In this document: one piece after another, positions 1 through 64,000 of the stretch | Numbering within the stretch: position 1 is the stretch's first letter | How the letters are laid out: each line of letters starts with the position of its first letter | Origin: Escherichia phage EcSzw-2 | Sequence record: MH791400.1 | Direction: 5' to 3' (one strand) | DNA: 64,000 nt | The notes under the pieces: generated by a model | The model's input: the letters and a program-made list of their open reading frames with translations, nothing else | Databases searched by the model: none | What the model was told of the DNA's origin: nothing | Made by a program: the position numbers and the translations under genes

Positions 1-1559
1 CCTTCTCCAGCCAGCACAGAGAGTTCATCAAGTGCAGTTACACCGAAAGAAGCTGTGAAGGATTTCACGGTATCCCAACCAATCTTGTCAGTTGGCTTCT
101 TATCTCCTTTGTACAGGCCACCTTGTGTAAAGGCCAGAGGGTTTGAACTTGCTGGCATGTTAGCAATCATCTCATAGCGTTTTTTGTGGAAGCTACGAAT
201 CATTTCAAGGTATTTATCAAGCTCTTTCCAGAAGTCTAAACCGTTCTCTTTAGCATACTGGTAAATCATTGGCAAGTTCAAAGATACTGCACCAATATTT
301 GCACGACCAACGTAGAACTCTTCCCCATTTTCATCATAGTATGGAGATAGGAAAGCTCGACAACCCATCGGTGAAATCACCTTACCAGAACGTTCAAAAG
401 CTTCTGCGACAGCACCATGACCGGATACACTCAAGAAGTCTGGGTACATTGCTTTAGAGCAACACTCAATAGCTTTATTGTACAGTTGGCCTTGACAGAT
501 ATCTTCGCTGTGTCTTGTATGGTCATGGATGTAAACCAGTTTAGGGAACACAACAGGTTTCTTGTTCTTACCTTGACCATTCATACGAACATCAAGAATA
601 GTGTTTGCAATCATATACTGAAGACGGTTATCTTCATCAGCCATATCTGAACCAAGTAAACCAAATGTTAGAGTTGTGAATGCAAAGTCACCACGGCTGC
701 AAGGTACAGTATTCAGCTTCATCTCCAGTGACTGAAAACCTTGAGTTAGTTCAATCTGTAGCTGTTCCATTACATAATTGTAGTAATGTTCTTTTGGAAT
801 CCCATAAGAAGTTGCTTTCTCAGCATGGTAGCGTAAAGACTTCTTAGCATACGGTACGAGAACCTTATCAATCTCTGGGATTGTGAAGCCACCAAATTGC
901 TGTGCAGTTGCTGATAACACAACATCACCAATAACCTGTAAAGCTGACAGAACAGACTTAGGTTCACAGTATTCAATACCGGACATTTCAAAGCCACCTT
1001 TCAGGACTTTACCAATGTCAAATAGGCAACAGTTAATACCACCAAATACCAAATCTCTCAGGTCGTGAATGTAGATGAAACCTGCTTCAATAGCTTCAAG
1101 TTCTTCTGGTGTCAAGTGATACTGCTTAAAGATTTCTTTAGTCAGGTATCCACGAATGATAGAACCTTTTGTAGAGATTAAGCTACTGTCAAAGTTAGCA
1201 TTCTCACGGTCACCTAAGAAGAGGGTATCTTTGGTCTTCTGATAGAGTTCATCCCAATTCTGTGCAACCTCTTTACGATAGTTACGATAGGTTGAATAAG
1301 ATTCATAAATCTCGTGATTAACTTCTGCTAAAGCCCCTTCAACAATGCTGTGAATGTCATCTACAGAAATCAGCAAAGCATTCTGGTTAGAAGCCTTTAC
1401 AAGAATCCGCATAAAAGCTGACTCAAGAGCATGAACAACTTCTAATGGGAGTTCTTTATAGCCAACTCGGTTAGCTGACTTTGTAACTGCTGCTAGGACT
1501 TTCTTAATATCTGGTTCTTCAAGTGAGCCATTCTTTTTAATAATTTGTACTTTGACCAT
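1..1559 (-). CDS. nrdD: anaerobic ribonucleoside-triphosphate reductase NrdD, N-terminal ~519 codons; gene continues beyond window start
   Basis: Own minus-strand translation from ATG at 1557-1559: MVKVQIIKKNGSLEEPDIKK... containing FIYIHDL, GINCCLFDIGKVLKGGF, QQFGGFTIPEIDKVLVPY, VFPKLVYIHD, SPMGCRAF, GAVSLNLPMI, which align with class III RNR (T4 NrdD) as I recall it. Absent from the ORF track because it runs off the window edge. Confidence 0.85.
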   Translation of the reverse strand, partial: MVKVQIIKKNGSLEEPDIKKVLAAVTKSANRVGYKELPLEVVHALESAFMRILVKASNQNALLISVDDIHSIVEGALAEVNHEIYESYSTYRNYRKEVAQNWDELYQKTKDTLFLGDRENANFDSSLISTKGSIIRGYLTKEIFKQYHLTPEELEAIEAGFIYIHDLRDLVFGGINCCLFDIGKVLKGGFEMSGIEYCEPKSVLSALQVIGDVVLSATAQQFGGFTIPEIDKVLVPYAKKSLRYHAEKATSYGIPKEHYYNYVMEQLQIELTQGFQSLEMKLNTVPCSRGDFAFTTLTFGLLGSDMADEDNRLQYMIANTILDVRMNGQGKNKKPVVFPKLVYIHDHTRHSEDICQGQLYNKAIECCSKAMYPDFLSVSGHGAVAEAFERSGKVISPMGCRAFLSPYYDENGEEFYVGRANIGAVSLNLPMIYQYAKENGLDFWKELDKYLEMIRSFHKKRYEMIANMPASSNPLAFTQGGLYKGDKKPTDKIGWDTVKSFTASFGVTALDELSVLAGE

Positions 1560-1577
1560 TTGTGCTCCTTTATATAC

Positions 1578-1600
1578 GAAAAAGGTCTCCGAAGAGACCC
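1578..1600 (-). terminator. rho-independent terminator-like hairpin (GGTCTC-cgaa-GAGACC) followed by U-run on minus strand
   Basis: Perfect 6-7 bp GC-rich inverted repeat with tetraloop; A-run 1579-1583 on plus gives U-run on minus. Same hairpin sequence recurs at 5685-5709. Confidence 0.55.
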
Positions 1601-1605
1601 TTATA

Positions 1606-1812
1606 TTAATTCTTTTTGAAAATCTTCTCAACAAACTTTTTGAGTTTGCTGCTAATGTCAAGATGGATTTCTAGAATCTCAAAGATTACCCATACTAGCA
1701 TAGCACCAAACAAAGCACCTTGTTTGATATCAATAAACAGGTTCACAAAGAAGAAACCTAAGACAATCATCGGTGCATCAACTGTGAAACCTTCCCACAA
1801 ACGCTTAAGCAT
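1606..1812 (-). CDS. small hydrophobic hypothetical protein (68 aa)
   Basis: ORF track; hydrophobic stretch VLGFFFVNLFIDI...FGAMLVWVIF; 3' end of upstream gene overlaps its start by 8 nt. Confidence 0.4.
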   Translation of the reverse strand: MLKRLWEGFTVDAPMIVLGFFFVNLFIDIKQGALFGAMLVWVIFEILEIHLDISSKLKKFVEKIFKKN

Positions 1813-2047
1813 TGTTCACCTCTGCCATAAAGTTTTGTAGTGTTCCAACCGGAGTCAGAACATTGCCATCAGTCTTCATGATGAATGGCATCTGACGAAC
1901 TGGCATCTGTGCAATATCCATCAGTCCTGTCAGTTCATAGTCCTGTCCTAACATTCTTACAACGTGGTCAATACCACGAGCCTTTGCAAAGTTCTTTGCA
2001 GTTTCACACTGAGGGCAACCAGTTTTGGAGTAAATTACGTAAGTCAT
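1805..2047 (-). CDS. glutaredoxin/NrdH-like redoxin (80 aa)
   Basis: CPQC active-site motif near N-terminus (YSKTGCPQCETAK); size and position immediately downstream of nrdB typical of RNR-associated redoxins. Confidence 0.65.
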   Translation of the reverse strand: MTYVIYSKTGCPQCETAKNFAKARGIDHVVRMLGQDYELTGLMDIAQMPVRQMPFIMKTDGNVLTPVGTLQNFMAEVNNA

Positions 2048-3120
2048 TAAGGAACCTCTAAATATCCTGAGTTTAAATCATCTACAACGGTATTCAACAA
2101 GTACGCACCGTTTTGCTGTTCTTGGTTAGCATTCTGCTCTTTATCAATTTCCATCTTCTTAATCATGTATTTCAAAGGTGGTTCTTTAGGAGCTACGAAG
2201 TCTCTTGGAATACCAAACATATCATACAATGGTGCAGCGTTATAGTAAACCCACTCATGCAGAAGTTTTGTATTCAAACCAACTACGGCACGACCTTCAG
2301 AGAAAATATAATAAGACCATTTCTCTTCACTTTCAACCACTTCATCAAGAATTACTTTGATTTCTGGAAGAACCTGACGGAAAGCTTCTTGCCACTCTTC
2401 ATCTTTCAAAGTTTCTTTCAGTGCTTCAATGTCAATCTTCGTGTGAAGGATTTCATCAAGCATAATTTTCTGTACTGCCTGAGCAATACCTTGGAACTTA
2501 TCTTGTGCATCAAGTGCAAAGGTACATGCAAAGGATGCCATAAAGGATACGCCTTCCAAGGCTGTTACTGCAAAGAGACCTTTCAAAATCACTTTGTGGA
2601 AGTGTAAAGGGTCTTTCTCAAGCAGTGAATCACGAACATAGCCTAAGCGATAGTTGATACCTTCGTCAAGTAGTTCTTCCAGTGCTCTGTTCACAGTCTT
2701 CAGACGGTCTTGCACAGCAGCATTCTGGTTAATCTCATCAAGGATTGTTTCAGGATTCTTAATACACTGACGAACAATCTCTGAATAAGTCAAGGCATGA
2801 AGGTTCTCAATTTCAGATTGCTTCATAATTGCCGTTGCGTAGATATCATCAGAGATGAATGGTGCAAAAGCAAATGCCAAGCTCTTAGCAACCTGTGTAT
2901 CAGCTTCCCACTGCCACTTAAGAATCTCAAGCATTACACCAGACATGGATTCTGGAACACTTTCAAAGTCTAATCGTGACTGCTCAAATGGGAACTCATC
3001 TTCAGACCAGTCTTGTGCTTTCTGCTGTTTGTACAGTTCAAAGATTTTTGGATAGTGTTTGTTGAGTGAGTCAAAAGTTTTTCGCTCACCACCTAAAAAG
3101 ATTGGATGTTGGTTAATCAT
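2047..3120 (-). CDS. nrdB: ribonucleotide reductase small (beta) subunit NrdB
   Basis: 357 aa ORF immediately downstream of nrdA; motif SFMASFACTFALD resembles the class Ia R2 iron-site helix (T4 NrdB has SFACTFNFH); acidic C-terminal tail. Confidence 0.8.
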   Translation of the reverse strand: MINQHPIFLGGERKTFDSLNKHYPKIFELYKQQKAQDWSEDEFPFEQSRLDFESVPESMSGVMLEILKWQWEADTQVAKSLAFAFAPFISDDIYATAIMKQSEIENLHALTYSEIVRQCIKNPETILDEINQNAAVQDRLKTVNRALEELLDEGINYRLGYVRDSLLEKDPLHFHKVILKGLFAVTALEGVSFMASFACTFALDAQDKFQGIAQAVQKIMLDEILHTKIDIEALKETLKDEEWQEAFRQVLPEIKVILDEVVESEEKWSYYIFSEGRAVVGLNTKLLHEWVYYNAAPLYDMFGIPRDFVAPKEPPLKYMIKKMEIDKEQNANQEQQNGAYLLNTVVDDLNSGYLEVP

Positions 3121-3392
3121 AATGGTAGGTTTCCTGTTTCATAAAATTCTCTGGCTTCTGATGCTGTTAAAACTTGCCAACGGTCAACTTTAAACATATC
3201 AAGAGACCTTGCATAAGTGTTGCTTGGGTTAAAGCAATCAATGTAACGAAGATGCTCTTTCCAAGAACCATCTGGCATTTTAACTTTCAAGTGATGGTCT
3301 GCAATATAATATAAAGACTCTCTTGGTATATAATACAGATACAAAGCACAGTTTGGTTCTCTGTTTCTTGCATCTTGAATGAGTTCTAACAT
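3117..3392 (-). CDS. hypothetical protein (91 aa)
   Basis: ORF track; compact operon position with 4-nt stop/start overlap with nrdB; no motif recognised. Confidence 0.4.
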   Translation of the reverse strand: MLELIQDARNREPNCALYLYYIPRESLYYIADHHLKVKMPDGSWKEHLRYIDCFNPSNTYARSLDMFKVDRWQVLTASEAREFYETGNLPL

Positions 3393-3400
3393 GGTTTCTC

Positions 3401-3422
3401 CAAAAGGGGCTTTGCAGCCCCC
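3401..3422 (-). terminator. hairpin GGGGC-tttgca-GCCCC plus U-run on minus strand
   Basis: Inverted repeat 3406-3421 with A-run 3402-3405 on plus; sits between nrdA stop and next ORF. Confidence 0.45.
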
Positions 3423-3429
3423 TGTTTAG

Positions 3430-5664
3430 TTAAACTCCACAACCTTCACAGTAAGCATCTTGAAGTGCTGACTTACCAACACCAATACGACTGTTAAGGT
3501 AGTACATAGTTTTCATACCAACTGAGTTAGCATAAATCATGTACTTCAAAGCTTGCTCTAATGATACCTTTTTCGATTTTGAATAGTCAACATAGAAATC
3601 TGAAGAGATAGCTTGACCAGTGAATTTTTGAACAATTGCATAGCAATCAATCATGTCAAAGGTGTCAATATCCCAAGCAATTTCATAGACATACTTCAAT
3701 TCTTCGTAATCTGGAACGATGAACAGGACGTTACCAGTAGCTGACTTCTTGGTTAAGATGAAGTCACGAATTGGGTACAATCCGTTTGTCGTATTAGTTG
3801 CCAGTGAAGAACTCTCGTTAGGCATGTAAGCCTCAAGTACAGAGTTTCTAATACCACTGTTTGCTTTAATACGGTCTGCTAAGTCATCCCAATCATAACG
3901 AAGTTTTGCATCGTGTTTTGTATCAATCTTCCTGTTAGCTGTCTTCGGAGGAACCCAACCTTCAGGATACTTGGTGAACTTCATATATTCAGGTACACCA
4001 CGTTCTTTTGCAAGTCTTAATGAAGCCTCATGCAGATAGTAAGAGTGCATCTCTGCGAGTTCATGTAGCTTCGTTTTACCTGCTCTTGAAGAGTAGTTCA
4101 CGTAGTTCTTCGCAAGGTAATGAGCCACATTCGTAAGACCAATCCCAACAGAACGACGTTTCTGAACGTGGTTACGCATTGACGGATACGGATAGTCCAT
4201 AAGGTCAATAACGGAGTCAACCATTGCAAGAGCATAATAAGCAACGTCAGCGTATTCATCTTCTGTGATTCTCCCTGCTACCAGACTAGCCAAGAAGCAA
4301 AGAGCAACTTCACCATCTTCTTTAGGTGCTGTGTAACTGTAAAGGTCACGTTCATCTTCGAATCCGTGAACTGGCAATACAATTTCCATACACAAGTTAG
4401 ACATTTTCAAAGGTTCTTTAAACGGCGTGTGAGTGTTAGCATTGTTCGTAAAGAACGGGTACACACGGCCTGTAGCATAACGTTGCTGGATGAACAGCTT
4501 GGCAACTTCACGAGCCTTAACACGTTTATGCTTAACACCTGAATGAACTGCGTGACCAACTGCCATAGCAAACTCATCAGCAGATGCTGTGTAGAACATG
4601 TCATAAAGTTTTGGAGCGTCCTTGTAAGAGAACAGCAACCAATCTGTATCGTACTGCACACACTGCCAGAAATAGTCATTTGCACCAAATGAATAATCCA
4701 TCTCATTAATACGCTTAGAAGGAACCGTTGTAGGGTGCTTCAAACGCAGTAAATCTTCAATCTGCGGGTCTATGGCAGTGTAGAAGTTGTTAGCTGAACC
4801 ACCACGACTCTTCTGCTTATTGGCCTCTACAGCAGCACGTACAAGCTTGTAATAAGGTAGTTTACCCATGTGTTCAATGGTGTTTTGACGAATACCATCA
4901 CCAATTGTACGGGTCTCCATCAGCATACCAATGCCAGCTTGCTTCGTGGTCATATCATAAGCTACCTTAGTAGCAATGCCAAGAGACTCAGCAGTATCAT
5001 TAGCTTTGATTAAGCAGCATGACGCATAACCTGACTTAGTAGCACGTAAACCATTCAGATAAGGCGTAGGAGCGTTAATCTTCAGGTCAGACAGGTAAGT
5101 GTACAGTTTGATAACATCTTCCAGTCTACGGTGCTTAGGTTGTCTCTCAAAGGCTTTCATAGCCATACCCATAAACATAAATTGTGGAGACTCAAACAGA
5201 CGACCTGACTTGATATCTCGGATACCGTATTTGTCACGGAACTGTTTCAGTACTGCATAACCGTAAGAGATATCTTTTGAGTGAACAATGTGACCTTGTA
5301 AATAGTCAATCTCTTGTTCAGTGTAATCCATGTGTTCCCACAAACCCATCTGCTCCATTTTCATAACGAAGTTAAACAGTTGAGGAACTTTTGTGAAACC
5401 ACCAAAGGCTTCTTTGTAGATGATGCCAAGAAGTAATCGACCAGCCATATCAGAGTATTCTTGAGTCTGCTTATCAATACAAACGTCAATCATAGCTTGG
5501 TGCATCTCTTTGGTAGAGCAACCTTCATAGACACGCTTCATAGCTTCCATAGTTACTTCTGACCAAATGATTCCTCGTTTGTCAGCCCATGAAGCCCATT
5601 TGTTTAAACGTTCTGGTTCGAATGGTACGATTGTACCGTCAGATTTGCGAATGGTCTTAATCAT
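3430..5664 (-). CDS. nrdA: ribonucleotide reductase large (alpha) subunit NrdA
   Basis: 744 aa; N-terminal ATP-cone-like region (MIKTIRKSDGTIVPFEPERLNKW); class I RNR size; gene order nrdA-nrdB-redoxin-nrdD. Confidence 0.85.
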   Translation of the reverse strand: MIKTIRKSDGTIVPFEPERLNKWASWADKRGIIWSEVTMEAMKRVYEGCSTKEMHQAMIDVCIDKQTQEYSDMAGRLLLGIIYKEAFGGFTKVPQLFNFVMKMEQMGLWEHMDYTEQEIDYLQGHIVHSKDISYGYAVLKQFRDKYGIRDIKSGRLFESPQFMFMGMAMKAFERQPKHRRLEDVIKLYTYLSDLKINAPTPYLNGLRATKSGYASCCLIKANDTAESLGIATKVAYDMTTKQAGIGMLMETRTIGDGIRQNTIEHMGKLPYYKLVRAAVEANKQKSRGGSANNFYTAIDPQIEDLLRLKHPTTVPSKRINEMDYSFGANDYFWQCVQYDTDWLLFSYKDAPKLYDMFYTASADEFAMAVGHAVHSGVKHKRVKAREVAKLFIQQRYATGRVYPFFTNNANTHTPFKEPLKMSNLCMEIVLPVHGFEDERDLYSYTAPKEDGEVALCFLASLVAGRITEDEYADVAYYALAMVDSVIDLMDYPYPSMRNHVQKRRSVGIGLTNVAHYLAKNYVNYSSRAGKTKLHELAEMHSYYLHEASLRLAKERGVPEYMKFTKYPEGWVPPKTANRKIDTKHDAKLRYDWDDLADRIKANSGIRNSVLEAYMPNESSSLATNTTNGLYPIRDFILTKKSATGNVLFIVPDYEELKYVYEIAWDIDTFDMIDCYAIVQKFTGQAISSDFYVDYSKSKKVSLEQALKYMIYANSVGMKTMYYLNSRIGVGKSALQDAYCEGCGV

Positions 5665-5684
5665 TATTTTAGAGTCCTACAGGT

Positions 5685-5709
5685 GAAAAAGGGTCTCCGA
5701 AGAGACCCC
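5685..5709 (-). terminator. rho-independent terminator-like hairpin, second copy of GGGTCTC-cgaa-GAGACCC
   Basis: Same stem-loop as at 1578-1600, preceded on plus by AAAAA (U-run on minus). Confidence 0.55.
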
Positions 5710-5716
5710 TTAGAGA

Positions 5717-6052
5717 TTAAATGCTAAAGATTTGTTTATTTTGCCAAAGTTCATAGAACTTGTTAGAAACCTTAGTCAGTGAAGCTTTTGACATTGCGTT
5801 GCAGTACCACCAACGTTTAGTTTCATCAAACAGTTTTTCAAGGTCTTCGTGCAGGTTGTCTTCCATTCGTGAAATAACAAAGTTACCACGCTTCTTACCA
5901 GTAACACGACCAAACTTGATATCACTTCGTCCTTTACAATCTTCTGTGTACATCACTATGTCACCGAACCGTAAAGGTTTGCCAAACTTATCTACTCCAA
6001 GTTCAACGCCAGCTTTTACATCTTCAATTGTAAGCTTGTTTGCTTTAGACAT
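5717..6052 (-). CDS. hypothetical protein (111 aa)
   Basis: ORF track; no motif recognised. Confidence 0.4.
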   Translation of the reverse strand: MSKANKLTIEDVKAGVELGVDKFGKPLRFGDIVMYTEDCKGRSDIKFGRVTGKKRGNFVISRMEDNLHEDLEKLFDETKRWWYCNAMSKASLTKVSNKFYELWQNKQIFSI

Positions 6053-6377
6053 GATATTTATCCAAGTTTCGTTTCAGGTAAAGCCACCCATCATCAGTGC
6101 GTTCAACACCCATGAACAGTGGAGCCGTTACAACCTTTCCAAACGTATTACGATGCTGACAAATCTCATAAGAATACGTTTTCTCAATGTCCAGGCCATA
6201 TTTGAAAAGAACTGCTTTCAAGACCTGTTCATTATCCAGTAAAGTTTCTGGTGTCTCTCCATATTTTGCTAACAGTGAATCACTCATAAACACTGTCATA
6301 GAGAGATTATAGTTTGAGAAATGGCTCTTTGGAGCCACCTCTTCAGTATTAATGTTCTGTGAATCCATTATAACCAA
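6045..6377 (-). CDS. hypothetical protein (110 aa)
   Basis: ORF track; overlaps neighbours by a few nt as in phage operons. Confidence 0.4.
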   Translation of the reverse strand: MVIMDSQNINTEEVAPKSHFSNYNLSMTVFMSDSLLAKYGETPETLLDNEQVLKAVLFKYGLDIEKTYSYEICQHRNTFGKVVTAPLFMGVERTDDGWLYLKRNLDKYHV

Positions 6378-7104
6378 CCCCTTTTAACCAATTCTTCAGG
6401 TTATTTGCATCATAGTTCAGTTTCGGGTATGAGGTCACATGGAACTTCTCACCGTCATAGTAAACAATATCTGCAAGCCATAATCCGTTTTCTCGGCAGA
6501 AGTCTTTGTCTGCTTTTGAACTGATTGGTCGAACTTCTGTGAAGTCACTCAATCCAAGGTCTTTCAAACTTCCTACAAGACCTTTACAGATAACGCATGT
6601 GTCAGATGTTACCACGAATAATTCTTTGCTTTCAAGTTCCGCAATGAACTCTGCAAGCTGTACTTTAGGAAGATTAGACTGCTTCATAACCTTCTTATCA
6701 GACTCACGGATAATGGCGTACCATTCTTTTCCATCAATCATTGAGGCACGTACATGACATTCATCACCAGTATACTTCTCGATATCTGCAAGACGCTTCA
6801 AAGCTTCTTCGTAGTTATCGGTATACTTCAGGTTGTTATTCTCACAGACTGCTTTCATAGCTCCGTCATGGTCATGCTGTGAAAGGTAAATCAGTCCATC
6901 AAGAACATACTGTAAATCCGCCTGAGCATCAAGAGCCTCAATAGGGTCTTTTTCATCAACAGCTTTTAAAAGCTCTTTGGCCTCTTCTAACATACAAAGT
7001 GCTTGGCTACGCATTGAAGACCAGTACTCAGGTGTATAAGGAGTCAACGGGGTTTTACCACAACGCTGATTCCAAGTTAAAACGGATTCTCTGGAATTAA
7101 ACAT
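6349..7104 (-). CDS. hypothetical protein (251 aa); possible MazG-like NTP-pyrophosphohydrolase-type helical N-domain plus C-terminal CxxC region
   Basis: N-half has EExxE/D-rich helices (LEEAKELLKAVDE...EALDAQADLQYVLDG) reminiscent of MazG/dCTPase-like domains; C-half has CVICKG. Assignment is tentative. Confidence 0.35.
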   Translation of the reverse strand: MFNSRESVLTWNQRCGKTPLTPYTPEYWSSMRSQALCMLEEAKELLKAVDEKDPIEALDAQADLQYVLDGLIYLSQHDHDGAMKAVCENNNLKYTDNYEEALKRLADIEKYTGDECHVRASMIDGKEWYAIIRESDKKVMKQSNLPKVQLAEFIAELESKELFVVTSDTCVICKGLVGSLKDLGLSDFTEVRPISSKADKDFCRENGLWLADIVYYDGEKFHVTSYPKLNYDANNLKNWLKGVGYNGFTEH

Positions 7105-7331
7105 TAAACCTCCTGAAACAGTTTCTGCTGAGACTCAATATAATCCAGTCGGCCTTTCAGTTCAACACGTTTGTTAATCAGGTGCTGAATCTGGGACTCA
7201 AGAGCCTCCATTTCGGACTCCGTAGCTTCTTTAGCTTTGACAATTGCATCTTTCAGTGCTGCAATGTGACTGTCAATCTTAGCTACGTGGTCATTATTAA
7301 TTTTGTTAAATATCATCTTATTCTCTCTCAT
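7104..7331 (-). CDS. small coiled-coil hypothetical protein (75 aa)
   Basis: ORF track; heptad-like charged sequence. Confidence 0.3.
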   Translation of the reverse strand: MRENKMIFNKINNDHVAKIDSHIAALKDAIVKAKEATESEMEALESQIQHLINKRVELKGRLDYIESQQKLFQEV

Positions 7332-7818
7332 TAAGTTTCATGATTTTATGGATTCTCTTCTCAGCATCTTCATAAGTCTCTTTAGTCAGAAACTTGATTG
7401 CTGCAATGTTTGCATTGTAGAAGAGTCGAAGCTTGGAGTCAATCCTTTTTGTCATGACGTCAAACTTATGTTGAAGGTTAGCTTCTCCGTAGACCAACCC
7501 ACCTCGCGTATAATAAGTTTGCACAATATAGAAGTCAAACTCTTTTTCACCGAAAGTTTCAATATCTTTCTTAATGTACTCAGAAGAGGTCTGGTAAACC
7601 TTCCAGTCACTCTCTTTTGTCACAATCTTACGTCTGGTCTTTCCAGCTACTTTCTTCTTGGTGACATTGTTAAACTGCTTCTTACCCAAATAGTACTGTC
7701 CAGTCTTTTTGCAGTACACTAAGTAGACAAACCCAAAGTATTTAGTTGGGTCAATTTCTCCACAAAGTGAAATCCAATGTCCATATTCAGGGCAATTACC
7801 AAAACCTTTAATCTTCAT
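7318..7818 (-). CDS. putative GIY-YIG family homing endonuclease (166 aa)
   Basis: Motif GFVYLVYCKKTGQYYLGKK matches GIY-(10-11 aa)-YIG spacing, followed by basic residues; adjacent to an HNH endonuclease gene. Confidence 0.5.
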   Translation of the reverse strand: MKIKGFGNCPEYGHWISLCGEIDPTKYFGFVYLVYCKKTGQYYLGKKQFNNVTKKKVAGKTRRKIVTKESDWKVYQTSSEYIKKDIETFGEKEFDFYIVQTYYTRGGLVYGEANLQHKFDVMTKRIDSKLRLFYNANIAAIKFLTKETYEDAEKRIHKIMKLNERE

Positions 7819-8339
7819 TCATAAGTTTCTCCATGATTTGTGAACTCTCTATGAAGTTCTTCTCTTTTCTTTCTGACTGCTTCTGCTGCATCAGTAATAT
7901 TTTCAAAGACCCCTAAATGATAGCACACCTTTAGGTGTTTGACTTGAGCAACCCACTTTCCAGTATGCTTGTGGAAATAGACACCCTTAATCCCAGATTT
8001 ATTATCTTTCCTTTTTGCAGCATTACAATTATTTTGTGACCTGCTGCAAGCCCTGAGATTGCCAAACCAGTTTTCATCCCTTACACCATTACGATGGTCA
8101 ACATATTTAGGGATGTAACCAAGCATATACAAGAAAGCAAGCCTGTGTGCTGCATAACACTTACTAAATAACTTTATGTACACATATCCAGAGTGGTGTT
8201 TTACCCCAGCTACAGAGCCAGCCTTTACTTTGCTTGACCTATCCACAATCCAAGTAAAGACCCCTGTTTCGGGGTCATAGTTTAGATATTCTTTAAGAGT
8301 TTGCTGAGTCAACATTTGGAGTCCACCCATACTTCTCAA
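7815..8339 (-). CDS. HNH homing endonuclease with AP2-type DNA-binding domain (174 aa)
   Basis: HNH core (AHRLAF...YVDHRNGVRDENWFGNLRACSRSQNN) and AP2-like segment (SGIKGVYFHKHTGKWVAQVKH...YHLGVFENITDAAEAVRKKREEL); its 3' end overlaps the start of the upstream exonuclease gene by 47 nt. Confidence 0.65.
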   Translation of the reverse strand: MRSMGGLQMLTQQTLKEYLNYDPETGVFTWIVDRSSKVKAGSVAGVKHHSGYVYIKLFSKCYAAHRLAFLYMLGYIPKYVDHRNGVRDENWFGNLRACSRSQNNCNAAKRKDNKSGIKGVYFHKHTGKWVAQVKHLKVCYHLGVFENITDAAEAVRKKREELHREFTNHGETYE

Positions 8340-9351
8340 ACGTAAAGTCGTCTTTCTTATTTCTTTCTTGATAAGCTAAGAAGAAATGCTGCTTCATCAA
8401 CTCTAAAGGTGTTCTGGTGATTGTTTGACCATCCCATGATACATATGTATATGAATCTTTCTTAGCATACAACTCGTATATTGCATCAAGACACTCTTTG
8501 TATGTTGTCTTACCCTCTAAGGCTTTCATGACAGCAACTTTGCCAACACCCTTTAGTCCAAAGTAGTTGTCTGCTACATCACCTGCTACAGCTTGATAGC
8601 AGAGAAATTTAAAACCTACTCCAACAGTCTTTTTAGCTTTCGGCTTAGACTTGATAGGGCAATCCCAAATATCACCTACGTTACCGTCTGCAATGAAAAT
8701 CAGAGGGGCTTTCTCGTAAGTCATATCAATACAGTAAGTTCCTTCCGCTTGGCGAAGGTCTTTATCAATGCTCATAAGAGCAGCCTTCTTACCCATCTTC
8801 TCAGCTTTTGCAATAACGATTGAGTCAGCTTCAAACCCATTAAGTAAGAGCTTAAACTCAGGTCGTGACAGAAGATACTCACGACAAGCAACTAAATGTG
8901 TAGGGGTTACTGATTCTTTACGGTTACCTTGATACTGGTGTTCAAGACCTTTAATGTCTTTGTGTTTGTGTACACCTTTCTCTGTGAGGTATCCCATCCA
9001 AGTTCGTTCTTTACCAACAACCTTCAACCATTCCTGAAGAACTTGTTGAGTTGCCATAATAGCTTCTTTTTCACTCTTGGCTTCTTTCCAAGATTGTCTT
9101 TCCCATTCATCTTCATCGAATGCAAGGCCAAGTTCCTCTGTCAGAACTCTCTGGTCAGATAACCATTGATTAGCATCTTTAGCACTCTCAAAAGCATCAG
9201 ACTCTTCAGCAGTGAGTTTATTCACATACTTGTACTTTGCTTTCTCAACGACACAGGCTCCCTTGTAAGCGATACTGTCAGAGTCAATAAAGACATGTGT
9301 CACAGTATCTGGGAGTTTTGTTAATGTGTACTTTTCCATTTGTATCTCCAA
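8293..9351 (-). CDS. 5'-3' exonuclease / flap endonuclease (RNase H-like, FEN family)
   Basis: 352 aa; N-terminal acidic cluster FIDSDSIAY and helix-hairpin-helix-like GDVADNYFGLKGVGKVAVMKAL typical of T4 RNase H / T5 D15-type nucleases. Confidence 0.6.
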   Translation of the reverse strand: MEIQMEKYTLTKLPDTVTHVFIDSDSIAYKGACVVEKAKYKYVNKLTAEESDAFESAKDANQWLSDQRVLTEELGLAFDEDEWERQSWKEAKSEKEAIMATQQVLQEWLKVVGKERTWMGYLTEKGVHKHKDIKGLEHQYQGNRKESVTPTHLVACREYLLSRPEFKLLLNGFEADSIVIAKAEKMGKKAALMSIDKDLRQAEGTYCIDMTYEKAPLIFIADGNVGDIWDCPIKSKPKAKKTVGVGFKFLCYQAVAGDVADNYFGLKGVGKVAVMKALEGKTTYKECLDAIYELYAKKDSYTYVSWDGQTITRTPLELMKQHFFLAYQERNKKDDFTFEKYGWTPNVDSANS

Positions 9352-9355
9352 TACG

Positions 9356-9383
9356 AAAAAGCCCCATACTAAGTACAGGGCTT
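9356..9383 (-). terminator. hairpin plus U-run on minus strand
   Basis: AGCCC...GGGCT inverted repeat followed on minus by UUUU (plus AAAAA 9356-9360). Confidence 0.45.
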
Positions 9384-9401
9384 TGTAGTAACTACTGAGA
9401 A

Positions 9402-10253
9402 TTAATCTTCAGTATCGAAATCTTCTTCGTCGTCGTCATCTGGGTCTGGCATATCATCGTCGTCATCGTCAGAGTTTGTATCTTCAGAATCCTTCGCATC
9501 TTCTTCGGTGATTTCACCGTTATCTTCAACGCCATCCAGACCAAGCAGAGCCAGTTCATCTTCATCAAGTTCAGGCTCACCGTTACCACCTGTACCACCA
9601 GTGTACGGAACCAGAGTATCAATGATAAACTGTTCCTGAATCGGCTTAGTCAGAACGTTGCTTTCAAAAGTGTAGAAGTGAGTTGCAAGAATCACACTAC
9701 CAAATGAACCGTTACCGACTGCGATATCTGGGTGAATAACATCATAAGTTTTGTCGTCATCGTGTTTGTCAGAATGTTGAGCCTTGATTTTCTTCATCGG
9801 CTGTTTAACTGCAACACGCTTACCGTTAACTTCTTCAATCAGCATAACAGGGAATGACTGTTTCGCTGTCCAGACTGCACCATCTTTATAAGCAGCAGCA
9901 CGACTTACTTTCAGAATGTGATAAGTGTCTGCTTCGAATGGTGGTTTGCAACCAAACTTCTCTTCGAAGTCATCTGCATCAACTGCTTCAGTTGTAACCT
10001 TATCCCAACCGTCAGGATTCTTTTTAGACTTGGTGAACTCTTTGAAGAGTTTGTTACCGTCTTTTGCCAGAATCGAAACGCTGTAGTTGCAGTCCTTGCC
10101 TGGGAATTTCTTATCAACTGACTTACCTTTTCCCGGACGTGGGATAGTATTCAGGTAGTAGAACCAAACATCTTTCAGCAAATAACGCAGAGTCTGACGT
10201 TCAGTACCGTTGTATTTTTCTACCGGAGATTTCATTTTAACAACTTTAGACAT
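9402..10253 (-). CDS. putative ssDNA-binding protein with acidic C-terminal tail; ORF track extends to 10319 but start at 10253 (MSKVVKMK...) has the better SD
   Basis: Strongly acidic C-terminus (DDDDDDMPDPDDDDEEDFDTED) as in T4 gp32 / T7 gp2.5; GAGGA 8 nt upstream of ATG at 10251-10253; sits inside the replication cluster. Family not confirmed. Confidence 0.4.
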   Translation of the reverse strand: MSKVVKMKSPVEKYNGTERQTLRYLLKDVWFYYLNTIPRPGKGKSVDKKFPGKDCNYSVSILAKDGNKLFKEFTKSKKNPDGWDKVTTEAVDADDFEEKFGCKPPFEADTYHILKVSRAAAYKDGAVWTAKQSFPVMLIEEVNGKRVAVKQPMKKIKAQHSDKHDDDKTYDVIHPDIAVGNGSFGSVILATHFYTFESNVLTKPIQEQFIIDTLVPYTGGTGGNGEPELDEDELALLGLDGVEDNGEITEEDAKDSEDTNSDDDDDDMPDPDDDDEEDFDTED

Positions 10254-10472
10254 TCTTAAATCCTCTTTCTCAAAATTATTTCTTTCAAACTTGAAGGAGT
10301 ACAATCTTACAGACTTCATACTCCCTTGTCAAACACTTTTAAGCAGATTTTTTAGCTGCTTTACGTGCTGTCTTACCAGTGCGAACACGTTTTGCTTCGT
10401 AGTGTGCAGCAGATTTACCAGCAGTTGCTTTCAGTGAATCGCCAAATACTTTTTCAAACGCTTTAGAATGTT

Positions 10473-10754
10473 TCATACAACTCTCCGATAAATTTCGTAT
10501 TCAAATGTTTTGTCAGTCAACTTAAACATATATCCAGTATCATTGTCAACAGAAACTAAGATTCCATCAAGGCCAATCTCAAGCTCTCTGTGCTCTAACT
10601 CAACCGTATGCCCTTCGTTGATGAGTACTTTACAGAAATCGTCTATACGAGTCAAGCACTCTTTTTTAAATTCTACTGAATTTGTTTCTTCATAGAAGGG
10701 CGTAAAGCCCTCCTTAAGATACGCATCAGTCAGTTTCAAAAGGGCAGTCATCAT
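10473..10754 (-). CDS. hypothetical protein (93 aa)
   Basis: ORF track; overlaps stop of primase-helicase gene. Confidence 0.4.
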   Translation of the reverse strand: MMTALLKLTDAYLKEGFTPFYEETNSVEFKKECLTRIDDFCKVLINEGHTVELEHRELEIGLDGILVSVDNDTGYMFKLTDKTFEYEIYRRVV

Positions 10755-12723
10755 CTTCTCCGTCTTCGTTTAATACTGGTGGAATAGTAGAACTTTGACG
10801 TTGCTCTTGAGTGTAAATCTCTCCAGTATCACGGTCAAAGACTTCATCATCATAATGCGGCATAGAGTCATCGTAGTGGTCATCGGCTTCACCAATACCA
10901 AACTGCTGACGAATATTCTCTGCTGCACCATCAATATCAACACCACTGCCAGCAGCCTTGATAAGACGGCCTGTATCTGGATTATACCAAGTGTGACCAG
11001 CAATACCAGTTGACTTACCATGACGACGACATTTCGTTAACTTGATTTTGGTCAAGTTTTTCTTAACAGGGTCTGGGTCAACCTTGTTACGCATTAACAG
11101 AATGTTGTTCATGGAAATCTGGAAGTATGCACCAGAACCCTTGATATCCTCTTCAGAAATATCACCACCTTCAGAGTTAGCTTTCTGACCACCTGCACTC
11201 TTACGAACGTGACAGACGTTTACCTGTGCATATTGGTAACGCTTGCAACGACGCAACAGTTCAGACAATACTTCTTCTTCATCCGTATCAGAACGTGACA
11301 GAGCCAGTGTGATAGGGTCAAGAATAATAATCTTACAGTCTAAGCTGTTAACCAGATAGTCAACAAACTCTAACAGGTTATCTTGGTCGATTGCCCCTTG
11401 GTGGTCAACGATATGAATACGACGACCAGCAGACAACTCAGCATGTGCAACCTTGATTTCATCCCAATTACGTTCATCGTAAGGAATCTCTGAAATCTGT
11501 TTGCTAAGGTGAATTGCACAGAGCATCTCCATTAACTCTTCATAAGTATCTTCTACAGGAATTACACCGATATTGTAATCAGTTTCCTTCCAAGCAGTAT
11601 AAATCATTTCACGAGTGTAAGCTGATTTACCTACTGAAGATGGTGCTGCCAGAGTTGTAATCTCACCTAAACCATAACCGCCATAAGTTAGTCTATTCAA
11701 GTCTCCGAAGGATTCTGGGAATGGAATCAGTGGAATCTGACCACGATTCTTCATTGCCTCAAAACCATCTGCGAAGTTCTTGATACCAGCAGGGCAGTAA
11801 CGAGGTGCATTATAGATACGCTGTTTAAATCCTTCCAGCACTGTATCTTTCTCTTTATAAAACTTAGTCCACCATTCGTTAAGGTCTTTGACACCTTCTG
11901 GATACTGGAATAAGCGAACCTTCTCAATCGGAAGGATACCAGCAGCCTCTTTAGTGGCTTTTGCACCTGCTTCATCATTATCAAAGCACAGGTAAATCTC
12001 ATCAAACGATGTGATGTACTGGTAGTTATCCTTGATAGACTTAATGTTTGCACCTGATGGAACAGATACGTGACAGTAATTCTTACGGCGAGACTTGTCT
12101 TTAATTGCAAGAGAAGTCATGTAGATTGCTGTAGCACATTCCATCTCACCTTCCCAGATGAATAGACGGTTACCACCTTCTGGAGCAATCCATGAACCGA
12201 ACATTGCCAGTTCACCTTTGATATCACCTACGCCACCAGAGAAGTCTTTCAGCTTGCCACGAAGATGTTCTTTCGGATGGTCTTCTGGGTAACGGTGACG
12301 AACACGGTAGCCTACATGCTCAAGCTTTCCATTTTCATCTTTCTTGTAAGTTGGGTAAAAGTGCGCATCAATCTCACCTTCACCATCTACATCAACCTTA
12401 ATACCAAGACGGTCAAGCACCTTTGCAGGAATCTTACGGTCTTTCAAATCCATTGCTTCAAGGTTGTCTTTTACATCGTCTAAATCCATACCACGGAAGG
12501 TACGATTTTTGTTGTCTGAACCTGTAGAATAAGTACTCACAATTTGCCCTTTATCAAAATCCCACTCTGGAAAACCTTTGTTGCAACTAAAGCAAGTCAT
12601 CGAATAAGAATCATCGTCATGATGATAGATTGAACCAGCATCTGATGAACCACACTTAGGGCAAGCACAATGACCAACAAACTGACCAGCTTCCTTCAAT
12701 TTACGACCTTTAGACATTAGCAC
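10726..12723 (-). CDS. bifunctional DNA primase-helicase (T7 gp4-like)
   Basis: 665 aa; N-terminal zinc-ribbon CxxC...CxxC (CACPKCG...CFSCNK), TOPRIM-like acidic motif (LCFDNDEAGAKA), DnaB/RecA-type Walker A (APSSVGKSAYT) and Walker B (IIILDP). Confidence 0.8.
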   Translation of the reverse strand: MLMSKGRKLKEAGQFVGHCACPKCGSSDAGSIYHHDDDSYSMTCFSCNKGFPEWDFDKGQIVSTYSTGSDNKNRTFRGMDLDDVKDNLEAMDLKDRKIPAKVLDRLGIKVDVDGEGEIDAHFYPTYKKDENGKLEHVGYRVRHRYPEDHPKEHLRGKLKDFSGGVGDIKGELAMFGSWIAPEGGNRLFIWEGEMECATAIYMTSLAIKDKSRRKNYCHVSVPSGANIKSIKDNYQYITSFDEIYLCFDNDEAGAKATKEAAGILPIEKVRLFQYPEGVKDLNEWWTKFYKEKDTVLEGFKQRIYNAPRYCPAGIKNFADGFEAMKNRGQIPLIPFPESFGDLNRLTYGGYGLGEITTLAAPSSVGKSAYTREMIYTAWKETDYNIGVIPVEDTYEELMEMLCAIHLSKQISEIPYDERNWDEIKVAHAELSAGRRIHIVDHQGAIDQDNLLEFVDYLVNSLDCKIIILDPITLALSRSDTDEEEVLSELLRRCKRYQYAQVNVCHVRKSAGGQKANSEGGDISEEDIKGSGAYFQISMNNILLMRNKVDPDPVKKNLTKIKLTKCRRHGKSTGIAGHTWYNPDTGRLIKAAGSGVDIDGAAENIRQQFGIGEADDHYDDSMPHYDDEVFDRDTGEIYTQEQRQSSTIPPVLNEDGEDDDCPFETD

Positions 12724-12907
12724 CTCTGCGTTTTAGTTCTGCTTTCAAGCCATTTTCAATCTTGTCTAGCTCGTGAATCTCTTCTGCAATCTCTTTCCGT
12801 CTTGAAGCGACCCTTTCAAGTCGCTCCATCATAACTTCTTTGGAAAGAGATGAGAGTTCCACCGAACGATGGTCAACGACTTCTAAATTATTTACTCTCA
12901 TCTTCAT
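12710..12907 (-). CDS. small hypothetical protein (65 aa)
   Basis: ORF track only. Confidence 0.3.
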   Translation of the reverse strand: MKMRVNNLEVVDHRSVELSSLSKEVMMERLERVASRRKEIAEEIHELDKIENGLKAELKRRGANV

Positions 12908-12912
12908 CTCTC

Positions 12913-13656
12913 TTATTTAATGATAATAGCTTTCAGCTTATTTTCGAGGTCTTCAAGACTACCATTGTTTTGAATAATGTCACGTTCAAATTTGGTAGAA
13001 ATCCCATTTTCTGATTTATGTGATGAAACCTTAACCAGATTGTCTCTTTTTACCTCAATGATTTGGCTGTCAAAAGACTTTAAGAACTCTGCTTCGTGGT
13101 CAAATCGCAAGTCACTAATCAGTGCAATACCATACTGGTTAGCTTTTGAGCATGATTCAAAGAACCTTTCCATTCTCTCTGCAAGGTCACGAATCCAGAA
13201 CTTCTCTCCAAGAACCTTCCTGACAACTTCAGTTCCCCAGATTTGTTGAATCTGACGTGAAGAGAACTTATAGGTTTTACTAAGCCCCATTCTGGTTAGC
13301 AGAGTAGGTTTAGCAACCTTCTTTAGTTCCATGATTAATCGTCCAGTTAGTTCACCACATAACTTAACGTCAAGGTGTAAGTTTTTGTGTGGGAATACCT
13401 GTTCAAGTGACCATTGAACTGCAAAGTACAGGTCAGAGAATCTTAAGTTGAACTTTTGAGGTGTCTCTTTAGTTTCACCATACAAATCATTCCAGTCAAG
13501 CCCAAAAATGTATGCAGCAGATTCTTTTAAACTATCTGCAAAAGCAAAGATGTGAACGTTGTAACCTTCCTCTTCTTGAAGGAAGTTCTTTGTCAACATG
13601 CAGGAAGTGTCCTTACCAGAACGAGCCTTTCCAGTAAATGCAATAATACTTTTCAT
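12913..13656 (-). CDS. deoxynucleoside monophosphate kinase (T4 gp1-like)
   Basis: N-terminus MKSIIAFTGKARSGKDTSC resembles T4 dNMP kinase MKLIFLSGVKRSGKDTT (P-loop); 247 aa. Confidence 0.7.
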   Translation of the reverse strand: MKSIIAFTGKARSGKDTSCMLTKNFLQEEEGYNVHIFAFADSLKESAAYIFGLDWNDLYGETKETPQKFNLRFSDLYFAVQWSLEQVFPHKNLHLDVKLCGELTGRLIMELKKVAKPTLLTRMGLSKTYKFSSRQIQQIWGTEVVRKVLGEKFWIRDLAERMERFFESCSKANQYGIALISDLRFDHEAEFLKSFDSQIIEVKRDNLVKVSSHKSENGISTKFERDIIQNNGSLEDLENKLKAIIIK

Positions 13657-13675
13657 ATAACATTATCTCCATACG

Positions 13676-13705
13676 AAAAAGCCCCCAATTAAGGAGGCTT
13701 TGGGA
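13676..13705 (-). terminator. hairpin plus U-run on minus strand
   Basis: AGCCTCC-ttaatt-GGGGGCT followed by UUUUU on minus. Confidence 0.4.
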
Positions 13706-13716
13706 AAACAATTCTA

Positions 13717-14520
13717 TTAGTGAATCTGCGTAGAATCAAGCTTTTCTTTATCAGACAGAGCCTGAATAGTTGCTACAAACTCATCACCGAAGTGGATAGC
13801 AATCTTATCTTGAAGAACTGCTGCACCAGTTTGCATAATCACTTCACGAAGTGCTTCACCACTTACGTTACCAGCAATCTGCTCTACAAACTCAATAGGT
13901 GCATCAATCAAACCTGCAACTTCAAACAGAGCGTGAATGCTCATAACAGTGATGATTGAAGGAACCAGAGCAGTCAGTTTGACCTGAATCTCATCAAGGC
14001 CACGTTCAGCTTCGTTGTCAACAACCTCTTGGAGTTGCTCTTTAGTCAGCTTCACCATTTCCTGTGAACGTTCAAAGATATCTGCAAAGCCCCAATCCAG
14101 TTTTTCATAACGTGGAAGTTTCTCTTGAATACGCTTCTCAAGTACAGCCATCACACTAGCAATGGAGTTGATAATCAGGTTGAACGTATCATCTTCAGTG
14201 AAGTCAAGCAGTGATTCTTTCTCTTCTTCAGAGAGAACCTTGTAGTCACCAGTTTGCATCTTATCAAAGATGTAGCCTGTAAAGGCATCTACACCAACAG
14301 CTACTGAAGCCAGAGCCAGTTGACGGTTATTCAGAAGCAGTTCAACCTGTGAGCGAAATGCTGTCTCATCAGAGATTTCTGCATTAGCCTGATAGGATTC
14401 AGGAGTTGCTTGTGAACTGAAGGTATTACTACGCATAACAATAGCAAGGCTTTCAACAGTGTTCAGCATAAAGTTGCTATCAATACCTTTAGCTGCCAGC
14501 ATTTCATTTACAGTAGTCAT
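13717..14520 (-). CDS. hypothetical acidic protein (267 aa)
   Basis: ORF track; first or second gene of the leftward operon; no motif recognised. Confidence 0.45.
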   Translation of the reverse strand: MTTVNEMLAAKGIDSNFMLNTVESLAIVMRSNTFSSQATPESYQANAEISDETAFRSQVELLLNNRQLALASVAVGVDAFTGYIFDKMQTGDYKVLSEEEKESLLDFTEDDTFNLIINSIASVMAVLEKRIQEKLPRYEKLDWGFADIFERSQEMVKLTKEQLQEVVDNEAERGLDEIQVKLTALVPSIITVMSIHALFEVAGLIDAPIEFVEQIAGNVSGEALREVIMQTGAAVLQDKIAIHFGDEFVATIQALSDKEKLDSTQIH

Positions 14521-14521
14521 A

Positions 14522-14944
14522 TTAATTCTCTCTCATTTTGTTAAGTGTTTGTCGTGATAACTTTAAGCTTTCTGTAGAGGAAAAGTCAAGAACTTTTTCA
14601 GACCTTGGGAAGTAATGTCTATCCCATGAACTTTCTACATCGCTAATCAGTGTTGCTAGGTTATCTAAGTCTGTTCCGTTTTGCAACTTCTTTTTTAAAG
14701 AATCTATCAAGAAGAGTGTATCTTTAGCTTTACGCCTCTCAGCCGATATCTCCTTCATATGCTCAAAGACTGAACATTTCATTCTTTCGTCGTAACCTTC
14801 GGAGAGTTCAATCTCATGTTGAACATCAACCATTCGACGATGATGGTAAGCGTATTCTTTTTGAGCAGCAATGTCAAGTTCTTCCAACTTTTTTAAAGCT
14901 CTCATGAAGTCAGCTATGTCTGGGTGAACAAACATTCTCTGCAT
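14522..14944 (-). CDS. hypothetical protein (140 aa)
   Basis: ORF track; first gene downstream of divergent control region. Confidence 0.45.
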   Translation of the reverse strand: MQRMFVHPDIADFMRALKKLEELDIAAQKEYAYHHRRMVDVQHEIELSEGYDERMKCSVFEHMKEISAERRKAKDTLFLIDSLKKKLQNGTDLDNLATLISDVESSWDRHYFPRSEKVLDFSSTESLKLSRQTLNKMREN

Positions 14945-15125
14945 AATGCCCTCTTTTAAGTACCTATTAAACTTAATCTGTTTTCTTTACGTATTCTATA
15001 CGTATAACTTTAAAGCTTCTTAAAAGCTATTAAAAATCTTTTAAGGGTTTTAAAGAAACTGTATAGTTAATCTGTAAAGGGAGTCTTTTAAGTTAAAACC
15101 CACTTCGCAAAGATTAACACCTTGT

Positions 15126-15146
15126 CAAGTGAATTGTCAACTTGCT
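15126..15146. promoter_or_regulatory. tandem TTGTCAAG / TTGTCAAC motif (12-bp register) in divergent control region
   Basis: CTTGTCAAGTgaaTTGTCAACttg; near-identical element at 55922-55943; reads TTGACA on the minus strand. Confidence 0.4.
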
Positions 15147-15201
15147 TTTTGAAACTTTTTGCAGTAATGTATTGAGTCAATGATTTTGAGAGGGAGTAAA
15201 A

Positions 15202-17901
15202 ATGGAAAACGTAGATTTTGAAAACTTGCACTTGGTAGGTGATACCGAAACTGATGGGTTACTCCTTGAGTTCACAAAAGCACACGTAATGGCATTTGCA
15301 GATTACAAAGATGACAGTGACGAACCTGCTGTGTGGGTCTTCACCGATGAACCTATTCTTGGTCACAAATGCACTAAGTATATTAAAGGTGGTCTTCGTG
15401 AAGGTGTAGAGTTTGCTCTTAAGGCAAAGCGTCTCTGCATTCATAACGGTCTTGGCTATGACTGGTGGGTGTTCAATCACATTGCACCGGACTTATGGAA
15501 CTTTGACAATCCAAAGTGTAAACCTTGGGGAGACTTCTTTCAGGATTCTCTTATCCAGTCTCGTGTTCAGTGGATGGATAGACCTACACCGAAAGGTTAT
15601 AAAGGTGCTCATGGTTTGGCTGCGTGGGGTGCTCGTGTTGGTGTTCGTAAACCAGAGATTGAAGAATGGGGTGTTTGGAATGCTGATATTCTGAACCGTG
15701 TTGTTGAGGATATTCGAATCAACGCCAAAACTAAACGTGCTCTTGATAACGAATACCTGAAGTTGAAGAAGTGTGGTGTAGATACTTACGAAACCTACAT
15801 GCGAGCTAAAGAAACATCTTTCTGGATGAGTCAGCAAGCTATCAACGGTTGGAAAGCTGATATTGAACTTATGCAGTTCCATGTCAAAGAACTTGACAGA
15901 ATGACTGATGAGTTAGCTGCTGAAGTTGAGCCTCATCTGCCACCGACTATCAAGACGAAAGGTAAAGTCACTGGTGAAGAGTTTGCAAAAGCTTGGAACG
16001 AGTATGTTGAGACATTTGGTAAAGCAGATGGTCTGAAGCGCATCACTAAGTATCCAAAAACTAAGTTCCGTCAGCAGGTTCGTAATGGTGAGATGCAGAC
16101 TTACGCTATCAAACCTTTTGGTAAACCAACTACCAAGATTTTCAACATTGAGAAGCGTAACTGCTACACTCCAACTAACACGGTTACTGGAGAAGAGTAC
16201 AAAGAAGGCTTCGTGGCAATGAAAGATGCTCGTGCAGTTTGTAACAAGTTGAATGCTGCGATTGATAAGAAGTGCAAAGACTGGAAACCAGTTAAGACCG
16301 TGAAGACTGTGAAGTACTACAATAATCACGTAGTAAATCACTTTGAACTTGAGTCAAGTCGTTACACAGGTTTGATTGATGCACCTTATACACCAATTGA
16401 GTTCGAAGTTTCACGCATGACTCAGGTTGCGGTTGTGAAGGATTATCTGAAAACTCTTGGCTGGATTCCTGATGACTGGAACTACAAGAAAGATTCTGAT
16501 GGTCGTCCGGTGAAGGTTTGTCGCTTCAAAGATAACAAGAAGATGATTCGTAAACATCCGAAATGGCAAGAGATGGTAGACCGTTGCGGATTGAATTACG
16601 TTGAGCATGAAGGTGTACAGTACATCGAACACAACTGGTCTGTGAAGAAGTACACAGATTTGCTTGAACCTTGCTTGATTCGTACTTCACCGAAACTGAC
16701 TGAATCTTCTTACGATACGATTGAAGGTGAACTTGGACAGAAGATTGCGAAGTACTATACTTTGATGCACCGACGCAGAACTATCGAGAACTCAAAGGAT
16801 GATGAAAAGGGTTGGTTAAACCAGATTCGTCCAGATGGTCGTTTGAGTGCTGGTGCAATGGTGTTTGGTACTTCAACTGGACGTATGACACAATACGGAA
16901 TTGTGAACGTACCTTCTGGGGCTGCTGTTTACGGTGAACCAATGAGGGCAGTCTGGATTTGTGAAGAAGGAGCCAACGTAGTCTCCGTTGATATGAACTC
17001 TGCACAGCTTGTTCTACTGTGTAACTTTATGGGTGATAAAGAGTTCACAAAAGCGGTAACTCAGGGTAAAGAAGAGATTGAGTTTATCCGTCAGGAAGAT
17101 GGCAGATACTACTGCAAACACTTTGACGAATACCTGAATCCAGAAGTTGATAAGTATCTGCGTTATGACTCTGAAAACGACTTGTACGTAGTTTACTCAG
17201 GTACTGATGCGCATACACTGAACAGTATCTACTTCAGCTTGAACGAAGAACAAGATATCCTGACTTGTCGTATGACTCAGGATGAGAATCTTCTTCACGA
17301 AATCAGTAAAGGCCGTAAGAAAGCTAAGAACGGTATCTATGCGTTACTGTTCGGTGCTGGCGATGAGAAGTTTGCTAAGACGATTAAAGCTGCGACTACT
17401 CAGGAAGGTGCATTGACTAAACAGACTTACTTTGTTCGCTTGCCGAAGATTAAGAAACTGTTAGATGACTTGGAAGCTGACTTTAAAGCGACTAAGAAAG
17501 CACTTGAAGAGGTGTTTGGTAAGACTGCTGCAATTGCTAAAGGTGGTTTTGTCAAGGTTGCTGGAGCATGGTTGTGGTGTAAGTCTCCACACAAACTGTT
17601 GAACTACTTGCTGATGGGTTCAGAAGCACAAGTTCAGAATGAAGCAATCAACCTTGCATGTCGTCGTATGATTGATGAAGGTTTGATGAAGTTGAATGGT
17701 CGTAAGCCAGCTATCGGTGCTCGTTTACTTTGTGCATATCACGATGAAACAAGTTGGGAATGTCCAGAGAGCATGACAGCAGAAGTTAAGGCTGTAACTG
17801 ACTGGTACTACGGACAAGCTTCTAAGAACTTAGGGCTTCGTAAAGAAACTCTGGTAACAGGGACTGGTAAAGTTGGTAAGTCTTGGTTGGAAGTTCACTA
17901 A
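15202..17901 (+). CDS. DNA polymerase, family A (T7 gp5-like) with 3'-5' exonuclease domain
   Basis: 899 aa; Exo motifs VGDTETDGL and HNGLGYDWWVF; YTPIEFEVSRMTQ..., GTSTGRMTQYGIVNVPSG, YALLFGAGDEK and YHDETSWEC parallel T7 DNA polymerase motifs as I recall them. Confidence 0.9.
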   Translation: MENVDFENLHLVGDTETDGLLLEFTKAHVMAFADYKDDSDEPAVWVFTDEPILGHKCTKYIKGGLREGVEFALKAKRLCIHNGLGYDWWVFNHIAPDLWNFDNPKCKPWGDFFQDSLIQSRVQWMDRPTPKGYKGAHGLAAWGARVGVRKPEIEEWGVWNADILNRVVEDIRINAKTKRALDNEYLKLKKCGVDTYETYMRAKETSFWMSQQAINGWKADIELMQFHVKELDRMTDELAAEVEPHLPPTIKTKGKVTGEEFAKAWNEYVETFGKADGLKRITKYPKTKFRQQVRNGEMQTYAIKPFGKPTTKIFNIEKRNCYTPTNTVTGEEYKEGFVAMKDARAVCNKLNAAIDKKCKDWKPVKTVKTVKYYNNHVVNHFELESSRYTGLIDAPYTPIEFEVSRMTQVAVVKDYLKTLGWIPDDWNYKKDSDGRPVKVCRFKDNKKMIRKHPKWQEMVDRCGLNYVEHEGVQYIEHNWSVKKYTDLLEPCLIRTSPKLTESSYDTIEGELGQKIAKYYTLMHRRRTIENSKDDEKGWLNQIRPDGRLSAGAMVFGTSTGRMTQYGIVNVPSGAAVYGEPMRAVWICEEGANVVSVDMNSAQLVLLCNFMGDKEFTKAVTQGKEEIEFIRQEDGRYYCKHFDEYLNPEVDKYLRYDSENDLYVVYSGTDAHTLNSIYFSLNEEQDILTCRMTQDENLLHEISKGRKKAKNGIYALLFGAGDEKFAKTIKAATTQEGALTKQTYFVRLPKIKKLLDDLEADFKATKKALEEVFGKTAAIAKGGFVKVAGAWLWCKSPHKLLNYLLMGSEAQVQNEAINLACRRMIDEGLMKLNGRKPAIGARLLCAYHDETSWECPESMTAEVKAVTDWYYGQASKNLGLRKETLVTGTGKVGKSWLEVH

Positions 17902-17963
17902 TTAATGTTGACAGGGTGCTCATGGAAGAGTACCTTATGCAACATATCGTATAGGAGAACTCT

Positions 17964-18173
17964 ATGAGCCATCGTGGTCGGACTCACCTTGCAATGATGA
18001 AAGGTGCTTCAAAGGAGACTATCAAGAACCGTAAGCAGAAGTTGTTTGAGAGAATGAACAGACTCATTGACAACACTTCTCTTTCTGGTAGTGAGAAGGT
18101 TTTCTTGAAAGGAAATCTGAAGAGTATTGCACAGGAACTTATGGATATTGAATTTTGGAGAAACCAAAAATGA
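17964..18173 (+). CDS. hypothetical protein (69 aa)
   Basis: ORF track; GGAG SD upstream. Confidence 0.4.
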   Translation: MSHRGRTHLAMMKGASKETIKNRKQKLFERMNRLIDNTSLSGSEKVFLKGNLKSIAQELMDIEFWRNQK

Positions 18174-18382
18174 CTTATGAAGAAGCTGTTGAAGCAATGA
18201 AGCAAGGTAAGAAAGTTCGTAACGAGAACTTCACATCTGATGAGTTCTTTGAAATGAAAGATGGAAAGATTGTCTGTGAAATGGGTTACCCGATGGCTTC
18301 ATGGTATCGTGGCCTTGATTGGCAGAAATCTGGGTGGAGTATTGTGCAAGATTCTCCAAAAGCATCTGACTTATTCTTTTAA
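18155..18382 (+). CDS. hypothetical protein (75 aa)
   Basis: ORF track; ATGA-type overlap with upstream ORF. Confidence 0.4.
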   Translation: MEKPKMTYEEAVEAMKQGKKVRNENFTSDEFFEMKDGKIVCEMGYPMASWYRGLDWQKSGWSIVQDSPKASDLFF

Positions 18383-18392
18383 GGAAAACCCT

Positions 18393-18599
18393 ATGCAAGT
18401 TTTAGTAAACTATATCTACCGTTATGATGTTGTTCACTCCACTACAACGGTAGCTCAACGTAATCCAATTGTGCCACGAGAAGGTGAATGGGTTCGTATT
18501 GAAGGTTGGACTTACACTGTAGAGAACATCATTCACAAGTTTGATGTTGCTGGTGATGTTCAGGTTATTGATGTAGAAATTGGTGGGAAGAGAAAATGA
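18393..18599 (+). CDS. hypothetical protein (68 aa); start chosen at MQVLVNY, not the longer overlapping ORF
   Basis: AAGGAAAA SD 6 nt upstream of ATG at 18393; the track ORF 18261-18599 would overlap the previous gene. Confidence 0.4.
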   Translation: MQVLVNYIYRYDVVHSTTTVAQRNPIVPREGEWVRIEGWTYTVENIIHKFDVAGDVQVIDVEIGGKRK

Positions 18600-18787
18600 G
18601 TAAAGAAGATAAATTCAAGAATGCTGTAAGAACTGAAGATGGAAAAGTTGAGTCTTTCACTCTTAAAGTTGGTGGCAAACCATTCCATTGCCGTTGTGGA
18701 GCAAACTGTTTCCATAAACCTAACAAAGATGATTTAGAACTTTACACATGTAACTCATGTGACACTTGGTATCATTCTGGAGATTGA
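18596..18787 (+). CDS. small zinc-ribbon protein (63 aa)
   Basis: CRCGANC...CNSCDTWYH four-Cys arrangement. Confidence 0.4.
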   Translation: MSKEDKFKNAVRTEDGKVESFTLKVGGKPFHCRCGANCFHKPNKDDLELYTCNSCDTWYHSGD

Positions 18788-18789
18788 GG

Positions 18790-19890
18790 ATGACAATTCT
18801 GTACAAACAAAACAAAGATGGCTCTTTTAACGTCTGGTCATGCGTTGCCGTAGGTGACAAAGTTGTTACCACGTATGGTAAAGAAAATGGCAAGATGATG
18901 TTTGAAGAGTACACAGCAGAACCGAAAAACATCGGTAAAAAGAATGAGCGTAATGCTGAACAGCAAGCTCTCTTTGAAGTTGCTGCTAAGTATAAGAAGC
19001 AGGTTGACCGTAAAGGTTATGCTTACACAAAATCTGAAGCAGAGAACACTGAAAAGGTTGGTGTACAACTCGCACAAGATGCTGCAAAGGTAAGTCATGC
19101 AAAGTATTTGAAGTTCCCTGCTGATGCTCAACCTAAGCTTGATGGTGTTCGTTGCCGTATATCAAGAGACACGGACTCAGTGAACTTCACAGCTTATTCC
19201 CGTGAAAATACTGTGTACAACGTACCTGAAGAGTTGATTCCAGACTTGCTGCTGATGATTAAATGCCACCCACAAGTTCAAGATTTTGATGGTGAAATCT
19301 ATGCTCACGGATGGGATTTAGAAGATATTGTATCTATGATTAAGAATGCTGACAATCCAGACCGTCACCTACTTAAATTCTACTGGTATGATATCTGCGA
19401 CAAAACTAAAACTTGGCCTGAGCGTCGTGAAATCATTGATAACTCGCCAATTGTTGAACTCGGTGATGCTTGCAGGGTTGTACCTGTTCAAACTATCCGT
19501 GTTAACTCTTGGGAAGAGTTTGACAAAGCCCATGATAATTGGGTTAAGCTGAAGTTTGAAGGGGCAATGTACCGTTCCATCTCAGCAGATTCTTTCTATG
19601 AGTGTGGTCACCGTTCATACTTCCTGATTAAGCATAAGAAGATGCACACGGAAGAATTTAAAGTAACTGGTGTGAAAACTGATAAGCGTGGTCATGGTAA
19701 ATTCGTTGTAGAGACACTCCCTAACGTCTTTGTGGATGTTTCATGGAAAACTACCCATGAGAAGAAACAGTATCTTGCTGAACACCCTGAAGAGTTTATC
19801 GGGAAACCTTTGACGGTTCAGTTCCAGAAGATGACTCGTAAGGGGTCTTTGCAGTTCCCTGTTGGTCTCGTTATACGAGATTATGAATAA
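18790..19890 (+). CDS. ATP-dependent DNA ligase
   Basis: Motif I KLDGVRC (adenylation lysine) in AQPKLDGVRCRIS; about 366 aa like T7/T4 ligases; start at ATG 18790 after GGAG..GAGG. Confidence 0.8.
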   Translation: MTILYKQNKDGSFNVWSCVAVGDKVVTTYGKENGKMMFEEYTAEPKNIGKKNERNAEQQALFEVAAKYKKQVDRKGYAYTKSEAENTEKVGVQLAQDAAKVSHAKYLKFPADAQPKLDGVRCRISRDTDSVNFTAYSRENTVYNVPEELIPDLLLMIKCHPQVQDFDGEIYAHGWDLEDIVSMIKNADNPDRHLLKFYWYDICDKTKTWPERREIIDNSPIVELGDACRVVPVQTIRVNSWEEFDKAHDNWVKLKFEGAMYRSISADSFYECGHRSYFLIKHKKMHTEEFKVTGVKTDKRGHGKFVVETLPNVFVDVSWKTTHEKKQYLAEHPEEFIGKPLTVQFQKMTRKGSLQFPVGLVIRDYE

Positions 19891-19896
19891 AAGTTG

Positions 19897-19924
19897 TTGA
19901 CATACACTCTCCGGTAGTTATACT
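19897..19924 (+). promoter_or_regulatory. sigma70-like promoter: TTGACA - 16 bp - TATACT
   Basis: Exact -35 hexamer 19897-19902 and near-consensus -10 19919-19924; 9-bp inverted repeat CCGGTAGTT / AACTACCGG (19911-19919, 19948-19956) brackets the -10 and start region. Confidence 0.6.
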
Positions 19925-19974
19925 AGCAATATAAAATTTGATATAGGAACTACCGGATGAGTTAGGAGAAGAAA

Positions 19975-20355
19975 ATGAAAAAGGTTATGGTAAGTGTCAT
20001 TCTGGCAACTCTGAGTTTTGGTGCATCAGCTATGACGATGCCTGAAGCAGACTTTAGTAAGGTCTCTATAGAGGCTTGTCAGATTGTTCGTAAAGTCGTA
20101 ACAGATGCTGGAGAGTTGACTAAACCGTTATCTTCTCCAACCGTCATGGAAATGTCTGACCGTATCACTGACTACAATTATCGTGTGATGGCAGATTACT
20201 ACGAAGCTGTTTCTGATGCTATGGTCACTCAAGACATTGACTTGCTTGATGACAAAGACATTGAGAAGGTTGAAGATACCAAACGTGGAATGATGGATGA
20301 AACTTTCAAAGGTGTTCATTATTTTGTTGAAAAGCGTACTTGTGTAGGTCTATGA
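19975..20355 (+). CDS. secreted or periplasmic hypothetical protein (126 aa) with N-terminal signal peptide
   Basis: MKKVMVSVILATLSFGASAMT signal-like N-terminus; AGGAGAAGAAA SD. Confidence 0.45.
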   Translation: MKKVMVSVILATLSFGASAMTMPEADFSKVSIEACQIVRKVVTDAGELTKPLSSPTVMEMSDRITDYNYRVMADYYEAVSDAMVTQDIDLLDDKDIEKVEDTKRGMMDETFKGVHYFVEKRTCVGL

Positions 20356-20356
20356 T

Positions 20357-20560
20357 ATGAAGAAGAATCATTGCAAGAAGAACTATGGAGAAGTGCTTGA
20401 CGACGAAGGTCATGTCATCTTCCGAGTTTACTGTGCAGATGACTCTGAAGTAGGTAAAGCACTTGATGACTATATCAATGGTACTCGTGAAAACGTCAGA
20501 GCAACAAACATAGATTCATTGATTGACACTTCCAGAAAACGGAGGAAGAAGGATGAATGA
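20357..20560 (+). CDS. hypothetical protein (67 aa)
   Basis: ORF track; translation checked codon by codon against the sequence. Confidence 0.4.
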   Translation: MKKNHCKKNYGEVLDDEGHVIFRVYCADDSEVGKALDDYINGTRENVRATNIDSLIDTSRKRRKKDE

Positions 20561-20852
20561 AGTCTTTGACCCTTACGCCCCACAAGATAAGTGGGAAGCT
20601 GATAGAGAGTATGAGATGGAAAGTTATATCTGTCCAATGGATGTAGACGAAATGAGAGAGTTCGTTGCATTCCGTTTTGAAAAAGAAATTGAGAAAAGAA
20701 AACTTTCTCAGGCACAAGTTGCAAAAATTTGTGATATCTCTCAAAGTCGTGTTTCCAACATTGTCAATGGTACTGGAAAGATTACCCTTGAATACATGTT
20801 GAAAGCTTGTGAAAAACTTGGTGTTAACTTCAACTTAAGGCTGTCAGATTAA
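20553..20852 (+). CDS. HTH (XRE/Cro-type) DNA-binding protein; start at MNEVFD inside the TTG-initiated track ORF
   Basis: C-terminal helix-turn-helix (LSQAQVAKICDISQSRVSNIVNG); GGAGGAAGAAGG SD before ATG at 20553. Confidence 0.55.
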   Translation: MNEVFDPYAPQDKWEADREYEMESYICPMDVDEMREFVAFRFEKEIEKRKLSQAQVAKICDISQSRVSNIVNGTGKITLEYMLKACEKLGVNFNLRLSD

Positions 20853-20853
20853 T

Positions 20854-21213
20854 ATGAAACGTGAAAATGCAATCATCAAAGGTAACTTCGCAATTGGCTT
20901 CTATGGTAAACCTACTGAAGCTGAAAAGGTGTGGGGTCATGAGATTCTTGAAGAGATGATTCCAAAACTCCAAAAAGGAGAAATTAAGCATTCTGAAAAG
21001 AATCGTGTGAAAGGCTATATGGCAATTGGTTCAGCTATATCCAACATCAAACTTGAGACGACATGTGCAAAAGATGTTCGTAACTCGTTTATCAAGGAAC
21101 TCTTCAACAACCTTGATGGTGTAGATGCTACCGCTATCTGGCTTGATGTTGATGGTGCTAAGTATACAACTTTCGTATTTAAAAATGAGGATATCAAATG
21201 TCTCTTCCCGTAA
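20854..21213 (+). CDS. hypothetical protein (119 aa)
   Basis: ORF track. Confidence 0.4.
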   Translation: MKRENAIIKGNFAIGFYGKPTEAEKVWGHEILEEMIPKLQKGEIKHSEKNRVKGYMAIGSAISNIKLETTCAKDVRNSFIKELFNNLDGVDATAIWLDVDGAKYTTFVFKNEDIKCLFP

Positions 21214-21698
21214 AAATTGACTTGTTCTTTGGATACAATCTGATGACAGGGTGTATGCTTAGTCTTCCAAAGTCTCCTTATCGTACTGAGAAGGGTGCTG
21301 TGAAACGTGCTGCACACTACAATAATGACTTAGGTCGTTTGCAGACGATTTACAAGTGGCTTGAAGAAGATGGTCGAGTAAATGAGTACTTCCATCAGCT
21401 TCGTATGGCTAACGAAGAAAATAAGATGGGCTATGAACTGTTCCCACGTCTTTACAAAGTGACTTCACCAACTTCTCAAACTTGGAATGAGAAATCTATT
21501 GAGGGTTACAAAAAGGTCACAATGTCTCCGTTTAGTAGTGGTGCAGAGTTTGAGAAGCTACGTGAGATAATTTATCAGACTGTTGCAAAGCGTGTTGCAA
21601 AGGGTCTTTCTTATAATGAAAAGATTGACTGGAACACTCAAAAGGTTATACAATTCTTTGCATACGATAATGACAAACAAACTTTTGTAGAGGTTTAA
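21198..21698 (+). CDS. hypothetical protein (166 aa)
   Basis: ORF track. Confidence 0.4.
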   Translation: MSLPVKIDLFFGYNLMTGCMLSLPKSPYRTEKGAVKRAAHYNNDLGRLQTIYKWLEEDGRVNEYFHQLRMANEENKMGYELFPRLYKVTSPTSQTWNEKSIEGYKKVTMSPFSSGAEFEKLREIIYQTVAKRVAKGLSYNEKIDWNTQKVIQFFAYDNDKQTFVEV

Positions 21699-21699
21699 C

Positions 21700-22218
21700 A
21701 TGAAGATTGGAAACAGCTTAACAGAGCCAGAAGCAATTCTGCTTAAGGGTGTTATCAAAGAACATCTTAAAAATCGTAGACTTCAAGAGGGCACAATCCT
21801 TATTGAGACAAACTACGAAGCTGGAACGATTGAGTTTCTTGACGAAGATACTGGTGATGCACTTTGCCTTTTGCCAACTCACCTCTTCACTACTGAGTTT
21901 CGAGATTCTAAATCAATCTCTGTGAAGCTGGTTCCAAGCATTGAGTTGTATGAAGGTATGCAATACCCACGTAGCTTCAAAGCTTTACTTAACATCTTCA
22001 TAGATGATATTGTAGATTTAGTAAGGCCAGAAGCTGGTGAGTATGTAATCACTGCTGAGTGTCAGAATAGCAGCTACATCACTCTTGCTGGCAATCTTTC
22101 AACGATGAACTTCTTAGATTTCATTCCGAAACACTTTGAAGACTTCCTTTCATCGTGTGGTGATGACCTTGATTTCATTGTAAAATTGGAACAAGAATAT
22201 AAGGTGAATAAGAAATGA
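21700..22218 (+). CDS. hypothetical protein (172 aa)
   Basis: ORF track. Confidence 0.4.
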   Translation: MKIGNSLTEPEAILLKGVIKEHLKNRRLQEGTILIETNYEAGTIEFLDEDTGDALCLLPTHLFTTEFRDSKSISVKLVPSIELYEGMQYPRSFKALLNIFIDDIVDLVRPEAGEYVITAECQNSSYITLAGNLSTMNFLDFIPKHFEDFLSSCGDDLDFIVKLEQEYKVNKK

Positions 22219-22484
22219 AAATCTTTAAAGTTGAACACTGTTACATGCAGAGTGGTGAGCCAATTCGTTGTCCTCATTGTGGTTGTACAGATTTTCAAGG
22301 TGAGGTTACAGATATCGTCTCTGGTCATGTAGCAGAAGAGTATACTCGTTGCCGTGGATGTATGAAGATTGTTTCATTTTGGGCTTACGGAAGTTATGAG
22401 CCACATCCACATGTTATTTATCATCCAGTAAAAGTTGTTAAGAATATCATCAACTGGCTTATTATTAAAGGGTTTTTCAAATGA
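22215..22484 (+). CDS. zinc-ribbon hypothetical protein (89 aa)
   Basis: CPHCGC...CRGC motif. Confidence 0.4.
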   Translation: MKIFKVEHCYMQSGEPIRCPHCGCTDFQGEVTDIVSGHVAEEYTRCRGCMKIVSFWAYGSYEPHPHVIYHPVKVVKNIINWLIIKGFFK

Positions 22485-23026
22485 TTCGTTTAGTGTTTGC
22501 AAGTGGTCGTAAAGGTGAGTTTGGCACTCCTGATGGGATGCCTTGGGAACGTAACCGTGAAGACATGAAAGAGTTTAAAAAGCTGACTCAAAACCAGCTT
22601 GTAATCATGGGTAATGAGACTTTCAAGACTCTTGGACGTAAACCTTTACCAAATCGTGAGAACATGATTCTGTCAAACAACCTCCCATATTACGGGATAG
22701 ACTTTGATAATGACGGTTTTGTTATTGCGAAAGCTGACCCAGATTCTTTCGGTGCATTCTTGAAGAAAATTGACAGCCAGATTGATGAAAATGTCTGTGT
22801 GATTGGTGGTGCAAACATCTTAAAAGCAGCTTTACCATTTGCTGATGAAGTTTACCACACAGTTATCTATGAAATTACTAAAGAGCCAACTGTGTATCTT
22901 CCTGAAGAGGGTTTCTTTGAGTATTTACATGAGCCTGAACTCTTTGCTAGAATACAAGCTAAACCTCTGGATGATAAATCTGGAGTGGTAAACTTCTATG
23001 TTCCACAAGTAAGAGGACGATTCTGA
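22481..23026 (+). CDS. frd: dihydrofolate reductase
   Basis: 181 aa; N-terminus MIRLVFASGRKGEFGTPDGMPWE matches the DHFR pattern; directly upstream of thymidylate synthase. Confidence 0.85.
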   Translation: MIRLVFASGRKGEFGTPDGMPWERNREDMKEFKKLTQNQLVIMGNETFKTLGRKPLPNRENMILSNNLPYYGIDFDNDGFVIAKADPDSFGAFLKKIDSQIDENVCVIGGANILKAALPFADEVYHTVIYEITKEPTVYLPEEGFFEYLHEPELFARIQAKPLDDKSGVVNFYVPQVRGRF

Positions 23027-23027
23027 T

Positions 23028-23924
23028 ATGTCACAAGCAGATGTAAGTTATAAAAATATCCTGAACCACGTTTTGACAGTTGGTGAGCAGCGTAAAACCC
23101 GAACTGGTTCTGTAATTTCAACGTTCTCGCCTCCAGAGTTTCGTTTTGATATGCGTACTGGTTTCCCTTTACTGACGTCTAAACAGGTTCTGACCAGACA
23201 AGTTATAGGGGAAGCTTTATGGTTCTTGAATGGTGAGAATAAACTTGGTCATCTTCGCTATCGTACTTGGGGAGAAAACGATGGGGAGCGTTGGACAATC
23301 TGGACAAATGATTTTGAACGTTGGCTTAAAACAACATATGCAAGCGAGCAAGATTGGCTAGATGATGCAGGTGGACGTATCTACGGTGTACAGTGGAGAG
23401 CCTCAGAAGGTCATGGTGGCGTTACAGTTGACCAGCTAGACAATCTGATTACCAAGATGAAAAAGTCTCCTACAGACCGTTACATGCTGGTTAATGCTTG
23501 GAATGCTGCTGATATCTCAGCTAATGCAATGGCTTTACCACCTTGTCATGTGCTTTTCCAGATTTACATCTCAAATACTGGTGAAGTTGATTTAAAATGG
23601 TATCAACGTTCTGTAGACAGCTTCTTAGGTTTACCGTTTAACATTGCGTCTTATGGTTTTATCTTGGAAGTGCTTTGTAAGATGACTGGATACACGCCTC
23701 GTTATCTGATTGGTACTTTGGGTGATACTCAGATTTATCAGAACCATATGAATCAGGTATTCCAGCTTTTAGGTAATGAAGAGTTTCCTGCACCAAAGTT
23801 TGAGATTGTTCAAGATTTGAAATGTCTGGATGACCTCAAACATATGACTGCAAGTGACTTTATCGGCGGTTTCAAAGACTATCGACATGCAGGGAAGATT
23901 GAAGCTCCCTTGTCAGTAGGTTGA
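23028..23924 (+). CDS. td: thymidylate synthase
   Basis: 298 aa; catalytic-Cys region LPPCHVLFQ and DLKWYQRSVDSFLGLPFNIASYG conserved ThyA motifs; uninterrupted. Confidence 0.9.
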   Translation: MSQADVSYKNILNHVLTVGEQRKTRTGSVISTFSPPEFRFDMRTGFPLLTSKQVLTRQVIGEALWFLNGENKLGHLRYRTWGENDGERWTIWTNDFERWLKTTYASEQDWLDDAGGRIYGVQWRASEGHGGVTVDQLDNLITKMKKSPTDRYMLVNAWNAADISANAMALPPCHVLFQIYISNTGEVDLKWYQRSVDSFLGLPFNIASYGFILEVLCKMTGYTPRYLIGTLGDTQIYQNHMNQVFQLLGNEEFPAPKFEIVQDLKCLDDLKHMTASDFIGGFKDYRHAGKIEAPLSVG

Positions 23925-23931
23925 TAGATAC

Positions 23932-23957
23932 AAAAAAGGCTCCTTTTTACGGGAGCC
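23932..23957. terminator. bidirectional terminator-like hairpin between convergent genes
   Basis: GGCTCC-tttttac-GGGAGCC; minus strand has a 6-U run after the stem, plus strand a weaker one. Confidence 0.5.
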
Positions 23958-23963
23958 TTAAAC

Positions 23964-24338
23964 TTATTTCTTCTTAGCATTTTGAGTGTTCTGTTCAGTG
24001 ATTGCTTGCAAAGCCGATACAGACTGTGCTAGGTTATTAACACTGTCAGAGAATTTATCAAGGGTCTTGGTCAACTTGGCGTTTTCACCCTTTACGTTCT
24101 CTAGCTGAACCTTCTGGTTCTCCATGCCTAATTGCAGGAGTTTCATGTCAGACTGTAAGTCACGAATAGCTGAGTAGTTGCTTTTGTTGTAACTATCAAG
24201 CTGTTGTAACTTTGTCGAAACGGAAACTTCCTGCTTCCCATCAGACACCTGCATTGTAGTGTACATACCAATTACACTGAAGATACCCACAACAATTGCA
24301 CCAATGTTATTTTTGAAAGCATCCTCTAACCACTTCAT
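23964..24338 (-). CDS. membrane-anchored coiled-coil protein (124 aa); possible spanin-like
   Basis: N-terminal hydrophobic helix (IGAIVVGIFSVIGMYTT) then long coiled coil; function not established. Confidence 0.35.
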   Translation of the reverse strand: MKWLEDAFKNNIGAIVVGIFSVIGMYTTMQVSDGKQEVSVSTKLQQLDSYNKSNYSAIRDLQSDMKLLQLGMENQKVQLENVKGENAKLTKTLDKFSDSVNNLAQSVSALQAITEQNTQNAKKK

Positions 24339-24532
24339 TCTTTCTCCCCTTTAAAGGCTTTTTCCAAGTTATTAACAAATTCATCATCAATAGGCGTATC
24401 TGTCTTGCTCGCAAGGTATCTTGCAAGTCTGAAGAAGGCTTTCTCAATCATGTATTCACTCAGAAGGGAAAGTAAGAGTTTCCAGAGGAAGCTACCCAAG
24501 TTTTTTAAGAGGATTGCTAGGATAGTCGGCAT
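24335..24532 (-). CDS. small membrane protein (65 aa)
   Basis: Hydrophobic N-terminus ILAILLKNLGSFLWKLLLSLL. Confidence 0.35.
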   Translation of the reverse strand: MPTILAILLKNLGSFLWKLLLSLLSEYMIEKAFFRLARYLASKTDTPIDDEFVNNLEKAFKGEKE

Positions 24533-24611
24533 TATATCACCTCATCAGCCAAGATGGTGAGAATACCTATGAAAATATTAACACCATCTTAACAATTAGT
24601 CAACAAATTGA

Positions 24612-26996
24612 TTACGCCGTTCTAACCCATGCCATCAATCTAATAAACAGGTTTACAACACTGAATGCTGAACCAGAACCTGTACCACCAGTGTTACCAC
24701 TAACTGTGTGGGTGTGAGCACCGATACCTACTGTGTGGGCATGGTTACCAGCAGAGGCAGCAGTACCAGAGATTGTGTGGGTGTGAGCACCACCTGCATC
24801 AGTATAACCTGGCCCTGTACCAATCTTACCACCACCACCACCAGAATAGTGTGTAGAGTTCTGACCAATCCACGAGATTGCATGGTTATGGCTACCAGCA
24901 GATGCAGCAGAACCACTCACAGAGTGAGTATGAGCACCCGTTGTGTTAGATGTTTTAGTACCGTAGTCAAAGCTTGATGTTGTAGCTGAGAAGCTGTGAG
25001 TGTGTGAAGGGATATGCCCTACAGATAACGTCACAGTATCCGCACCACCAACTGATTTAACATCTGAACCGTTTGCTGCACCAATCCTAACTGTTCTTCC
25101 AACACCCTCATTCAGATACGTCCAAGTCATACCTGCAAGAGTCGTGTTAGGGTTCTGGTTAGTTGCAAACCATGTTACAATCCCCACTGGATAGACTTTC
25201 TTAAGGTCTGTTGAGTCAGTTACAGCAGATGCAATTTTCTGGTCAACTTCAGCTTTAGTGTACGCACCAAGTTCTGAAGGGGTTGGCTTAGTACCGTCTG
25301 TGTAAATCTTCTCAAAAGTTACTGTGTCAGTTTCTGTCAAGTTTCTTGCAAGCCAGATACCTTTTGCTGAGTAGTTAGCTAAGAAAGCCAACTGACCAAC
25401 ACCTGTATCTCTCTTCGCAAAAACATGAAGATATGCTGCTGAATCTGCTGGATAGCTTGGGATAACACTTGCAGCAGGTGTCTGTAGCATTGCTGAGTAG
25501 CCTTGAGGCTTGTTCCAGTCTGCTCTTGTAGCAATAGAGATAATTCTACCAACTGTTGCACCATGACCTGTAGAACTAATCACCAAGTCTGTCGCTGTGC
25601 TTCCACTCACTTTCAAGAATCTTGCATCTAAGTTGCCCCAATCAGAAGGTTTTACCTGTCCAGTAATCTGTAGAGATTTAGACAAAAGGACTTCATCAGA
25701 CAAATCAATTCTTGCACCAGTCAAGTAGTTGTGGAAAGATGCAACACCAGAACCATTTGTACCACAACCAATATACCACTTGTTAGAGTTATCAGTATTC
25801 TTCCCAACGATGTAAGAAGCATTATTCTGAACTTTGCTGTAGATTCTTAGTGCTTCGCCATCTGATTGAATGTTTTGTTGAAGAGTGAACGTGTTAGCTT
25901 CATTCTTCTTAGCAAGATTAGCATATGTACCAATCAAAACATAGCGAGAGTCAATATTAGTCCAATCGGTAGGCTGAACCTGTCCAGTGATTGCAAGACT
26001 CTTGTTCACCCTAACCATGTTGTCAAGCAACACATAGGTATCATTTGAGATGTTTGTCAAGACAACTGAGCTACTACCATCTGCATAGTTACCTACAGCC
26101 CACTTCATAGAAGCATCTGTGTTCTGACCTTCGATGTAAAGTGCCTTACCACTTGTCAAGTTCTTCAGAGTTAATCTTGCACCATCACCAAGTAACGTTG
26201 TAGTACCTCTGAAGGTGTTGTTTCCAGTAATCGTGTTAGCCGCTGCCAACTGAACAAATCTTTGGTCTGCTGCATCACGAGTGTAGAATCTTGCATCAAA
26301 GTTACCAAAATCTGAAGGAACAACCTGTCCAGTTACCTGAAGAGACTTGTTAATACCTACAGCACCAGCACCAAGAACGATATTAGTGTTCTGCCTTGTA
26401 TTAGCCAAAGTCACATCTGTTCCAGCACCAAGGTTACCAAGGGTGAATCTGACGTTATTTGCTACATCTCTTCCCTCATAATACAACGCAGACTCTGTAG
26501 TGTTTTTTAAAGTTAAACCTGCGTTATTGGTCTGGAAAATTTGACTTGCCGTGAAGGTGTTTTGAGTACCTTTGATAGCAAATCTTGCATCATTCTCATC
26601 ATTAGTTCTCATCCCAAGTTCGTTAGGAGATGGCTTATTCAGAGTGTGATAAACTGTTGCACTTCTCGAAGCATCTGCAATAGTTAGTTTAAGACCATTT
26701 GCATTAAGTTTGAAAGTTTTTGCAGTGTCGCCAAAGACAATTTCAGAATTACCTGTTGGGTCAAGTAAGTCTTTTCCTCCATAGGTAAGTTTAACAATTC
26801 CTAAATTACCTGTCATGGTTCCACCAACTAATTGCAGAAATCTTTCCAATCTAAATGATGCAAGGAAATCTGCATAAGTCATTCTACGGTCTTCATCACC
26901 TAGCATCTCAGTTCTTTTCTTTACTCTGACATGCAATAGGTCATCAGAACGAATCTCACTAATCGAGTTTAATTCACTCAATTTAAATTCTGCCAT
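24612..26996 (-). CDS. long tail fibre protein with C-terminal His-box repeats
   Basis: 794 aa; C-terminal repeats GAHTHSVSGSAASAGSHNHAI...GGAHTHTISGTAASAGNHAHTVGIGAHTHTVSG resembling HxH metal-binding boxes of T4 gp37/gp12-type fibres. Confidence 0.7.
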   Translation of the reverse strand: MAEFKLSELNSISEIRSDDLLHVRVKKRTEMLGDEDRRMTYADFLASFRLERFLQLVGGTMTGNLGIVKLTYGGKDLLDPTGNSEIVFGDTAKTFKLNANGLKLTIADASRSATVYHTLNKPSPNELGMRTNDENDARFAIKGTQNTFTASQIFQTNNAGLTLKNTTESALYYEGRDVANNVRFTLGNLGAGTDVTLANTRQNTNIVLGAGAVGINKSLQVTGQVVPSDFGNFDARFYTRDAADQRFVQLAAANTITGNNTFRGTTTLLGDGARLTLKNLTSGKALYIEGQNTDASMKWAVGNYADGSSSVVLTNISNDTYVLLDNMVRVNKSLAITGQVQPTDWTNIDSRYVLIGTYANLAKKNEANTFTLQQNIQSDGEALRIYSKVQNNASYIVGKNTDNSNKWYIGCGTNGSGVASFHNYLTGARIDLSDEVLLSKSLQITGQVKPSDWGNLDARFLKVSGSTATDLVISSTGHGATVGRIISIATRADWNKPQGYSAMLQTPAASVIPSYPADSAAYLHVFAKRDTGVGQLAFLANYSAKGIWLARNLTETDTVTFEKIYTDGTKPTPSELGAYTKAEVDQKIASAVTDSTDLKKVYPVGIVTWFATNQNPNTTLAGMTWTYLNEGVGRTVRIGAANGSDVKSVGGADTVTLSVGHIPSHTHSFSATTSSFDYGTKTSNTTGAHTHSVSGSAASAGSHNHAISWIGQNSTHYSGGGGGKIGTGPGYTDAGGAHTHTISGTAASAGNHAHTVGIGAHTHTVSGNTGGTGSGSAFSVVNLFIRLMAWVRTA

Positions 26997-27009
26997 TATA
27001 CAATCCTCT

Positions 27010-27031
27010 TAAAAGGGGCTACAAAGCCCCT
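27010..27031 (-). terminator. hairpin GGGGCT-acaaa-GCCCC plus U-run on minus strand
   Basis: Between the two tail-fibre genes; A-run 27011-27014 on plus. Confidence 0.45.
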
Positions 27032-27038
27032 ATTATAA

Positions 27039-28187
27039 TTAAGCAGTTCTCTGCCATACATATAGAACAAATGATGGCTGTTCAATGTTAAATGCCTGAC
27101 CAGAACCAGTTGAGCCAGTTGTACCAGAGTGGGAATGCTCACCTGCACCAGTAACCGTCACCGTAGCCGTATGTGAGTGACTACCAATAGCAACGGAGTG
27201 GCTGTGAGCACCAATACCAACTGTGTGGCTGTGAGCACCAATTGCTACAGTGTGAGTATGGTTGTTAGCAGTTGTCAGAGTGGCTCTTGGGTCATAGTCT
27301 GCACCAACTACTGAAAGTCCCGGCAAACTACCGTTATCATAACCACGGTTAATCCACGTTGTCTGGGTGAATCCAGCAGAACTCGTAGTTTTATTACCAT
27401 AATTGAATGATGATGTTGTCTTAGTACCATAATCAAATGTGGTAGTTCCTTTAGTACCATAATCAAATGAACTAACTGAAGCAGTTGCACCGTGTGAGTG
27501 ACCGCCACCAGTTACATACACTGAGTGGGTGTGTGCAGGAATATTATTAGCAGATAGTGAAGCAGTTTGAGAACCAAACGTTGAACCCGCTGGTCTGGAT
27601 GTGCTATCAAAACCTACTAAAGCTCTACCTCTGGATACTAACACCCAAGTACCACCACAAATTAGATATGTAGATGGGTTAGCAGCATTCATAGACAGAT
27701 GGATAGTACCTACTGGATAAGAAGCCTGTACAGCCCTATACAAGCTGTTTACTGCCCTTGCTGTAGCATACTTATCAGCGTCTTCATTATATGCGTTGGA
27801 AGCTAACCAGTTCTGAACATTCCCCAAACCAACTTGTGATTTAGTTGTATTGTGAGGGTTATTCTTGTCATTAATGTGGTTCTGGATAAGTTGATTAACT
27901 TCATCAGAAGACATAATCTGTAAGTTTGCTCTTGCTTCAGCTACGTCAACGATATCTGATAAGTTGTTTGCAGCGACAAGCTGTAAAGCATTTAACACGT
28001 TGCCTAGCTCAACCTGAACTTTTGTAACACCGTGAGGGTTATTCCTCAAGGATGCGTGAGGGTCAAGTAATTGTTCAAGTGTACATCTCTTATCCTCAAT
28101 ACCTTGTTTAAGGTGGAAGATATCACTTAACTCAATTGGTAACGACGCTTGAGGCAAGGCACTAATTTGAATTTCACCTACTGCCAT
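27039..28187 (-). CDS. tail fibre protein with His-box repeats
   Basis: 382 aa; C-terminal HTHTVAIGAHSHTVGIGAHSHSVAIGSHSHTATV repeats. Confidence 0.65.
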   Translation of the reverse strand: MAVGEIQISALPQASLPIELSDIFHLKQGIEDKRCTLEQLLDPHASLRNNPHGVTKVQVELGNVLNALQLVAANNLSDIVDVAEARANLQIMSSDEVNQLIQNHINDKNNPHNTTKSQVGLGNVQNWLASNAYNEDADKYATARAVNSLYRAVQASYPVGTIHLSMNAANPSTYLICGGTWVLVSRGRALVGFDSTSRPAGSTFGSQTASLSANNIPAHTHSVYVTGGGHSHGATASVSSFDYGTKGTTTFDYGTKTTSSFNYGNKTTSSAGFTQTTWINRGYDNGSLPGLSVVGADYDPRATLTTANNHTHTVAIGAHSHTVGIGAHSHSVAIGSHSHTATVTVTGAGEHSHSGTTGSTGSGQAFNIEQPSFVLYVWQRTA

Positions 28188-28189
28188 TA

Positions 28190-28504
28190 TTAGCCTCCGA
28201 TAAATTCATAAGTGTACTGATTAGTTGTGCTTGTTGGAGCAGTACCTGTCACGGTATTAATAAGGTTCCATCCAGCCGATACTAAATCAGGTTGCTCGGT
28301 AGCAAAGCTTCTGACTTCACCAACAATAGCTGTTGTCCCATTTGCTCTTTCCAGCAAATAGTTTAAAATATAGTTATACCACTGACGACCCATTGGTTCG
28401 CCACGAAGTAACCCTGTTGCCTGAATCTCAGGAGGTGGTAACACTTTTAACTGGTTACCATCAGCGTCTACATCATCTGTAGCCCATCTTACTGCATCTG
28501 CCAT
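28190..28504 (-). CDS. hypothetical tail-associated protein (104 aa)
   Basis: ORF track; position within tail-fibre/baseplate block. Confidence 0.4.
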
Positions 28505-29361
28505 TATGAACTTCCTTCCTGTTGAGATTTATCTTTTCTGCCTTTGATGATTTGTGCAACTTCAGCCATTACACCATATTCACCACCTGCAACCGTTTCT
28601 TTACCGACAATAAAGTTGTCGTTACTGTTATTCGTTCTGCTCACATTCATATAATCTTTTGAAGTGCTTCCAGCAGTTCTATCAATTCTGAAATATCCGT
28701 CTCTTACACCTGCATCTGCTAAACTACCCAACAAGTTAGCCTCAAGAGAACCACCTGTGTTATTCGTTACAAGACCTCTGTTATTATCTGTTACAAACCA
28801 GTTGTCTTTGTCGTCAACGATGGCTAAGGCTGAGTCAGCAACCTCTACAGGTGTCCAAGCAGTACCATTCAAAGTCACATCCCTTAAGATGACTGCTGAA
28901 CCAATTGTTGTTGCAGCAATCTTTGAAAGTGTGTATGCTGTATCTAGAACGTTATTTCTCGTATTAACACGAATAACAATACCACCAGTCATCGGTGTAA
29001 TATGCTCAAACACCTGTGAAAATGTAGCATTGTAAAGTGTCATTACAGCATTTTGAAGAAACGCTGGAGTTGTGTCAGAACGTCTTAGGAAAATTTGGAT
29101 ATACAGCATTGCACGATATGAATCGTCATCAGCACCAAGAGGTCTAGGGACTTTAATCAAAGCCCCGATATTATCTAGTTGCTGACCAATAGCTGTACGG
29201 ATATTACGTTCTGTGTGCATCTGCCAAGTAATATCCTCTAACAATTGTAACTCATCTGTAATAGATTTCAATAGACTAGTGTAAATAAACTTTTCTTTGA
29301 ATTGAGTTACAGTTCTTTCATCCAATGTTTTGTAATAGACGTCTTCAATCTTTTCAAACAT
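28504..29361 (-). CDS. tail fibre/baseplate-associated protein (285 aa)
   Basis: ORF track; position. Confidence 0.4.
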
Positions 29362-29363
29362 TG

Positions 29364-30832
29364 TTACTCCTTAGTGATAGTGTACTGGCTGCTTTCCCAT
29401 ACCGTATACTGGTCACCATCAACTGTGATTCTTGAAGTAGTGTACTGGTCATCCGAAGGTGGAACTGCTTGGTTATTTGAAAGAGCAACTTTAATTTCGT
29501 TGATTTCAATACCCTGAATAACGTCATAGATGTATCCATAGATTCTGTTAGGAATCACGTCATTACCAACTTTCAGAGTTCTACCATAATCGTTAATACC
29601 CTGTACAATACTGTCATGGATATCTTCTTCAGGAATTGTCAAGCTTTCTTCATCATACAACTCGTAAGTTACCTTAACAAAGACATACTTAGGTGTTGGT
29701 CTGCTGAAGTAAACGTTATGAGCCAAACCTCCAAGGTCGTATGCAGTACCAAAGATGGAACCATAAGCCCTGATACCAGCAGGTTTAGTATCCCAAATAG
29801 CTTGAGCAACGTTATCGTTCTGACCACCTACAACGACAATCTTGAAAGATTTCGGAGGAATACCGTCAGGGGTTGTTGTCTCAGTATCATTCTCCACACC
29901 TGAAGCATCTGACACACCCTGAACCCTCTTGACAGCAGCAACGATAGCATCTAAAGTACCTACACCGGTAACGGTTAAAGACTCTAGGTAACGCTGGCGA
30001 AGTTCTGTATCAGTTTCTTCATCACGTCCTGTTGTCAGGTCGTATCTGTTGAATACACTATCAAGGCCGTCTACAGTTGTTTCAATTTCAATCAGTGTTC
30101 CTGCCAAAGCTGGAATAGCACCAACCTGTTCAGCAACCACATCGTGAATTGTAGTAATCTTCGTAAAGCTTAAGAAGGTCGTTGCAGTAACAACCATAGG
30201 GTTTGTTCTGGCAATGATATCTCCTTCATCTTTGTAGATTCTTAGAGATGAGCCATCGTTAATAACTTCAGCTTTAGCAACAATACCACCATTGATAGCA
30301 TCTGCAAGTTCGTTTAGCAGAGTTGTGATAGTGTCTGAAGAAGTTGGCTGATAAGAGAAAACAACGTTATCAATAATGATAACATAGTTTGCATCAGTAC
30401 GTAAAGAGTTAACTTCTAAAACTGCTTCAACACAATAAGATGGTGTCAATGTGAATGTAGAAACTGGATAGAAAATATTACCAGCAGTACTTCTCAGTCT
30501 TGTTGTTGCAGGAATTGAAGCACCAGTTGTACCAGTAAATTCAGCCTGTCCTCTTGTAGCCTGAGCAACATATCTGTAGATTGCGTTTAAGGCTGTGATA
30601 TCATCTAGGTTGAATCCTTCAGCTTTATCAATGGTGTTGCCATCATAAATCTCAGACAGAACTTCATGGGTATCTGCCAAGGCTCTTGCTACTGATGCTA
30701 AGAACAGACCTAACTGGCTGTCTTCAGATACGTCAAGGTTTGGGGAGATATCTCTTAAAAGTCTTGCTTTGATATTATCAAAGATTTCTTGATATCTCAG
30801 TGTTTGTAATCCTGTTGCGGTTAATCCAGCCA

Positions 30833-30833
<1 letters not shown>
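29364..30833 (-). CDS. baseplate protein (J-like wedge, tentative)
   Basis: 489 aa; position between baseplate small proteins and fibres; no catalytic motif. Confidence 0.45.
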
Positions 30834-33989
<3,156 letters not shown>

Positions 33990-33990
<1 letters not shown>

Positions 33991-36230
33991 TATTCTTCCT
34001 CTGGGTAACTTGAGTTAAGAAGGATATCTTCTTGGTTCTTGTCCATGATATCAACCGTCTTATTAGCAATCTGCTTACCATCCAGATTGAATGAAACATT
34101 CAGGGTCTGTCTAGTCTGCATAGGGAAACCAGAAGGTGTCATCATCATTGGGGTTTGGTTGAACTTAGTTGCAAAGTTATTTAAAGACTCTGACAAGTTG
34201 TTCATGATAATATCCCAATTGGACATTCCATTATCAACAAAGCTACGATTACCTTGAGCATCTACAGAATATTGTGCAAACTGTAGCTGTCCATTCTGGT
34301 CAAAGAACATTGGACGTTTTGGGTTGGTAATGCTTGATACGGCATCTTCGAAAGGTTTTGGAAGATTTACTTCACTATATCTTCCGTTATTCTTTCTGTC
34401 TGTAGAACCGGATAACATCAATGATGAACCAACTGTACCAAGAGCCATTCTTGTTGCTGTGACTCCTGCAACACCTGCTGCTTCAGATGCGGCTGCTGCA
34501 CCACCTAAACCAAATCTCTGCATGATTTTTGCAAAGATACCTTCTTCAAAGATACTCTTAACGAATGCTACAGTCCCACCAAAGATTTTTGCAACCTTCG
34601 TGATAGCGGCAATTGCAACACCAATCATAGCAAAGGTTGAGACCAGTTCAGCAGAATCCTTGATAAGTTTCTGTTGACTTGCATCCAAATCCTTGTACCA
34701 TGCCATTGCAGAGTAGTACAGTGAAGATGTTCTATACATGATATCTGTTACGAAGTCAAGTAAGTTACCAGCACCTTTTAACAGGTAACCAATCACTGTA
34801 CCGAGTGCTTCAGCAGTACCCATAGAACCTTGTAAGAACATTGCAATGGATTGTGAAAGCTGTGAAATACCGTCGCTAGAGTTGTTAAACAATGCAACTA
34901 ACATGTTATCCCACATAGACTTTGCTTGACCCATTGAGGTAGCTGTCTGCTTAGATACGGCATTCATACCACCTGCTGCCTGTACCAACTCAGCCATCTT
35001 TTCAGATACCTTTGGAAGTACATCTTCAGCAAGGAGTTTACCGTCCTTCATCATCTTATCAAGTTCTTGTGGTGTCTTACCGATAGCGTCAGCAAACAGC
35101 TGTACAGCACCTGCCAAACGGTCACCTAACTGACCACGGAGTTCTTCAGCCTGAATCTTACCCTTAGAAGCCATCTGCTGGAAAGCAACCATGATACCTT
35201 TCAGGTCTTCGTCTGTTGCACCCCTGATACGGGAGAACATCGCAGCGTTCTTATAGAACTCCTGAGTTCCTTGGAATCCAAGAGCAGGTTGAGCACCAGC
35301 AGCAAAGTTTGCGTATTGCTTCATGGTCGCTGTGTAGTTCTGTCCAATCTGATGAGCGAACGATGCAGCGAACATTCTGGCTTGCTGTGTATCTGCTCCG
35401 AAGATAGCTGTTGAGGCTAACTGTGCAGATTGTCTTTTAACACCTGCATCAATTGTTTTCTGAGCCAATTCTAAGGCTGCATAAGCTGAAACAAAACCAC
35501 CAATCATCTGACGTAGAGATGAGTTAGCTCTTTCCTGAAGCCAAGCTGATTCTCTGACTGACTTGAGTCTAGCATTTTCTGCAATAACCCAACGCTTGGT
35601 AACGTCAATGAGCTTTTTGACTTCCATCTCATATTCACCGACTTTACCAGTTCCCTTATATTTGTTATAAAGACTTTGCAAGTTCCCTCTGAAGGAAGCT
35701 GCCATTTGATTACCTTGTCCACCAATAGTTTCAAGGCGACGTGTCAGACCAGAATAGAAGTTGTTGTTAAACATTCTTTCCATCTGTCTCTGAGCAATAT
35801 CGGGTCTTGGAGGTCTTGGGTTGCCACTTCCACCAGTAGGAGGGAAGCCAGTACCACCTTTTCTACCACCACGAACAGTGACTTTTCCATCAACTTTCAT
35901 AGCGTCTCTTAAAGCCTTGTTAATTTCCTTGGCAGTTTTTCTACCTTGCGTCTCCAGTCTTTTAAGAGATTTAACACCTTGTGAATCAAGGTTAAGGGAG
36001 TTGTTGAGTGCTTTATTGATTCTGCCCGAAGCAGTCTGAGCGTTTTTTACAATTCTGTTTAATGCTTCCTGTGAAGACTTATTAGGTTTCACGTCAAAGG
36101 CTTTGTTAATATTACGTTCAATTCGTTGAGCAGACTGCATAGCCATCTTTTCAACTCTCTGCAAACCTTTAACAACCTTTTCACTGAAACCCAACTCCAC
36201 AATAAAGCTATCAACTGTATATTGTGCCAT
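33990..36230 (-). CDS. tail tape measure protein
   Basis: 746 aa; Ala/Gly-rich hydrophobic central segments and extended helical regions; lies between tail-chaperone-sized ORFs and baseplate genes. Confidence 0.7.
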
Positions 36231-36469
36231 TAAATTTTACCTGCCCTTCTAAGTTCGTTATAAGCAATTTCTTCTTTGTATGACCTCTGGATTTCTAAAT
36301 ACTGTCGCAGAGATAATAAATCAGAGAAAGTCATTGAGAAGAGTTGGTCGAGTGTTTCTTTACACCCTTCCATACCGTAAATAGCAAGCACAAATTTCAT
36401 CTCATCTGCTTCTTCATAAGTTGCTGCTACAGCCCCATCAGTCAATGGGGTCTGCATAGCACTACTCAT
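36230..36469 (-). CDS. tail assembly chaperone-like small protein (79 aa)
   Basis: Position between tail tube and tape measure. Confidence 0.4.
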   Translation of the reverse strand: MSSAMQTPLTDGAVAATYEEADEMKFVLAIYGMEGCKETLDQLFSMTFSDLLSLRQYLEIQRSYKEEIAYNELRRAGKI

Positions 36470-36471
36470 GC

Positions 36472-36882
36472 TTACTGAGAAGTTAGGCTTTTGAAAATGC
36501 TTGCTTCGAAAAAACTTCCGAAATTAGCCTCCAGAGCAAATGCCAAGAAGTCAATAAATTCACCGTAGTTTGCTTGGAAGTATTTATCTACGTTTAGAGG
36601 GAAGTCATCTACAGTTGCACCTTGGAATAACAGAGCAGCCATTGAGTCAATATCGAGTTCATCAATACGGTCAAAGCAAGCTTCAACTAATTCTTTGAAA
36701 GGTACTGCTGTTACACTTTCTTCACCTTCTTTCTGCTCTTTCCCAGATAAACTTGAAAACATCTGAGCAATTGTCGGTACAACAACTTTACCAAGTTTCA
36801 TCGACATTTTAATACCATCTCTTGCACCTAGCAGGACAATATTCACTTTCTTACCATTAATAATTTTAGATTCTGTCTTCAT
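36472..36882 (-). CDS. tail assembly chaperone-like protein (136 aa)
   Basis: Position between tail tube and tape measure. Confidence 0.4.
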   Translation of the reverse strand: MKTESKIINGKKVNIVLLGARDGIKMSMKLGKVVVPTIAQMFSSLSGKEQKEGEESVTAVPFKELVEACFDRIDELDIDSMAALLFQGATVDDFPLNVDKYFQANYGEFIDFLAFALEANFGSFFEASIFKSLTSQ

Positions 36883-36904
36883 TGTGATTCCTTAAATTTC
36901 TTAG

Positions 36905-36945
36905 GTTCTATAAACGAAAAAAGGGAAGACCTTTTACAGTCTCCC
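36905..36945 (-). terminator. hairpin plus U6 on minus strand downstream of tail tube gene
   Basis: GGAAGAC...GTCTCCC imperfect inverted repeat; plus-strand AAAAAA 36917-36922. Confidence 0.4.
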
Positions 36946-36961
36946 CCTTATTAGGATGTTC

Positions 36962-37408
36962 TTAAACACTTGACGCAGGAATCGTAGAAGTGTAGTCTAG
37001 CTTCTCACAACCAAAAATCCAAGTTTTAGAGTTCTGGTCACGACCAAGTTCAATCTGTGGCAGTTCCTGCAACCATGCGTTAATACCAGTTGCCAGAACA
37101 GAACCAGATGGGTCGTAGATTACGAAGTTAGAAGAGATATCTACTTCAAGTTCCATGTCATCTTGTTTAGCTTGAATCGCAGAAAGCATCTGATTAGAGA
37201 GTGAAGTCTGCATTAACTCAATCTCAATAGTACCTGTCTTATCTGCGTTTCTTGTCAGAGCTACCTGACCACCTGCACCAACAACTGGTGTAACAAGTGG
37301 AGAAGTTCTCTGTAGACGTAAGAATGAATCTGGAGCAAAGCCTTCAATGGCAATACCATTCCAGCTACATACAACGTCTTTAGGGGAATATTGCTGATAC
37401 ATAGCCAT
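36962..37408 (-). CDS. tail tube protein
   Basis: 148 aa ORF directly downstream of sheath gene, followed by a terminator; typical myovirus order. Confidence 0.55.
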   Translation of the reverse strand: MAMYQQYSPKDVVCSWNGIAIEGFAPDSFLRLQRTSPLVTPVVGAGGQVALTRNADKTGTIEIELMQTSLSNQMLSAIQAKQDDMELEVDISSNFVIYDPSGSVLATGINAWLQELPQIELGRDQNSKTWIFGCEKLDYTSTIPASSV

Positions 37409-37423
37409 TCCAATTTACCTCTA

Positions 37424-38776
37424 TTATTCGTAAGCCACTGTACCTTTCAAGTCAACATCCAAGATAGCACCTGCTAAGATACCTGCGAAGGTAACATCTT
37501 TCAGGATACGAGCTTTCTTGTCTGCTAAAGCAACTTGAGAGGCTTTAGGAACATTAACTGTGTAAGATGACAGGAAGTTTCTGTTAACTGCTCTTTGCAG
37601 AGAGGTTTCAATGACCTGACGAATACGGGTAATACCAGTATCATCATAAGTAATCTTACCACCCTTCTGATTAATTAGCAAGTCTCTAAGAGAAGTTTTC
37701 AAGTCAGATTCTAACCAGTCAACACCACGGATGATATCAATCCATTCACCACCAGAAGTGATACCTCTACGTACAACTGGAACACCGCCATCAAGGTCGA
37801 TGAAGTTGCAGTGACGTACATCCAAAGCGGATTTCTGAATGCTTGTCAGAGGTCTCTGGTTAGCTGGCTGAAGAGATGCTTCAACACCAGTCAACTGAGC
37901 GTTACCCCAAGCAATGGAACCTGCGTCATATGGAGCACCATAAGCGATGTAAGCCATTTCTGGGTAGTCATAACTTGCAGTGTGATGCCATAGGCAAACA
38001 GTACGTGTGTACATGCTCTTAGCAAGTTGTGCAGGAACATCAGAAGCTGATGCCAATTCAGTACCTTGCAGGGCAGCTACATCAGAGTTAGCTGTGAAGA
38101 AAATCTTCTTACGAGCCTGAATCTCAGAAGCCATTGCCAAGACGAACTGTGTAGTTCTGTCTTCAGCAGAAATGAAGTACCAGTCAGTTGAGTACGTTTC
38201 AATTGCAGCCAGAGCACTTGCAGCAGTATCAGCAGTTGTACCAGCGATTGACACAGAACTTGTTGTTGATGTAACTTTTACGAAGTCATTGTCACCAGCT
38301 TTTGTAACAATCATGGTTGCAGAGCTACCAGTACCTGTTACGTTGATAGTAACATCATCTTTGATTGTTGGGTCAGCTTCAATCTGCTCTTTAAACTGCG
38401 TCAGTACAATCAGAGCGGTGTCATCAGCTTGAGCAGTGTATTGGTATGGCTGAGAAACCCCACCACCTACAGCAACCGTCAGAGAGTAATCTGTGCTTTC
38501 AGTTACTTCATCGGGGATTGAAACTGTATACTGCATAGCACGTCTACCAATATATAGCTGAGTTACTTTTGGAGTCTGACTCCATAGTTGTTTTGCAGCT
38601 TTATAAGCAGCAGTACTTTCACCGAAATCTTCAGCAACTTCAGTCAGAGAAGTATAGCCACGAACCCTTTCTTCAAAGTTGTCTGTTGACGCTAAGAATA
38701 ATGGTAGACCAAAACCTTCTCTCGTAGTTCCTGCGGTGTTCAATGTAATATCTACATTAACAATTGGATTCCACAT
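37424..38776 (-). CDS. contractile tail sheath protein
   Basis: 450 aa; position upstream of tube gene; size typical of sheath proteins. Confidence 0.65.
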   Translation of the reverse strand: MWNPIVNVDITLNTAGTTREGFGLPLFLASTDNFEERVRGYTSLTEVAEDFGESTAAYKAAKQLWSQTPKVTQLYIGRRAMQYTVSIPDEVTESTDYSLTVAVGGGVSQPYQYTAQADDTALIVLTQFKEQIEADPTIKDDVTINVTGTGSSATMIVTKAGDNDFVKVTSTTSSVSIAGTTADTAASALAAIETYSTDWYFISAEDRTTQFVLAMASEIQARKKIFFTANSDVAALQGTELASASDVPAQLAKSMYTRTVCLWHHTASYDYPEMAYIAYGAPYDAGSIAWGNAQLTGVEASLQPANQRPLTSIQKSALDVRHCNFIDLDGGVPVVRRGITSGGEWIDIIRGVDWLESDLKTSLRDLLINQKGGKITYDDTGITRIRQVIETSLQRAVNRNFLSSYTVNVPKASQVALADKKARILKDVTFAGILAGAILDVDLKGTVAYE

Positions 38777-39376
38777 TTATTTTACCCCTTTGGAGTCTAC
38801 ATCTAGATGGATAGTATATTCTGGTGGCTCCTGTCCTTCCTCATAAACCAACTCACCATCAACGATAACGCACTCAATAATACCGCCACGTTCATCTTTC
38901 AAGACTGAGTTCATTACAAGGGTTACAACAAGAGGTGCAGAATTTTCGAAATCTGTATTAAGATAAGTGTAATCATTCGGGATAGCTCCAGTATCAAGTA
39001 CCGTAGCACCTGTCTGTTCAAGCAAGAAATCCCTTGTGGAACTCATCTCTAACCTTTGTTTTAGCTCCAGCATAATACTGTGAGCACCTTTACCATTTAC
39101 AGTAATTAGTACGGGAATCTGAAAAGCAATTCGATAACAAACTACATCATCTTCCACGAATTTATCAAGTAGCCAACCATAAGGTGTTGTAGCATCTTGG
39201 CAGTATACTGTAATGAATGGCTGGTCAGGTTTTAAACCTTTATCGTTAGAGTTGTCAGAGGGGTAAGCCCTAATAACGTTTGGTCTGTTATTCTTATCAC
39301 GCGCTAATCGGTGACCAATAACATCTACCAAAGTTCTGACAATCCCTTTCTCAAGTTCTGCTGTTTCTAACTGCAT
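38777..39376 (-). CDS. hypothetical virion protein (199 aa)
   Basis: ORF track; head-tail joining region. Confidence 0.4.
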   Translation of the reverse strand: MQLETAELEKGIVRTLVDVIGHRLARDKNNRPNVIRAYPSDNSNDKGLKPDQPFITVYCQDATTPYGWLLDKFVEDDVVCYRIAFQIPVLITVNGKGAHSIMLELKQRLEMSSTRDFLLEQTGATVLDTGAIPNDYTYLNTDFENSAPLVVTLVMNSVLKDERGGIIECVIVDGELVYEEGQEPPEYTIHLDVDSKGVK

Positions 39377-39752
39377 TCATTTTATCCCTTCTAATAATGA
39401 TATATTCATAATGGGATGTGTAAGCTAATTGATTTGACCAGTCCATTGTCATAAATACTTCGTACTCGTGACCATCAATCATCACAATATCAGATTCAGT
39501 CCAATCAACATCATCAGATGTTCTCAACTTAGCTACAGTATAAAGGATTCTGGTATCAGTCAGTCGAATACCTTCAGGTAAAACAATCTGTGTACCATTC
39601 TTCACAGAACCCTTAATATATGGCTGGATATTACCTTTGCAGTTAATCTCTACAATATCTTCTGAAGCTACCCAATCACCATCGTTATTGTAATAACCAT
39701 CTTCAGATACTTTGCGCTTAACTACAAAGCGGTGTCTGTTTAAGAGTCTCAT
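39351..39752 (-). CDS. hypothetical virion protein (133 aa)
   Basis: ORF track. Confidence 0.4.
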   Translation of the reverse strand: MRLLNRHRFVVKRKVSEDGYYNNDGDWVASEDIVEINCKGNIQPYIKGSVKNGTQIVLPEGIRLTDTRILYTVAKLRTSDDVDWTESDIVMIDGHEYEVFMTMDWSNQLAYTSHYEYIIIRRDKMNAVRNSRT

Positions 39753-40231
39753 TTCTTAATACCTTTTTTAGTAGAAATTTTATAAGCAAGCTTGTCTCTC
39801 AAATCACCTGTCTCTACAAGAGGTGCGTTAAAACCTTTTTTCTTGACTGTGGAAGGTGCGTTAGGAGGAAGGATAGCAGTATTACCGAAGCCTCTTTTAA
39901 TTGACTTTTGAGCACTCTTTGCAAATGCTTCCAAAGTGTTTGTAGGGTCTACGTTAAGACTGTTAAGTTGCTTATAGAGATTCTTCTTAGTCTGCTCTAA
40001 CAAGGTCTGTCTGTTTAGCATCATAGTGATTTCAAACAACCTACGATATACTTTACCAGAAGCTGAGGGAACCCCAATAACTTCGTGTAAATACATTAAA
40101 GCAGGATAAGAAAAACCAGAGCTATGTTGACCTTGTTCTTGAAAATACCCAACTTGAGCATTAGCCGTATGCAAGTTCTTCATAGCCCCGACTAATTTAG
40201 CTCTCGCGGGGTGAATAACCCTTTTAACCAT
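39749..40231 (-). CDS. hypothetical head-tail connector/completion protein (160 aa)
   Basis: ORF track; position. Confidence 0.4.
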   Translation of the reverse strand: MVKRVIHPARAKLVGAMKNLHTANAQVGYFQEQGQHSSGFSYPALMYLHEVIGVPSASGKVYRRLFEITMMLNRQTLLEQTKKNLYKQLNSLNVDPTNTLEAFAKSAQKSIKRGFGNTAILPPNAPSTVKKKGFNAPLVETGDLRDKLAYKISTKKGIKK

Positions 40232-40683
40232 TATTCATCTCGCTCGATAATAAATACGCCATTGACATTAGGGCAGAAGTCTCTACCATGATATCTAGCA
40301 GCATCGCCATATTCAGTATATTTCTTGACAGAGCAAGGATTCTGTTGACGCCTGATATCAATATCACACTGACTAATCCCACCCGCATAAGGTAGACCAG
40401 ACACTGAACTTTTAATCAGGTCGTCGTAGACAGCTTTTAGAGACTTGAATCTGGAAGAGTTACGTAAGTAAACACCACCAACTTTCTCATCTCCCATCTT
40501 GGCTACTTGAAAGAGTAAATATTTAAGAGCTTTGATGGCTGCTTTCTTTTCGTCTTTACCAGATTCCACATAGAACCACTCTAGCACCGACTGCTCAATA
40601 AGAATTTCATCATTATTAGTGTCGGTGCAGAGGATTCTAACTCTATCAAGAGGGTTATTGGCTGGGTCGCCTGTATAACACAT
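40231..40683 (-). CDS. hypothetical virion protein (150 aa)
   Basis: ORF track. Confidence 0.4.
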   Translation of the reverse strand: MCYTGDPANNPLDRVRILCTDTNNDEILIEQSVLEWFYVESGKDEKKAAIKALKYLLFQVAKMGDEKVGGVYLRNSSRFKSLKAVYDDLIKSSVSGLPYAGGISQCDIDIRRQQNPCSVKKYTEYGDAARYHGRDFCPNVNGVFIIERDE

Positions 40684-40704
40684 TTATAACCCTCCTTTCA
40701 AGTA

Positions 40705-41817
40705 TTAGCCTTGTGGTGCAGCGTCAGAACGTACATCTACCAGCAACTGAGGACGTGTGCAGTATGGCAGCATGTAAGAGTGAGCTTCGAAGTCAATACC
40801 TTCGTCACGGTCTTTTTCGTATTCGAATACGTACAGTTCCTGACCAAGAGTATTCGCGTAACCCATCTTAGGACATGGGCCATATGCAACTTCGAAGATG
40901 TTGTTAGCTTCACCTAACATAGCGACGTTAGGGAACGCATGACCAACACCTACAGTGTTTGCTACGCCGTCGATGCTTACCAGAACGTGAGTCTTACCAC
41001 GCTTATCTTGGAACTTACCATTGTACTGAACAAACTTCACACCACCGTAGTAGAATGTGTTCATGTGAGCCTGAACTCCATCAGTACCACCAGTTCTCAG
41101 AGAGCCAGTAATCTGCTGCCAAGCCAGCGGAGTCTGCTGTGCAAGGTATGCGTCACGAATCTTCGGATGCTTGATAAGCTTGCTGAAGAACAGACGGTCA
41201 ACAACAATGTGAATTTCTTCACCGTTGATTACAGTACCAACTTTAGCTTCATCTTCCATGTGCATACGAAGTTCTTCGATAGCAGCGTCGATATCAGCGT
41301 TTGGATTGTCAAGGTCGAAGTAAACAGTCTTCTTCTCAACGTCGAACTGCTTGAACAGGTCAGCGTACAGAACACCGTTAGCGTCGATTACTTTACCCTT
41401 CAGAGCTTGCATGAACAAGAACTCACGAGTAATATCGAACTTGGTACGAATCTTCATCAGCTTACGAGCACGAACGATAGCTTCAGTAGTCAGTTCGTTT
41501 GCAGTGCCTGGCTGACGTACACCCTGAATCTCATCAGGAGTAATGCTTTCCACTTCCTTGAAGTACATCATTGGGAAGCTAATCTGCTTAACTCTTTCTG
41601 GAGCACTCGTCTCAGCTTTACGGCTGGTACGGTCTACTGCATCCAGTAAGCTAATGTCAGACTCAGTTAAATCCATCAGAAAAGTAGTCTGAGTAATTGG
41701 GGCAGAACGGAAAAGACCCAAACCGGAAATATAACCGTAAGTATTTGGGATAGACTGGACTTCACCAGTCAGGTCAGCAAGGAAAAATCTGCTTTTTTCA
41801 GAATTAGTTAATGCCAT
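40705..41817 (-). CDS. major capsid protein (lambda gpE-like, tentative family)
   Basis: 370 aa; gene order portal - S49 protease/scaffold - small decoration-like protein - this ORF mirrors lambda B-C-D-E; the large antisense ORF 40939-41649 is a shadow of this gene. Confidence 0.6.
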   Translation of the reverse strand: MALTNSEKSRFFLADLTGEVQSIPNTYGYISGLGLFRSAPITQTTFLMDLTESDISLLDAVDRTSRKAETSAPERVKQISFPMMYFKEVESITPDEIQGVRQPGTANELTTEAIVRARKLMKIRTKFDITREFLFMQALKGKVIDANGVLYADLFKQFDVEKKTVYFDLDNPNADIDAAIEELRMHMEDEAKVGTVINGEEIHIVVDRLFFSKLIKHPKIRDAYLAQQTPLAWQQITGSLRTGGTDGVQAHMNTFYYGGVKFVQYNGKFQDKRGKTHVLVSIDGVANTVGVGHAFPNVAMLGEANNIFEVAYGPCPKMGYANTLGQELYVFEYEKDRDEGIDFEAHSYMLPYCTRPQLLVDVRSDAAPQG

Positions 41818-41847
41818 TATAAAATTCTCCAGAATGTCTTATTGTTA

Positions 41848-42225
41848 TTACAGGCCAGTTGGTACGAAATCAATGCCTTTTGCTTTCAGAGCCGCCTTAA
41901 CTGCGTCGGCATCAACATCTTCAGCCAGAGTTAAGAGGTCTTTCAGTTCAGCATCACGGTAGATACCAACAACTTTCAACTGACCGTGGTAAGACAGTTG
42001 CAGGTCTGCGTAGAAGTTAACGATGCAAACAGAATCAGCCTGAGCTTCTTCACCAGTTGCAACTTTGGTTCCATCGGCTTTCAGAACTTCACCTACACGG
42101 TATTCTGTAGCAGCGACTGGAGCGTACTCTTTACGAGAGTGACCTGTTGGTGTAATCTGTTCCCAAAGAATGATATCATTCAGTGGTTCTCTGTTACCTA
42201 AGTGAGTAAAACCTTCATATGCCAT
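41848..42225 (-). CDS. head decoration-like protein (125 aa)
   Basis: Size and position between protease/scaffold and capsid genes. Confidence 0.4.
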   Translation of the reverse strand: MAYEGFTHLGNREPLNDIILWEQITPTGHSRKEYAPVAATEYRVGEVLKADGTKVATGEEAQADSVCIVNFYADLQLSYHGQLKVVGIYRDAELKDLLTLAEDVDADAVKAALKAKGIDFVPTGL

Positions 42226-42237
42226 TATTTGTGTTCC

Positions 42238-43590
42238 TTATTTGATAAGAGATTTCAAAGCATTCTGGAGAGCCAGTTTGCGTTGTTCTGCGGTGTCATC
42301 AGATGCGTTTTCAGAAGGTTTTTCTTCGTCAACCAGTTCTGCTTCACCGTCATTACCCATTTCTTCCATTGCGTTAGAGTGTTCCAGAACAGCACCAGCA
42401 GTTTCTTTAAGCTTAGTGATTTCGGAATCTTTCTCTGACAGTGCAGAAGCATGAGCCGCGATAGTTTCATTTAGTTTCTGGTTAGCACCTTCCATAGCAT
42501 TCATAAAGAGAACACTCAGAGGGTTGTCAAGACCAGCGCCTAAGATAGCCTGAGCAGCTTCTGTTGCGTCAAACCCGAAAGCTTCAGCAGAAGCAGAAAT
42601 CTTACCAGTCAGTTCAGACATAGTTTTTTCCTGTTCTTTTGCTTTCATCTGAGCAACCTGAGCGCGTAGAGCCTCTAGTTCTTGCTTTTCTTGTTCAGTC
42701 ATTTCTTCACCTGAATTGTTAACGTTTAAACTTACAGGAGCTTCATCAGAACCTTGTAAGTAATTTAAGAAATCATCTTGAGACATGATTGAATTAATTA
42801 AACCAAGTTCAAGAGCTTCCTGAGCAGAATAAACATTCGCCTCAGTATTCTTTACAGCTTCTTCAGAGATATTACGTGCATCAGCTACAAAACCTGTGAA
42901 GGTGTTATAGGTGTCATTAATTCTCTGTTGAAGTCTTGTTTTGCTTTCTTCTGAGAGTGCTTGGAATGGAGAACCTAAACCTTTAAATTCACCAGCTTTA
43001 ATAACGTTAATTGTAACGCCATTCTTTTCAAATGCTTTAGTTAACTCTTGGTGAACCATAATTACACCGATTGAACCAACATCTGCATCTGGTGATGCAA
43101 TTACTTCATCAGCAGAACATGCAAGTGCATACGCAGCGGAACATGCGAACTCATCAACATATGCTACAATTTTCTTTTTGCCTCTGGAGGCTACGATGTG
43201 ACGTGCTAATTCAAAACAACCTGAAGCTTCACCACCACCAGAATCAACGTGCAGTACAATTGTCTTAATAGATTCATCTGCTAAAGCTTCGTCGAAGCCT
43301 CTGCGCAAACCTTCATAAGAACTTAGACCACCAGTACACATTGCATCCATAAAGGTCATACGATGTGTTAGGCCACCCATAATAGGGATAATAGCAATGT
43401 CGTCTTTAACTTTTAAAAGACTTCTTGCCTCACCTTTAGGTTTGTCGAAATTGACTGCTGCTTGAACTTCACCTAACAAGCGGTTATTTACATAAGTCGC
43501 TGCTGAGTGAGCTAGAGATTCAGTGGCTAGTAAAGGTTGGTTGAATAATCTATCAGCAAGTCTGAAGATATTTGAACTCATTTTACTCAC
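42238..43590 (-). CDS. prohead protease (S49/ClpP-like) fused to scaffold-like C-terminal coiled coil
   Basis: 450 aa; peptidase-like core (TIVLHVDSGGGEASG...VDEFACSAAYALACSADEVIASPDADVGSIGV) then Glu/Lys/Ala-rich helical tail. Confidence 0.6.
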   Translation of the reverse strand: MSKMSSNIFRLADRLFNQPLLATESLAHSAATYVNNRLLGEVQAAVNFDKPKGEARSLLKVKDDIAIIPIMGGLTHRMTFMDAMCTGGLSSYEGLRRGFDEALADESIKTIVLHVDSGGGEASGCFELARHIVASRGKKKIVAYVDEFACSAAYALACSADEVIASPDADVGSIGVIMVHQELTKAFEKNGVTINVIKAGEFKGLGSPFQALSEESKTRLQQRINDTYNTFTGFVADARNISEEAVKNTEANVYSAQEALELGLINSIMSQDDFLNYLQGSDEAPVSLNVNNSGEEMTEQEKQELEALRAQVAQMKAKEQEKTMSELTGKISASAEAFGFDATEAAQAILGAGLDNPLSVLFMNAMEGANQKLNETIAAHASALSEKDSEITKLKETAGAVLEHSNAMEEMGNDGEAELVDEEKPSENASDDTAEQRKLALQNALKSLIK

Positions 43591-43591
43591 C

Positions 43592-43924
43592 CTATTTGTT
43601 TAAATCCACCGATACTGAAGCGATAACATAGATACCTTCTTCAGCAAAGAATTGAGGGCTGCTAAGAGCACCTGTTGCCACGCATTTATCGTTGGCATCC
43701 CATAGGCTATAGTGTGAGACCGTTGCAGAAGCTGGTACAGTAATATTGACTGTATCTTCTGAGGCAATTAAGCCGTTGTTCGGTTCAGAGAAATAAATAG
43801 CCACTGGCTGAGTAACCTTATTTGCTGTAGGGTCTGCCGTTGGGTCTACATTGTGTAAAACAATAGTCGTTGGGGTTAGCGTGGCGAGGATTTTATTCTT
43901 ACCATCAATAGTTAATGTTCCCAT
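43592..43924 (-). CDS. hypothetical protein (110 aa)
   Basis: ORF track. Confidence 0.4.
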   Translation of the reverse strand: MGTLTIDGKNKILATLTPTTIVLHNVDPTADPTANKVTQPVAIYFSEPNNGLIASEDTVNITVPASATVSHYSLWDANDKCVATGALSSPQFFAEEGIYVIASVSVDLNK

Positions 43925-44424
43925 TAATTGAACCTTACTTTCTGTTTAAGGACTGTTGAATGGTTACCAGATTCATCCACCACATTTACAATCATATCAT
44001 ATACTTTACCTTTGACAAGTACTTTGTAATCATTTTGTGAAAAAATGTACTCAAGTCTGTTAGACTCTTTGTTTACTGTCATTGGAGATTGAAATGCTGT
44101 GTCAATGGTAATGAACGCAGCTTCAACGCTATTAACGTTTATACGTTTATTCTCACAGTTATATAACTTTACACCCAAAAGGCATGAACTGTCAAATGGA
44201 ATTTTAACAATTTCGCTACAATTGTTTGAAATAAACGAATTTCCATTCATTGGAGCATCAAGTAACCTGCAAATAGTGAAAACGTTAGAGGTTCCACCAT
44301 CACTTACATAACCTGAAAGGCTGACCCTTGAGCCAGCCTCTACAGATAACGTATCAGTAATAAACAGAACACCTCTATACGAATGCACTCGTGTAGCATT
44401 TGAAATAGAGATAACTTCAGCCAT
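43924..44424 (-). CDS. hypothetical protein (166 aa)
   Basis: ORF track. Confidence 0.4.
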   Translation of the reverse strand: MAEVISISNATRVHSYRGVLFITDTLSVEAGSRVSLSGYVSDGGTSNVFTICRLLDAPMNGNSFISNNCSEIVKIPFDSSCLLGVKLYNCENKRINVNSVEAAFITIDTAFQSPMTVNKESNRLEYIFSQNDYKVLVKGKVYDMIVNVVDESGNHSTVLKQKVRFN

Positions 44425-45899
44425 TATTTATTTGCCTTATTCGCTGTACTTGGGTCTTTTGCTGAAGGGGTCTTCGCAGTTCCCTCTCCGGCAGTCTTAT
44501 AACCATCACCTGAACGACTTTGAGTGTTAGGAGATAGTTCTTCAGACACAGGTTGAGACTCATCAGCAGGTGGTAAGCCAATGTGTTCTCTAAGCTTGTT
44601 AGACAGTTCCTTATCAACTTCCATAGCACCAACTGCGACGGTCTTCTGAATATAAGCACCGATAGCTTCAAGGTCTGGTGTTTCAATGTCGTCATAAACG
44701 ATTTGAACGTGTTCTTCATCATCCCACATATTCAGAGCGTAAGTCTGTGCTACTAGGTCACGGTTAATTACGTTCTTAATTTGTTTCAGAAGAATATCTA
44801 CAGACATTGCAAGTAAACTTGTCTTAGAATCTGCTAAAGAGAATGAACCATATTTTGACTGACCCATTGCAAGAACATCCGACATAAACGCCATCATAAT
44901 CTGCTTAGAATAACGGTCAATGATAGCTCCGGTGTCATAAGCCTTTGCACCCTGTCTAGATACTAATGAGAACTCAAAGATATCCTCTTTAGTTTCTGGG
45001 TCGATGAATCTAGGCCAGATTAAACCTGCTCGGTCATTTGCAATCATATCATTAACTACAGATTTGCAGTATTCTACGAAAGCTTTCTTTTCAGGTTCAG
45101 CATTCTCATCCAGATAATCAGGTGGTAAACCAATCTTTGGCATACCTACTAAGTCTCTGGAAACACCAACTGCTTCGTACTCTTCAATTTGTACTTTATA
45201 TTTCCAAGGCACATAAGCATTAAGTAATGGTGAACGACCTTCTGGGTTACCGTACTCATCATCATATTTGAACAGCAAGAATTTACTTCTTGGAAGTTTT
45301 CTTGTTAGTGGCTGTTCAGCCAGATTAATAGCTCCAGCAATGTGTGAAACGTTTCTCAGATTCTGTCTAACACCTGTTACTTTTCGATAGTCTGAATCAA
45401 AATACCATTTATCAAGAGTTGACTGGTTTCTGATAGGGAGTTTAGCCCAACCAATTAAACCGTCATTATATCTTGAAGGGTATTTCCCTTTATTACCCTG
45501 ACGCTTCTTGTAAACTTTCTCATTCACGCAGAATCCGTAAGTACAGAATGACATTACAGAGTTAATAAAGTCAGCCCAATCATGCTCCATGTCATCCATC
45601 AGAGAGTTAAAGAAGTCTGCTCGTTCAATCATCTTAGGGTCTTGTTCTTTCCCCTTCGGAGGAACAAATCTCCAATTGACTTTTCTAACAAACATCTTAA
45701 TAATGTTTACAGATGCCGCTACAGCAGGGTCACGCATCATCAGTTGGAAAGTCTTAATACTTTCTGGGAATCTTAAAGCTTGTCTAGGTTCTTCGTGGAT
45801 TCTTCCATTACGAACCTTTAAACCAAGGCTCCCAACCTCACCCATTCTGAATGGAGGTAGGCTTTCTTGTGTTTCTGTAATTTCTGCCATTCTTCTCAC
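44424..45899 (-). CDS. portal protein
   Basis: 491 aa ORF immediately downstream of large terminase; size and order typical. Confidence 0.6.
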   Translation of the reverse strand: MRRMAEITETQESLPPFRMGEVGSLGLKVRNGRIHEEPRQALRFPESIKTFQLMMRDPAVAASVNIIKMFVRKVNWRFVPPKGKEQDPKMIERADFFNSLMDDMEHDWADFINSVMSFCTYGFCVNEKVYKKRQGNKGKYPSRYNDGLIGWAKLPIRNQSTLDKWYFDSDYRKVTGVRQNLRNVSHIAGAINLAEQPLTRKLPRSKFLLFKYDDEYGNPEGRSPLLNAYVPWKYKVQIEEYEAVGVSRDLVGMPKIGLPPDYLDENAEPEKKAFVEYCKSVVNDMIANDRAGLIWPRFIDPETKEDIFEFSLVSRQGAKAYDTGAIIDRYSKQIMMAFMSDVLAMGQSKYGSFSLADSKTSLLAMSVDILLKQIKNVINRDLVAQTYALNMWDDEEHVQIVYDDIETPDLEAIGAYIQKTVAVGAMEVDKELSNKLREHIGLPPADESQPVSEELSPNTQSRSGDGYKTAGEGTAKTPSAKDPSTANKANK

Positions 45900-45907
45900 C
45901 TGAATTG

Positions 45908-47524
45908 TTAACGTCTAAGCCCCTCATAAGGATTGCTTCTCACTAAATCAGTGTGAGTACCCATAGAAGGTGGCTTGAATAGTTTTACTTCGTTGAGACT
46001 GTTGAAAGCATCGCTTGTGGCATCCACTTGGTCATCCTTGGTTTTCCCATCTCCACAAAAACCTTCCAGTTCTTGGAAATAGGCTTCGTTCCAGCTACCT
46101 CTAACGATTTTTACCAATCCTGCTTCTGAAGCAGCAGAGAAACCCGCAAAACGGGTAACTTTATCTTTATTGGTTGGTTTGGCTCTTGCACGATAACCTT
46201 TCTCGGCAAGTTTTCTGATAAGAGATGTTGCGTAGGATTTACCAGCAGCGCCTGGGTCTTGAGGAATAAAGATACCAGTACGTTTGCCGTCGCTTTCAGC
46301 AGTCAAGTTAATTTGTGTCTCGACTCCAGAAGGTCTATCTCTAAATCTTACTACGTTCATGACATAATAGCAACCATCTTTTTTAGATTTAGCCATTCTA
46401 ACACCCGCTGTCCAGTCAGGGTTAGGGTTAACTTCAGAAGGTAAAGTAGCTGCTAAGTCCCATGCTCTAACGTCAAATACGTCAGGTGGAACTGAGTCAA
46501 CAATCTCACACCATTGCCTTTGCCAATAGTTAGAACCTTCTGCACGAGCTTTCCAGTTACCAAATCTCAAACGTGCAACGTTTACTGGAGTGTTGTTTTC
46601 CAGCTTACCACGATACTTCGGTTCCAAGAAGTCAAGAATTGGGTTATCATCAATCGTACCAGAGATAAAGGTATACGTCTGAGGAATCTCCAGAGGGAAC
46701 ATTTCAAGAATCTTATCTCTATCCCAATCAGATACCATCACACCATCATTCATCACATACCAACGAATACGACCACATTTCTCAGGGTCTGGGTAACCCT
46801 CTTCGTCTAAGAACGGTTCTACCCAATCATAAATGAAGTGGTCTCTGTCTGGGTTCATGGAAATCTTCATGTAAGAGTCACCTTCAGCACCAGAACGTAA
46901 ACGAGTTTGCAGGTATGAAATCTGTGACGCAGAGAAGTGTGTACCTTCGTCAAAGTAAATTGCTGAGTATTCAATACCCTGATGACCTTCAGCGTGTTTT
47001 TCAAGTTCTAAGTAGGTAAACTTGATAGTAGCCCCAGAAGGGAATACAATAGTCATCTTTTGTTCATGTGGAACACCACCGAACTTACCAAAAAGCTTCT
47101 TCGCAGCAGGCCATAAACCACCTTGTAACTGTGTCGTGTTTCGACGGAAGTATACAGCGTTGTAGTTAGGGTCTTCGATAAATCTGAGTGAATCCATCAG
47201 CAAAGCAGCAGTCTTACCAGCACCAGCCGCACCACCATATAGAACTAAGTCAGCATTTGTGTTAAGAAATACTTCCTGAGAGCCGGGTTGTGGAGCTACA
47301 TAGTTCTTATCAGTCATAAGTTTGAAGATAAGTCTTACTTGGTCTGGAGTGTATCTTAATAAAGTCAGAATCTGAGTAGGAAGGAATTTAGAGGGGTCTT
47401 TACCAAATGATTTGATAATATCTTTAACTTCATCAGAAAGCCCCAACTCTCCAGCTAGGACTTTCCTTACATCTTCCACTCGCTTCTGCTTAACAGCATT
47501 CAAATCCATTAAGCGCCTCCGCAA
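45908..47524 (-). CDS. terminase large subunit
   Basis: 538 aa; Walker A LYGGAAGAGKT; C-terminal nuclease-like acidic motifs; first gene of the late operon. Confidence 0.85.
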   Translation of the reverse strand: MRRRLMDLNAVKQKRVEDVRKVLAGELGLSDEVKDIIKSFGKDPSKFLPTQILTLLRYTPDQVRLIFKLMTDKNYVAPQPGSQEVFLNTNADLVLYGGAAGAGKTAALLMDSLRFIEDPNYNAVYFRRNTTQLQGGLWPAAKKLFGKFGGVPHEQKMTIVFPSGATIKFTYLELEKHAEGHQGIEYSAIYFDEGTHFSASQISYLQTRLRSGAEGDSYMKISMNPDRDHFIYDWVEPFLDEEGYPDPEKCGRIRWYVMNDGVMVSDWDRDKILEMFPLEIPQTYTFISGTIDDNPILDFLEPKYRGKLENNTPVNVARLRFGNWKARAEGSNYWQRQWCEIVDSVPPDVFDVRAWDLAATLPSEVNPNPDWTAGVRMAKSKKDGCYYVMNVVRFRDRPSGVETQINLTAESDGKRTGIFIPQDPGAAGKSYATSLIRKLAEKGYRARAKPTNKDKVTRFAGFSAASEAGLVKIVRGSWNEAYFQELEGFCGDGKTKDDQVDATSDAFNSLNEVKLFKPPSMGTHTDLVRSNPYEGLRR

Positions 47525-47530
47525 ATAGAA

Positions 47531-47728
47531 TTATTCAGCAGCAACTTCTGGAGACTCAACACCAAACTTCTCATCAACTGCGTTTAACAGTTCGTCCATG
47601 TTGGTTTCTTTAATGTCTTTACCAGTTGCATTAGCTAGACGGTGAGCAACACTGATAATAGTGTTCTGCAACAGTTCGGCTCTTTTGTTTGCTTCATAAA
47701 GTTCTTTATAAACATTAGTCTCGTTCAT
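47531..47728 (-). CDS. small hypothetical protein upstream of terminase (65 aa)
   Basis: ORF track; too small to assert a small-terminase role. Confidence 0.3.
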   Translation of the reverse strand: MNETNVYKELYEANKRAELLQNTIISVAHRLANATGKDIKETNMDELLNAVDEKFGVESPEVAAE

Positions 47729-47854
47729 TGTATTTCTCCAAAAATAATAAGTGAATGGTTCCCCTGAAAAAAGACGGCGCAGAGACCGTCAAGGAGAAAC
47801 CACAATGTATGCCAGAGACATACTGTATAAGCCTTCTTATAAAGTATACATCTG

Positions 47855-47916
47855 TAAAAAAGCCCTGTCTAAAAATACTCTTCGGTAGCGAAAGGAAGAA
47901 TACTCGTAGCAGGGCG
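47855..47916 (-). terminator. long structured hairpin plus U6-7 downstream of the last tRNA (end of tRNA operon)
   Basis: GCCCTG (47862-47867) pairs with CAGGGC (47910-47915) around a nested hairpin; plus A7 at 47855-47861 gives U-run on minus. Confidence 0.5.
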
Positions 47917-47950
47917 TTATTATTTTATTTTGAGAGAGAGTAAAATAATT

Positions 47951-48026
47951 TGGAGCGTCGAAAGGGAGTCGAACCCTCATAATCCTGTTTTGCAGACAGG
48001 TACATAGCCATTTCTGTCATCGACGC
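47951..48026 (-). tRNA. tRNA-Cys (anticodon GCA)
   Basis: Manual fold: acceptor GCGUCGA/UCGACGC, T-arm GAGGGUUCGACUCCC, anticodon loop CUGCAAA, U73, CCA encoded. Confidence 0.8.
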
Positions 48027-48033
48027 ATTAAAT

Positions 48034-48126
48034 TGGAGGAAGATACCAGACTTGAACTGGTACGCCGATTTCTCGGTTACTGACAGTTTAGCAAACTGTT
48101 CCCTTACCTTTTAGGGTTAATCTTCC
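48034..48126 (-). tRNA. tRNA-Ser (anticodon GCU), type II with long variable arm
   Basis: 93 nt; acceptor GGAAGAU/AUCUUCC; anticodon stem ACAGU/ACUGU with loop UUGCUAA; long extra arm; CCA encoded. Confidence 0.75.
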
Positions 48127-48128
48127 AA

Positions 48129-48863
48129 TTATTTGTTCAAGGCATCCTTCATTTCTGGAGTTGCAATTGAATCAATCACGCCAGTTTTACAAGCATCATC
48201 AAACCAGTCTGGTAAGACACCTGCAAGGAAACCATTAATATTCGTTTTCAAGTAATCAGCAATTAACGCTGCTTCATCTGCAATCATCTGAGTGACCTCA
48301 TTAGTGTATGCAGTAATCTTAGCAATGCCCTGATTAATCGCTGTAACGGCTTGTGAGGCTAAGGAAGAGATAGTGTCTAGTCCTTTGTCGATTGCGTCTT
48401 TTAAGTCGCTTAGAATGCCATTCACAGTGTCTATGGAGGTGTTAATCAAATCCATAGCTTGTTGACCGTACTCTGTAGCTACTCCCATGATTCCACTAAA
48501 CGGTGTACAACCAACTTGTTCTCCTGCTGCACCCATAACGTTAGAGTAACCTTTAGCTACCTGCATACGTGATGAGAACTCATCTACAGAAGTCTGACCG
48601 TATTGAGTCAGTGTGTTAGTTGTCGTTGTAGTGCTTCCAAGGCTCGTTGAGAAGCTACTTAACAAGGCTGTAGTCAAACCAGCAGCAATAAGTTTATCTT
48701 TTACTGTAGGGTCTGATACCGAGCTAATAGAGCTTACTAATGAAGTAGAAGCGGCAATTGTGCCACCAAGGATTGCTGCACCAGTAATAAGGGGGTTGGA
48801 AAACCCGTTACCGGATTTCAGGAGATTAAAAATCTCTTTACCTTGTTCTGTCATCTCTTTCAT
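48129..48863 (-). CDS. hypothetical Ser/Thr-rich protein (244 aa) embedded in tRNA array
   Basis: ORF track; stop at 48129-48131 abuts tRNA-Ser 5' end. Confidence 0.45.
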   Translation of the reverse strand: MKEMTEQGKEIFNLLKSGNGFSNPLITGAAILGGTIAASTSLVSSISSVSDPTVKDKLIAAGLTTALLSSFSTSLGSTTTTTNTLTQYGQTSVDEFSSRMQVAKGYSNVMGAAGEQVGCTPFSGIMGVATEYGQQAMDLINTSIDTVNGILSDLKDAIDKGLDTISSLASQAVTAINQGIAKITAYTNEVTQMIADEAALIADYLKTNINGFLAGVLPDWFDDACKTGVIDSIATPEMKDALNK

Positions 48864-48880
48864 TAAGCACCTTTTGAAAT

Positions 48881-48956
48881 TGGCGGGTTAGTGGGATTTG
48901 AACCCTCTTCTCATGTTTTTCAGACACGCGCTTTAACCATATAAGCTACTTAACCC
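48881..48956 (-). tRNA. tRNA-Phe (anticodon GAA)
   Basis: Acceptor GGGUUAA/CUAACCC (one mismatch), T-loop UUCAAAU, anticodon loop CUGAAAA. Confidence 0.75.
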
Positions 48957-48964
48957 ATTAAATT

Positions 48965-49041
48965 TGGGGTGACCTACGGGAATCGAACCCGTATAGACCA
49001 TGTTCACAGCATGGGTCATTATCCATTTATGATAAGGCCAC
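48965..49041 (-). tRNA. tRNA-His (anticodon GUG)
   Basis: Anticodon stem CCAUG/CAUGG, loop CUGUGAA; discriminator C; T-arm ACGGGUUCGAUUCCCGU. Confidence 0.75.
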
Positions 49042-49072
49042 ATGTAAGGACTCTCGTAAGAACCCTTAGAAG

Positions 49073-49148
49073 TGGCAGCAGCGTAAGGATTTGAACCTTA
49101 ATCTTTCAGCTTCAGAGGCTGGAGCATTGCCAGTTATGCTACACTGCT
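49073..49148 (-). tRNA. tRNA-Gln (anticodon CUG)
   Basis: 76 nt; D-stem GCAU/AUGC; anticodon loop CUCUGAA; discriminator G. Confidence 0.65.
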
Positions 49149-49155
49149 ATTAATT

Positions 49156-49234
49156 TGGTACTCCATATCGGATTCGAACCGATACATAACACAGATTTTA
49201 AGTCTGGCCTCTCTGCCAATTGGAGTAATGGAGC
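49156..49234 (-). tRNA. tRNA with leucine anticodon UAA but short variable region (putative type-I tRNA-Leu)
   Basis: Acceptor GCUCCAU/AUGGAGU; 3-bp D-stem with 11-nt D-loop CAAUUGGCAGA; anticodon loop CUUAAAA; A73; no long extra arm. Confidence 0.5.
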
Positions 49235-49236
49235 AT

Positions 49237-49312
49237 TGGCGGGGGATGTTGGAATTGAACCAACTTCTTCGATTTCAAAGACCGAGGTTTTAACCTTGTA
49301 AACTAATCCCCT
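49237..49312 (-). tRNA. tRNA-Gln (anticodon UUG)
   Basis: D-stem GUUU/AAAC; anticodon stem UCGGU/AUCGA, loop CUUUGAA; T-arm GUUGGUUCAAUUCCAAC; 1-72 mismatch. Confidence 0.6.
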
Positions 49313-49320
49313 TTAAATCT

Positions 49321-49878
49321 TTACTTTCTTAGTGGATGAATAAAGAATGCCAACATAATTCTTTCCCTTGAGAATGCTCTTTCTTCTGGGACAACACTTT
49401 TAAGTTTCCATCCAACATAAATTCTCCAGTAAAACTGTTTACCAAAGACTTTAATTGATGGGATAAAAGCGAATAATCCCCAAGCATTACTATTCCACAT
49501 TAGGAGATAACCTGTCTGATTATCTTCAGGGTTAGAACTTACGTTGATATTACCTTTCCACTTAGTAACATCTTTTACATCTCTTCCCAATACATGGTAA
49601 GAGAAGTTATAAGCTTTGTTTCTCCAGAGCCATCCAACTCTCTGCATATAAACACCGAGCTTGCCAATCTTTCGAATCTTAGCCCACCGTTCAACGTGAC
49701 CTTTGTCACCGTCAATCGGGTTGTCATAAGTCTCCATCCATCTGAATCCAAAAGGCAAGTGACCTTTCTTCTCACTGTAGAATGGAACTACAAAGGGTGC
49801 TAAGATTACTGCTAAGATTGCTGCAAATGGCTCTAGCAAAGCTAGGAAAATCCATGAAGCATACTTCAAATATCTCAT
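49321..49878 (-). CDS. hypothetical membrane protein (185 aa) embedded in tRNA array
   Basis: ORF track; N-terminal hydrophobic segment IFLALLEPFAAILAVILAPFVVPF; C-terminal codons verified against sequence. Confidence 0.45.
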   Translation of the reverse strand: MRYLKYASWIFLALLEPFAAILAVILAPFVVPFYSEKKGHLPFGFRWMETYDNPIDGDKGHVERWAKIRKIGKLGVYMQRVGWLWRNKAYNFSYHVLGRDVKDVTKWKGNINVSSNPEDNQTGYLLMWNSNAWGLFAFIPSIKVFGKQFYWRIYVGWKLKSVVPEERAFSRERIMLAFFIHPLRK

Positions 49879-49897
49879 TTAAATAGCCTCTTTAAAT

Positions 49898-49974
49898 TGG
49901 TGCAGAATAAGGGATTCGAACCCCTAACAAACAACTTCGTAGGTTGCTGCTCTATCCATTTGAACTAATTCTGC
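49898..49974 (-). tRNA. tRNA-Arg (anticodon ACG)
   Basis: Acceptor GCAGAAU/AUUCUGC; anticodon stem GCAAC/GUUGU, loop CUACGAA; T-loop UUCGAAU. Confidence 0.75.
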
Positions 49975-50136
49975 AATGTTCTTTTGAGATTCCTGTCTAG
50001 CTCTCTTCTTATCTCTTCTGAGAAAGCGTCTACGATGGTCTGTACGCCACTTGTAGTAATCTTCTTCACCATCGTGAGAAGCACAGCAACCACAACTTGC
50101 AATTTCAACTTTACCGTGTCTACCATAAGGCTTCAT
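49924..50136 (-). CDS. small Cys-rich basic ORF (70 aa) whose 3' end overlaps tRNA-Arg
   Basis: AGGAGA SD 5 nt upstream of ATG at 50134-50136; CGCC...H motif; last about 17 codons overlap the tRNA on the same strand, so coding status is uncertain. Confidence 0.3.
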   Translation of the reverse strand: MKPYGRHGKVEIASCGCCASHDGEEDYYKWRTDHRRRFLRRDKKRARQESQKNIAELVQMDRAATYEVVC

Positions 50137-50152
50137 AGGAATCTCCTAAAAT

Positions 50153-50230
50153 TGGTGTTCCAAGACGGATTCGAACCGTCACTAATACAAGGTTTGAGCT
50201 TGCATCCTCTGCCAATTGGGATACTGGAAC
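50153..50230 (-). tRNA. tRNA with leucine anticodon CAA but short variable region (putative type-I tRNA-Leu)
   Basis: Acceptor GUUCCAG/UUGGAAC; D-loop CAAUUGGCAGA; anticodon stem GCAAG/CUUGU, loop CUCAAAC; A73. Confidence 0.5.
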
Positions 50231-50232
50231 AT

Positions 50233-50307
50233 TGGTACTCGCTGAAGGACTTGAACCTTCTTCACCAACTTGTAAGGATGGGGCTTTACCGTATAAACTA
50301 AGCGAGT
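50233..50307 (-). tRNA. tRNA-Val (anticodon UAC)
   Basis: Perfect acceptor ACUCGCU/AGCGAGU; anticodon loop CUUACAA; T-arm GAAGGUUCAAGUCCUUC. Confidence 0.8.
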
Positions 50308-50403
50308 ATGAAAAGAGGTCTGAAGTTGTGCCGCTAACTCAACTCCGTGGAATTTGTTACGGTCTTCAGTTGACTCAAGCGGTCTTTCACTCGACCTCTG
50401 AAT

Positions 50404-50480
50404 TGGTGCTGCTCACAGGAGTTGAACCTGCATCTCCATCCTTACAAGGGATGTGTAATAGCCAATTATACGAAAGCAGC
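50404..50480 (-). tRNA. tRNA-Thr (anticodon UGU)
   Basis: Anticodon stem CAUCC/GGAUG perfect, loop CUUGUAA; T-loop UUCAACU. Confidence 0.8.
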
Positions 50481-50486
50481 ATTATT

Positions 50487-50561
50487 TGGAGCATCCAGAG
50501 GGAATCGAACCCTCAACCTCAGTTTGGAAGACTGTAATTTTCCCGTTTAAACTATGGATGC
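50487..50561 (-). tRNA. tRNA-Gly (anticodon UCC)
   Basis: Acceptor GCAUCCA/UGGAUGC; anticodon loop CUUCCAA; T-arm GAGGGUUCGAUUCCCUC. Confidence 0.8.
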
Positions 50562-50567
50562 ACTAAT

Positions 50568-50643
50568 TGGTGGAGAAGCAGGGAATTGAACCCTGTACTT
50601 AAGTTTGCAAAACTTATGTTTTAACCATGTAAACTACATCCCC
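50568..50643 (-). tRNA. tRNA-Ala (anticodon UGC)
   Basis: D-stem GUUU/AAAC; anticodon stem UAAGU/ACUUA, loop UUUGCAA; T-arm CAGGGUUCAAUUCCCUG. Confidence 0.8.
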
Positions 50644-50649
50644 GATATT

Positions 50650-50725
50650 TGGTACAGGTGGAGGGAATTGAACCCATCGTCTTACTGATTAAGAGTCAGC
50701 CGCATAACCATTTTGCTACACCTGC
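50650..50725 (-). tRNA. tRNA-Lys (anticodon CUU), T-stem with two mismatches
   Basis: Acceptor GCAGGUG/CACCUGU; anticodon stem GCUGA/UCAGU, loop CUCUUAA; paralogous to tRNA at 52538-52613. Confidence 0.55.
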
Positions 50726-50732
50726 ATTAATT

Positions 50733-50809
50733 TGGTACACCTAGAGAGAGTCGAACTCACACTGAACAGATTCTAAGTCTGCTGCCTCTTCCAATTGGGC
50801 TATAGGTGC
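50733..50809 (-). tRNA. tRNA with leucine anticodon UAG but short variable region (putative type-I tRNA-Leu)
   Basis: Acceptor GCACCUA/UAGGUGU; D-loop CAAUUGGAAGA; anticodon stem GCAGA/UCUGU, loop CUUAGAA; A73. Confidence 0.5.
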
Positions 50810-50810
50810 A

Positions 50811-51263
50811 TTAAATCAAATGTCTTGAGAATTGACTATGACAATTTGGACACAAGAATCTTAAGTTTTCTTTTCTATCGTCTAACCAGTTTTCGTTGAT
50901 ATGGTCAACATCAAGTGTTAGTGGTTTACCTAACCATTCTGGTTGCTGTCCACACTTAGAGCATTTGTATTCAACACCAGAAGCTATTAAAGCCCTTCTA
51001 AGTTGTGTTGACCTTGCTCTTTCACCTGATTCACGAAGAATCAAGATTTCTTCAGGCTTTCTTTTTGGTAAAGTTTTAACCTTACCTGCCTTTTGTCCAA
51101 GGAAATGAGAAGTATCTAACTCAAACTTCTCTATAACACGTTTCAAGTGTGACTGAGAACCACCTGCTGGTTTTCTTCCAAGCTTGATAAGTACTTCTCT
51201 AAATGATACTGATTCTTTCACTAAAGGTTCAAGAACCTCTTTAGTCAAACTTCTACGTGTCAT
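50811..51263 (-). CDS. HNH homing endonuclease (150 aa) inside the tRNA array
   Basis: C-terminal HNH zinc motif CSKCGQQPEW...LDVDHINENWLDDRKENLRFLCPNCH; stop 50811-50813 two nt from the neighbouring tRNA. Confidence 0.7.
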   Translation of the reverse strand: MTRRSLTKEVLEPLVKESVSFREVLIKLGRKPAGGSQSHLKRVIEKFELDTSHFLGQKAGKVKTLPKRKPEEILILRESGERARSTQLRRALIASGVEYKCSKCGQQPEWLGKPLTLDVDHINENWLDDRKENLRFLCPNCHSQFSRHLI

Positions 51264-51342
51264 GTGTCAATCTCCCATTAAATCTTTGTAGAGAACTGCT
51301 AAGACGCCAAAGCAACAATGGTATCAAATGCCTTAACAATTC

Positions 51343-51366
51343 TCTAAAAAGACCTAACTGGTCTTT
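51343..51366 (-). terminator. hairpin AAAGACC-agtta-GGTCTTT with U-run on minus strand
   Basis: Perfect 7-bp inverted repeat 51348-51354 / 51360-51366, upstream of HNH gene. Confidence 0.45.
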
Positions 51367-51523
51367 GCATAGTCTTGTTTAATCCGGTGACTAGAACCTT
51401 TGGAGAGCTTGATATTATCTCTTCTCCGTGACACCTACTAGGTGCTTTACTGTGCGTGTACGACAATACACGAGGGAAACCGAACGCAACGACGAAGTAG
51501 CGCAGGTCTTAAATCTCATTAGG

Positions 51524-51611
51524 CGGTAGATAAAGGAGTCGAACCCTCACCGTATCACTACAATGGCAACAGTTTTCAAGACTGTTTGGCTTCCATTAGC
51601 CGCTATCTACC
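51524..51611 (-). tRNA. tRNA-Ser (anticodon UGA), type II
   Basis: Acceptor GGUAGAU/AUCUACC; anticodon stem ACAGU/ACUGU, loop CUUGAAA; long variable arm; only CC of CCA encoded. Confidence 0.7.
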
Positions 51612-51624
51612 CCTAATAAGACTT

Positions 51625-51707
51625 TGGCATGGGACGGAGGATTCGAACCCCTTTGAGTAAGTTTTGGAGGCTTACGCTCATGCCTTAGAGTCTTAACATC
51701 GTCCCAT
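51625..51707 (-). tRNA. atypical tRNA, probably tRNA-Trp (anticodon CCA), with about 7 extra nt between acceptor and D-stem
   Basis: Perfect acceptor AUGGGAC/GUCCCAU, T-arm AGGGGUUCGAAUCCUCC, anticodon loop CUCCAAA as in E. coli tRNA-Trp, but 5' region longer than canonical. Confidence 0.4.
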
Positions 51708-51849
51708 ACTACAATTCGAAGCTTACCGTATTATCACAACACTGTAAAGCCCCTTCTCAGATTTTTTACATGTTCTGGAAAACATGAGATACAGACCACC
51801 TCCATACAGGAAGACCCGCTAAGGTCGTCTAAGTAATCTGCTAACTATT

Positions 51850-58047: not shown

Positions 58048-58512
58048 ATGCAACTCTCTGATAAGGGGCTTGCAGCAATTAAGTTCTTTGAAGGGCTTCG
58101 TCTAGAAGCCTATAAAGACTCTGCTGGAATCCCAACAATCGGGTACGGTACAATCCGTATTGGTGGCAAGCCTGTTACGATGGGCATGAAGATTACTGCT
58201 GCACAAGCTGAACAGTATCTGCTTGCAGATGTTGAAAGCTATGTTGGGGCGGTGAACAAAGCTATCAAGGTTCCAACTTCTCAAAATGAGTTTGATGCTC
58301 TCGTTGTAGAAACTTACAACATCGGTATCACAGCTATGAGAGATTCCACTTTCATCAAGCGTCACAATGCTGGTAACAAAGCTGGCTGTGCTGAAGCTAT
58401 GCAGTGGTGGAACAAGGTAACGGTCAATGGTAAGAAAGAAGTTTCTAAGGGTCTGCAAAACAGACGTCGCTTAGAAGCTAAAATTTATCTTGACGCTGTT
58501 TATCCTAAATAG
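58048..58512 (+). CDS. endolysin, T4 lysozyme-like (glycoside hydrolase family 24)
   Basis: 154 aa; LRLEAYKDSAGIPTIGYGT catalytic-region pattern of phage lysozymes. Confidence 0.8.
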   Translation: MQLSDKGLAAIKFFEGLRLEAYKDSAGIPTIGYGTIRIGGKPVTMGMKITAAQAEQYLLADVESYVGAVNKAIKVPTSQNEFDALVVETYNIGITAMRDSTFIKRHNAGNKAGCAEAMQWWNKVTVNGKKEVSKGLQNRRRLEAKIYLDAVYPK

Positions 58513-58520
58513 TAGATTTA

Positions 58521-58546
58521 GAGGCTCCTTCGGGAGCCTTTTTTAT
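58521..58546 (+). terminator. rho-independent terminator: AGGCTCC-ttcg-GGAGCCT plus TTTTTT
   Basis: Perfect 7-bp stem, tetraloop, T-run 58539-58545. Confidence 0.6.
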
Positions 58547-58550
58547 TTCT

Positions 58551-58961
58551 ATGGAGAAAACTATGAAGATTTGGGCTAGTGATGTTGGAACTTTCAAATA
58601 CACCCGTAGTGGTATGAAGGTTCGTATCAGTGGGAGTAAGATTGTGACCTTTGGAGATAAGGTTTACAGCAAGTTTATTGTTGAGGTGATTGAGCGTTCG
58701 CCTATCACAATTGCTAACAACGCTTTCTATGTAGGTAGCATGTACAACGTGGATGGTGAAGGTATGTTCAGTCCACTTGGTGAGAATGGTTTAGATATTA
58801 TTTCAGAACACCCCTTGACAAGAGAGCAGCTTTCCGGTTACTATAAAAGCCTACTTGAGAAGCAGAAAGCTTTGCATCATGGTGAGGCTAACTACCACAA
58901 CAACCAGTGCATAAAGCTTCTGGATAAGATTGAAAAAGCTGAGAGAGGTTACTATGAGTAA
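58551..58961 (+). CDS. hypothetical protein (136 aa)
   Basis: ORF track. Confidence 0.4.
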   Translation: MEKTMKIWASDVGTFKYTRSGMKVRISGSKIVTFGDKVYSKFIVEVIERSPITIANNAFYVGSMYNVDGEGMFSPLGENGLDIISEHPLTREQLSGYYKSLLEKQKALHHGEANYHNNQCIKLLDKIEKAERGYYE

Positions 58962-59343
58962 AAAGATTCCTGTAATTGTTGATGTATCAGCCCACGGAAG
59001 CATGGGTGAACGTGATGCAGAAGGTACTATATTTCAACATGAAGGGCAGTTAAGGTTGCTCTTCAACAAGAGCGGTAGCATACTGAAGCATGTATATGAT
59101 GATGCAGATGGATGCCCTGTTTTTGGCTGGTGTGGAATAGACTTCCCTCTGTATGCAATCCATTACCCAGACGGTCAGGAAGATTGGACTACACAATCTA
59201 TCTTTGATGAACTGAATGGCATACCTCTGGAGACTAAAGTTGAGAGTAAACCTACAGAATTAACCTTCACATTCATCACTGAAGAGAAAGTTGGTGACAT
59301 TTCTGTTACAGAAGCTATTCAGGTTACACAGGTAATTTGCTAA
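58957..59343 (+). CDS. hypothetical protein (about 128 aa; start at MSKKIPVIV)
   Basis: GAGAGG SD upstream of ATG at 58957; ATGA-type overlap with previous stop. Confidence 0.4.
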   Translation, partial: SKKIPVIVDVSAHGSMGERDAEGTIFQHEGQLRLLFNKSGSILKHVYDDADGCPVFGWCGIDFPLYAIHYPDGQEDWTTQSIFDELNGIPLETKVESKPTELTFTFITEEKVGDISVTEAIQVTQVIC

Positions 59344-59636
59344 TGAGTCGTTTACAGGTTGTCTTTCCGATTTGTGACTTTGTTCTTGAACGAGAGTTCG
59401 ACCTGTACGAAGAAATAACCGATGACATGACTTGGAGTGTCGTTGAAGAGGCTATAAAGAAACTTTATGGTGGCCTCTTAAACCCCGCCAACAAGAAACT
59501 CACCACTAAGCAGGTGTCTGAACCGTACACTACGTATGATGCCTCAAAGACACCTTTTGAGAACACCTGCTTTGAGTTACTTATTGGTGGCAACAAGGTT
59601 AACTATTTCTTCGTCAGGGAATACCGTGATGACTAA
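59337..59636 (+). CDS. hypothetical protein (99 aa)
   Basis: ORF track. Confidence 0.4.
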   Translation: MLMSRLQVVFPICDFVLEREFDLYEEITDDMTWSVVEEAIKKLYGGLLNPANKKLTTKQVSEPYTTYDASKTPFENTCFELLIGGNKVNYFFVREYRDD

Positions 59637-59973
59637 GTTACACGTTGTTGTTTACAAGAGCTTTGCGGATATGCAGAATGCTTTGACTTCACAAGTTGAT
59701 AAGCACCGTTCAAGGCTCTTTATCATGTGTGATTTAGGAGATTACCAGCAGCCTAAAGAGTTTAAATACAAAGATGGTGTCAGAGTCTTACAGTTTGAGG
59801 ATAGCGTAACAGTTTTCGTCAAGCATGACCTTCCAGCAAAACACATAGGTATGTTTGAGTACTACATTTACCGCCATACAAATATGCGTGGTGATGATAT
59901 CAAGATTTCTTCTTTAGAGGTCTTTGAAACTCCTAACACACAACTTAAAAAATATTTAGTGAGGAAACTATAA
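59627..59973 (+). CDS. hypothetical protein (about 115 aa; start at MTKLHVVVYK)
   Basis: ATG at 59627 overlapping upstream stop; the track's longer ORF begins inside the previous gene. Confidence 0.4.
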
Positions 59974-60563
59974 TGTCTGAAGAAGTAAAGCCAGAGAATC
60001 AAGAAGAATTTATGCCACGAGTTACCCTTGTGCAACATTTTGGTAACATTGAAGGTATTCTTGCAGCATTCCAACCAACTGTTAACTCACCTGCAAAGGT
60101 TTGTACAGTGACTATGAACGTTAACAACATCTCTGCGTGTGTTATCGAAGAAGTTCAGTACTTCAAGTATAACGACAAAGAAGTTGATGCAGCACTTTTG
60201 AAGTATCGTGCAACTCTTGACAAGGATATTAACCACCGTGACGTAGTTTCACTGTTTGGTGACTTGCATAAGCTGCTTGAAAAGGTTCTTAAGCGTACAT
60301 ACTACATGAATAGTGGTGCAATCATCACTACGTACATTTCACCTTGCATTACTGAACCAGTTCTGACAGATGATGCACAGTTCTACGTGACTGCTGCTTC
60401 TAGTCCTGATTGGTGGATGAAAAACAATGCTCTGAAGACTGTTGTTGAAGCTATCCGTGAACATATTCCTGGGTTTAGCCCTTGGCGTGGTGCTAAAGAT
60501 GACTTCATCTCCATGCTTGAGAATGAACGAAACAGACGTAGTGCATTACTGCCGAAAAAATAA
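59973..60563 (+). CDS. hypothetical protein (196 aa)
   Basis: ORF track. Confidence 0.45.
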   Translation: MSEEVKPENQEEFMPRVTLVQHFGNIEGILAAFQPTVNSPAKVCTVTMNVNNISACVIEEVQYFKYNDKEVDAALLKYRATLDKDINHRDVVSLFGDLHKLLEKVLKRTYYMNSGAIITTYISPCITEPVLTDDAQFYVTAASSPDWWMKNNALKTVVEAIREHIPGFSPWRGAKDDFISMLENERNRRSALLPKK

Positions 60564-60565
60564 GC

Positions 60566-60594
60566 TTGACAGCAGTATACATGTTTTTATATGA
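60566..60594 (+). promoter_or_regulatory. sigma70-like promoter: TTGACA - 16/17 bp - TATATG
   Basis: Exact -35 at 60566-60571; -10-like TATATG/ATATGA at 60588-60594; upstream of ORF starting at 60642. Confidence 0.45.
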
Positions 60595-60641
60595 TGGGGC
60601 TACTTAATGGTAGTCCCTTTTTCATATGCGAGGAAAGTAAA

Positions 60642-61334
60642 ATGAAAGTACAAAAAGGTGATGTAATAGCTATTCGCGTCCTTCATGGTCTAGCAACAAA
60701 ACATGACACAGTTTATGCTGACGTAACATTTGTATCAGGTAATGGAAGAGTATACTTCAAACCAAGAGCTAATATGCGTTTTCTTGTTGACCGTCGCGGA
60801 AAGGTTGAGAATGGAATCTACGCTGGTCAAGTGTACTCAACCGATGAGTTTGGCAAAGGCATATTCACAGGTGCTTGGCGAGGTATTTTAACACTTGGGC
60901 TATGTACAAGTATGAAATCTGAAGAAGCTGAAGAAGTATGTGAAGAAACCTTTGAAGCACCTGTCATTAATGCTGAAGACCTCCCTAAACATGACTATGG
61001 TGCAGCACGTTTCACAACTAAGGCAGATGCTAATGGGGCAGCTTCAGTAGTTGTCGACAAAGCCCAAGACTTCTTCAAAGCTTTCTCTTCAAGTAACCAA
61101 CATCATCACCACTTCAATCCTCAAACAAAACTTGATTCAGTGTTGACTAGTAAATGTGAAGATGCTAAGAAGTTGGCTAAAGAGGTTTATGAAGCTTCTT
61201 TTACAGCAAGTGAAGTGATTGAAGAGAATCAGTTTGAAAAGGTCATTCGTACAATGATGAAAGCTGGTTTAACACCTCATCAGATTGCTGAAGAGATTCA
61301 ACGTCAGTTCTACAACGCTATGGTGAACGAATGA
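60642..61334 (+). CDS. hypothetical protein (about 230 aa; start at MKVQKGDV)
   Basis: GAGGAAAG SD before ATG at 60642; track ORF starts further upstream without an SD. Confidence 0.45.
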   Translation: MKVQKGDVIAIRVLHGLATKHDTVYADVTFVSGNGRVYFKPRANMRFLVDRRGKVENGIYAGQVYSTDEFGKGIFTGAWRGILTLGLCTSMKSEEAEEVCEETFEAPVINAEDLPKHDYGAARFTTKADANGAASVVVDKAQDFFKAFSSSNQHHHHFNPQTKLDSVLTSKCEDAKKLAKEVYEASFTASEVIEENQFEKVIRTMMKAGLTPHQIAEEIQRQFYNAMVNE

Positions 61335-61552
61335 AAAAATTTACAACACTTGGTGAGTACTGGATGCTTGCTGCTACAGAATCATACAGGAAAGCCAAAA
61401 AGACTAAACAGTGCTATGGTAAGAAAGCTGAAGGTGACATTCTGTACTGCACAGTGTATGATGGAATGCCTCATGTTACACCAAGAGGTAAAGCTTTCAA
61501 ACGTCTGATGGATATTGAGTGGAATGCTCGTTTAGAGAGGGTAGCAAAATGA
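61331..61552 (+). CDS. hypothetical protein (73 aa)
   Basis: ORF track. Confidence 0.4.
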   Translation: MKKFTTLGEYWMLAATESYRKAKKTKQCYGKKAEGDILYCTVYDGMPHVTPRGKAFKRLMDIEWNARLERVAK

Positions 61553-62055
61553 TTTATGAAGATAGCCGTGATGTAATTTCTTATCAGAAATCTCAACACC
61601 ATGTCTCTATCAAGATTGTCAAACCTGATGGTGAAGAAGGTGTTATCTCTCACTTTGGAGGAGACAATTGGTTTGGCACAGGGTGCTTTGAAGGTTACAG
61701 TAAAGAATATCTGAAAGCATTCTACCGAGACTTTAGCAGTGACTACAATGAACTGATTGAAGTGAAGAATAAGTGTACAGCCAGTGAGTACAAAGTCAGG
61801 GGTTGGGCTGGAATGATTCTGATGCTTGGCATTTTCCTTCTGATGATTTGTGCAATCTCCTTCATGGGCTTCTACACCCAAGATTTAACACTGAATCAGA
61901 CCGAAAAGAAAATAGGTGAAATTTGGTTCTTGTATGTCCTTCCAATTGCTGGTATGATTGCTGCCTATTGGAGAATGAAGGTTCATAAGAAACGACTTGT
62001 GGATGCTGAGAATAAATTTGAAGAGGTAAGTAAAGAATGCAACCTAAGATTTTAG
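61549..62055 (+). CDS. hypothetical membrane protein (about 168 aa; start at MIYEDSRDV)
   Basis: GAGGG SD before ATG at 61549; hydrophobic helix GMILMLGIFLLMICAISFMGFY. Confidence 0.4.
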   Translation: MIYEDSRDVISYQKSQHHVSIKIVKPDGEEGVISHFGGDNWFGTGCFEGYSKEYLKAFYRDFSSDYNELIEVKNKCTASEYKVRGWAGMILMLGIFLLMICAISFMGFYTQDLTLNQTEKKIGEIWFLYVLPIAGMIAAYWRMKVHKKRLVDAENKFEEVSKECNLRF

Positions 62056-62129
62056 CTGTATGTATCCGCTATGCAATTGCTGATATGATTAATCAAGCAA
62101 TCCTGAAAGATGCTTATAAGGAGTGATAA

Positions 62130-62357
62130 ATGATTAAGACACCTATCCAGCCATTCGGCTTTAGCTCTCTTAACGAACTGAAAGAGCACCTTGATAAGAA
62201 CTACTACAACGAACAACCTGTAACGGTTCTTAAAGCTGACCTTTCAAAACTTCTGGACATGGCTATTGAAGCTACTGTAGAATCAAAACCAGAAGTTGAG
62301 AAGAAAGCTGAAAAGAAAACGAAGAAGACTGAGAAGAAATCTGAGGATTCTGAGTAA
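62130..62357 (+). CDS. hypothetical protein (75 aa) with Lys/Glu-rich tail
   Basis: ORF track. Confidence 0.4.
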   Translation: MIKTPIQPFGFSSLNELKEHLDKNYYNEQPVTVLKADLSKLLDMAIEATVESKPEVEKKAEKKTKKTEKKSEDSE

Positions 62358-62410
62358 AATCTTGAAGGGGTTACTTGATAGCCCCTCTTAACCAAACAAG
62401 GTAGCGAAAA

Positions 62411-62824
62411 ATGAAACACATAGTTGGTAAAGTTCTGAATGTCAAACATATATTGACTGGTGAGCATATAACTTCTGTCAAAGTTCAGAAAGTAAATGAT
62501 GATGCTAACTACCCAATCTACTGTACTGTCATTGAAGATTTCATGGCTGCTGGTTTCCATCATGCAGAAGGTGAGTACTTAACGTTTGATAAAGAAGGTA
62601 AGTGGCGTGGCAAAAATCATTCAGATGCAAGTGATTTTGATATGATTCTGGATATTCCGTCAGGTGATTCTAAAACTGTTGAAATCTTGATGAGTGACTA
62701 TGAAGAACAAGTTATGAAGGTTGCTGTAGACGTTGATATGGCTGTTGAACTGCTTTTACCACATCTGAAATCTGGTAAACTCTCTTTAGAAACTTTTGAG
62801 AAGATTGTTAAGGGTAAACTATGA
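62411..62824 (+). CDS. hypothetical protein (137 aa)
   Basis: ORF track. Confidence 0.4.
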   Translation: MKHIVGKVLNVKHILTGEHITSVKVQKVNDDANYPIYCTVIEDFMAAGFHHAEGEYLTFDKEGKWRGKNHSDASDFDMILDIPSGDSKTVEILMSDYEEQVMKVAVDVDMAVELLLPHLKSGKLSLETFEKIVKGKL

Positions 62825-63288
62825 AACTTAAAGAAATCGTTCGCAAAGCAATGCTGGACAACTCCACTAAAGATGAGATGTACAAAGAAATCTGTGATAA
62901 GTTGAACTGTTCAAGACATGCTGCCAAGGTTCTTGTCGCAAGTTTTATCTGGGAGTGTTCAGAGGCTTATATGAACTATACAGCTTTTGAGAGTTCTCAC
63001 TTGATAGGCGACATAAAGGTTGGTACAGAGTTCAAAGAGCCTGAAATGAAACCTTCAGTGAAAGTAGGTAACCTTTATCAGATTAAAGATTTCCAGACTG
63101 CACAGATTGTTGCAAAAGGTGAAGTAGAAGCTGTGTACAATGATGGTACATACCTCATTAAAATCTTTGAGTATGCTAAGTCATATGCTCACCTTTGTGG
63201 AATAAGATTTCTTGTGACGAAAGAAGATTTAGTTATGTCATCTGGTGATAAAGCTTATGCTGTACCACATTATGAAATTGTACGATGA
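62821..63288 (+). CDS. hypothetical protein (155 aa)
   Basis: ORF track. Confidence 0.4.
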   Translation: MKLKEIVRKAMLDNSTKDEMYKEICDKLNCSRHAAKVLVASFIWECSEAYMNYTAFESSHLIGDIKVGTEFKEPEMKPSVKVGNLYQIKDFQTAQIVAKGEVEAVYNDGTYLIKIFEYAKSYAHLCGIRFLVTKEDLVMSSGDKAYAVPHYEIVR

Positions 63289-63968
63289 AGAGTCTTATGG
63301 GACACCTTCGCAGGATGAATTGGACGAACTTGAAAGATACGGTTCTCCTTCGGAAGAAGAAAAAGATTCAATCTGATGAATGGTCAAAACTTACTAAGAA
63401 GTGTTTTCAGGATTTGATAGATATGGAAAAACAATTTGAGTTAGAGAGAAAGTACTTGGTACTGAGTTTGGAAGATATTGATAACTATCTTTCACCAGAA
63501 TGCAGAGACCAGCTTCAACAAATTGTAATGTCACTGAGGCATTCAAGAGAACTTGTAGATGGTAAAGAGCCACTTGAAGGTATCTTTGTTAAGAACTCTT
63601 ATCCGTTCTATAAAGATACTTTGCAGAAACTTGAAATGTACGTTAAACAGCAGAATCGTAAAGAGTTCACTATGGTTTCTCTTGGTGGACAACAAATGCT
63701 TGTTATGGAGGATATCAATCCTAAACGAGTTAACAGAGGTGTTTGTATCAAGGTCACAGGTAAAGAAGAATTTGTTGATTATGACATACTCAGACATATT
63801 ATAGATGGTTTGGGTGCTGTACTGAACATGAATGAATACCATATTAGTTCACACCCAATTAAGGGTGACCAGATAATGATTCAGGTAAGAGAACGTCATA
63901 ATGGGTTCACACACTTCTTCCAGACTTCTAAAACTTCATTGCAAGCTATGCTTAGTGAAGTGATGTAA
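63285..63968 (+). CDS. hypothetical protein (227 aa)
   Basis: ORF track. Confidence 0.4.
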   Translation: MKSLMGHLRRMNWTNLKDTVLLRKKKKIQSDEWSKLTKKCFQDLIDMEKQFELERKYLVLSLEDIDNYLSPECRDQLQQIVMSLRHSRELVDGKEPLEGIFVKNSYPFYKDTLQKLEMYVKQQNRKEFTMVSLGGQQMLVMEDINPKRVNRGVCIKVTGKEEFVDYDILRHIIDGLGAVLNMNEYHISSHPIKGDQIMIQVRERHNGFTHFFQTSKTSLQAMLSEVM

Positions 63969-64000
63969 AACTCTACAGCCCCTTAAAATGGATTCGATAG

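Follow-up and report, generated by a model that had tools for sequence, protein, structure and literature searches.

I-HmuI is a nickase that binds DNA through NUMOD/HTH modules. It is intron-encoded in the Bacillus phage SPO1 (PDB 1U3E), whereas the HNH-AP2 gene of Escherichia phage EcSzw_1 that we describe here is free-standing and its product carries an AP2 domain. A family of homing endonucleases that combine HNH and AP2 domains has already been described; its genes tend to group close to essential genes and to coincide with recombination boundaries, and a preference for GC-rich sequences has been reported for AP2 domains (PMC10448857). Its members in phages and cyanobacteria have an N-terminal HNH (HNH_3) and a C-terminal AP2 domain within approximately 165 aa, as is the case here, and the ICP1 'IPA-HNH' genes form a divergent branch of the family (Barth et al. 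2023, PMC10448857). The free-standing T4 MobE and T4 Seg proteins are similar in that their genes lie between conserved nucleotide-metabolism or replication genes, and their spread was inferred to occur by gene conversion with co-conversion of the flanks (PMC2790892, PMC2988022). They belong to another phage family, and unlike these genes the EcSzw_1 insertion is seamless in a translationally coupled junction and rewrites the last codons of the upstream gene. Previously, six free-standing HNH sequences were reported in Felix O1 by Whichard et al. 2010 (PMC3185647), and the GenBank records of CHB7, Moogle/Mijalis, Sf14 and others already annotate a 'GIY-YIG homing endonuclease' and an 'HNH endonuclease (AP2/ERF)' at the locus studied here. 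The locus is ordinary and known in kind, and it has little discovery value, as free-standing HNH genes of Felix O1-like phages were known from 2010 on and several relatives in GenBank have annotations for both genes. The new points are modest. They concern the base-level anatomy of the insertion, the flanking tracts of co-conversion, a misannotation, a conserved hairpin and the finding that the GIY-YIG gene belongs to the core and encodes a protein of truncated architecture.

The window, which is the whole analysed stretch of 64,000 nucleotides, matched Escherichia phage EcSzw_1 (MH791413.1; Ounavirinae, Suspvirus) at 100% over positions 5700-10400, a window position being the position in that record minus 22185. 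A T5-like phage, which the RNR, exonuclease and primase genes had at first suggested, was rejected on account of this match. Every gene between 3.4 and 14.9 kb is located on the minus strand. In the order of transcription, a primase/helicase gene, three small ORFs and a 283-aa ORF are followed by an exonuclease gene (9339..8293), the HNH gene (8315..7815), the GIY-YIG gene (7818..7318), a 70-aa ORF, MazG, two small ORFs and nrdA, and the synteny comparison showed that the gene order is kept in Felix O1 and in Erwinia phage phiEa21-4. A sequence-only reading had described a GIY-YIG gene followed by an HNH gene as a tandem pair of homing-endonuclease genes wedged into the replication operon. Both ORFs were indeed found on the minus strand, at 7318-7818 (166 aa) and 7815-8339, but by transcription the HNH gene is the first and the GIY-YIG gene the second. 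The HNH ORF has 174 aa when read from the first TTG (8339) and 166 aa when read from the ATG at 8315; the latter is the HNH start in GenBank, has the Shine-Dalgarno-like motif GGTGGA 6 nt ahead of it and agrees with the MLTQ consensus at the N terminus of the family. The overlap with the exonuclease gene had been placed at the 3' end of the HNH gene and the 5' end of the exonuclease gene, which is the reverse of what we found, as the overlap involves the 5' end of the HNH gene and the 3' end of the exonuclease gene (stop 8295-8293). The overlap measures 23 nt from the supported ATG, and the 47 nt reported earlier is obtained only from the upstream-most TTG. The exonuclease gene (8293..9339, minus strand; GenBank CDS EcSzw1_54) is T7 gp6-like (PIN/FEN-like) and one of the resident replication and nucleotide-metabolism genes. 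Its earlier 'FEN-type' label is based on sub-threshold matches to the 5'-3' exonuclease models of Pfam and NCBIfam and on a match to PHROG 107 at 2e-64.

The product of the free-standing homing endonuclease gene at 7815..8315 (minus strand) has 166 aa. The HNH domain that had been called from the sequence was detected by Pfam PF13392 HNH_3 (5.2e-11, 42.4 bits vs a cutoff of 24.8). Residues ~1-100 comprise an I-HmuI-like N-terminal region and the HNH motif in its H-N-N form, a beta-beta-alpha-metal catalytic motif with conserved His and Asn residues, and residues ~107-160 form a C-terminal AP2-type DNA-binding domain. For the AP2 domain the Pfam match was partial (23.7 bits, below the cutoff of 33.3), but the AP2 fold was confirmed on a structural model with a pLDDT of 91. 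More than 600 HNH-AP2 homologs were found at E<=1e-10 and many of them pass the Pfam AP2 model. A sequence search against solved structures gave only a weak match to I-HmuI (E 0.2), and none of the NCBIfam models matched the protein. The gene is like the known HNH-AP2 family in its insertion beside essential replication genes, its sporadic distribution and its position at a recombination boundary. Nothing essential differs from that family, to which the EcSzw_1 allele adds a lineage-specific conserved hairpin in the 5' end.

It is quite probable that the locus consists of one selfish HNH-AP2 cassette between two resident, translationally coupled genes, the GIY-YIG gene being a fixed core gene. 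The junctions were aligned for nine HNH-positive and seven HNH-negative phages, and in all 16 (9 filled, 7 empty) they were base-identical across Suspvirus, Mooglevirus and Felixounavirus. The empty junction reads ..TTGGGAGCC(NN)TATGAATGAAGATT and the filled junction ..TGGAC(T/A)CCAAATGTT..[HNH]..GGAGAA(A/G)CTTATGAATGAAGATT. The cassette is a 492-bp segment (7825..8316, minus strand) that is found in filled genomes, including EcSzw_1, CHB7 and ESh22, and that is replaced by 2 nt in empty ones. It is missing from the Suspvirus mistaenkt, in which nothing separates the exonuclease and GIY-YIG genes and the two overlap by 11 nt, and the alignment showed the empty site in six other phages as well. 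The search for empty sites in relatives, which the sequence-only reading had proposed, thus gave clean sites for the HNH gene with the same junction in three genera. The exonuclease ORF is intact both ways, with 348 aa in the filled and 346 aa in the empty state, and the cassette supplies its last six codons and stop (TPNVDSANS* for the EPVMNED* of empty genomes). The HNH gene follows in a frame of its own, and at the end of the cassette its stop overlaps the start of the GIY-YIG gene by 4 nt (ATGA). The HNH gene is part of neither an intron nor an intein, and the host gene is complete in filled and empty states. Of 51 related records sampled at even spacing, approximately 18 had the HNH gene. 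A search for a promoter of its own gave only weak sigma-70-like matches at chance frequency, and such a promoter was rejected.

At least three HNH allele classes were distinguished by the segregation analysis, each of them occurring in more than one genus. The EcSzw_1 HNH protein is 78% identical in amino acids to that of the Mooglevirus ESh22 and 75% to that of Felix O1, and only 52% to that of its congener CHB7. In the phage genome collection no allele exceeded 78% amino acid identity to it, and a donor among the sequenced phages was therefore rejected; one metagenome copy, on the Suspvirus contig L009, was 98% identical and is the only other carrier of this allele. All comparisons between HNH alleles gave a dN/dS of 0.10-0.18, indicating purifying selection. 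In a sliding-window comparison EcSzw_1 was 95-100% identical to its congeners over 7.7 kb, except for two tracts that adjoin the cassette. The co-conversion tract on the exonuclease side (8317..8600, minus strand, ~280 bp) was 70-79% identical to congeners and 86-88% identical to HNH-positive phages of other genera. The tract on the GIY-YIG side is shorter (7650..7824, minus strand, ~170 bp) and was 87-90% identical to congeners and 98% to L009. L009 has the same HNH allele (98-100%) and an inner tract in common with EcSzw_1, but the outer breakpoint of the exonuclease-side tract is at approximately 8950 in L009 compared to approximately 8600 in EcSzw_1, and variable tract lengths of this kind are the footprint expected of homing. 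With precise empty sites, alleles that are discordant with the phylogeny and flanking co-conversion tracts, the proposal of an intronless homing-endonuclease insertion is upheld for the HNH-AP2 gene.

The same comparisons bear on the question whether the HNH gene was ancestral at this site and was lost repeatedly by deletion, in which case presence and absence would reflect decay and not homing. Filled sites do occur in all three genera, and the HNH-negative Felixounaviruses JK55 and VpaE1_ev108 resemble HNH-positive backgrounds from which the gene has been removed. We nonetheless regard repeated loss as a highly improbable explanation. Independent deletions would not yield the same base-precise junction together with a restored EPVMNED* tail in three genera, the allele classes cross genera and disagree with the phylogeny of the flanks, foreign tracts flank the HNH gene in EcSzw_1 and L009, and the alleles are under purifying selection. 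In JK55 and VpaE1_ev108 the exonuclease 3' sequence is of the 'HNH+ type' up to ~20 nt from the junction, so losses or crossovers very near the junction also occur.

Among the flanking positions, only 8332, 8322, 8321, 8320 and 8316, all within 17 nt of the left junction, segregated perfectly with the presence of the HNH gene. These positions turn the GGGAGCC of empty genomes into the GGAC(T/A)CC of filled ones, which is the sole consistent sequence difference between the two states. We infer that the putative homing target includes this GC-rich GGGAGCC patch, which fits the GC-rich preference reported for AP2 domains (PMC10448857).

For a single mobile cassette, the following course of events may be proposed. 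In the ancestral empty arrangement the exonuclease and GIY-YIG genes would have been translationally coupled by the 11-nt overlap, and in EcSzw_1 the 492-bp cassette is inserted exactly at their junction. It brings the 3' tail and stop of the exonuclease gene, its own Shine-Dalgarno sequence and ATG, and the ATGA overlap by which the coupling of the GIY-YIG gene is restored. This anatomy suggests that the HNH gene is expressed when the replication operon is read through. In a cell co-infected by a relative that lacks the HNH gene, the AP2 domain would bind the region of the uninterrupted junction, the HNH motif, in its H-N-N form as in I-HmuI, may then nick or cut nearby, and recombinational repair from the HNH-positive genome would copy the cassette together with a flank of variable length into the recipient. 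The GIY-YIG gene would take no part in such a homing event. The HNH gene could also be a currently inactive hitch-hiker that was spread by ordinary recombination. As a natural example of homing the locus is clean, offering an empty site, a filled site, three allele classes and variable tracts, and it is usable for crosses in therapeutically relevant phages. Phylogenies of the Ounavirinae should leave out the exonuclease 3' end and the GIY-YIG 5' end.

Additionally, a perfect 6-bp GC-rich hairpin, GACCCCGAAACAGGGGTC followed by TTTACTT, was found at 8259..8276 (minus strand) as a terminator-like match with a dG of -11.4 kcal/mol. It is located 17 nt past the exonuclease stop and within HNH codons 14-19 (DPETGV). 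HNH codons 13-20 were codon-identical in seven non-redundant alleles, compared to 2 of 36 amino acid-invariant degenerate codons in the middle of the gene (synonymous-site test, p = 7e-5), and HNH codons that are nearer to the junction than the hairpin do vary among alleles. Felix O1-like contigs have the same 18-20 nt in HNH-AP2 paralogs that are located elsewhere. The hairpin is thus conserved at the nucleotide level in all alleles and in a lineage-specific way. A general trait of the HNH-AP2 family was ruled out, because IMG/VR has 132 occurrences of this peptide motif, from other phage groups, and their codon choice was free. RNA folding of the exonuclease/HNH junction gave a z of -1.9, which is not compelling beyond the hairpin alone. 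It is a reasonable guess that the hairpin may act as an attenuator or terminator that limits the expression of the selfish gene.

The second gene of the supposed pair (7318..7818, minus strand) encodes the GIY-YIG fold that had been proposed for it, with a match to Pfam PF19835 SegE_GIY-YIG at 3.2e-27 (95.6 bits vs a cutoff of 25). No second domain was detected in the 166-aa protein in Pfam at E<=0.1, and it consists of the SegE-type catalytic domain without the DNA-binding domain of a homing enzyme. The structural model shows one domain and a single helix at the C terminus, and the nuclease domain is further accompanied by an HW motif near the N terminus and a basic insert that forms a beta-hairpin. 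The AF2 model is poor in the region of the catalytic helix (pLDDT <50, residues 106-148), and no residue equivalent to the canonical catalytic Arg was found. An N-terminal zinc site (C9/H14/C19) was rejected because the cysteines C9 and C19 are not conserved in homologs. Likeness to I-TevI was absent at the profile level, a sequence search against solved structures gave no meaningful match, and no NCBIfam model matched. This gene is mislabelled as 'NAD synthetase' in this record, in RefSeq and in PHROG 447, and the label has been propagated. No match to NAD_synthase (Pfam, E<=0.1) or to any NCBIfam model was obtained and the only domain is GIY-YIG, so this widespread label is wrong.

The catalytic domain belongs to the same Pfam family as T4 SegE (3e-27; hhalign 94%). 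T4 SegE has 205 aa with approximately 100 residues past the nuclease domain, whereas the Ounavirinae protein is the nuclease domain only and, unlike T4 SegE, it is universal and syntenic in its subfamily. An exhaustive profile search gave 2,445 family representatives at E<=0.001, and among the best 150 of these, 61 have at most 185 aa and 77 at least 220 aa. Ten of the long forms were scanned, and most have NUMOD3, NUMOD1, I-HmuI-NUMOD-like or HTH modules past the nuclease domain. Catalytic-domain-only relatives are found in cyanomyophages, where they adjoin nrdA/nrdB.

The distribution of the GIY-YIG gene does not agree with its having been wedged in. From Felix O1 to phiEa21-4, essentially all Ounavirinae genomes have it at one and the same position, and its place after the exonuclease gene is kept also in Kolesnikvirus. 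It was found as one copy per genome with at least 60% amino acid identity in 297 records (tblastn), compared to 301 records that match the DNA of the locus, and no empty site for it was seen in ~300 Ounavirinae genomes. Identity to the phiEa21-4 orthologs was 60.6% for the GIY-YIG protein, 55.8% for the exonuclease and 36% for MazG, and the GIY-YIG dN/dS of 0.04-0.12 is as low as that of the exonuclease, so that few genes of the block are conserved as well as this one. No recombination tract was centred on the gene; congeners are 98-100% identical over 7320-7650, and the only dip adjoins the HNH cassette. Its universality, its constraint and the missing DNA-binding module mean that the locus is not a tandem pair of invaders, and of that earlier proposal the mobility of the HNH gene stands while the GIY-YIG gene is resident and fixed. 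The domain, distribution and tract results point to a descendant of Seg-type homing nucleases that lacks three features of an active homing-endonuclease gene, namely a DNA-binding domain, a sporadic distribution and a conversion tract of its own.

It may still be argued that both genes invaded in tandem, and that the GIY-YIG gene is an older invader which swept to fixation in Ounavirinae and still acts on more distant phages by homing or marker exclusion. The SegE-type catalytic domain would agree with this, as the T4 record annotates SegE as a site-specific homing endonuclease, and so would the classical two-domain homing architecture in about half of the closest family representatives and the label 'GIY-YIG homing endonuclease' chosen by GenBank submitters. 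Homing-endonuclease genes of different classes have been reported to co-locate (PMC10448857), and universality is compatible with a fixed homing enzyme that is kept for competition against other phage groups. We consider such a double invasion unlikely, given that no GIY-YIG empty site was seen in ~300 genomes from genera whose neighbouring genes are 36-60% identical in amino acids, that the constraint equals that of the exonuclease in a protein without a DNA-binding domain, and that the 3' two thirds of the gene are 98-100% identical to congeners with no tract centred on it.

If the GIY-YIG gene is a resident core gene as we prefer, its core status suggests a co-opted nuclease. One possibility, which we put forward tentatively, is that it was domesticated as a partner of the gp6-like exonuclease, which might, for instance, degrade or resect host or replicating DNA from nicks made by the GIY-YIG protein. 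It would then feed the MazG/RNR/dNMP-kinase module or recombination-dependent replication, like T7 gp3 and gp6 or T4 EndoII. The ancestral translational coupling to the exonuclease gene by the 11-nt overlap, the location in a nucleotide-metabolism block (exonuclease, MazG, nrdA/B), the core-gene behaviour and the strong constraint are consistent with this role. The catalytic-domain-only architecture resembles the 144-aa T4 denA product, and the cyanomyophage homologs are likewise located beside nrdA/nrdB. T4 endonuclease II (DenA) is a small single-domain GIY-YIG nuclease beside nrd genes and offers a possible functional analogy, but homology was rejected, as no sequence relationship to the EcSzw_1 protein was detectable (hhalign probability 0.7%). 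The case is made from context and conservation, and the phage is not known to have a DNA modification that would shield its own genome from a non-specific nickase. Furthermore, the expression 'host DNA' does not occur in the Felix O1 genome paper (PMC3185647). A wider proposal that takes both genes together is more doubtful still. According to it, the GIY-YIG protein would be a domesticated Seg-type nuclease that shed its DNA-binding domain and became a universal Ounavirinae core enzyme, acting with the exonuclease in DNA breakdown or recombination-dependent replication, and the hairpin would be a dedicated cis-regulatory element that attenuates selfish HNH-AP2 genes after the upstream stop.

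HMM scans of all 383 stop-to-stop segments of the window gave no further copies of any of its three nuclease types. The third nuclease gene that had been counted in the window is real. It is an HNH gene of the PF01844 type (24.1 bits vs 21.4), belongs to an unrelated subfamily and is located at 50811..51263 on the minus strand, where the tRNA map places it between tRNA-Leu and tRNA-Ser in the tRNA cluster. Of 258 related records only 9 have it and in the rest there is a gap of ~460 bp, so this HNH gene too is sporadic.

Based on the comparison of the exonuclease/GIY-YIG boundary across relatives, we found that two Felixounaviruses without the HNH-AP2 homing-endonuclease gene (HNH), JK55 (L016) and VpaE1_ev108 (L020), carry the exonuclease 3' sequence typical of cassette-bearing phages, in the TTCTTCTTAGC variant, and that it reaches within ~20 nt of the junction. 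The presence of this sequence type in phages lacking HNH suggests that the cassette was lost, or that crossovers occurred very near to it. VpaE1 (L015) does have HNH, and its exonuclease 3' end differs from that of VpaE1_ev108; since both the gene and the adjoining sequence differ, VpaE1_ev108 is, as judged from these alignments, a recombinant at the HNH locus.

Short identity dips were also observed among Suspvirus genomes that are 95-100% identical elsewhere, at window ~5790-5890, ~8800-8850 and ~10530-10620. Identity fell to 77-87% for the metagenomic contig L009 at 5790-5890, to 88% for EcSzw_1 against its congeners at 8800-8850, and to 88-92% for CHB7 at ~10570. These are possibly further recombination patches, with which no annotated nuclease gene is associated.

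A perfect GC hairpin (8259-8276, minus strand; GACCCCGAAACAGGGGTC followed by a T-rich tail) is located inside the HNH ORF, with the exonuclease stop 17 nt before it, and is also found in sequences L022-L042. Its codons are identical across all HNH alleles, and the paralogous HNH-AP2 genes that Felix O1-like phages carry at other loci share them; in other phage groups the same peptide motif is encoded with free codon choice. Between a 283-aa ORF and the exonuclease gene there is another hairpin, strong and resembling an intrinsic terminator (9358-9384, minus strand; a T run follows its 12-bp stem), and the block exonuclease, (HNH), GIY-YIG, MazG may therefore begin its own transcription unit.

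The GIY-YIG gene (7318-7818) is named 'NAD synthetase' in this record, in PHROG 447 and in many RefSeq phage records, including Felix O1, wV8, Moogle, Sf13 and others as well as hundreds of cyanophage records. As neither Pfam nor NCBIfam gave a NAD-synthase signal for the product, this name appears to be an annotation error that has spread between records. Homologs consisting of the catalytic domain only (~130-150 aa, 30-38% identity) occur as one copy each in about 400 cyanomyophage records; at the one locus read for gene context, in Synechococcus phage ACG-2014f (L008, 2974-3414), the homolog is ~1.7 kb downstream of nrdA/nrdB.

The third nuclease gene, a PF01844-type HNH gene (50811-51263, minus strand) annotated only as 'hypothetical protein', is flanked by tRNA-Leu and tRNA-Ser within a cluster of 23 tRNA genes, and in this it resembles T4 segB, which also lies in a tRNA cluster. 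Among 258 records of related phages just 9 contain it, and the remainder have a ~460-bp gap.

Follow-up and report, generated by a model that had tools for sequence, protein, structure and literature searches.

The window analyzed here is a stretch of 64,000 nts from Escherichia phage EcSzw-2 (MH791400.1), a Felix O1-like myovirus (Ounavirinae, Suspvirus). It is 100% identical to Escherichia phage EcSzw_1 (MH791413.1), whose coordinates are given as record positions for loci outside the window (window position = record position - 22185). Genes run leftward up to position 14944 and rightward from 15202, where the DNA polymerase gene starts. A further leftward block (23964-55792) carries holin, tail, head and terminase genes, 24 tRNAs and gp111-113, and rightward genes begin at 56040. 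Because of these gene directions, the sites at 15.1 kb and 55.9 kb represent the two major divergent control regions, both of which also hold abutting predicted rightward promoters. A third site, at 53.8 kb, lies 52 nts upstream of the first tRNA gene in the leftward array. Non-coding DNA makes up 6.7% of the window and 9.3% of the genome. Approximately 250 genomes of Felixounavirus, Mooglevirus and Suspvirus show 82-98% identity over the control regions studied, and matches to relatives infecting Erwinia, Pectobacterium and Hafnia are confined to coding DNA. The features of the three regions are as follows, all promoter elements among them being predictions.

15.1 kb control region
14945-15105, minus strand: 161-nt untranslated leader, 73% AT, with eight CTNTANAG-type boxes
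15081-15093, minus strand: leader box ACTTAAAAGACTC, about +12 to +24 of the predicted leftward transcript, from alignment and conservation
15111-15119, minus strand: candidate extended -10, TGt (15119-15117) plus TAATCT (15116-15111), with a presumed start near 15104-15105
15123-15128, minus strand: hexamer 2, TTGACA in the spacer, about -23 to -18; invariant in nine relatives
15135-15140, minus strand: hexamer 1, predicted -35 TTGACA of the leftward promoter in the gp62/DNA-polymerase divergent region; invariant in nine relatives, 18 nts from TAATCT
15141-15165, minus strand: UP-like A-tracts ACTGCAAAAAGTTTCAAAAAGCAAG, 10/14 match to the UP consensus, corresponding to AACTTTTTGCAGT in reverse complement
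15142-15170, plus strand: predicted back-to-back rightward promoter of the DNA polymerase gene (ATG at 15202), TTGCTT-17-TAATGT

53.8 kb site
53784-53838, minus strand: predicted tRNA-array promoter, UP 53838-53814, TTGACA 53813-53808, 18 nts, TGt plus TAAAGT 53792-53784
53882-53913, minus strand: terminator hairpin at the end of the upstream gene, holding a fourth TTGTCAA (53899-53905)

55.9 kb control region
55813-55829, no strand assigned: 17-bp palindrome CTTAAAAG-G-CTTTTAAG just upstream of the gp113 ribosome-binding site; invariant in relatives
55880-55892, minus strand: leader box ACTTAAAAGACTC, flanked by the inverted repeat TTAGAAGA / TCTTCTAA
55913-55918, minus strand: candidate -10 TAGCCT, 17 nts from hexamer 1, predicted start near 55906
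55924-55929, minus strand: hexamer 2, TTGACA in the spacer; invariant in 13 distinct sequences
55936-55941, minus strand: hexamer 1, predicted -35 TTGACA of the leftward promoter upstream of the DUF5681 gene (gp113); orthologue of Felix O1 P41
55942-55955, minus strand: proximal UP-like A-tract ACTGAAAAAGTTG, 9/14 match to the UP consensus
55966-55994, plus strand: candidate rightward promoter of gp114 (ATG at 56040), TTGACT-17-TACCAT; invariant, as is the whole surrounding stretch

The original prediction held that a tandem TTGTCAA motif is shared by the two divergent regions, with a third copy upstream of the tRNA array. All of the sequences on which it was based are present, within 5 nts of the positions first given. 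CTTGTCAAGTGAATTGTCAAC lies at 15121-15141 (the earlier start, 15126, was about 5 nts off) and AACTTTTTGCAGT at 15153-15165; their near-identical counterpart, CTTGTCAAGTCATTTGTCAACAACTTTTTCAGT, is found at 55922-55954, and the copy upstream of the tRNA array, GGTTGTCAAGAACTTTTTT, at 53805-53823. The AT-rich repeats said to accompany them were also found, namely CTTCTTAAAAG at 15016-15026 and 55810-55820, and GAGTCTTTTAAGT at 15081-15093 and 55880-55892. Pairwise alignment of the 15.1 and 55.9 kb regions revealed three common blocks (GACTTCTTAAAAG, GAGTCTTTTAAGT and CTTGTCAAGTnAnTTGTCAAC) in the same order and with similar spacing. The 20-mer TTGTCAAGTNNNTTGTCAAC, also given as a 17-base pattern, has two exact matches in the window; with up to three mismatches there are four, compared with a mean of 0.49 in 100 shuffles, none of which reached four. 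Likewise, TTGTCAAS-N15-TTTTT matches twice in the window and never in the shuffles. The shared sequences are not due to chance.

The enrichment is seen in non-coding DNA only. Counted over the entire window, the 7-mer TTGTCAA by itself is not over-represented (27 copies, 22.9 expected), whereas 14 of the 68 TTGACA hexamers of the window fall into its small non-coding share, where 4.6 would be expected. The TTGTCAA inside the terminator hairpin also reads as TTGACA, 17 nts, TAATAT; the hairpin itself is terminator t42 of the Felix O1 genome paper (Whichard et al. 2010, PMC3185647).

Predicted host-type promoter elements on the minus strand

Read on the minus strand, the motif yields TTGACA, the consensus -35 hexamer, as the original prediction had pointed out. 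We compiled a whole-genome list of every TTGACA in non-coding DNA from the rebuilt genome and its annotation. A total of 21 of the 108 TTGACA hexamers in the genome are non-coding (10 expected), and every one of the 21 is oriented like the gene downstream of it: 18 are minus-strand copies in leftward blocks and three are plus-strand copies in rightward blocks; within genes, only 63% are in the sense orientation (P ~6e-5). The fuller pattern TTGACN-N16-18-TANNNT occurs at 18 non-coding sites in the genome versus 4.7 expected, again with every site (18/18) pointing toward the downstream gene. The 15.1, 55.9 and 53.8 kb sites are members of this set, whose -10 boxes include TAGAAT, TAAGAT, TATACT, TATAGT, TATGAT and TAAAGT (twice), and in most of which A-tracts lie 3-6 nts upstream of the hexamer.

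At each of the three sites, the hexamer matches the -35 consensus at all six positions (15140-15135, 55941-55936 and 53813-53808), with an A-tract upstream and a TAnnnT box 17-18 nts downstream. Consistent -10 elements had been described as not obvious; they are in fact present, though weak: TGtTAATCT at 15.1 kb, TAGCCT at 55.9 kb and TGtTAAAGT at 53.8 kb, the hexamers beginning 18, 17 and 18 nts from the -35, respectively. Their agreement with the -10 consensus is poor (3/6 for both TAATCT and TAGCCT; 3-4/6 over the three sites), and a simple promoter scan reported no promoter at 15.1 kb. At 55.9 kb, the TG directly abuts the -10 instead of lying one base upstream, so this site has no canonical extended -10. 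The 53.8 kb promoter, downstream of which tRNA-Pro starts at 53756, has 10 of 12 hexamer matches together with the TG, and is near-identical in Felix O1 and vB_EcoM_ASO1A (MZ726791; hereafter ASO1A).

Conservation across genera extends to the hexamer-to-(-10) spacing and to the key -10 positions. Nine sequences of the 15.1 kb region share the footprint AAAAAGCAAG-TTGACA-A-nnn-ACTTGACA-rGGTGkTArTCTT, which is invariant except at the marked variable positions; the 3 nts between the hexamers vary, and the proximal AAAAAGCAAG is invariant while the distal A-tract is variable. The -10 reads TAATCT or TAGTCT in these relatives, with T1, A2 and T6 invariant. Among 13 distinct sequences of the 55.9 kb region, the footprint is (G/C)TTGACA, five variable bases, TTGACA, A-s-n, TG, TA-r-n-n-T. 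Here again neither hexamer varies, nor do T1, A2 and T6 of the -10; the bases between the hexamers and the central -10 positions differ among the sequences (TAGCCT, TAGGCT, TAAGTT or TAGTGT). The rightward DNA polymerase promoter shows the classic promoter pattern, with an invariant TTGCTT, a variable 17-nt spacer and a -10 of TAATGT, TAGGGT or TAGTGT. In the leftward promoters, the spacer is not freely variable: only its first 3-5 bases vary, and hexamer 2 and the following AGGTG or AGCTG are conserved, which suggests that more than sigma-70 recognition constrains these sites. The intergenic region as a whole is 80-90% conserved among close relatives, which limits the resolution of these footprints accordingly. 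Distant relatives carry one leftward TTGACA in the DNA-polymerase divergent region, as in Arno162 (TTGACA-17-TAGGCT) and phiEa104 (TTGACA-18-TACATT).

The A-tracts upstream of the hexamers resemble UP elements, the docking sites for the C-terminal domain of the RNA polymerase alpha subunit (alpha-CTD). The UP-element consensus described by Estrem and colleagues in 1998 is reportedly NNAAAWWTWTTTTNNNAAANNN. Scored against this consensus, the 53.8 kb tract agrees at all 14 positions, the 15.1 kb tract at 10 and the 55.9 kb tract at 9, compared with a non-coding background of 6.2 +/- 1.7, in which only 3.8% of positions score 10 or higher. The shared AACTTTTT(G)CAGT noted earlier is this UP-like A-tract in reverse complement. 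A UP element is expected as an A/T-rich tract at -59 to -38, and the consensus-matching tracts at these sites are putative alpha-CTD sites.

Taken together, the TTGTCAA motif is probably the minus-strand -35 element of sigma-70 promoters recognized by the host RNA polymerase in its unmodified form. What the sequences show directly is architecture, orientation, enrichment and conservation, and from these we infer initiation, the start sites and the involvement of any regulator; our literature search found no transcription start mapping for any Ounavirinae phage. Each site would consist of one or two phased UP-like A-tracts, (C/G)TTGACA, a spacer of 17-18 nts and a weak TAnnnT, the last of which may be aided by the upstream TG at 15.1 and 53.8 kb. 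The 15.1 kb promoter would transcribe the leftward replication and nucleotide-metabolism block, the 55.9 kb promoter the leftward unit of gp113, gp112 and gp111, and the 53.8 kb promoter the tRNA array, in a manner resembling rrnB P1. Like E. coli stable-RNA promoters of the rrnB P1 type, the 53.8 kb promoter is predicted to drive a stable-RNA (tRNA) operon and has its 14/14 UP match directly upstream of the -35; unlike them, it has a spacer of 18 rather than 16 nts, and its -10 is TAAAGT with an upstream TG.

It is very unlikely that the motif works on the plus strand instead, either as a TTGTCA-type -35, as in rrnB P1, or as an activator or alpha-CTD site for the DNA polymerase and gp114 promoters. 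TTGTCA does match the -35 consensus at five of six positions, a scan returned TTGTCA(55935)-17-AATAGT with an upstream TG, and the 15.1 kb boxes lie at about -40 and -52 of TTGCTT-17-TAATGT, where alpha-CTD and class I activators bind. However, neither TTGTCA at 15.1 kb has a plus-strand -10 at 16-18 nts, and the offset is not maintained, the 55.9 kb boxes being located at about -63 and -75 from TTGACT-17-TACCAT. Placement relative to the minus-strand elements is constant at all loci, whereas placement relative to the plus-strand promoters differs. In addition, there is no plus-strand gene that the 53.8 kb copy or the one at record 1767 could serve, and non-coding TTGACA always follows the direction of the downstream gene throughout the genome.

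Second hexamer, leader boxes and long leaders

On sequence grounds, the 15.1 and 55.9 kb promoters, together with one at record 1767 (outside the window; the 1.7 kb locus), form a three-member sub-class. Its members additionally share a spacer copy of TTGACA, a conserved ACTTAAAAGA box near +13 and a long AT-rich leader. The third tandem promoter reads TTGACG, N7, TTGACA, with a -10 (TACATT) 17 nts from the first hexamer, and the locus is kept in ASO1A as TTGACA, N7, TTGACA with TAACTT. Searching IMG/VR with the gene downstream of this locus (record 1401-1598) recovered no relatives. The distant Hafnia phage SarahDanielle contains TTGACA, N5, TTGACA with TACTCT upstream of a DUF5681 gene, in flanking DNA that cannot be aligned.

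Hexamer 1 and the -10 are separated by 17-18 nts at four loci or lineages, and hexamer 2 shifts by one position in either direction between them (N7/N4, N6/N5, N6/N6 and N5/N6). We also considered hexamer 2 as a working -35 and rejected it, as no TAnnnT lies 15-18 nts downstream of it at 15.1, 55.9 or 1.7 kb. Given this constant spacing and the lack of a suitable box beyond hexamer 2, hexamer 1 appears to be the working -35. Hexamer 2 is best described, from its conservation, as a separate, selected element at about -23 to -18 of the predicted transcripts. The core that is conserved, CTTGACA, corresponds to the extended -35 consensus. Conservation does not extend to the 9-bp palindrome CTTGACAAG, whose loss in Sf14 (55 kb locus), in L010, in the Hafnia phage and at the 1.7 kb locus argues against a dyad operator.

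These observations bear on the possibility that the tandem TTGTCAA is mainly an operator for a phage DNA-binding protein, for example the XRE-type helix-turn-helix (HTH) protein encoded at 20553-20852. The two copies would then be direct-repeat half-sites one helical turn apart, through which both divergent promoters would be repressed or activated, and the resemblance to a -35 would be incidental or used to compete with sigma-70. We regard this as unlikely, although several findings fit it: hexamer 2 is as invariant as hexamer 1 despite its location in the spacer and its variable flanks, the 11-13 bp period would place both copies on the same face of the helix, and wherever the tandem arrangement is found (three loci per genome, and the Hafnia phage), CTTAAAAG boxes and long leaders accompany it. 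Moreover, the timing of Felix O1 transcription is stated as unknown (PMC3185647). On the other hand, the single-hexamer tRNA copy and approximately 15 other promoters share the hexamer, A-tract and -10 without a tandem partner, and what is conserved is the extended -35 core rather than the palindrome. The conserved dyad-symmetric site expected of a dimeric HTH repressor operator is not seen, as the boxes are direct repeats and the palindrome is lost; the CTTAAAAG-N1/N11-CTTTTAAG pairs are dyad-symmetric, and are a different element from the hexamer repeats.

The HTH protein had been put forward as a candidate regulator, and it indeed belongs to the XRE/Cro type (Pfam HTH_3, E = 6.5e-12), with a sub-threshold match to sigma-70 region 4 that would suit an operator. 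Homologues were found in 258 Felixounavirus, Mooglevirus and Suspvirus records, and none in Hafnia or Erwinia phages at E <= 1e-5. Because it is undetected in the Hafnia phage that bears the tandem promoter and box, the protein does not track them perfectly, and its candidacy is weakened.

The Pho box was also compared with the EcSzw_1 repeat. PhoB binds CTGTCAT direct repeats with an 11-bp period, which replace the -35 about 10 nts upstream of a same-strand -10. The plus-strand direct repeat of EcSzw_1 is similar in its TGTCA core and in its spacing of about one helical turn. It was rejected as a Pho box since its period is 12-13 bp and no plus-strand -10 lies about 10 nts downstream; the 53.8 and 1.7 kb copies, furthermore, have no plus-strand target. 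Look-alikes of CRP, IHF and sigma-32 sites, compared by eye with remembered consensus sequences, were discarded for wrong spacing or missing half-sites.

The leader box begins 47-50 nts after the start of hexamer 1, at about +13 of the predicted transcript, and reads ACTTAAAAGA(C/T)TC, or CTAAAAGG at the 1.7 kb locus. In the Hafnia phage an identical TTACTTAAAAGACTCTTCT lies at the same distance from hexamer 1. The shorter boxes CTTTTAAG / CTTAAAAG occur 26 times in the genome, compared with about five expected from base composition; 17 of these copies fall in non-coding DNA, chiefly in the three tandem-promoter leaders and toward the left end of the genome. Each leader in the window ends in a dyad pair of these boxes: CTTAAAAG (15019-15026) and CTTTTAAG (15038-15045) with N11 between them at 15019-15045, and CTTAAAAG-G-CTTTTAAG at 55813-55829. 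The leaders of the tandem class are 113 to ~160 nts long and 66-73% AT. At 10 of 12 other promoters that precede protein-coding genes the leader is 20-43 nts; the promoter at 6531 (163 nts) is an exception, and that at 74473 falls outside this measurement. In phiEa21-4, a related CTTAAAAGcCTTTAAAG dyad pair sits upstream of the promoter, not in the leader, which favors a DNA-level role of the boxes.

The leaders were also examined for structured RNA. An Rfam search returned tRNA and no other family, folding z-scores were weak (-0.74 at 15 kb and -2.35 at 55 kb), and stems around the box were inconsistent, the only ones better than with shuffled flanks being those of the 1.7 kb locus and of the 55 kb leader in EcSzw_1 and Sf14.

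By analogy with the primary origin of T7, which has two tandem promoters followed by an AT-rich segment, the tandem promoter and its boxed leader might be taken for a transcription-activated replication origin with iteron-like CTNTANAG boxes. The phage has a T7-like replisome (family A polymerase and gp4-type primase-helicase), its AT-rich leaders are free of ORFs within a compact genome, CTNTWNAG box arrays at the genome left end are phased at 10-11 bp, and one of the tandem promoters adjoins replication genes. We nevertheless consider an origin very unlikely: box spacing in the leaders is irregular (11-44 nts), the phiEa21-4 box is not downstream of its promoter, the tRNA promoter shows the same promoter features without boxes, and promoter function alone suffices as an explanation.

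The alternative offered by the original prediction, that a phage regulator or a modified polymerase binds these sites, is not required for the promoter-distal hexamer or for the tRNA copy, and the idea may hold only for hexamer 2 and the CTTAAAAG boxes. Our best guess is that hexamer 2 and the +13 leader box would be control sites through which a phage factor switches off or retunes the tandem promoters after the early phase. It is possible, and we propose it tentatively, that the tandem promoters, the ACTTAAAAGA box and the boxed AT-rich leaders make up a dedicated phage regulatory module. A phage-encoded factor might recognize the spacer TTGACA, the CTTAAAAG boxes or both, either in DNA or in the nascent transcript, and the outcome might be retiming or shut-off of the major leftward units, or readthrough of the many intergenic terminators.

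Comparison with known promoters and implications

The strong early promoters of T5 and T7 (A1-A3) are used by host RNA polymerase and have good -10 hexamers; none is known to have a second -35 hexamer in the spacer. The EcSzw_1 promoters resemble them in combining a consensus-like -35 with A-rich upstream tracts, which would capture the host sigma-70 polymerase where early transcription units begin, and differ in their weak -10 boxes and in the spacer hexamer, the likeness being one of architecture.

Among Felix O1-like phages, the Felix O1 genome paper (PMC3185647) reported no phage RNA polymerase and no known promoter-specificity modifier. It predicted five host-type promoters, including P41 in the ORF 40-41 region, TTGACA(N15)TATAGG, and nothing in the ORF 96-97 region, the orthologue of the 15.1 kb region. 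In P41, the orthologue of the 55.9 kb site, hexamer 1 is likewise the -35 used. ASO1A carries annotated promoter features described as 'TTGACA(N15-18)TATAAT' at the orthologues of the 55.9 and 1.7 kb loci. Both annotations differ from ours in choosing other -10 boxes (N15), which are not conserved in EcSzw_1; the N15 AATACT annotated in ASO1A was rejected as a -10 on this ground. Other genome papers list 16-42 predicted host promoters without detail. None of the genome papers and annotations covered by this analysis describes a doubled hexamer, UP-like tracts, a leader box or any likeness between the 15.1 and 55.9 kb control regions. Judged by their sequences, the sites appear to be ordinary host-type promoters, one of which (P41) has already been predicted in Felix O1, and what is unusual about them is hexamer 2, the +13 box and the long leader.

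RT-PCR data for Felix O1 detected ORF 96, the rightward DNA polymerase gene of the 15.1 kb-type region, within 5 min, and ORFs 41, 42, 96, 97 and 98, which flank both regions, were maximal at 25 min (PMC3185647). At its low resolution, this timing fits promoters that come on early and stay on. A counterpoint to early promoters is that, in Felix O1, the genes directly downstream reach their peak at 25 min, not at 5 min. In the same paper, temporal regulation and passage through many terminators are described as not understood.

Felix O1-like phages are widely used in typing and biocontrol of Salmonella and E. coli. The present analysis assigns predicted promoters to both of the main strand-switch regions, among them that of the DNA polymerase gene, for which none had been reported, and a predicted promoter to the tRNA array. 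The practical value is modest, and lies in better annotation and in defined targets for mutagenesis or for the engineering of strong phage promoters. For the biology of the group, a small promoter class with two extra conserved elements is an obvious place to seek the early-to-middle switch, and the regulatory module, if real, would supply the temporal control that the Felix O1 genome paper calls unknown.

Promoters overlapping stem-loops and terminators

Several simple promoters have a stem-loop within or spanning the spacer (window 10254-10338; record 12689-12767 and 21538-21602, where record positions are whole-genome coordinates of EcSzw_1), as exemplified by the record 12760 promoter, TTGACA-GGGGCTgaaaAGCCCC-T-TAGAAT, and others, such as that at record 21598, overlap a terminator. 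T4-type phages contain 'promoter-early stem-loop' cassettes, which these EcSzw_1 promoters resemble. Other features are as follows:

Window 53882-53913: terminator hairpin 3' of the gene at 53924-55195, containing TTGACA, with TAATAT following at 17 nt
Window 55848-55870: CAGATATC-tttctg-GATATCTATCT, an inverted repeat with perfectly matching arms, within the leader at 55.9 kb
Record 6787-6899: small divergent region, the third in the genome, flanking the lone plus-strand early gene at record 6900-7208

Judged by its sequence, the hairpin at 53882-53913 reads as terminator and promoter in a single element; its Felix O1 counterpart is listed as terminators on both strands (PMC3185647). The inverted repeat, which shows no variation across 13 relatives, contributes most of the predicted folding energy of its leader. 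The leftward promoter of the third divergent region, TTGACC-17-TAGTAT, matches the UP-element consensus at 13/14 positions and contains neither the second hexamer (the extra TTGACA in the spacer of the tandem promoters) nor their CTTAAAAG leader box.

Gaps in the tRNA array

Three long gaps were found within the tRNA array:

Window 51612-51976
Window 52614-53038
Window 53117-53280

They hold T-arm-like and acceptor-like strings (e.g., GGTTCGAATCCTCCGTCCCATGCCA and GGTTCGACTCCTACC), on which ARAGORN called no tRNA. Such strings may represent tRNA genes that are degenerate, split or otherwise unusual. The annotated relative ASO1A has tRNA-Glu and tRNA-Tyr genes, whereas neither was called in the EcSzw_1 window.

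Repeats of the early region and left genome end

Outside the window, TCCTAAACTGGAGATTCAA occurs in 12 copies at record 1300-6900, each directly 5' of an early-gene start codon, and a GGGGCTTA...TAAGCCCC hairpin together with AGATAAAGAGCTTT lies upstream of 8 or 9 of them. The 57-bp direct repeats described for Felix O1 (PMC3185647) are the counterpart of this repeated intergenic cassette.

The left genome end, also outside the window, comprises approximately 1 kb without genes. CTNTWNAG boxes (variants CTTTTAAG, CTGTATAG, CTTTACAG, CTTTATAG and CTTTAAAG) are arrayed there at record 343-800 with 10-11 bp phasing:

Record 343/353/363/374: array 1
Record 412/422/432/443: array 2
Record 583/594/605: array 3

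Numerous TAACA(A/G) repeats lie to their left. The boxes look like a candidate protein-binding array, perhaps with a role in packaging, replication or end protection.

Follow-up and report, generated by a model that had tools for sequence, protein, structure and literature searches.

Type I tRNA-Leu genes with short variable loops in the tRNA array of a Felix O1-like coliphage

Introduction

We detected three type I (short variable loop) tRNA-Leu genes, with the anticodons UAA, CAA and UAG, in Escherichia phage EcSzw-2 (MH791400.1), a Felix O1-like phage of the Ounavirinae that infects E. coli. The stretch of 64,000 nucleotides that was analysed is referred to below as the window. Structure, conservation, identity elements and family membership of the three genes were observed directly. 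The genes quite probably encode functional leucine tRNAs, charged by the host LeuRS and decoding UUA/UUG/CUA-type codons; we infer expression, charging and decoding.

Almost all bacterial tRNA-Leu are of type II, and type I tRNA-Leu has been treated as a rare Streptomyces peculiarity that requires a specialised LeuRS (PMC6614811). The arm-less bacterial tRNA-Leu itself is thus already known from Streptomyces, while the phage tRNA-Leu family is large and barely described. Our literature search found no description of a phage type I tRNA-Leu, only the Streptomyces study (PMC6614811) and a passing mycobacterial remark (PMC6582537).

Results

Three tRNA-Leu genes with a short variable loop

The preliminary description had placed three short tRNA-Leu genes in the array, and ARAGORN and Rfam called them at exactly those positions (Table 1). 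Each gene has both a covariance score over the threshold (the Rfam RF00005 gathering score is 29 bits) and a call by a dedicated finder, as a canonical cloverleaf tRNA does. ARAGORN gave the Leu isotype, the anticodon register described before and no long arm. The structural details proposed from the sequence (the D-arm, A73, the anticodon loops, lengths of 77-79 nt and variable loops of 5-7 nt) were all correct by the cloverleaf parse.

In all three tRNAs an acceptor stem of 7 bp is followed by U8 A9, and a D stem of 3 bp carries an 11-nt D loop, which is CAAUUGGCAGA in Leu-UAA and Leu-CAA and CAAUUGGAAGA in Leu-UAG. The anticodon stem has 5 bp, with a single C27-U43 mismatch in Leu-UAA, and the 7-nt loops with U33 (CUUAAAA, CUCAAAC and CUUAGAA) put the Leu anticodons UAA, CAA and UAG at positions 34-36. 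The T stem is also of 5 bp, and U50-U64 is mismatched in Leu-UAG. Every gene encodes A73 and the CCA end, and the lengths including CCA are 79 nt for Leu-UAA, 78 nt for Leu-CAA and 77 nt for Leu-UAG. Leu-UAA has a G1-U72 wobble, and its minimum-energy fold is not the cloverleaf. Leu-UAG carries A37, and G37 is absent.

The variable loops are GUUAUGU (7 nt) in Leu-UAA, AUUAGU (6 nt) in Leu-CAA and UCAGU (5 nt) in Leu-UAG according to the parse. In a canonical type II tRNA the variable arm exceeds 10 nt and folds into a stem-loop; the host regions measure 13-15 nt. The three genes are type I tRNA-Leu, since the anticodon register is the same in ARAGORN and Rfam and the sequences allow no long arm.

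Table 1. Positions of the array, the three tRNA-Leu genes and other array tRNAs in the window
Feature	Position	Strand	Detection
tRNA array, 26 recognisable tRNAs including 3 Leu	47951..53756	-	ARAGORN (24), Rfam (adds Glu), Tyr by hand
tRNA-Ser(GCU), 93 nt, long variable arm kept, internal control	48034..48126	-	ARAGORN
tRNA-Leu(UAA), type I	49156..49234	-	ARAGORN; Rfam RF00005 47.5 bits; cloverleaf parse
tRNA-Leu(CAA), type I	50153..50230	-	ARAGORN; Rfam RF00005 44.0 bits; cloverleaf parse
tRNA-Leu(UAG), type I	50733..50809	-	ARAGORN; Rfam RF00005 54.1 bits; cloverleaf parse
tRNA-Ser(UGA), 90 nt, long variable arm kept, internal control	51522..51611	-	ARAGORN
tRNA-Tyr(GUA), 88 nt, 15-nt variable arm kept, internal control	53123..53210	-	by hand
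tRNA-Glu	53601-53672	-	Rfam only

The tRNA array and leucine codon use

According to the Rfam scan of the whole 86.8-kb genome, the array is its only tRNA-bearing region. The lack of a type II tRNA-Leu, pointed out earlier for the array, extends to the entire genome: no canonical type II tRNA-Leu was found by ARAGORN (window and remaining 22 kb) or Rfam (86.8 kb), and a regular expression for the Leu-type D-arm, run over 86.8 kb, matched only the three Leu genes and, by chance, one site within a coding region. The accompanying remark that the array covers every other amino acid mostly stands, with the exception of tRNA-Trp, which was not found in the array. The tRNA-Tyr, missed by ARAGORN and Rfam, is identical to the tRNAscan-SE-annotated tRNA-Tyr of phage CHB7. 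A weak tRNA-like remnant lies at 52810-52873 in the array.

The search for a phage-encoded LeuRS by tblastn with E. coli LeuRS returned chance matches only (E above 5), and Pfam detected only DUFs and an HNH nuclease, and no tRNA enzyme, among the six ORFs in or adjoining the array. The host LeuRS is therefore the sole candidate enzyme for charging.

The phage has a GC content of 40%, and the Leu codon shares in the 59 window ORFs are 21% for UUA, 17.5% for UUG, 29% for CUU, 7.6% for CUA and 19% for CUG. In E. coli, CUG makes up roughly 50% of Leu codons. UUA, UUG and CUA are used more by the phage than by E. coli. The UAA and CAA anticodons would decode UUA and UUG, and UAG would decode CUA/CUG, so the codons served by the three tRNAs would be those Leu codons that the phage uses beyond the E. 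coli supply.

Conservation and the short-loop family

Across 215 phage records, the Leu-UAA gene keeps an identity of 99% or more, with 100% in Felix O1 among them. It is also 100% identical in Citrobacter phage Michonne, the whole array of which is only 88.5% identical. Such near-identity in 215 records, despite about 12% divergence of the surrounding DNA, points to purifying selection. The Leu-CAA sequence recurs without change in five more of the loci fetched, including the relatives CHB7 and L018, and the three Leu isoacceptors are kept in phages of Escherichia, Salmonella, Citrobacter, Shigella and Erwinia. Phage FG1m has a chimera that arose by fusion of the CAA and UAA genes.

These data bear on the possibility that the genes are pseudogenes in decay, or remnants of tRNAs gained by horizontal transfer, and non-functional in enterobacterial hosts. 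The mismatched pairs (anticodon stem of Leu-UAA, T stem of Leu-UAG), the degenerate array elements (the remnant and the tRNA-Tyr missed by both programs) and the FG1m chimera would fit decay, but the stems are otherwise intact, CCA is encoded, the Rfam scores are well over the threshold, Leu-UAA has stayed nearly invariant while its surroundings diverged, and the three isoacceptors persist in phages of the genera named above. We consider decay very unlikely.

Covariation within the Felix O1 group was uninformative, the genes being almost invariant, and the family-wide covariation was used instead. RNAalifold analysis of 51 diverse members detected double compensatory changes at 21/21 pairs, in support of the family cloverleaf, and predicted no variable arm. 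At least 170 distinct viral sequences carry the family signature (U8A9, C13, NCAGU loop), as do single genes on the chromosomes of many Actinomycetota. Both collection scans covered at least 120 loci each, and the figures are lower bounds and not distributions; the genome matches listed are nearly all from Actinomycetota, perhaps partly owing to scan order. Among the matches listed, A73 is present in 169/170 viral members, U48 in 168/170 and the AA/U combination (A14, A15, U48) in 162/170, and U8A9/C13 is found in 152/170 viral and 104/107 bacterial members, as well as in all three window genes. Type II Leu genes at the same loci have U8G9, and G, A or U at position 13. The variable loop is of 5 nt in 165/170 viral members among the matches listed, a statistic biased towards NCAGU by the CAGUG that the collection pattern required.

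Leu-UAG has the full U8A9/C13/NCAGU signature, and the loops of Leu-UAA and Leu-CAA likewise end in GU but are of 7 and 6 nt. In sequence, the window genes lie nearer to the family than to E. coli tRNA-Leu or the remaining phage tRNAs. Their best identity to actinobacterial members is 0.82-0.88 (means 0.65-0.73), which for such short sequences is supportive only; the mean identity of the three phage Leu to the other tRNAs of the same phage, again for short sequences, is 0.47-0.54. At position 37 of Leu-UAG, A37 occurs in 41/57 phage and G37 in 15/17 actinobacterial sequences among the matches listed. Sequence comparison indicates that the short loop is inherited within a widespread short-loop tRNA-Leu lineage and does not come from a recent deletion. 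This lineage occurs in phages of several bacterial phyla and on Actinomycetota chromosomes, and appears to include the S. coelicolor kind. Among 5,426 complete E. coli genomes, none matched the phage tRNA-Leu, and plasmid matches to short-loop tRNA-Leu were from Actinobacteria and one Nostoc only.

LeuRS identity elements and charging

The decisive elements for E. coli LeuRS are A73, A15-U48, G18G19, A20a and the D/T-loop contacts; tRNA-Leu variants without the long arm and the anticodon arm stay active, and the arm is outside the published identity set (PMC9976931). The dependence of LeuRS on A73 and the tertiary core and not on the extra arm, as stated in the preliminary description, agrees with this review. 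All sequence-readable E. coli LeuRS determinants (A73, U8, A14, A15, U48, G18G19 and the T loop) are present in the three phage tRNAs. Each can form U8:A14 and the A15-U48 Levitt pair, U48 being the last variable-loop base, and the T loops, UUCGAAU or UUCGACU, are able to form G18:U55, G19:C56 and U54:A58. The phage D loop CAAUUGG(C/A)AGA (N-AAUUGG-N-AGA) has the length and register of the host tRNA-Leu D loops, which are also of 11 nt (GAAUCGGUAGA in leuZ, AAAUCGGUAGA in leuX and AAAUUGGUAGA in leuW), and G18G19 and A20a are placed alike.

According to the proposed mechanism, the three tRNAs would be transcribed within the phage array and matured by host enzymes, with CCA pre-encoded. The host LeuRS would then leucylate them, ignoring the anticodon and needing no extra arm, by reading A73 and the tertiary core (U8:A14, A15-U48, and the correctly placed D-loop G18G19 in contact with the T loop).

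The same positions were examined for charging with a non-leucine amino acid, by which the phage would deliberately mistranslate or recode Leu codons. An arm-less body does resemble an ordinary type I tRNA, and A73 is common to many E. coli tRNAs, but most other E. coli synthetases need their own anticodon (PMC9976931), and here the anticodons are those of Leu. The anticodon-independent AlaRS and SerRS are ruled out because the AlaRS determinant G3:U70 is absent (the 3:70 pairs are U-A, U-A and A-U), as are the long arm and G73 that SerRS requires. The D arm is moreover specifically Leu-like, and the same family supplies single chromosomal tRNA-Leu genes of Actinomycetota, with a leucylated relative in S. 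coelicolor (PMC6614811). Such mischarging is highly improbable.

SerRS reads the size of the long variable arm (PMC9976931). Within the array, only Leu, with its arm-independent synthetase, lost the arm, and the Ser and Tyr tRNAs kept theirs (Table 1). Bacterial TyrRS binds tRNA-Tyr's long variable arm. The same pattern was observed at 120 or more viral loci, where Leu tRNAs are mostly of 72-79 nt, Ser of 80-97 nt and Tyr mostly of 80-94 nt.

Published biochemistry is less favourable to leucylation by the host. When offered the S. coelicolor type I tRNA-Leu(CAA) in vitro, E. coli LeuRS gave no leucylation, ScoLeuRS was described as the sole prokaryotic LeuRS charging both tRNA-Leu types, and variable-loop length was reported to matter (PMC6614811); according to earlier work as cited there, tRNAs whose variable loop is large are preferred by the leucine-specific domain of the E. 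coli enzyme. Features of the phage tRNAs that also speak against the functional reading are the atypical 7- and 6-nt loops of Leu-UAA and Leu-CAA, the C27-U43 mismatch and non-cloverleaf minimum-energy fold of Leu-UAA, and the U-U mismatch and missing G37 of Leu-UAG.

The in vitro rejection would be expected if the tRNAs were made but were poor or null substrates of enterobacterial LeuRS, with a non-translational role in array processing or spacing, or as decoys or replacements that weaken host defence nucleases directed at tRNAs. As described in PMC10264068, phage tRNAs counter anticodon nucleases and their anticodon loops are often altered, and phage Leu-UAG does have A37 where cellular Leu-UAG usually has G37. 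A decoy would not need the near-absolute conservation of A73, U48, A14-A15 and G18G19 found among the matches listed, which selection for aminoacylation predicts; the anticodon set fits the phage codon bias; the Ser and Tyr arms are kept exactly where the synthetases need them; and our literature search found no bacterial nuclease against tRNA-Leu or its long arm. We therefore regard a purely non-translational role as improbable.

Discussion

Comparison with known tRNA-Leu

The S. coelicolor type I tRNA-Leu(CAA) has a 5-nt variable loop and is leucylated by a bacterial LeuRS (PMC6614811). Type I Leu(CAA) genes of other Streptomyces species have U8A9, C13, an ACAGU loop, A73 and A15-U48, as in the signature of the window genes, but their D loop is of 12 nt (CAAUUGGCAGCA) compared to the 11-nt E. 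coli-like D loop of the phage. The S. coelicolor gene is chromosomal, in a high-GC actinomycete with a LeuRS reportedly adapted via its leucine-specific domain (PMC6614811), whereas the window genes are phage-borne, in a host with type II tRNA-Leu only, have an encoded CCA, and two of them have loops of 6-7 nt.

The E. coli leuZ(UAA), leuX(CAA) and leuW(UAG) genes have the same anticodons as the phage three and share with them A73, U8:A14, A15-U48, the 11-nt D loop, the G18G19 position and the 3-bp D stem; leuZ also has a G1-U72 wobble, as phage Leu-UAA does. In length, the host tRNAs reach 85-87 nt, and their variable arms measure 13-15 nt against loops of 5-7 nt in the phage tRNAs. Position 9 is G in the host and A in the phage, position 13 is G or A in the host and C in the phage, and position 37 is G in leuW and A in phage Leu-UAG. 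With the acceptor stem and variable region left aside, phage UAA, CAA and UAG have identities of only 0.57, 0.57 and 0.73 to their E. coli counterparts.

Engineered E. coli tRNA-Leu without the variable arm, the anticodon arm or both was aminoacylated and edited by E. coli LeuRS if A73 and the D/T contacts were intact (Larkin et al. 2002, cited through the review PMC9976931), and the mechanism proposed for the phage tRNAs is the same. These constructs, as described there, were laboratory-made from a type II body, and the phage genes are natural and conserved and differ in the core, where they have A9 and C13. Type I tRNA-Leu also occurs in animal mitochondria, as tRNA-Leu(UUR) and tRNA-Leu(CUN); A73 and A14 serve as determinants, and charging proceeds in the absence of a long arm (PMC9976931). 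These tRNAs have a dedicated mitochondrial LeuRS, are floppy and AT-rich and have no specific sequence kinship with the phage family, so they serve as an analogy only.

Significance of the arm-less tRNA-Leu

The coliphage genes and their hundreds of relatives suggest that arm-less tRNA-Leu is common on mobile DNA and in Actinomycetota, and that an ordinary enterobacterial LeuRS probably handles it. It is possible, although doubtful, that the arm loss is adaptive and has produced a portable Leu adaptor (A73 and core), with one Actinomycetota-linked lineage spread across phages and the T5-like one arising independently. If so, no host would take an arm-less tRNA-Leu for tRNA-Ser or tRNA-Tyr, and such a tRNA might evade host factors recognising type II tRNAs; the lineage would have reached phages of Proteobacteria, Firmicutes, Actinobacteria and Cyanobacteria; and enterobacterial LeuRS would be an efficient enzyme for type I tRNA-Leu in vivo, against the view that among prokaryotic LeuRS only ScoLeuRS charges both types (PMC6614811).

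Leucylation of the three tRNAs by E. coli LeuRS would revise the stated limits of this enzyme and would offer naturally occurring, compact tRNA-Leu scaffolds to suppressor and genetic-code engineering. tRNA exchange among phages of different phyla can be traced with the family signature as a marker.

Probable arm loss in T5-like phages

T5-like coliphages (T5, EPS7) and the transferred tRNA clusters of mycobacteria likewise carry tRNA-Leu in arrays on mobile DNA, and a short-loop tRNA-Leu(UAG) is mentioned in passing for the mycobacterial clusters (PMC6582537). T5 Leu-UAG was considered as a reduced-arm intermediate and rejected: it is an ordinary type II tRNA with a 13-nt arm, as long as the arms of leuX and leuW in E. 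coli. For T5 tRNAs, the GenBank record of T5 mentions a test by conversion to amber suppressors.

In EPS7, Leu-UAA belongs to type I, and its variable loop has 5 nt. Type I Leu genes of EPS7 and of Aeromonas phage differ in the D arm, where they have G13 and the loop GAAYUGGCAUA, and their variable loops finish with UU or CU (GUUUU, GUUCU, AUUCU); the Aeromonas-phage genes have U8G9 and EPS7 has U8A9. By these sequence features they look like a separate lineage with an independent loss of the arm, and this second lineage in EPS7 suggests that coliphages tolerate repeated arm loss. The EPS7 Leu-UAG gene beside Leu-UAA, with a loop of 9 nt, is a real intermediate.

Structure of the three short tRNA-Leu genes

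The three short leucine-anticodon genes of the EcSzw-2 array are type I tRNA-Leu, and quite probably working leucine tRNAs charged by the host LeuRS; this interpretation, proposed in the preliminary description, is the best one. ARAGORN and Rfam (tRNA model threshold 29 bits) agree on their anticodons and positions. The cloverleaf parse showed in all three a 7-bp acceptor stem followed by U8 A9, a 3-bp D stem closing an 11-nt loop, CAAUUGG(C/A)AGA, a 5-bp T stem with the loop UUCGAAU or UUCGACU, and A73 with encoded CCA. The 5-bp anticodon stems of Leu-UAA, Leu-CAA and Leu-UAG carry the loops CUUAAAA, CUCAAAC and CUUAGAA, and the variable loops are of 7 nt (GUUAUGU), 6 nt (AUUAGU) and 5 nt (UCAGU), respectively. 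The Leu-like D arm, A73, anticodon loops and short variable loops had thus all been described correctly; the small flaws are one mismatch each in Leu-UAA (C27-U43) and Leu-UAG (U50-U64).

Positions of the tRNA genes and neighbouring elements (window coordinates unless a fetched phage locus is named)
Feature	Position	Strand	Detection
tRNA array, 24 tRNA genes	47951-53756	-	ARAGORN
tRNA-Leu(UAA)	49156-49234	-	ARAGORN; Rfam 47.5 bits
tRNA-Leu(CAA)	50153-50230	-	ARAGORN; Rfam 44.0 bits
tRNA-Leu(UAG)	50733-50809	-	ARAGORN; Rfam 54.1 bits
HNH endonuclease ORF	50811-51263	-	
tRNA-like match	52810-52873	-	30.6 bits
tRNA-Tyr(GUA), 88 nt, 15-nt variable arm	53123-53210	-	identity to tRNAscan-SE call in phage CHB7
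tRNA-Glu(UUC)	53598-53672 (Rfam 53601-53672)	-	Rfam only, 53.7 bits
DUF2828/DUF7788 protein, 423 aa	53924-55195	-	
EPS7 tRNA-Leu(UAA)	L259 5988-6064		
EPS7 tRNA-Leu(UAG)	L259 11625-11705		
FG1m chimeric tRNA-Leu(CAA)	L005 4999-5076		

ARAGORN and Rfam detected no tRNA outside the array in the remainder of the genome. The claim that a canonical type II tRNA-Leu is missing from the array extends to the whole genome by ARAGORN, Rfam and a D-arm regular expression; apart from the three genes, the latter matched a Leu-type D arm just once, by chance, inside coding sequence.

LeuRS identity elements and charging

The independence of E. coli LeuRS from the extra arm, put forward in the preliminary description, agrees with the literature: anticodon and long arm are dispensable, variants without both are still charged, and the U8:A14 pair is important in leucine recognition (PMC9976931). 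All the sequence-readable LeuRS determinants listed from that paper were found in the three phage tRNAs. The fetched host genes leuZ, leuX and leuW, parsed beside the phage genes, have the D loops GAAUCGGUAGA, AAAUCGGUAGA and AAAUUGGUAGA, equal to the phage loops in their 11-nt length and AA..GG.AGA register. Of the determinants read by the anticodon-independent synthetases besides LeuRS, neither G3:U70 (AlaRS; cloverleaf parse) nor the long arm and G73 (SerRS) occur in the three tRNAs. We detected no LeuRS homologue in the phage genome and no tRNA-related enzyme inside or adjoining the array.

Long arms are not shed generally by the phage and are lost in Leu only, as in the same array tRNA-Tyr, of 88 nt, keeps a 15-nt arm and the two Ser tRNAs measure 93 and 90 nt. 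This confinement would be expected if all these tRNAs stay under selection for charging by host enzymes. Bacterial TyrRS binds the long arm. The size of the long arm is the main identity element for SerRS (PMC9976931).

Against host charging, the S. coelicolor type I tRNA-Leu(CAA) was not charged in vitro by E. coli LeuRS, ScoLeuRS was described as the sole prokaryotic LeuRS charging both types, and the 5-nt loop length was stated to matter (Fan et al., PMC6614811). Because of this negative, charging is not to be assumed, chiefly for the 6-nt loop of Leu-CAA and the 7-nt loop of Leu-UAA. The type I Leu(CAA) genes recovered from other Streptomyces species, however, have a 12-nt D loop, CAAUUGGCAGCA, whereas the D loops of the window genes follow the 11-nt layout of E. 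coli; since E. coli LeuRS reads D-loop geometry as a determinant, the negative, obtained with S. coelicolor tRNA, may not be directly transferable. Part of the interest of type I tRNA-Leu is that they offer a simple way to probe how far E. coli LeuRS reaches.

Type I tRNA-Leu family in phages

How common type I tRNA-Leu proves on phage genomes is a further point of interest. In unrelated phages, BLAST of the Leu genes at relaxed stringency matched sequences annotated tRNA-Leu over the full length and without gaps; re-calling of the fetched matches confirmed tRNA-Leu genes 74-78 nt long. In most of them U8A9 is combined with C13 (D loop CAA..GGCAGA) and the 5-nt loop NCAGU.

Short tRNA-Leu genes re-called in unrelated phages
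Phage	Group	Short tRNA-Leu	Other tRNA-Leu
Aeromonas phage AhP_Mru1	Demerecviridae	3	none seen
Lactobacillus phage LpeD	Herelleviridae	3	none seen
Cronobacter phage CR3	Vequintavirinae	2	none seen
Mycobacterium phage GardenSalsa	Vilmaviridae	2	none seen
Mycobacterium phage ET08	Bixzunavirus	at least 1	
Streptomyces phage LilMartin	Stanwilliamsviridae	at least 1	
Rhodococcus phage Trina	Trinavirus	1	one type II
Enterococcus phage Bop	Herelleviridae	1	one type II

The family pattern (anticodon loop, NCAGU variable loop and T arm) matched at least 120 IMG/VR loci. Among the loci listed, ARAGORN called 170 distinct type I tRNA-Leu versus 26 type II; type I was alone in 89 loci and both types were present in 20, with tRNA-Ser of 80-97 nt throughout. 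The type I sequences have A73 (169 of 170), U48 (168 of 170) and a 5-nt variable loop (165 of 170, a loop that the search pattern itself includes). RNAalifold of 51 diverse members gave a cloverleaf without variable arm, with double compensatory changes at 21 of 21 predicted pairs. BLAST with the family consensus detected 692 phage records, whose hosts include Salmonella, Mycobacterium, Escherichia, Erwinia, Streptomyces, Vibrio, Pseudomonas, Lactobacillus, Gordonia, Bacillus and Prochlorococcus.

A distinct D arm and variable loop mark what looks like a second lineage, the type I tRNA-Leu of an Aeromonas T5-like phage and of the E. coli T5-like phage EPS7, with the D loop GAAYUGGCAUA, G13 and variable loops ending in UU or CU (GUUUU, GUUCU, AUUCU). 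Type II Leu genes have U8G9, and so do the Aeromonas genes; EPS7 has U8A9. U8G9 was also found in a dozen listed IMG/VR type I sequences, several with the GAAYUGGCAUA-type D arm. EPS7 combines in one genome a true type I Leu-UAA and a Leu-UAG whose 9-nt variable region, UCUUCGGGU, is a mini-arm intermediate between type I and II lengths; T5 has an ordinary 13-nt arm. The 5-nt and 9-nt loops of EPS7 and the 13-nt arm of T5 make graded arm lengths among E. coli phages, and the arm was apparently lost more than once.

A37 occurs in 41 of 57 phage tRNA-Leu(UAG) sequences, the window gene included; G37 is found in 15 of 17 cellular type I Leu-UAG genes and in E. coli leuW. TrmD requires G36-G37 for m1G37, so this frame-keeping modification would be missing from the A37 tRNAs.

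Cellular relatives and previous reports

The family pattern matched at least 120 loci in GTDB genomes, nearly all from Actinomycetota among the matches listed (the scan order may favour this phylum), including Streptomyces, Mycobacterium, Rhodococcus, Nocardiopsis, Pseudonocardia, Bifidobacterium, Corynebacterium, Arthrobacter and Demequina. Most listed loci, spanning as much as 14 kb of large chromosomal contigs, contain no tRNA besides the type I tRNA-Leu, and isoacceptors of one genome are often on separate contigs; these look like ordinary chromosomal genes. Many Actinomycetota among the listed GTDB loci (L138-L257) carry type I tRNA-Leu (UAA, CAA or UAG) in the form of single chromosomal genes, and a few loci (e.g., L150, L162, L204) are big tRNA arrays with type I Leu genes. 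Among the matches listed, 99 of 107 cellular type I Leu have U8A9, C13 and NCAGU, and they are of the kind described by Fan et al. as S. coelicolor tRNA-Leu(CAA) (PMC6614811).

With acceptor stem and variable region excluded, the best identities of the window tRNAs are 0.82-0.88 to actinobacterial genes versus 0.57, 0.57 and 0.73 to the same-anticodon E. coli tRNA-Leu, and means of 0.47-0.54 to the other tRNAs of the phage. No similar tRNA was found in 5,426 complete E. coli genomes.

Short tRNA-Leu genes have long been annotated 'tRNA-Leu' in GenBank. Full-text literature search found no discussion of type I tRNA-Leu in phages, and the phrase 'type I tRNALeu' matched the Streptomyces paper (PMC6614811) only; a passing remark concerns the short variable loop of tRNA-Leu(UAG) in a horizontally transferred mycobacterial tRNA cluster (PMC6582537). 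Rather than forming a new class, the phage genes fall into a kind that is already known, though little appreciated, and single-gene type I tRNA-Leu in Actinomycetota far exceeds the one Streptomyces case of the literature.

Codon demand, conservation and the remainder of the array

Leu codons in 59 long window ORFs are UUA (21%), UUG (17.5%), CUU (29%), CUC (5%), CUA (7.6%) and CUG (19%), while in E. coli CUG makes up about half of Leu codons and UUA and CUA are rare. The anticodons UAA, CAA and UAG match the Leu codons over-used by the phage.

The region 47900-53800 is 100% identical to Escherichia phage EcSzw_1 (MH791413.1; Ounavirinae, Suspvirus; 86,813 bp; window position 1 is position 22186 of that record). 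Hundreds of Felix O1-like phages, infecting Escherichia, Salmonella, Shigella, Citrobacter and Erwinia, match it at 85-97% identity. Across 215 phage records Leu-UAA keeps an identity of at least 99%, with 100% in Felix O1 and also in Citrobacter phage Michonne, which has an array of 88.5% overall identity. The tRNA-Leu genes of E. coli/Shigella phage CHB7 and Erwinia phage phiEa21-4 are all short. In the fetched locus of Salmonella phage FG1m, tRNA-Leu(CAA) is a chimera, with the 5' part from the CAA gene and the 3' strands of T stem and acceptor stem from the UAA gene; about 1 kb between these paralogues is gone, apparently by recombination at the identical T-arm sequence GGUUCGAAUCCG, and the acceptor stem pairs just 6 of 7 bp.

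The preliminary statement that all the other amino acids have a tRNA in the array fails for Trp, which is absent, and holds otherwise, with Glu detected via Rfam only and Tyr by hand. The Erwinia relative phiEa21-4 does have tRNA-Trp. The tRNA-Glu(UUC) anticodon loop, CCUUCAA, has C33 instead of the near-universal U33, and the anticodon stem contains a C-U mismatch. The tRNA-Tyr(GUA), missed by ARAGORN and by Rfam at gathering score, has a badly paired D stem and a U50-U64 mismatch, and is labelled 'tRNA-Pseudo-GTA' in another relative. The tRNA-like match, barely over threshold with a good T arm and an unconvincing 5' half, is likely to be the remnant of a tRNA gene.

The HNH endonuclease ORF ends 2 nt away from the Leu-UAG gene start, and ORFs of the DUF7217 and DUF7338 families also lie within the array. 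The DUF2828/DUF7788 protein, directly upstream of the array, is annotated in relatives as vWA-like or 'RNA-binding protein'.

What the first reader, a model, noticed from the sequence alone, without database searches (positions are those of the whole stretch)
50811..51520. Free-standing HNH homing endonuclease gene plus about 250-nt structured non-coding segment inside the tRNA array
An HNH endonuclease ORF abuts the tRNA at 50733-50809 and is preceded by a non-coding stretch with several hairpins (CACCTACTAGGTG, CGTGTACGACAATACACG, terminator-like AAAGACC...GGTCTTT at 51343-51366). Homing endonucleases inside phage tRNA clusters, as with segB in T4, suggest this block is a mobile insertion that may bias inheritance of flanking tRNA genes.
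Basis: partly seen in the sequence, partly recalled or inferred. Interest (0 to 1): 0.45.

Follow-up and report, generated by a model that had tools for sequence, protein, structure and literature searches.

The report
Mobile HNH nuclease gene beside tRNA-Leu
A small selfish nuclease gene sits exactly in front of a leucine tRNA gene in this Felix-O1-like phage and seems to have brought its own version of that tRNA, while the structured non-coding stretch next to it is a separate, universally conserved part of the phage's tRNA operon.

Summary
The window is Escherichia phage EcSzw_1 (Ounavirinae, Suspvirus). A 150-aa HNH ORF (50811-51263, minus strand, like all the tRNAs) stops 1 nt before tRNA-Leu(TAG). 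Upstream lies 257 nt of structured non-coding DNA.

The ORF is a polymorphic free-standing homing-endonuclease gene:
- It is present in 9 of 253 related phage records, always at the same site.
- It is under purifying selection (dN/dS 0.02-0.13).
- Its history disagrees with the genome's (dS 0.55 against 0.046 in a neighbouring gene).

HNH-bearing phages carry a 'type A' tRNA-Leu, plus the first 11 nt of the ancestral 'type B' tRNA-Leu just upstream of the ORF. Pseudomonas Otagovirus phages show the same HNH-plus-own-tRNA-Leu swap. Among 76 homologue clusters, 50 have a tRNA within 60 nt of the stop: 27 are Leu(TAG) and 37 are some Leu.

The non-coding segment is not part of the mobile block. 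It occurs in all 253 relatives and has three parts: a variable hairpin, a ~130-nt ultraconserved core ending in a terminator-like hairpin, and a 16-bp leader hairpin. It matches no Rfam family and no group I intron.

Cleavage target and RNA function are inferred, not shown.

The parts
50811..51263 (-). HNH homing-endonuclease ORF, 150 aa. It has an N-terminal three-helix (HTH-like) domain and a C-terminal HNH/zinc-finger nuclease domain.
   Evidence: ORF listing. Pfam HNH above cutoff. PHROG 10822. Invariant C101/C104/C138/C141, D120-H121, N133 and H142 in 52 homologues. AF2 model at pLDDT 86, with weak fold matches to HNH nucleases. dN/dS 0.02-0.13.
51266..51276 (-). GGGAGATTGAC: the first 11 nt of the 'type B' tRNA-Leu(TAG) gene, left upstream of the ORF. 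Its GGGAG lies 8 nt before the ATG and probably serves as the ribosome-binding site.
   Evidence: It is identical to nt 1-11 of the tRNA-Leu in Si3, phiWec172 and EC6 (FelixO1 differs at nt 11) and is present in all HNH-bearing loci read.
51276..51284 (-). Upstream copy of the 9-nt direct repeat GATTTAATG (the tRNA leader GATTTAAT plus G1).
50809..50817 (-). Downstream copy of GATTTAATG. It contains the ORF's last Ile codon, the TAA stop, one spacer T and G1 of tRNA-Leu.
   Evidence: HNH-less type-A phages carry exactly one copy at this point.
50733..50809 (-). tRNA-Leu(TAG) 'type A' allele, 77 nt with no long variable arm. This is the allele linked to the HNH gene.
   Evidence: ARAGORN and Rfam. 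Type A is in 91 records and type B in 162, with no record holding both; all 9 HNH-bearing records are type A.
51478..51521 (-). Spacer module I: the tRNA-Ser trailer followed by a hairpin whose sequence varies but whose fold is kept, then GGUUU. It is not part of the mobile element.
   Evidence: 20 sequence variants, falling into several visibly unrelated sequence families, all fold into a hairpin of -7 to -15 kcal/mol.
51346..51476 (-). Spacer module II: a ~130-nt ultraconserved core with small hairpins, ending in the terminator-like hairpin AAAGACC-loop-GGUCUUUUU (51346-51366). It is a candidate processed non-coding RNA and is not part of the mobile element.
   Evidence: 95-100% identical to the window's core in the 14 Suspvirus, Mooglevirus and Felixounavirus loci compared, and found in all 253 records. 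The few changes in stems are G-U compatible. No Rfam hit. No E. coli homologue.
51289..51346 (-). Spacer module III: a 16-bp hairpin immediately upstream of the tRNA leader. In HNH-less phages it sits directly before tRNA-Leu.
   Evidence: 9 of 16 pairs vary and 99.8% of cells stay paired. There is one compensatory U-A to G-C switch in 8 sequences. Pairing is 99.8% on the sense strand and 82% on the antisense strand.

Best explanation
The finding contains two separate things.

(1) ORF 50811-51263 is a free-standing HNH homing-endonuclease gene.
- It belongs to a large phage family (PHROG 10822). Its members sit inside tRNA arrays on the tRNA strand, with the stop codon abutting or overlapping the 5' end of a tRNA gene, usually tRNA-Leu(TAG).
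- In this phage lineage it arrived as a unit with its own tRNA-Leu(TAG) allele, type A. That unit replaced the ancestral type-B gene from nucleotide 12 onward.
- The 11 leftover nucleotides now supply the ribosome-binding site.

Inferred mechanism:
- The gene is translated from the tRNA-operon transcript.
- In a mixed infection the enzyme cuts the HNH-less tRNA-Leu locus of a related phage, most probably the type-B gene.
- Recombinational repair then copies HNH plus type-A tRNA-Leu into that phage, so it keeps a working Leu(TAG) tRNA and becomes immune.
- Later deletion between the flanking 9-nt repeats GATTTAATG would remove the ORF and leave the common HNH-less type-A phages.

(2) The 257-nt segment 51264-51521 is a resident structured RNA region of the tRNA operon, found in all relatives. 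It has three modules: a variable hairpin after tRNA-Ser, an ultraconserved ~130-nt core ending in a weak terminator-like hairpin, and a 16-bp leader hairpin before tRNA-Leu. It most likely acts as a processed stable small RNA and/or a processing or termination module, as T4's species I/II RNAs do within that phage's tRNA cluster.

Status of the steps:
- Shown: domain content, polymorphism, junctions, allele linkage, selection, family-wide tRNA-Leu adjacency, conservation and strand-specific pairing of the spacer.
- Inferred: nuclease activity, the target site, homing, the expression route, the deletion route, and any function of the RNA.
For: HNH identity:
-.

Polymorphism at one site:
- The ORF is in 9 of 253 Ounavirinae records. 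Insertion boundaries are base-exact.

Mobility:
- EcSzw_1 versus mistaenkt: HNH dS 0.55, against 0.046 in the neighbouring 185-aa ORF.
- The Suspvirus mistaenkt allele is 95% identical at nucleotide level to Felixounavirus alleles.
- dN/dS is 0.02-0.13, and the 7 alleles read in full are all intact.

Allele linkage:
- Type A in 91 records and type B in 162, with none holding both. Every HNH-bearing phage is type A and carries the type-B 11-mer upstream.
- Type B is shared with distant Pectobacterium Ounavirinae, so it is probably ancestral.

Independent replicate:
- Otagovirus phiPsa347 (with HNH) and phiPsa374 (without) have near-identical flanks.
- The divergent block includes a different tRNA-Leu(TAG) allele and ends exactly at that tRNA's 3' end.

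Family-wide pattern:
- 92 loci fall into 76 clusters, and 50 of these have a tRNA within 60 nt of the stop.
- Of those 50: 27 Leu(TAG), 37 any Leu, 45 Leu/Tyr/Ser.
- 287 of 290 tRNAs are on the same strand as the ORF. The modal geometry overlaps tRNA nt 1-10.
- Binomial p is about 1e-14 against a 10% baseline.

Precedent:
- SegB targets tRNA genes (PMC2330249).

Spacer:
-.
Against: - No cleavage or cross data exist, so the target site is unknown.
- In Otagovirus the HNH-linked allele is B-like and the HNH-less allele is A-like, the reverse of Ounavirinae. A simple rule that one allele class is the target does not hold across the family.
- The leader TTTAAT|G recurs before other tRNAs and after a second endonuclease ORF in SP22. 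The 9-nt repeat may therefore reflect a common leader rather than a recombination scar.
- No extended co-conversion tract is visible downstream.
- How the 11-nt type-B remnant arose is not explained by clean homologous repair.
- For the spacer, the core helices never vary, so they are untested. Only one truly compensatory pair exists, probably from a single event.
- The terminator-like hairpin was not called by the consensus scan.
- No expression data exist.
Confidence: 0.68

Rival explanations
1. The HNH gene is an old vertical resident of the Ounavirinae tRNA array that most lineages have lost. It is not currently mobile, and the type A and type B tRNA-Leu alleles are an unrelated ancient polymorphism.
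For: Only 9 of 253 records keep it, which many losses could explain. HNH-less type-A phages are common, at 82 records. Three deep HNH allele lineages exist, with dS 0.5-0.75.
Against: HNH dS between two phages of the same genus is about 12 times that of the adjacent gene. A Suspvirus allele is 95% identical to Felixounavirus alleles. The type-B 11-mer upstream of every copy shows replacement of a type-B gene. The same swap occurs in Otagovirus. Strong purifying selection on a non-essential ORF fits an active element.
Confidence: 0.1
2. The nuclease mainly benefits the phage rather than itself. It may exclude or degrade the tRNA arrays of co-infecting relatives (marker exclusion), or promote recombination that reshuffles tRNA repertoires. 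Homing would then be a side effect.
For: The SegB paper discusses exclusion of T2L tRNA markers. Morgado and Vicente cite HNH genes as drivers of tRNA repertoire diversity in mycobacteriophages (PMC6409571). Ounavirinae tRNA arrays are strongly mosaic and hold several different endonuclease ORFs.
Against: It is present in under 4% of related phages, which argues against a generally useful function. Downstream haplotypes do not track the gene. The two readings are not mutually exclusive and cannot be separated by sequence alone.
Confidence: 0.15
3. One reading: the ORF and the ~250-nt structured segment form one mobile insertion, possibly a degenerate group I intron with its endonuclease.
For: They are adjacent, and the segment is highly structured.
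Against: The segment is present in all 253 relatives, whether or not they carry the HNH gene. The insertion boundary lies between the two. There is no Rfam intron hit at E<=1. Neither tRNA-Ser nor tRNA-Leu is interrupted.
Confidence: 0.02
4. The conserved spacer core is not an RNA gene. It is either a DNA-level site (promoter, regulator or packaging site) or a small protein-coding gene such as Felix O1 ORF102 / wV8 gp51.
For: Near-invariance at almost every base is unusual for simple hairpins. Felix O1 and wV8 annotate a ~65-aa ORF across it.
Against: That ORF starts inside tRNA-Ser. It is broken in the window, where only 34- and 40-aa ORFs remain. Indels that are not multiples of 3 lie upstream of the core, and one phage has a 1-nt deletion within it. 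No sigma-70-like promoter is called in the segment. All variation in helices is G-U compatible on the tRNA strand only.
Confidence: 0.15

Closest known systems
T4 SegB (GIY-YIG free-standing homing endonuclease in the T4 tRNA cluster; PMC2330249)
   Same: It is a free-standing endonuclease gene inside a phage tRNA gene cluster and is absent from close relatives. Its target lies in tRNA genes, and homing carries neighbouring tRNA genes along.
   Different: The nuclease fold differs (GIY-YIG against HNH). SegB recognises the generic T-psi-C motif of many tRNAs. This family is positionally tied to one tRNA species, Leu(TAG), and travels with its own allele of it.
T4 SegF/gene 56 and SegG/gene 32 paradigm (an endonuclease gene beside the gene it cuts in relatives); from my own knowledge and as cited in PMC2330249
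   Same: The endonuclease gene sits next to a conserved gene whose variant in endonuclease-free phages is presumed to be the target. The linked allele is presumed resistant and is co-inherited.
   Different: Here the neighbour is a tRNA gene and the whole gene is swapped for a very divergent allele, leaving an 11-nt remnant of the old one. Cleavage has not been tested.
T5 hegA and F-TflI/II/IV (HNH endonucleases in the T5 tRNA region)
   Same: They are HNH nucleases encoded among phage tRNA genes.
   Different: Only the HNH domain aligns: 34% identity over ~70 residues, E 1e-6. hegA is 227 aa with C-terminal HTH domains and follows tRNA-Ile rather than preceding tRNA-Leu.
T4 species I/II stable RNAs (rnaC/rnaD) in the tRNA cluster; named in PMC2330249 Fig. 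1, otherwise from my own knowledge
   Same: They are non-tRNA structured RNA genes embedded in a phage tRNA operon, and their function is unknown.
   Different: Whether 51346-51476 yields a discrete stable RNA is unknown.

Membership tests
HNH endonuclease superfamily (Pfam PF01844) | Profile match above the curated threshold | tested here: met
   24.1 bits against a 21.4 cutoff, residues 101-144. PHROG 10822 at 1.9e-66.
HNH endonuclease superfamily (Pfam PF01844) | Beta-beta-alpha-metal core with the His general base, Asn and metal-binding His, plus two CxxC zinc pairs | tested here: met
   D120-H121, N133, H142 and C101/C104/C138/C141 are invariant in 52 homologues. The AF2 model shows strands 116-118 and 135-137 and helix 139-146. 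Foldseek's best matches are HNH nucleases, but at weak E-values of 0.01-2.
HNH endonuclease superfamily (Pfam PF01844) | Metal-dependent DNA cleavage | not testable with these tools
   Needs a biochemical assay.
Free-standing homing endonuclease gene | Presence/absence polymorphism at the same locus in close relatives | tested here: met
   9 of 253 Ounavirinae records. PPSC2 and phiPsa347 alone among the Otagovirus phages listed.
Free-standing homing endonuclease gene | Not inside an intron or intein | tested here: met
   The ORF is intergenic, between the leader hairpin and tRNA-Leu. No intron model hit.
Free-standing homing endonuclease gene | Horizontal spread: a gene history that disagrees with the genome's | tested here: met
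   dS 0.55 against 0.046 in the neighbouring gene; 95% nucleotide identity across genera.
Free-standing homing endonuclease gene | Cuts the endonuclease-free allele, spares its own, and is over-inherited in mixed infection | not testable with these tools
   Needs cleavage assays and phage crosses.
SegB-type (GIY-YIG) tRNA-cluster endonucleases | GIY-YIG catalytic domain | tested here: not met
   Only HNH and zinc-ribbon profiles match. This is a functional analogue, not a member.
Group I intron with encoded endonuclease | Intron catalytic core detectable by covariance model; host gene interrupted | tested here: not met
   No Rfam hit at E<=1 in 50811-51521. Both flanking tRNAs are intact.
Intrinsic (Rho-independent) terminator, for 51346-51366 | G+C-rich stem followed by a U-tract | tested here: inconclusive
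   The stem has 7 bp with only 3 G-C pairs, and 3 of the 5 U residues are within the stem. The consensus scan did not call it. The stem is conserved, with G-U compatible changes and a variable loop.
Any described RNA family (Rfam 15), for the spacer | Covariance-model match | tested here: not met
   No match in 51264-51521 at E<=1 on either strand.

The most novel reading that the evidence does not exclude
PHROG-10822 HNH genes and their abutting tRNA-Leu genes may form a widespread class of 'tRNA gene-replacement' homing cassettes. The nuclease would destroy the resident tRNA-Leu(TAG) gene of a rival phage and install itself together with a divergent, immune but functional tRNA-Leu. Often the ORF's stop codon is built from tRNA positions 8-10. 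This would drive rapid turnover between A-like and B-like tRNA-Leu alleles across unrelated phage families. Separately, the ultraconserved ~130-nt core at 51346-51476 may be a new phage-encoded small RNA matured from the tRNA operon.
Probability: 0.3. Interest if true: 0.65.

Novelty: new member of a known kind. Interest (0 to 1): 0.48.

Why it matters
Homing endonucleases are known to sit in phage tRNA clusters, but only SegB has a mapped link to tRNA genes. Here a different nuclease fold shows a tight, family-wide positional tie to one tRNA species, with whole-allele replacement seen independently in two phage genera.

If the enzyme really cuts the alternative tRNA-Leu allele, that would explain why phage tRNA arrays are so mosaic. 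It would also give a simple natural system for studying how selfish nucleases avoid harming their host, by carrying a spare copy of the target. The enzyme might further serve as a source of tRNA-gene-specific nucleases.

The experiment is cheap: one small protein, three PCR substrates and a phage cross. The neighbouring ultraconserved non-coding core is unannotated in all 253 genomes and is a concrete candidate for a new phage small RNA.

Tried and rejected
- Rfam scan at E<=1 over 47500-54500: only tRNAs and sub-threshold noise, with nothing in the ORF or spacer.
- PDB sequence search with the protein: no meaningful hit.
- blastn of the spacer core against 5,426 E. coli genomes: no match, so it does not copy a host sRNA.
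- Short-match scan of the spacer against the whole window, looking for repeats or antisense targets: only the 9-13-nt tRNA leader motif recurs.
- Test of whether downstream Lys-Ala-Gly-Thr haplotypes co-segregate with the HNH gene or the Leu type (a co-conversion tract): they do not, and the array is a mosaic.
- Mycobacteriophage Estes gene 119 overlaps an A-like tRNA-Leu by 10 nt. It is not an HNH homologue.
- More distant homologues at 40-45% identity (Atu_ph07, Bohxovirus, LCK69) are not tRNA-Leu-adjacent, so the tie weakens with distance.
- Protein-coding reading of the spacer (Felix O1 ORF102): rejected because the frame is not conserved.
- Sigma-70 promoter between the terminator-like hairpin and the ORF: none called.
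Full report
**What the window is.** Region 50700-51650 is 100% identical to Escherichia phage EcSzw_1 (MH791413; Ounavirinae, Suspvirus). That GenBank record is marked UNVERIFIED. In the 7-kb stretch shown it annotates no tRNAs, and it calls the ORF 'hypothetical protein'. All 24 ARAGORN tRNAs between 47951 and 53756 are on the minus strand, so the array is transcribed right to left.

**The observation.** ORF 50811-51263 (minus strand, 150 aa) is real.
- Its TAA stop at 50811-50813 is followed by a single T and then G1 of tRNA-Leu(TAG) at 50733-50809.
- It passes Pfam HNH (24.1 bits; cutoff 21.4) and matches PHROG 10822 'HNH endonuclease' at 1.9e-66.
- In 52 homologues the two CxxC pairs (C101/C104, C138/C141), D120-H121, N133 and H142 are invariant.
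- An AlphaFold model (pLDDT 86) shows an N-terminal three-helix bundle and a C-terminal beta-beta-alpha unit.
- Foldseek matches for the C-terminal half are HNH nucleases: McrA, Cas5-HNH, Gme nicking HNH, GVE2 HNH, I-HmuI and colicins. The N-terminal half resembles winged-helix/HTH domains. All E-values are weak, at 0.01 or worse.

Upstream of the ORF in the direction of transcription lies 51264-51521, 258 nt with no credible ORF. The tRNA-sense strand folds with z = -3.2, and 0 of 200 shuffles fold as well. The other strand gives z = -1.6.

**The ORF is polymorphic; the non-coding segment is not.**
- Of 253 related phage records, only 9 (8 phages) contain the ORF: EcSzw_1, PC79-13, mistaenkt, Michonne, Maleficent, ECML-1, SP22 and pSJ21.
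- The 258-nt segment matches in all 253 records, and 242 of them cover at least 80% of it.
- Alignments give base-exact junctions.
- HNH-less phages read either ...CAAAGATTTAAT|GCACCTATAGCC (tRNA-Leu 'type A') or ...AAAGATTTAAT|GGGAGATTGAYGGTAATTGG (tRNA-Leu 'type B').
- HNH-bearing phages read ...AAAGATTTAAT|GGGAGATTGAC-AC-ATG...ORF...CATTTGATTTAA-T|GCACCTATAGCC.

The inserted block therefore begins with the first 11 nt of a type-B tRNA-Leu (window 51266-51276). Its GGGAG lies 8 nt before the ATG. The block ends with a second copy of the leader, so a 9-nt direct repeat GATTTAATG (51276-51284 and 50809-50817) flanks it. The structured segment lies wholly outside the insertion.

**A dimorphic tRNA-Leu locus.**
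- Types A and B are both tRNA-Leu(TAG) but differ in every stem.
- Counting by organism name, type A is in 91 records and type B in 162. They sum exactly to 253, and no record holds both.
- All 9 HNH-bearing records are type A.
- Type B is also the Leu(TAG) of distant Pectobacterium Ounavirinae, at 82-85% identity and in a different array context. This suggests type B is ancestral and type A was introduced.

**Evidence of mobility.** I compared seven HNH alleles.
- dN/dS is 0.02-0.13 and every allele is an intact 150 codons.
- EcSzw_1 and mistaenkt belong to the same genus. Their adjacent 185-aa ORF has dS 0.046, and the spacer and tRNA-Leu are 99-100% identical. Their HNH genes nevertheless have dS 0.55.
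- mistaenkt's allele is 95% identical at nucleotide level to alleles in the Felixounavirus phages SP22 and ECML-1.

So the gene's history is decoupled from the genome's.

**No long co-conversion tract.** Haplotypes of the 335 nt downstream (tRNA-Lys, Ala, Gly, Thr) are mosaic. They do not track HNH presence, Leu type or genus.

**An independent replicate.**
- The nearest homologues outside Ounavirinae (58-59% aa identity) are in Pseudomonas Otagovirus phages PPSC2 and phiPsa347 and in Vibrio phage D69.
- In PPSC2 and D69 the ORF's last 10-15 nt overlap the 5' end of a tRNA-Leu(TAG) on the same strand; phiPsa347's tRNA-Leu likewise begins where the HNH match ends.
- phiPsa347 (with HNH) and phiPsa374 (without) belong to the same species and have essentially identical flanks.
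- They differ by a block that ends exactly at the 3' end of tRNA-Leu(TAG) and contains two very different alleles of that tRNA.
- The HNH gene thus again comes with its own tRNA-Leu. Here the linked allele is B-like and the HNH-less allele is A-like.

**The family-wide pattern.**
- The family has 611 clusters at E<=1e-10 in the 5.8-billion-protein collection.
- I gathered 92 loci from IMG/VR, JGI metagenomes and GenBank phages. They fall into 76 clusters at 80% aa identity.
- 287 of 290 tRNAs in these loci are on the ORF's strand.
- 50 clusters have a tRNA within 60 nt downstream of the stop. Of these, 27 are Leu(TAG), 37 are some Leu, and 45 are Leu, Tyr or Ser.
- The commonest geometry is a 10-nt overlap in which tRNA positions 8-10 (UGA or UAG) form the stop codon.
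- In loci with wide flanks, Leu(TAG) makes up 7% of tRNAs. Getting 27 of 50 against a generous 10% baseline gives p of about 1e-14.
- By eye, two loci that ARAGORN failed to call as Leu(TAG) (L019, L020) also carry Leu(TAG)-like genes.
- The linked tRNA-Leu genes include A-like, B-like and canonical long-arm forms.
- At 40-45% identity the tie loosens.

**Mechanism: shown and inferred.**
- Shown: a selected, intact HNH nuclease gene; a polymorphic and horizontally exchanged insertion; linkage to a replaced tRNA-Leu allele in two genera; a family-wide position at the 5' edge of tRNA-Leu genes.
- Inferred, by analogy with SegB, which recognises a tRNA-gene motif and drives inheritance of the T4 tRNA region (PMC2330249), and with the SegF/SegG paradigm:
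  - the enzyme cuts the HNH-less tRNA-Leu locus of a co-infecting relative, most probably type B in Ounavirinae;
  - repair copies HNH plus type A;
  - the recipient keeps Leu(TAG) decoding and becomes immune;
  - the ORF can later be lost between the 9-nt repeats, giving the 82 HNH-less type-A records.
- Expression is presumably from the tRNA-operon transcript. RNase P cleavage 1 nt after the stop would define the mRNA's 3' end.

**Caveats on the mechanism.**
- The A/B polarity is reversed in Otagovirus.
- The TTTAAT|G leader recurs before other tRNAs and after another endonuclease ORF in SP22, so the repeat need not be a scar.
- The origin of the 11-nt remnant implies an illegitimate left junction.

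**The non-coding segment.** Thirty-three distinct spacers align into three modules.
- Module I (51478-51521) is the tRNA-Ser trailer plus a hairpin. Its sequence differs radically: there are 20 variants in several visibly unrelated families. All of them fold, at -7 to -15 kcal/mol, and are followed by GGUUU.
- Module II (51346-51476) is 95-100% identical to the window's core in the 14 loci from three genera that I compared, while synonymous sites in the HNH gene reach dS 0.5-0.75 between its allele lineages. It ends in AAAGACC-loop-GGUCUUUUU, whose loop varies and whose stem changes are all G-U compatible.
- Module III (51289-51346) is a 16-bp hairpin. Nine of its 16 pairs vary, 99.8% of cells remain paired, and there is one compensatory U-A to G-C switch in 8 sequences.

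Across all helices, pairing is 99.9% canonical on the tRNA strand and 85% on the opposite strand. This is the best evidence that selection acts on an RNA of that polarity.

**How strong the covariation evidence is.** It is modest. The core helices never vary, so they are untested. The single double change is probably one event. The shuffle control is exceeded for percentage paired, for cells with a change on both sides and for covariation score, but not for the two measures that count pairs or pair types.

**Other tests on the spacer.**
- No Rfam family matches.
- There is no E. coli homologue.
- No promoter is called in the segment.
- The ORF annotated across it in Felix O1 and wV8 does not keep its frame.

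I read the segment as a resident structured RNA region of the tRNA operon. It could be a processed stable RNA, like T4's species I/II RNAs within that phage's tRNA cluster, or a termination or processing module. Its function is unknown.

**Comparison with known systems, and novelty.** Endonuclease genes in phage tRNA clusters are known: SegB, the T5 F-Tfl enzymes and mycobacteriophage HNH genes. Several GenBank records already label this ORF 'HNH endonuclease'.
- It is not a SegB relative, because the fold differs.
- It shares only the HNH domain with T5 hegA.
- In the papers I could search, three things appear unreported: the family-wide tie to tRNA-Leu, the whole-allele replacement with an 11-nt remnant, and the conserved non-coding core.

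I file it as a new member of a known kind, of moderate interest.

Noticed in passing
window 51625-51712 (-): A tRNA-like sequence with an acceptor stem, T arm and CCA end. Only relaxed ARAGORN calls it, as 'tRNA-???' with a 4-base anticodon (agcg). Default ARAGORN and Rfam miss it. Its 3' end is conserved upstream of tRNA-Ser in Felix O1, Si3 and EC6.
   Followed up: partly
window 51845-51935 (-): A second tRNA-like fragment (T-arm GGTAGGAGTCGAACCTACC) in the 365-nt gap between tRNA-Ser(TGA) and tRNA-Arg(TCT). It may be a decayed tRNA.
   Followed up: no
window 53598-53672, 53123-53210, 52809-52884 (-): tRNA genes that default ARAGORN misses. Glu(TTC) scores 53.7 bits in Rfam. Tyr(GTA) and a possible Gln(CTG) appear only with relaxed thresholds or weak Rfam scores. 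The array probably holds more than 24 tRNAs.
   Followed up: partly
window 50733-50809, 50153-50230, 49156-49234 (-): All three tRNA-Leu genes of the phage are short (77-79 nt) and lack the long variable arm typical of bacterial tRNA-Leu. Many HNH-linked tRNA-Leu(TAG) genes in metagenomes are likewise 75-78 nt.
   Followed up: no
L099 (Escherichia phage SP22) 860-1273 and 2656-3003; L003 (mistaenkt) 3868 onward: Related phages carry additional, different endonuclease ORFs at other points in the same tRNA array. One of them ends ...GTTTAATG directly against tRNA-Thr. The window lacks these; tRNA-Gly and tRNA-Thr are only 6 nt apart here.
   Followed up: partly
window 52609-52621 (-): The 13-nt leader AAAGATTTAATGG that precedes the type-B tRNA-Leu remnant recurs exactly before tRNA-Lys(TTT), which also follows a long gap in the array.
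   Followed up: no
window 52260-52288 (-): [quoted passage not shown] This suggests the array is more than one transcription unit.
   Followed up: no
L029 1501-2000; L101 (phiPsa374) about 560-633: In one IMG/VR contig the HNH homologue is truncated and followed by a 3' tRNA fragment. phiPsa374 has a 3' tRNA fragment just upstream of its tRNA-Leu. Both look like scars of earlier insertion or replacement events.
   Followed up: no
window 49924-50136 (-): A 70-aa ORF overlaps tRNA-Arg(ACG) at 49898-49974. It is annotated as a hypothetical protein in relatives (Sf17_gp24, mistaenkt_112). Its coding status is doubtful.
   Followed up: no
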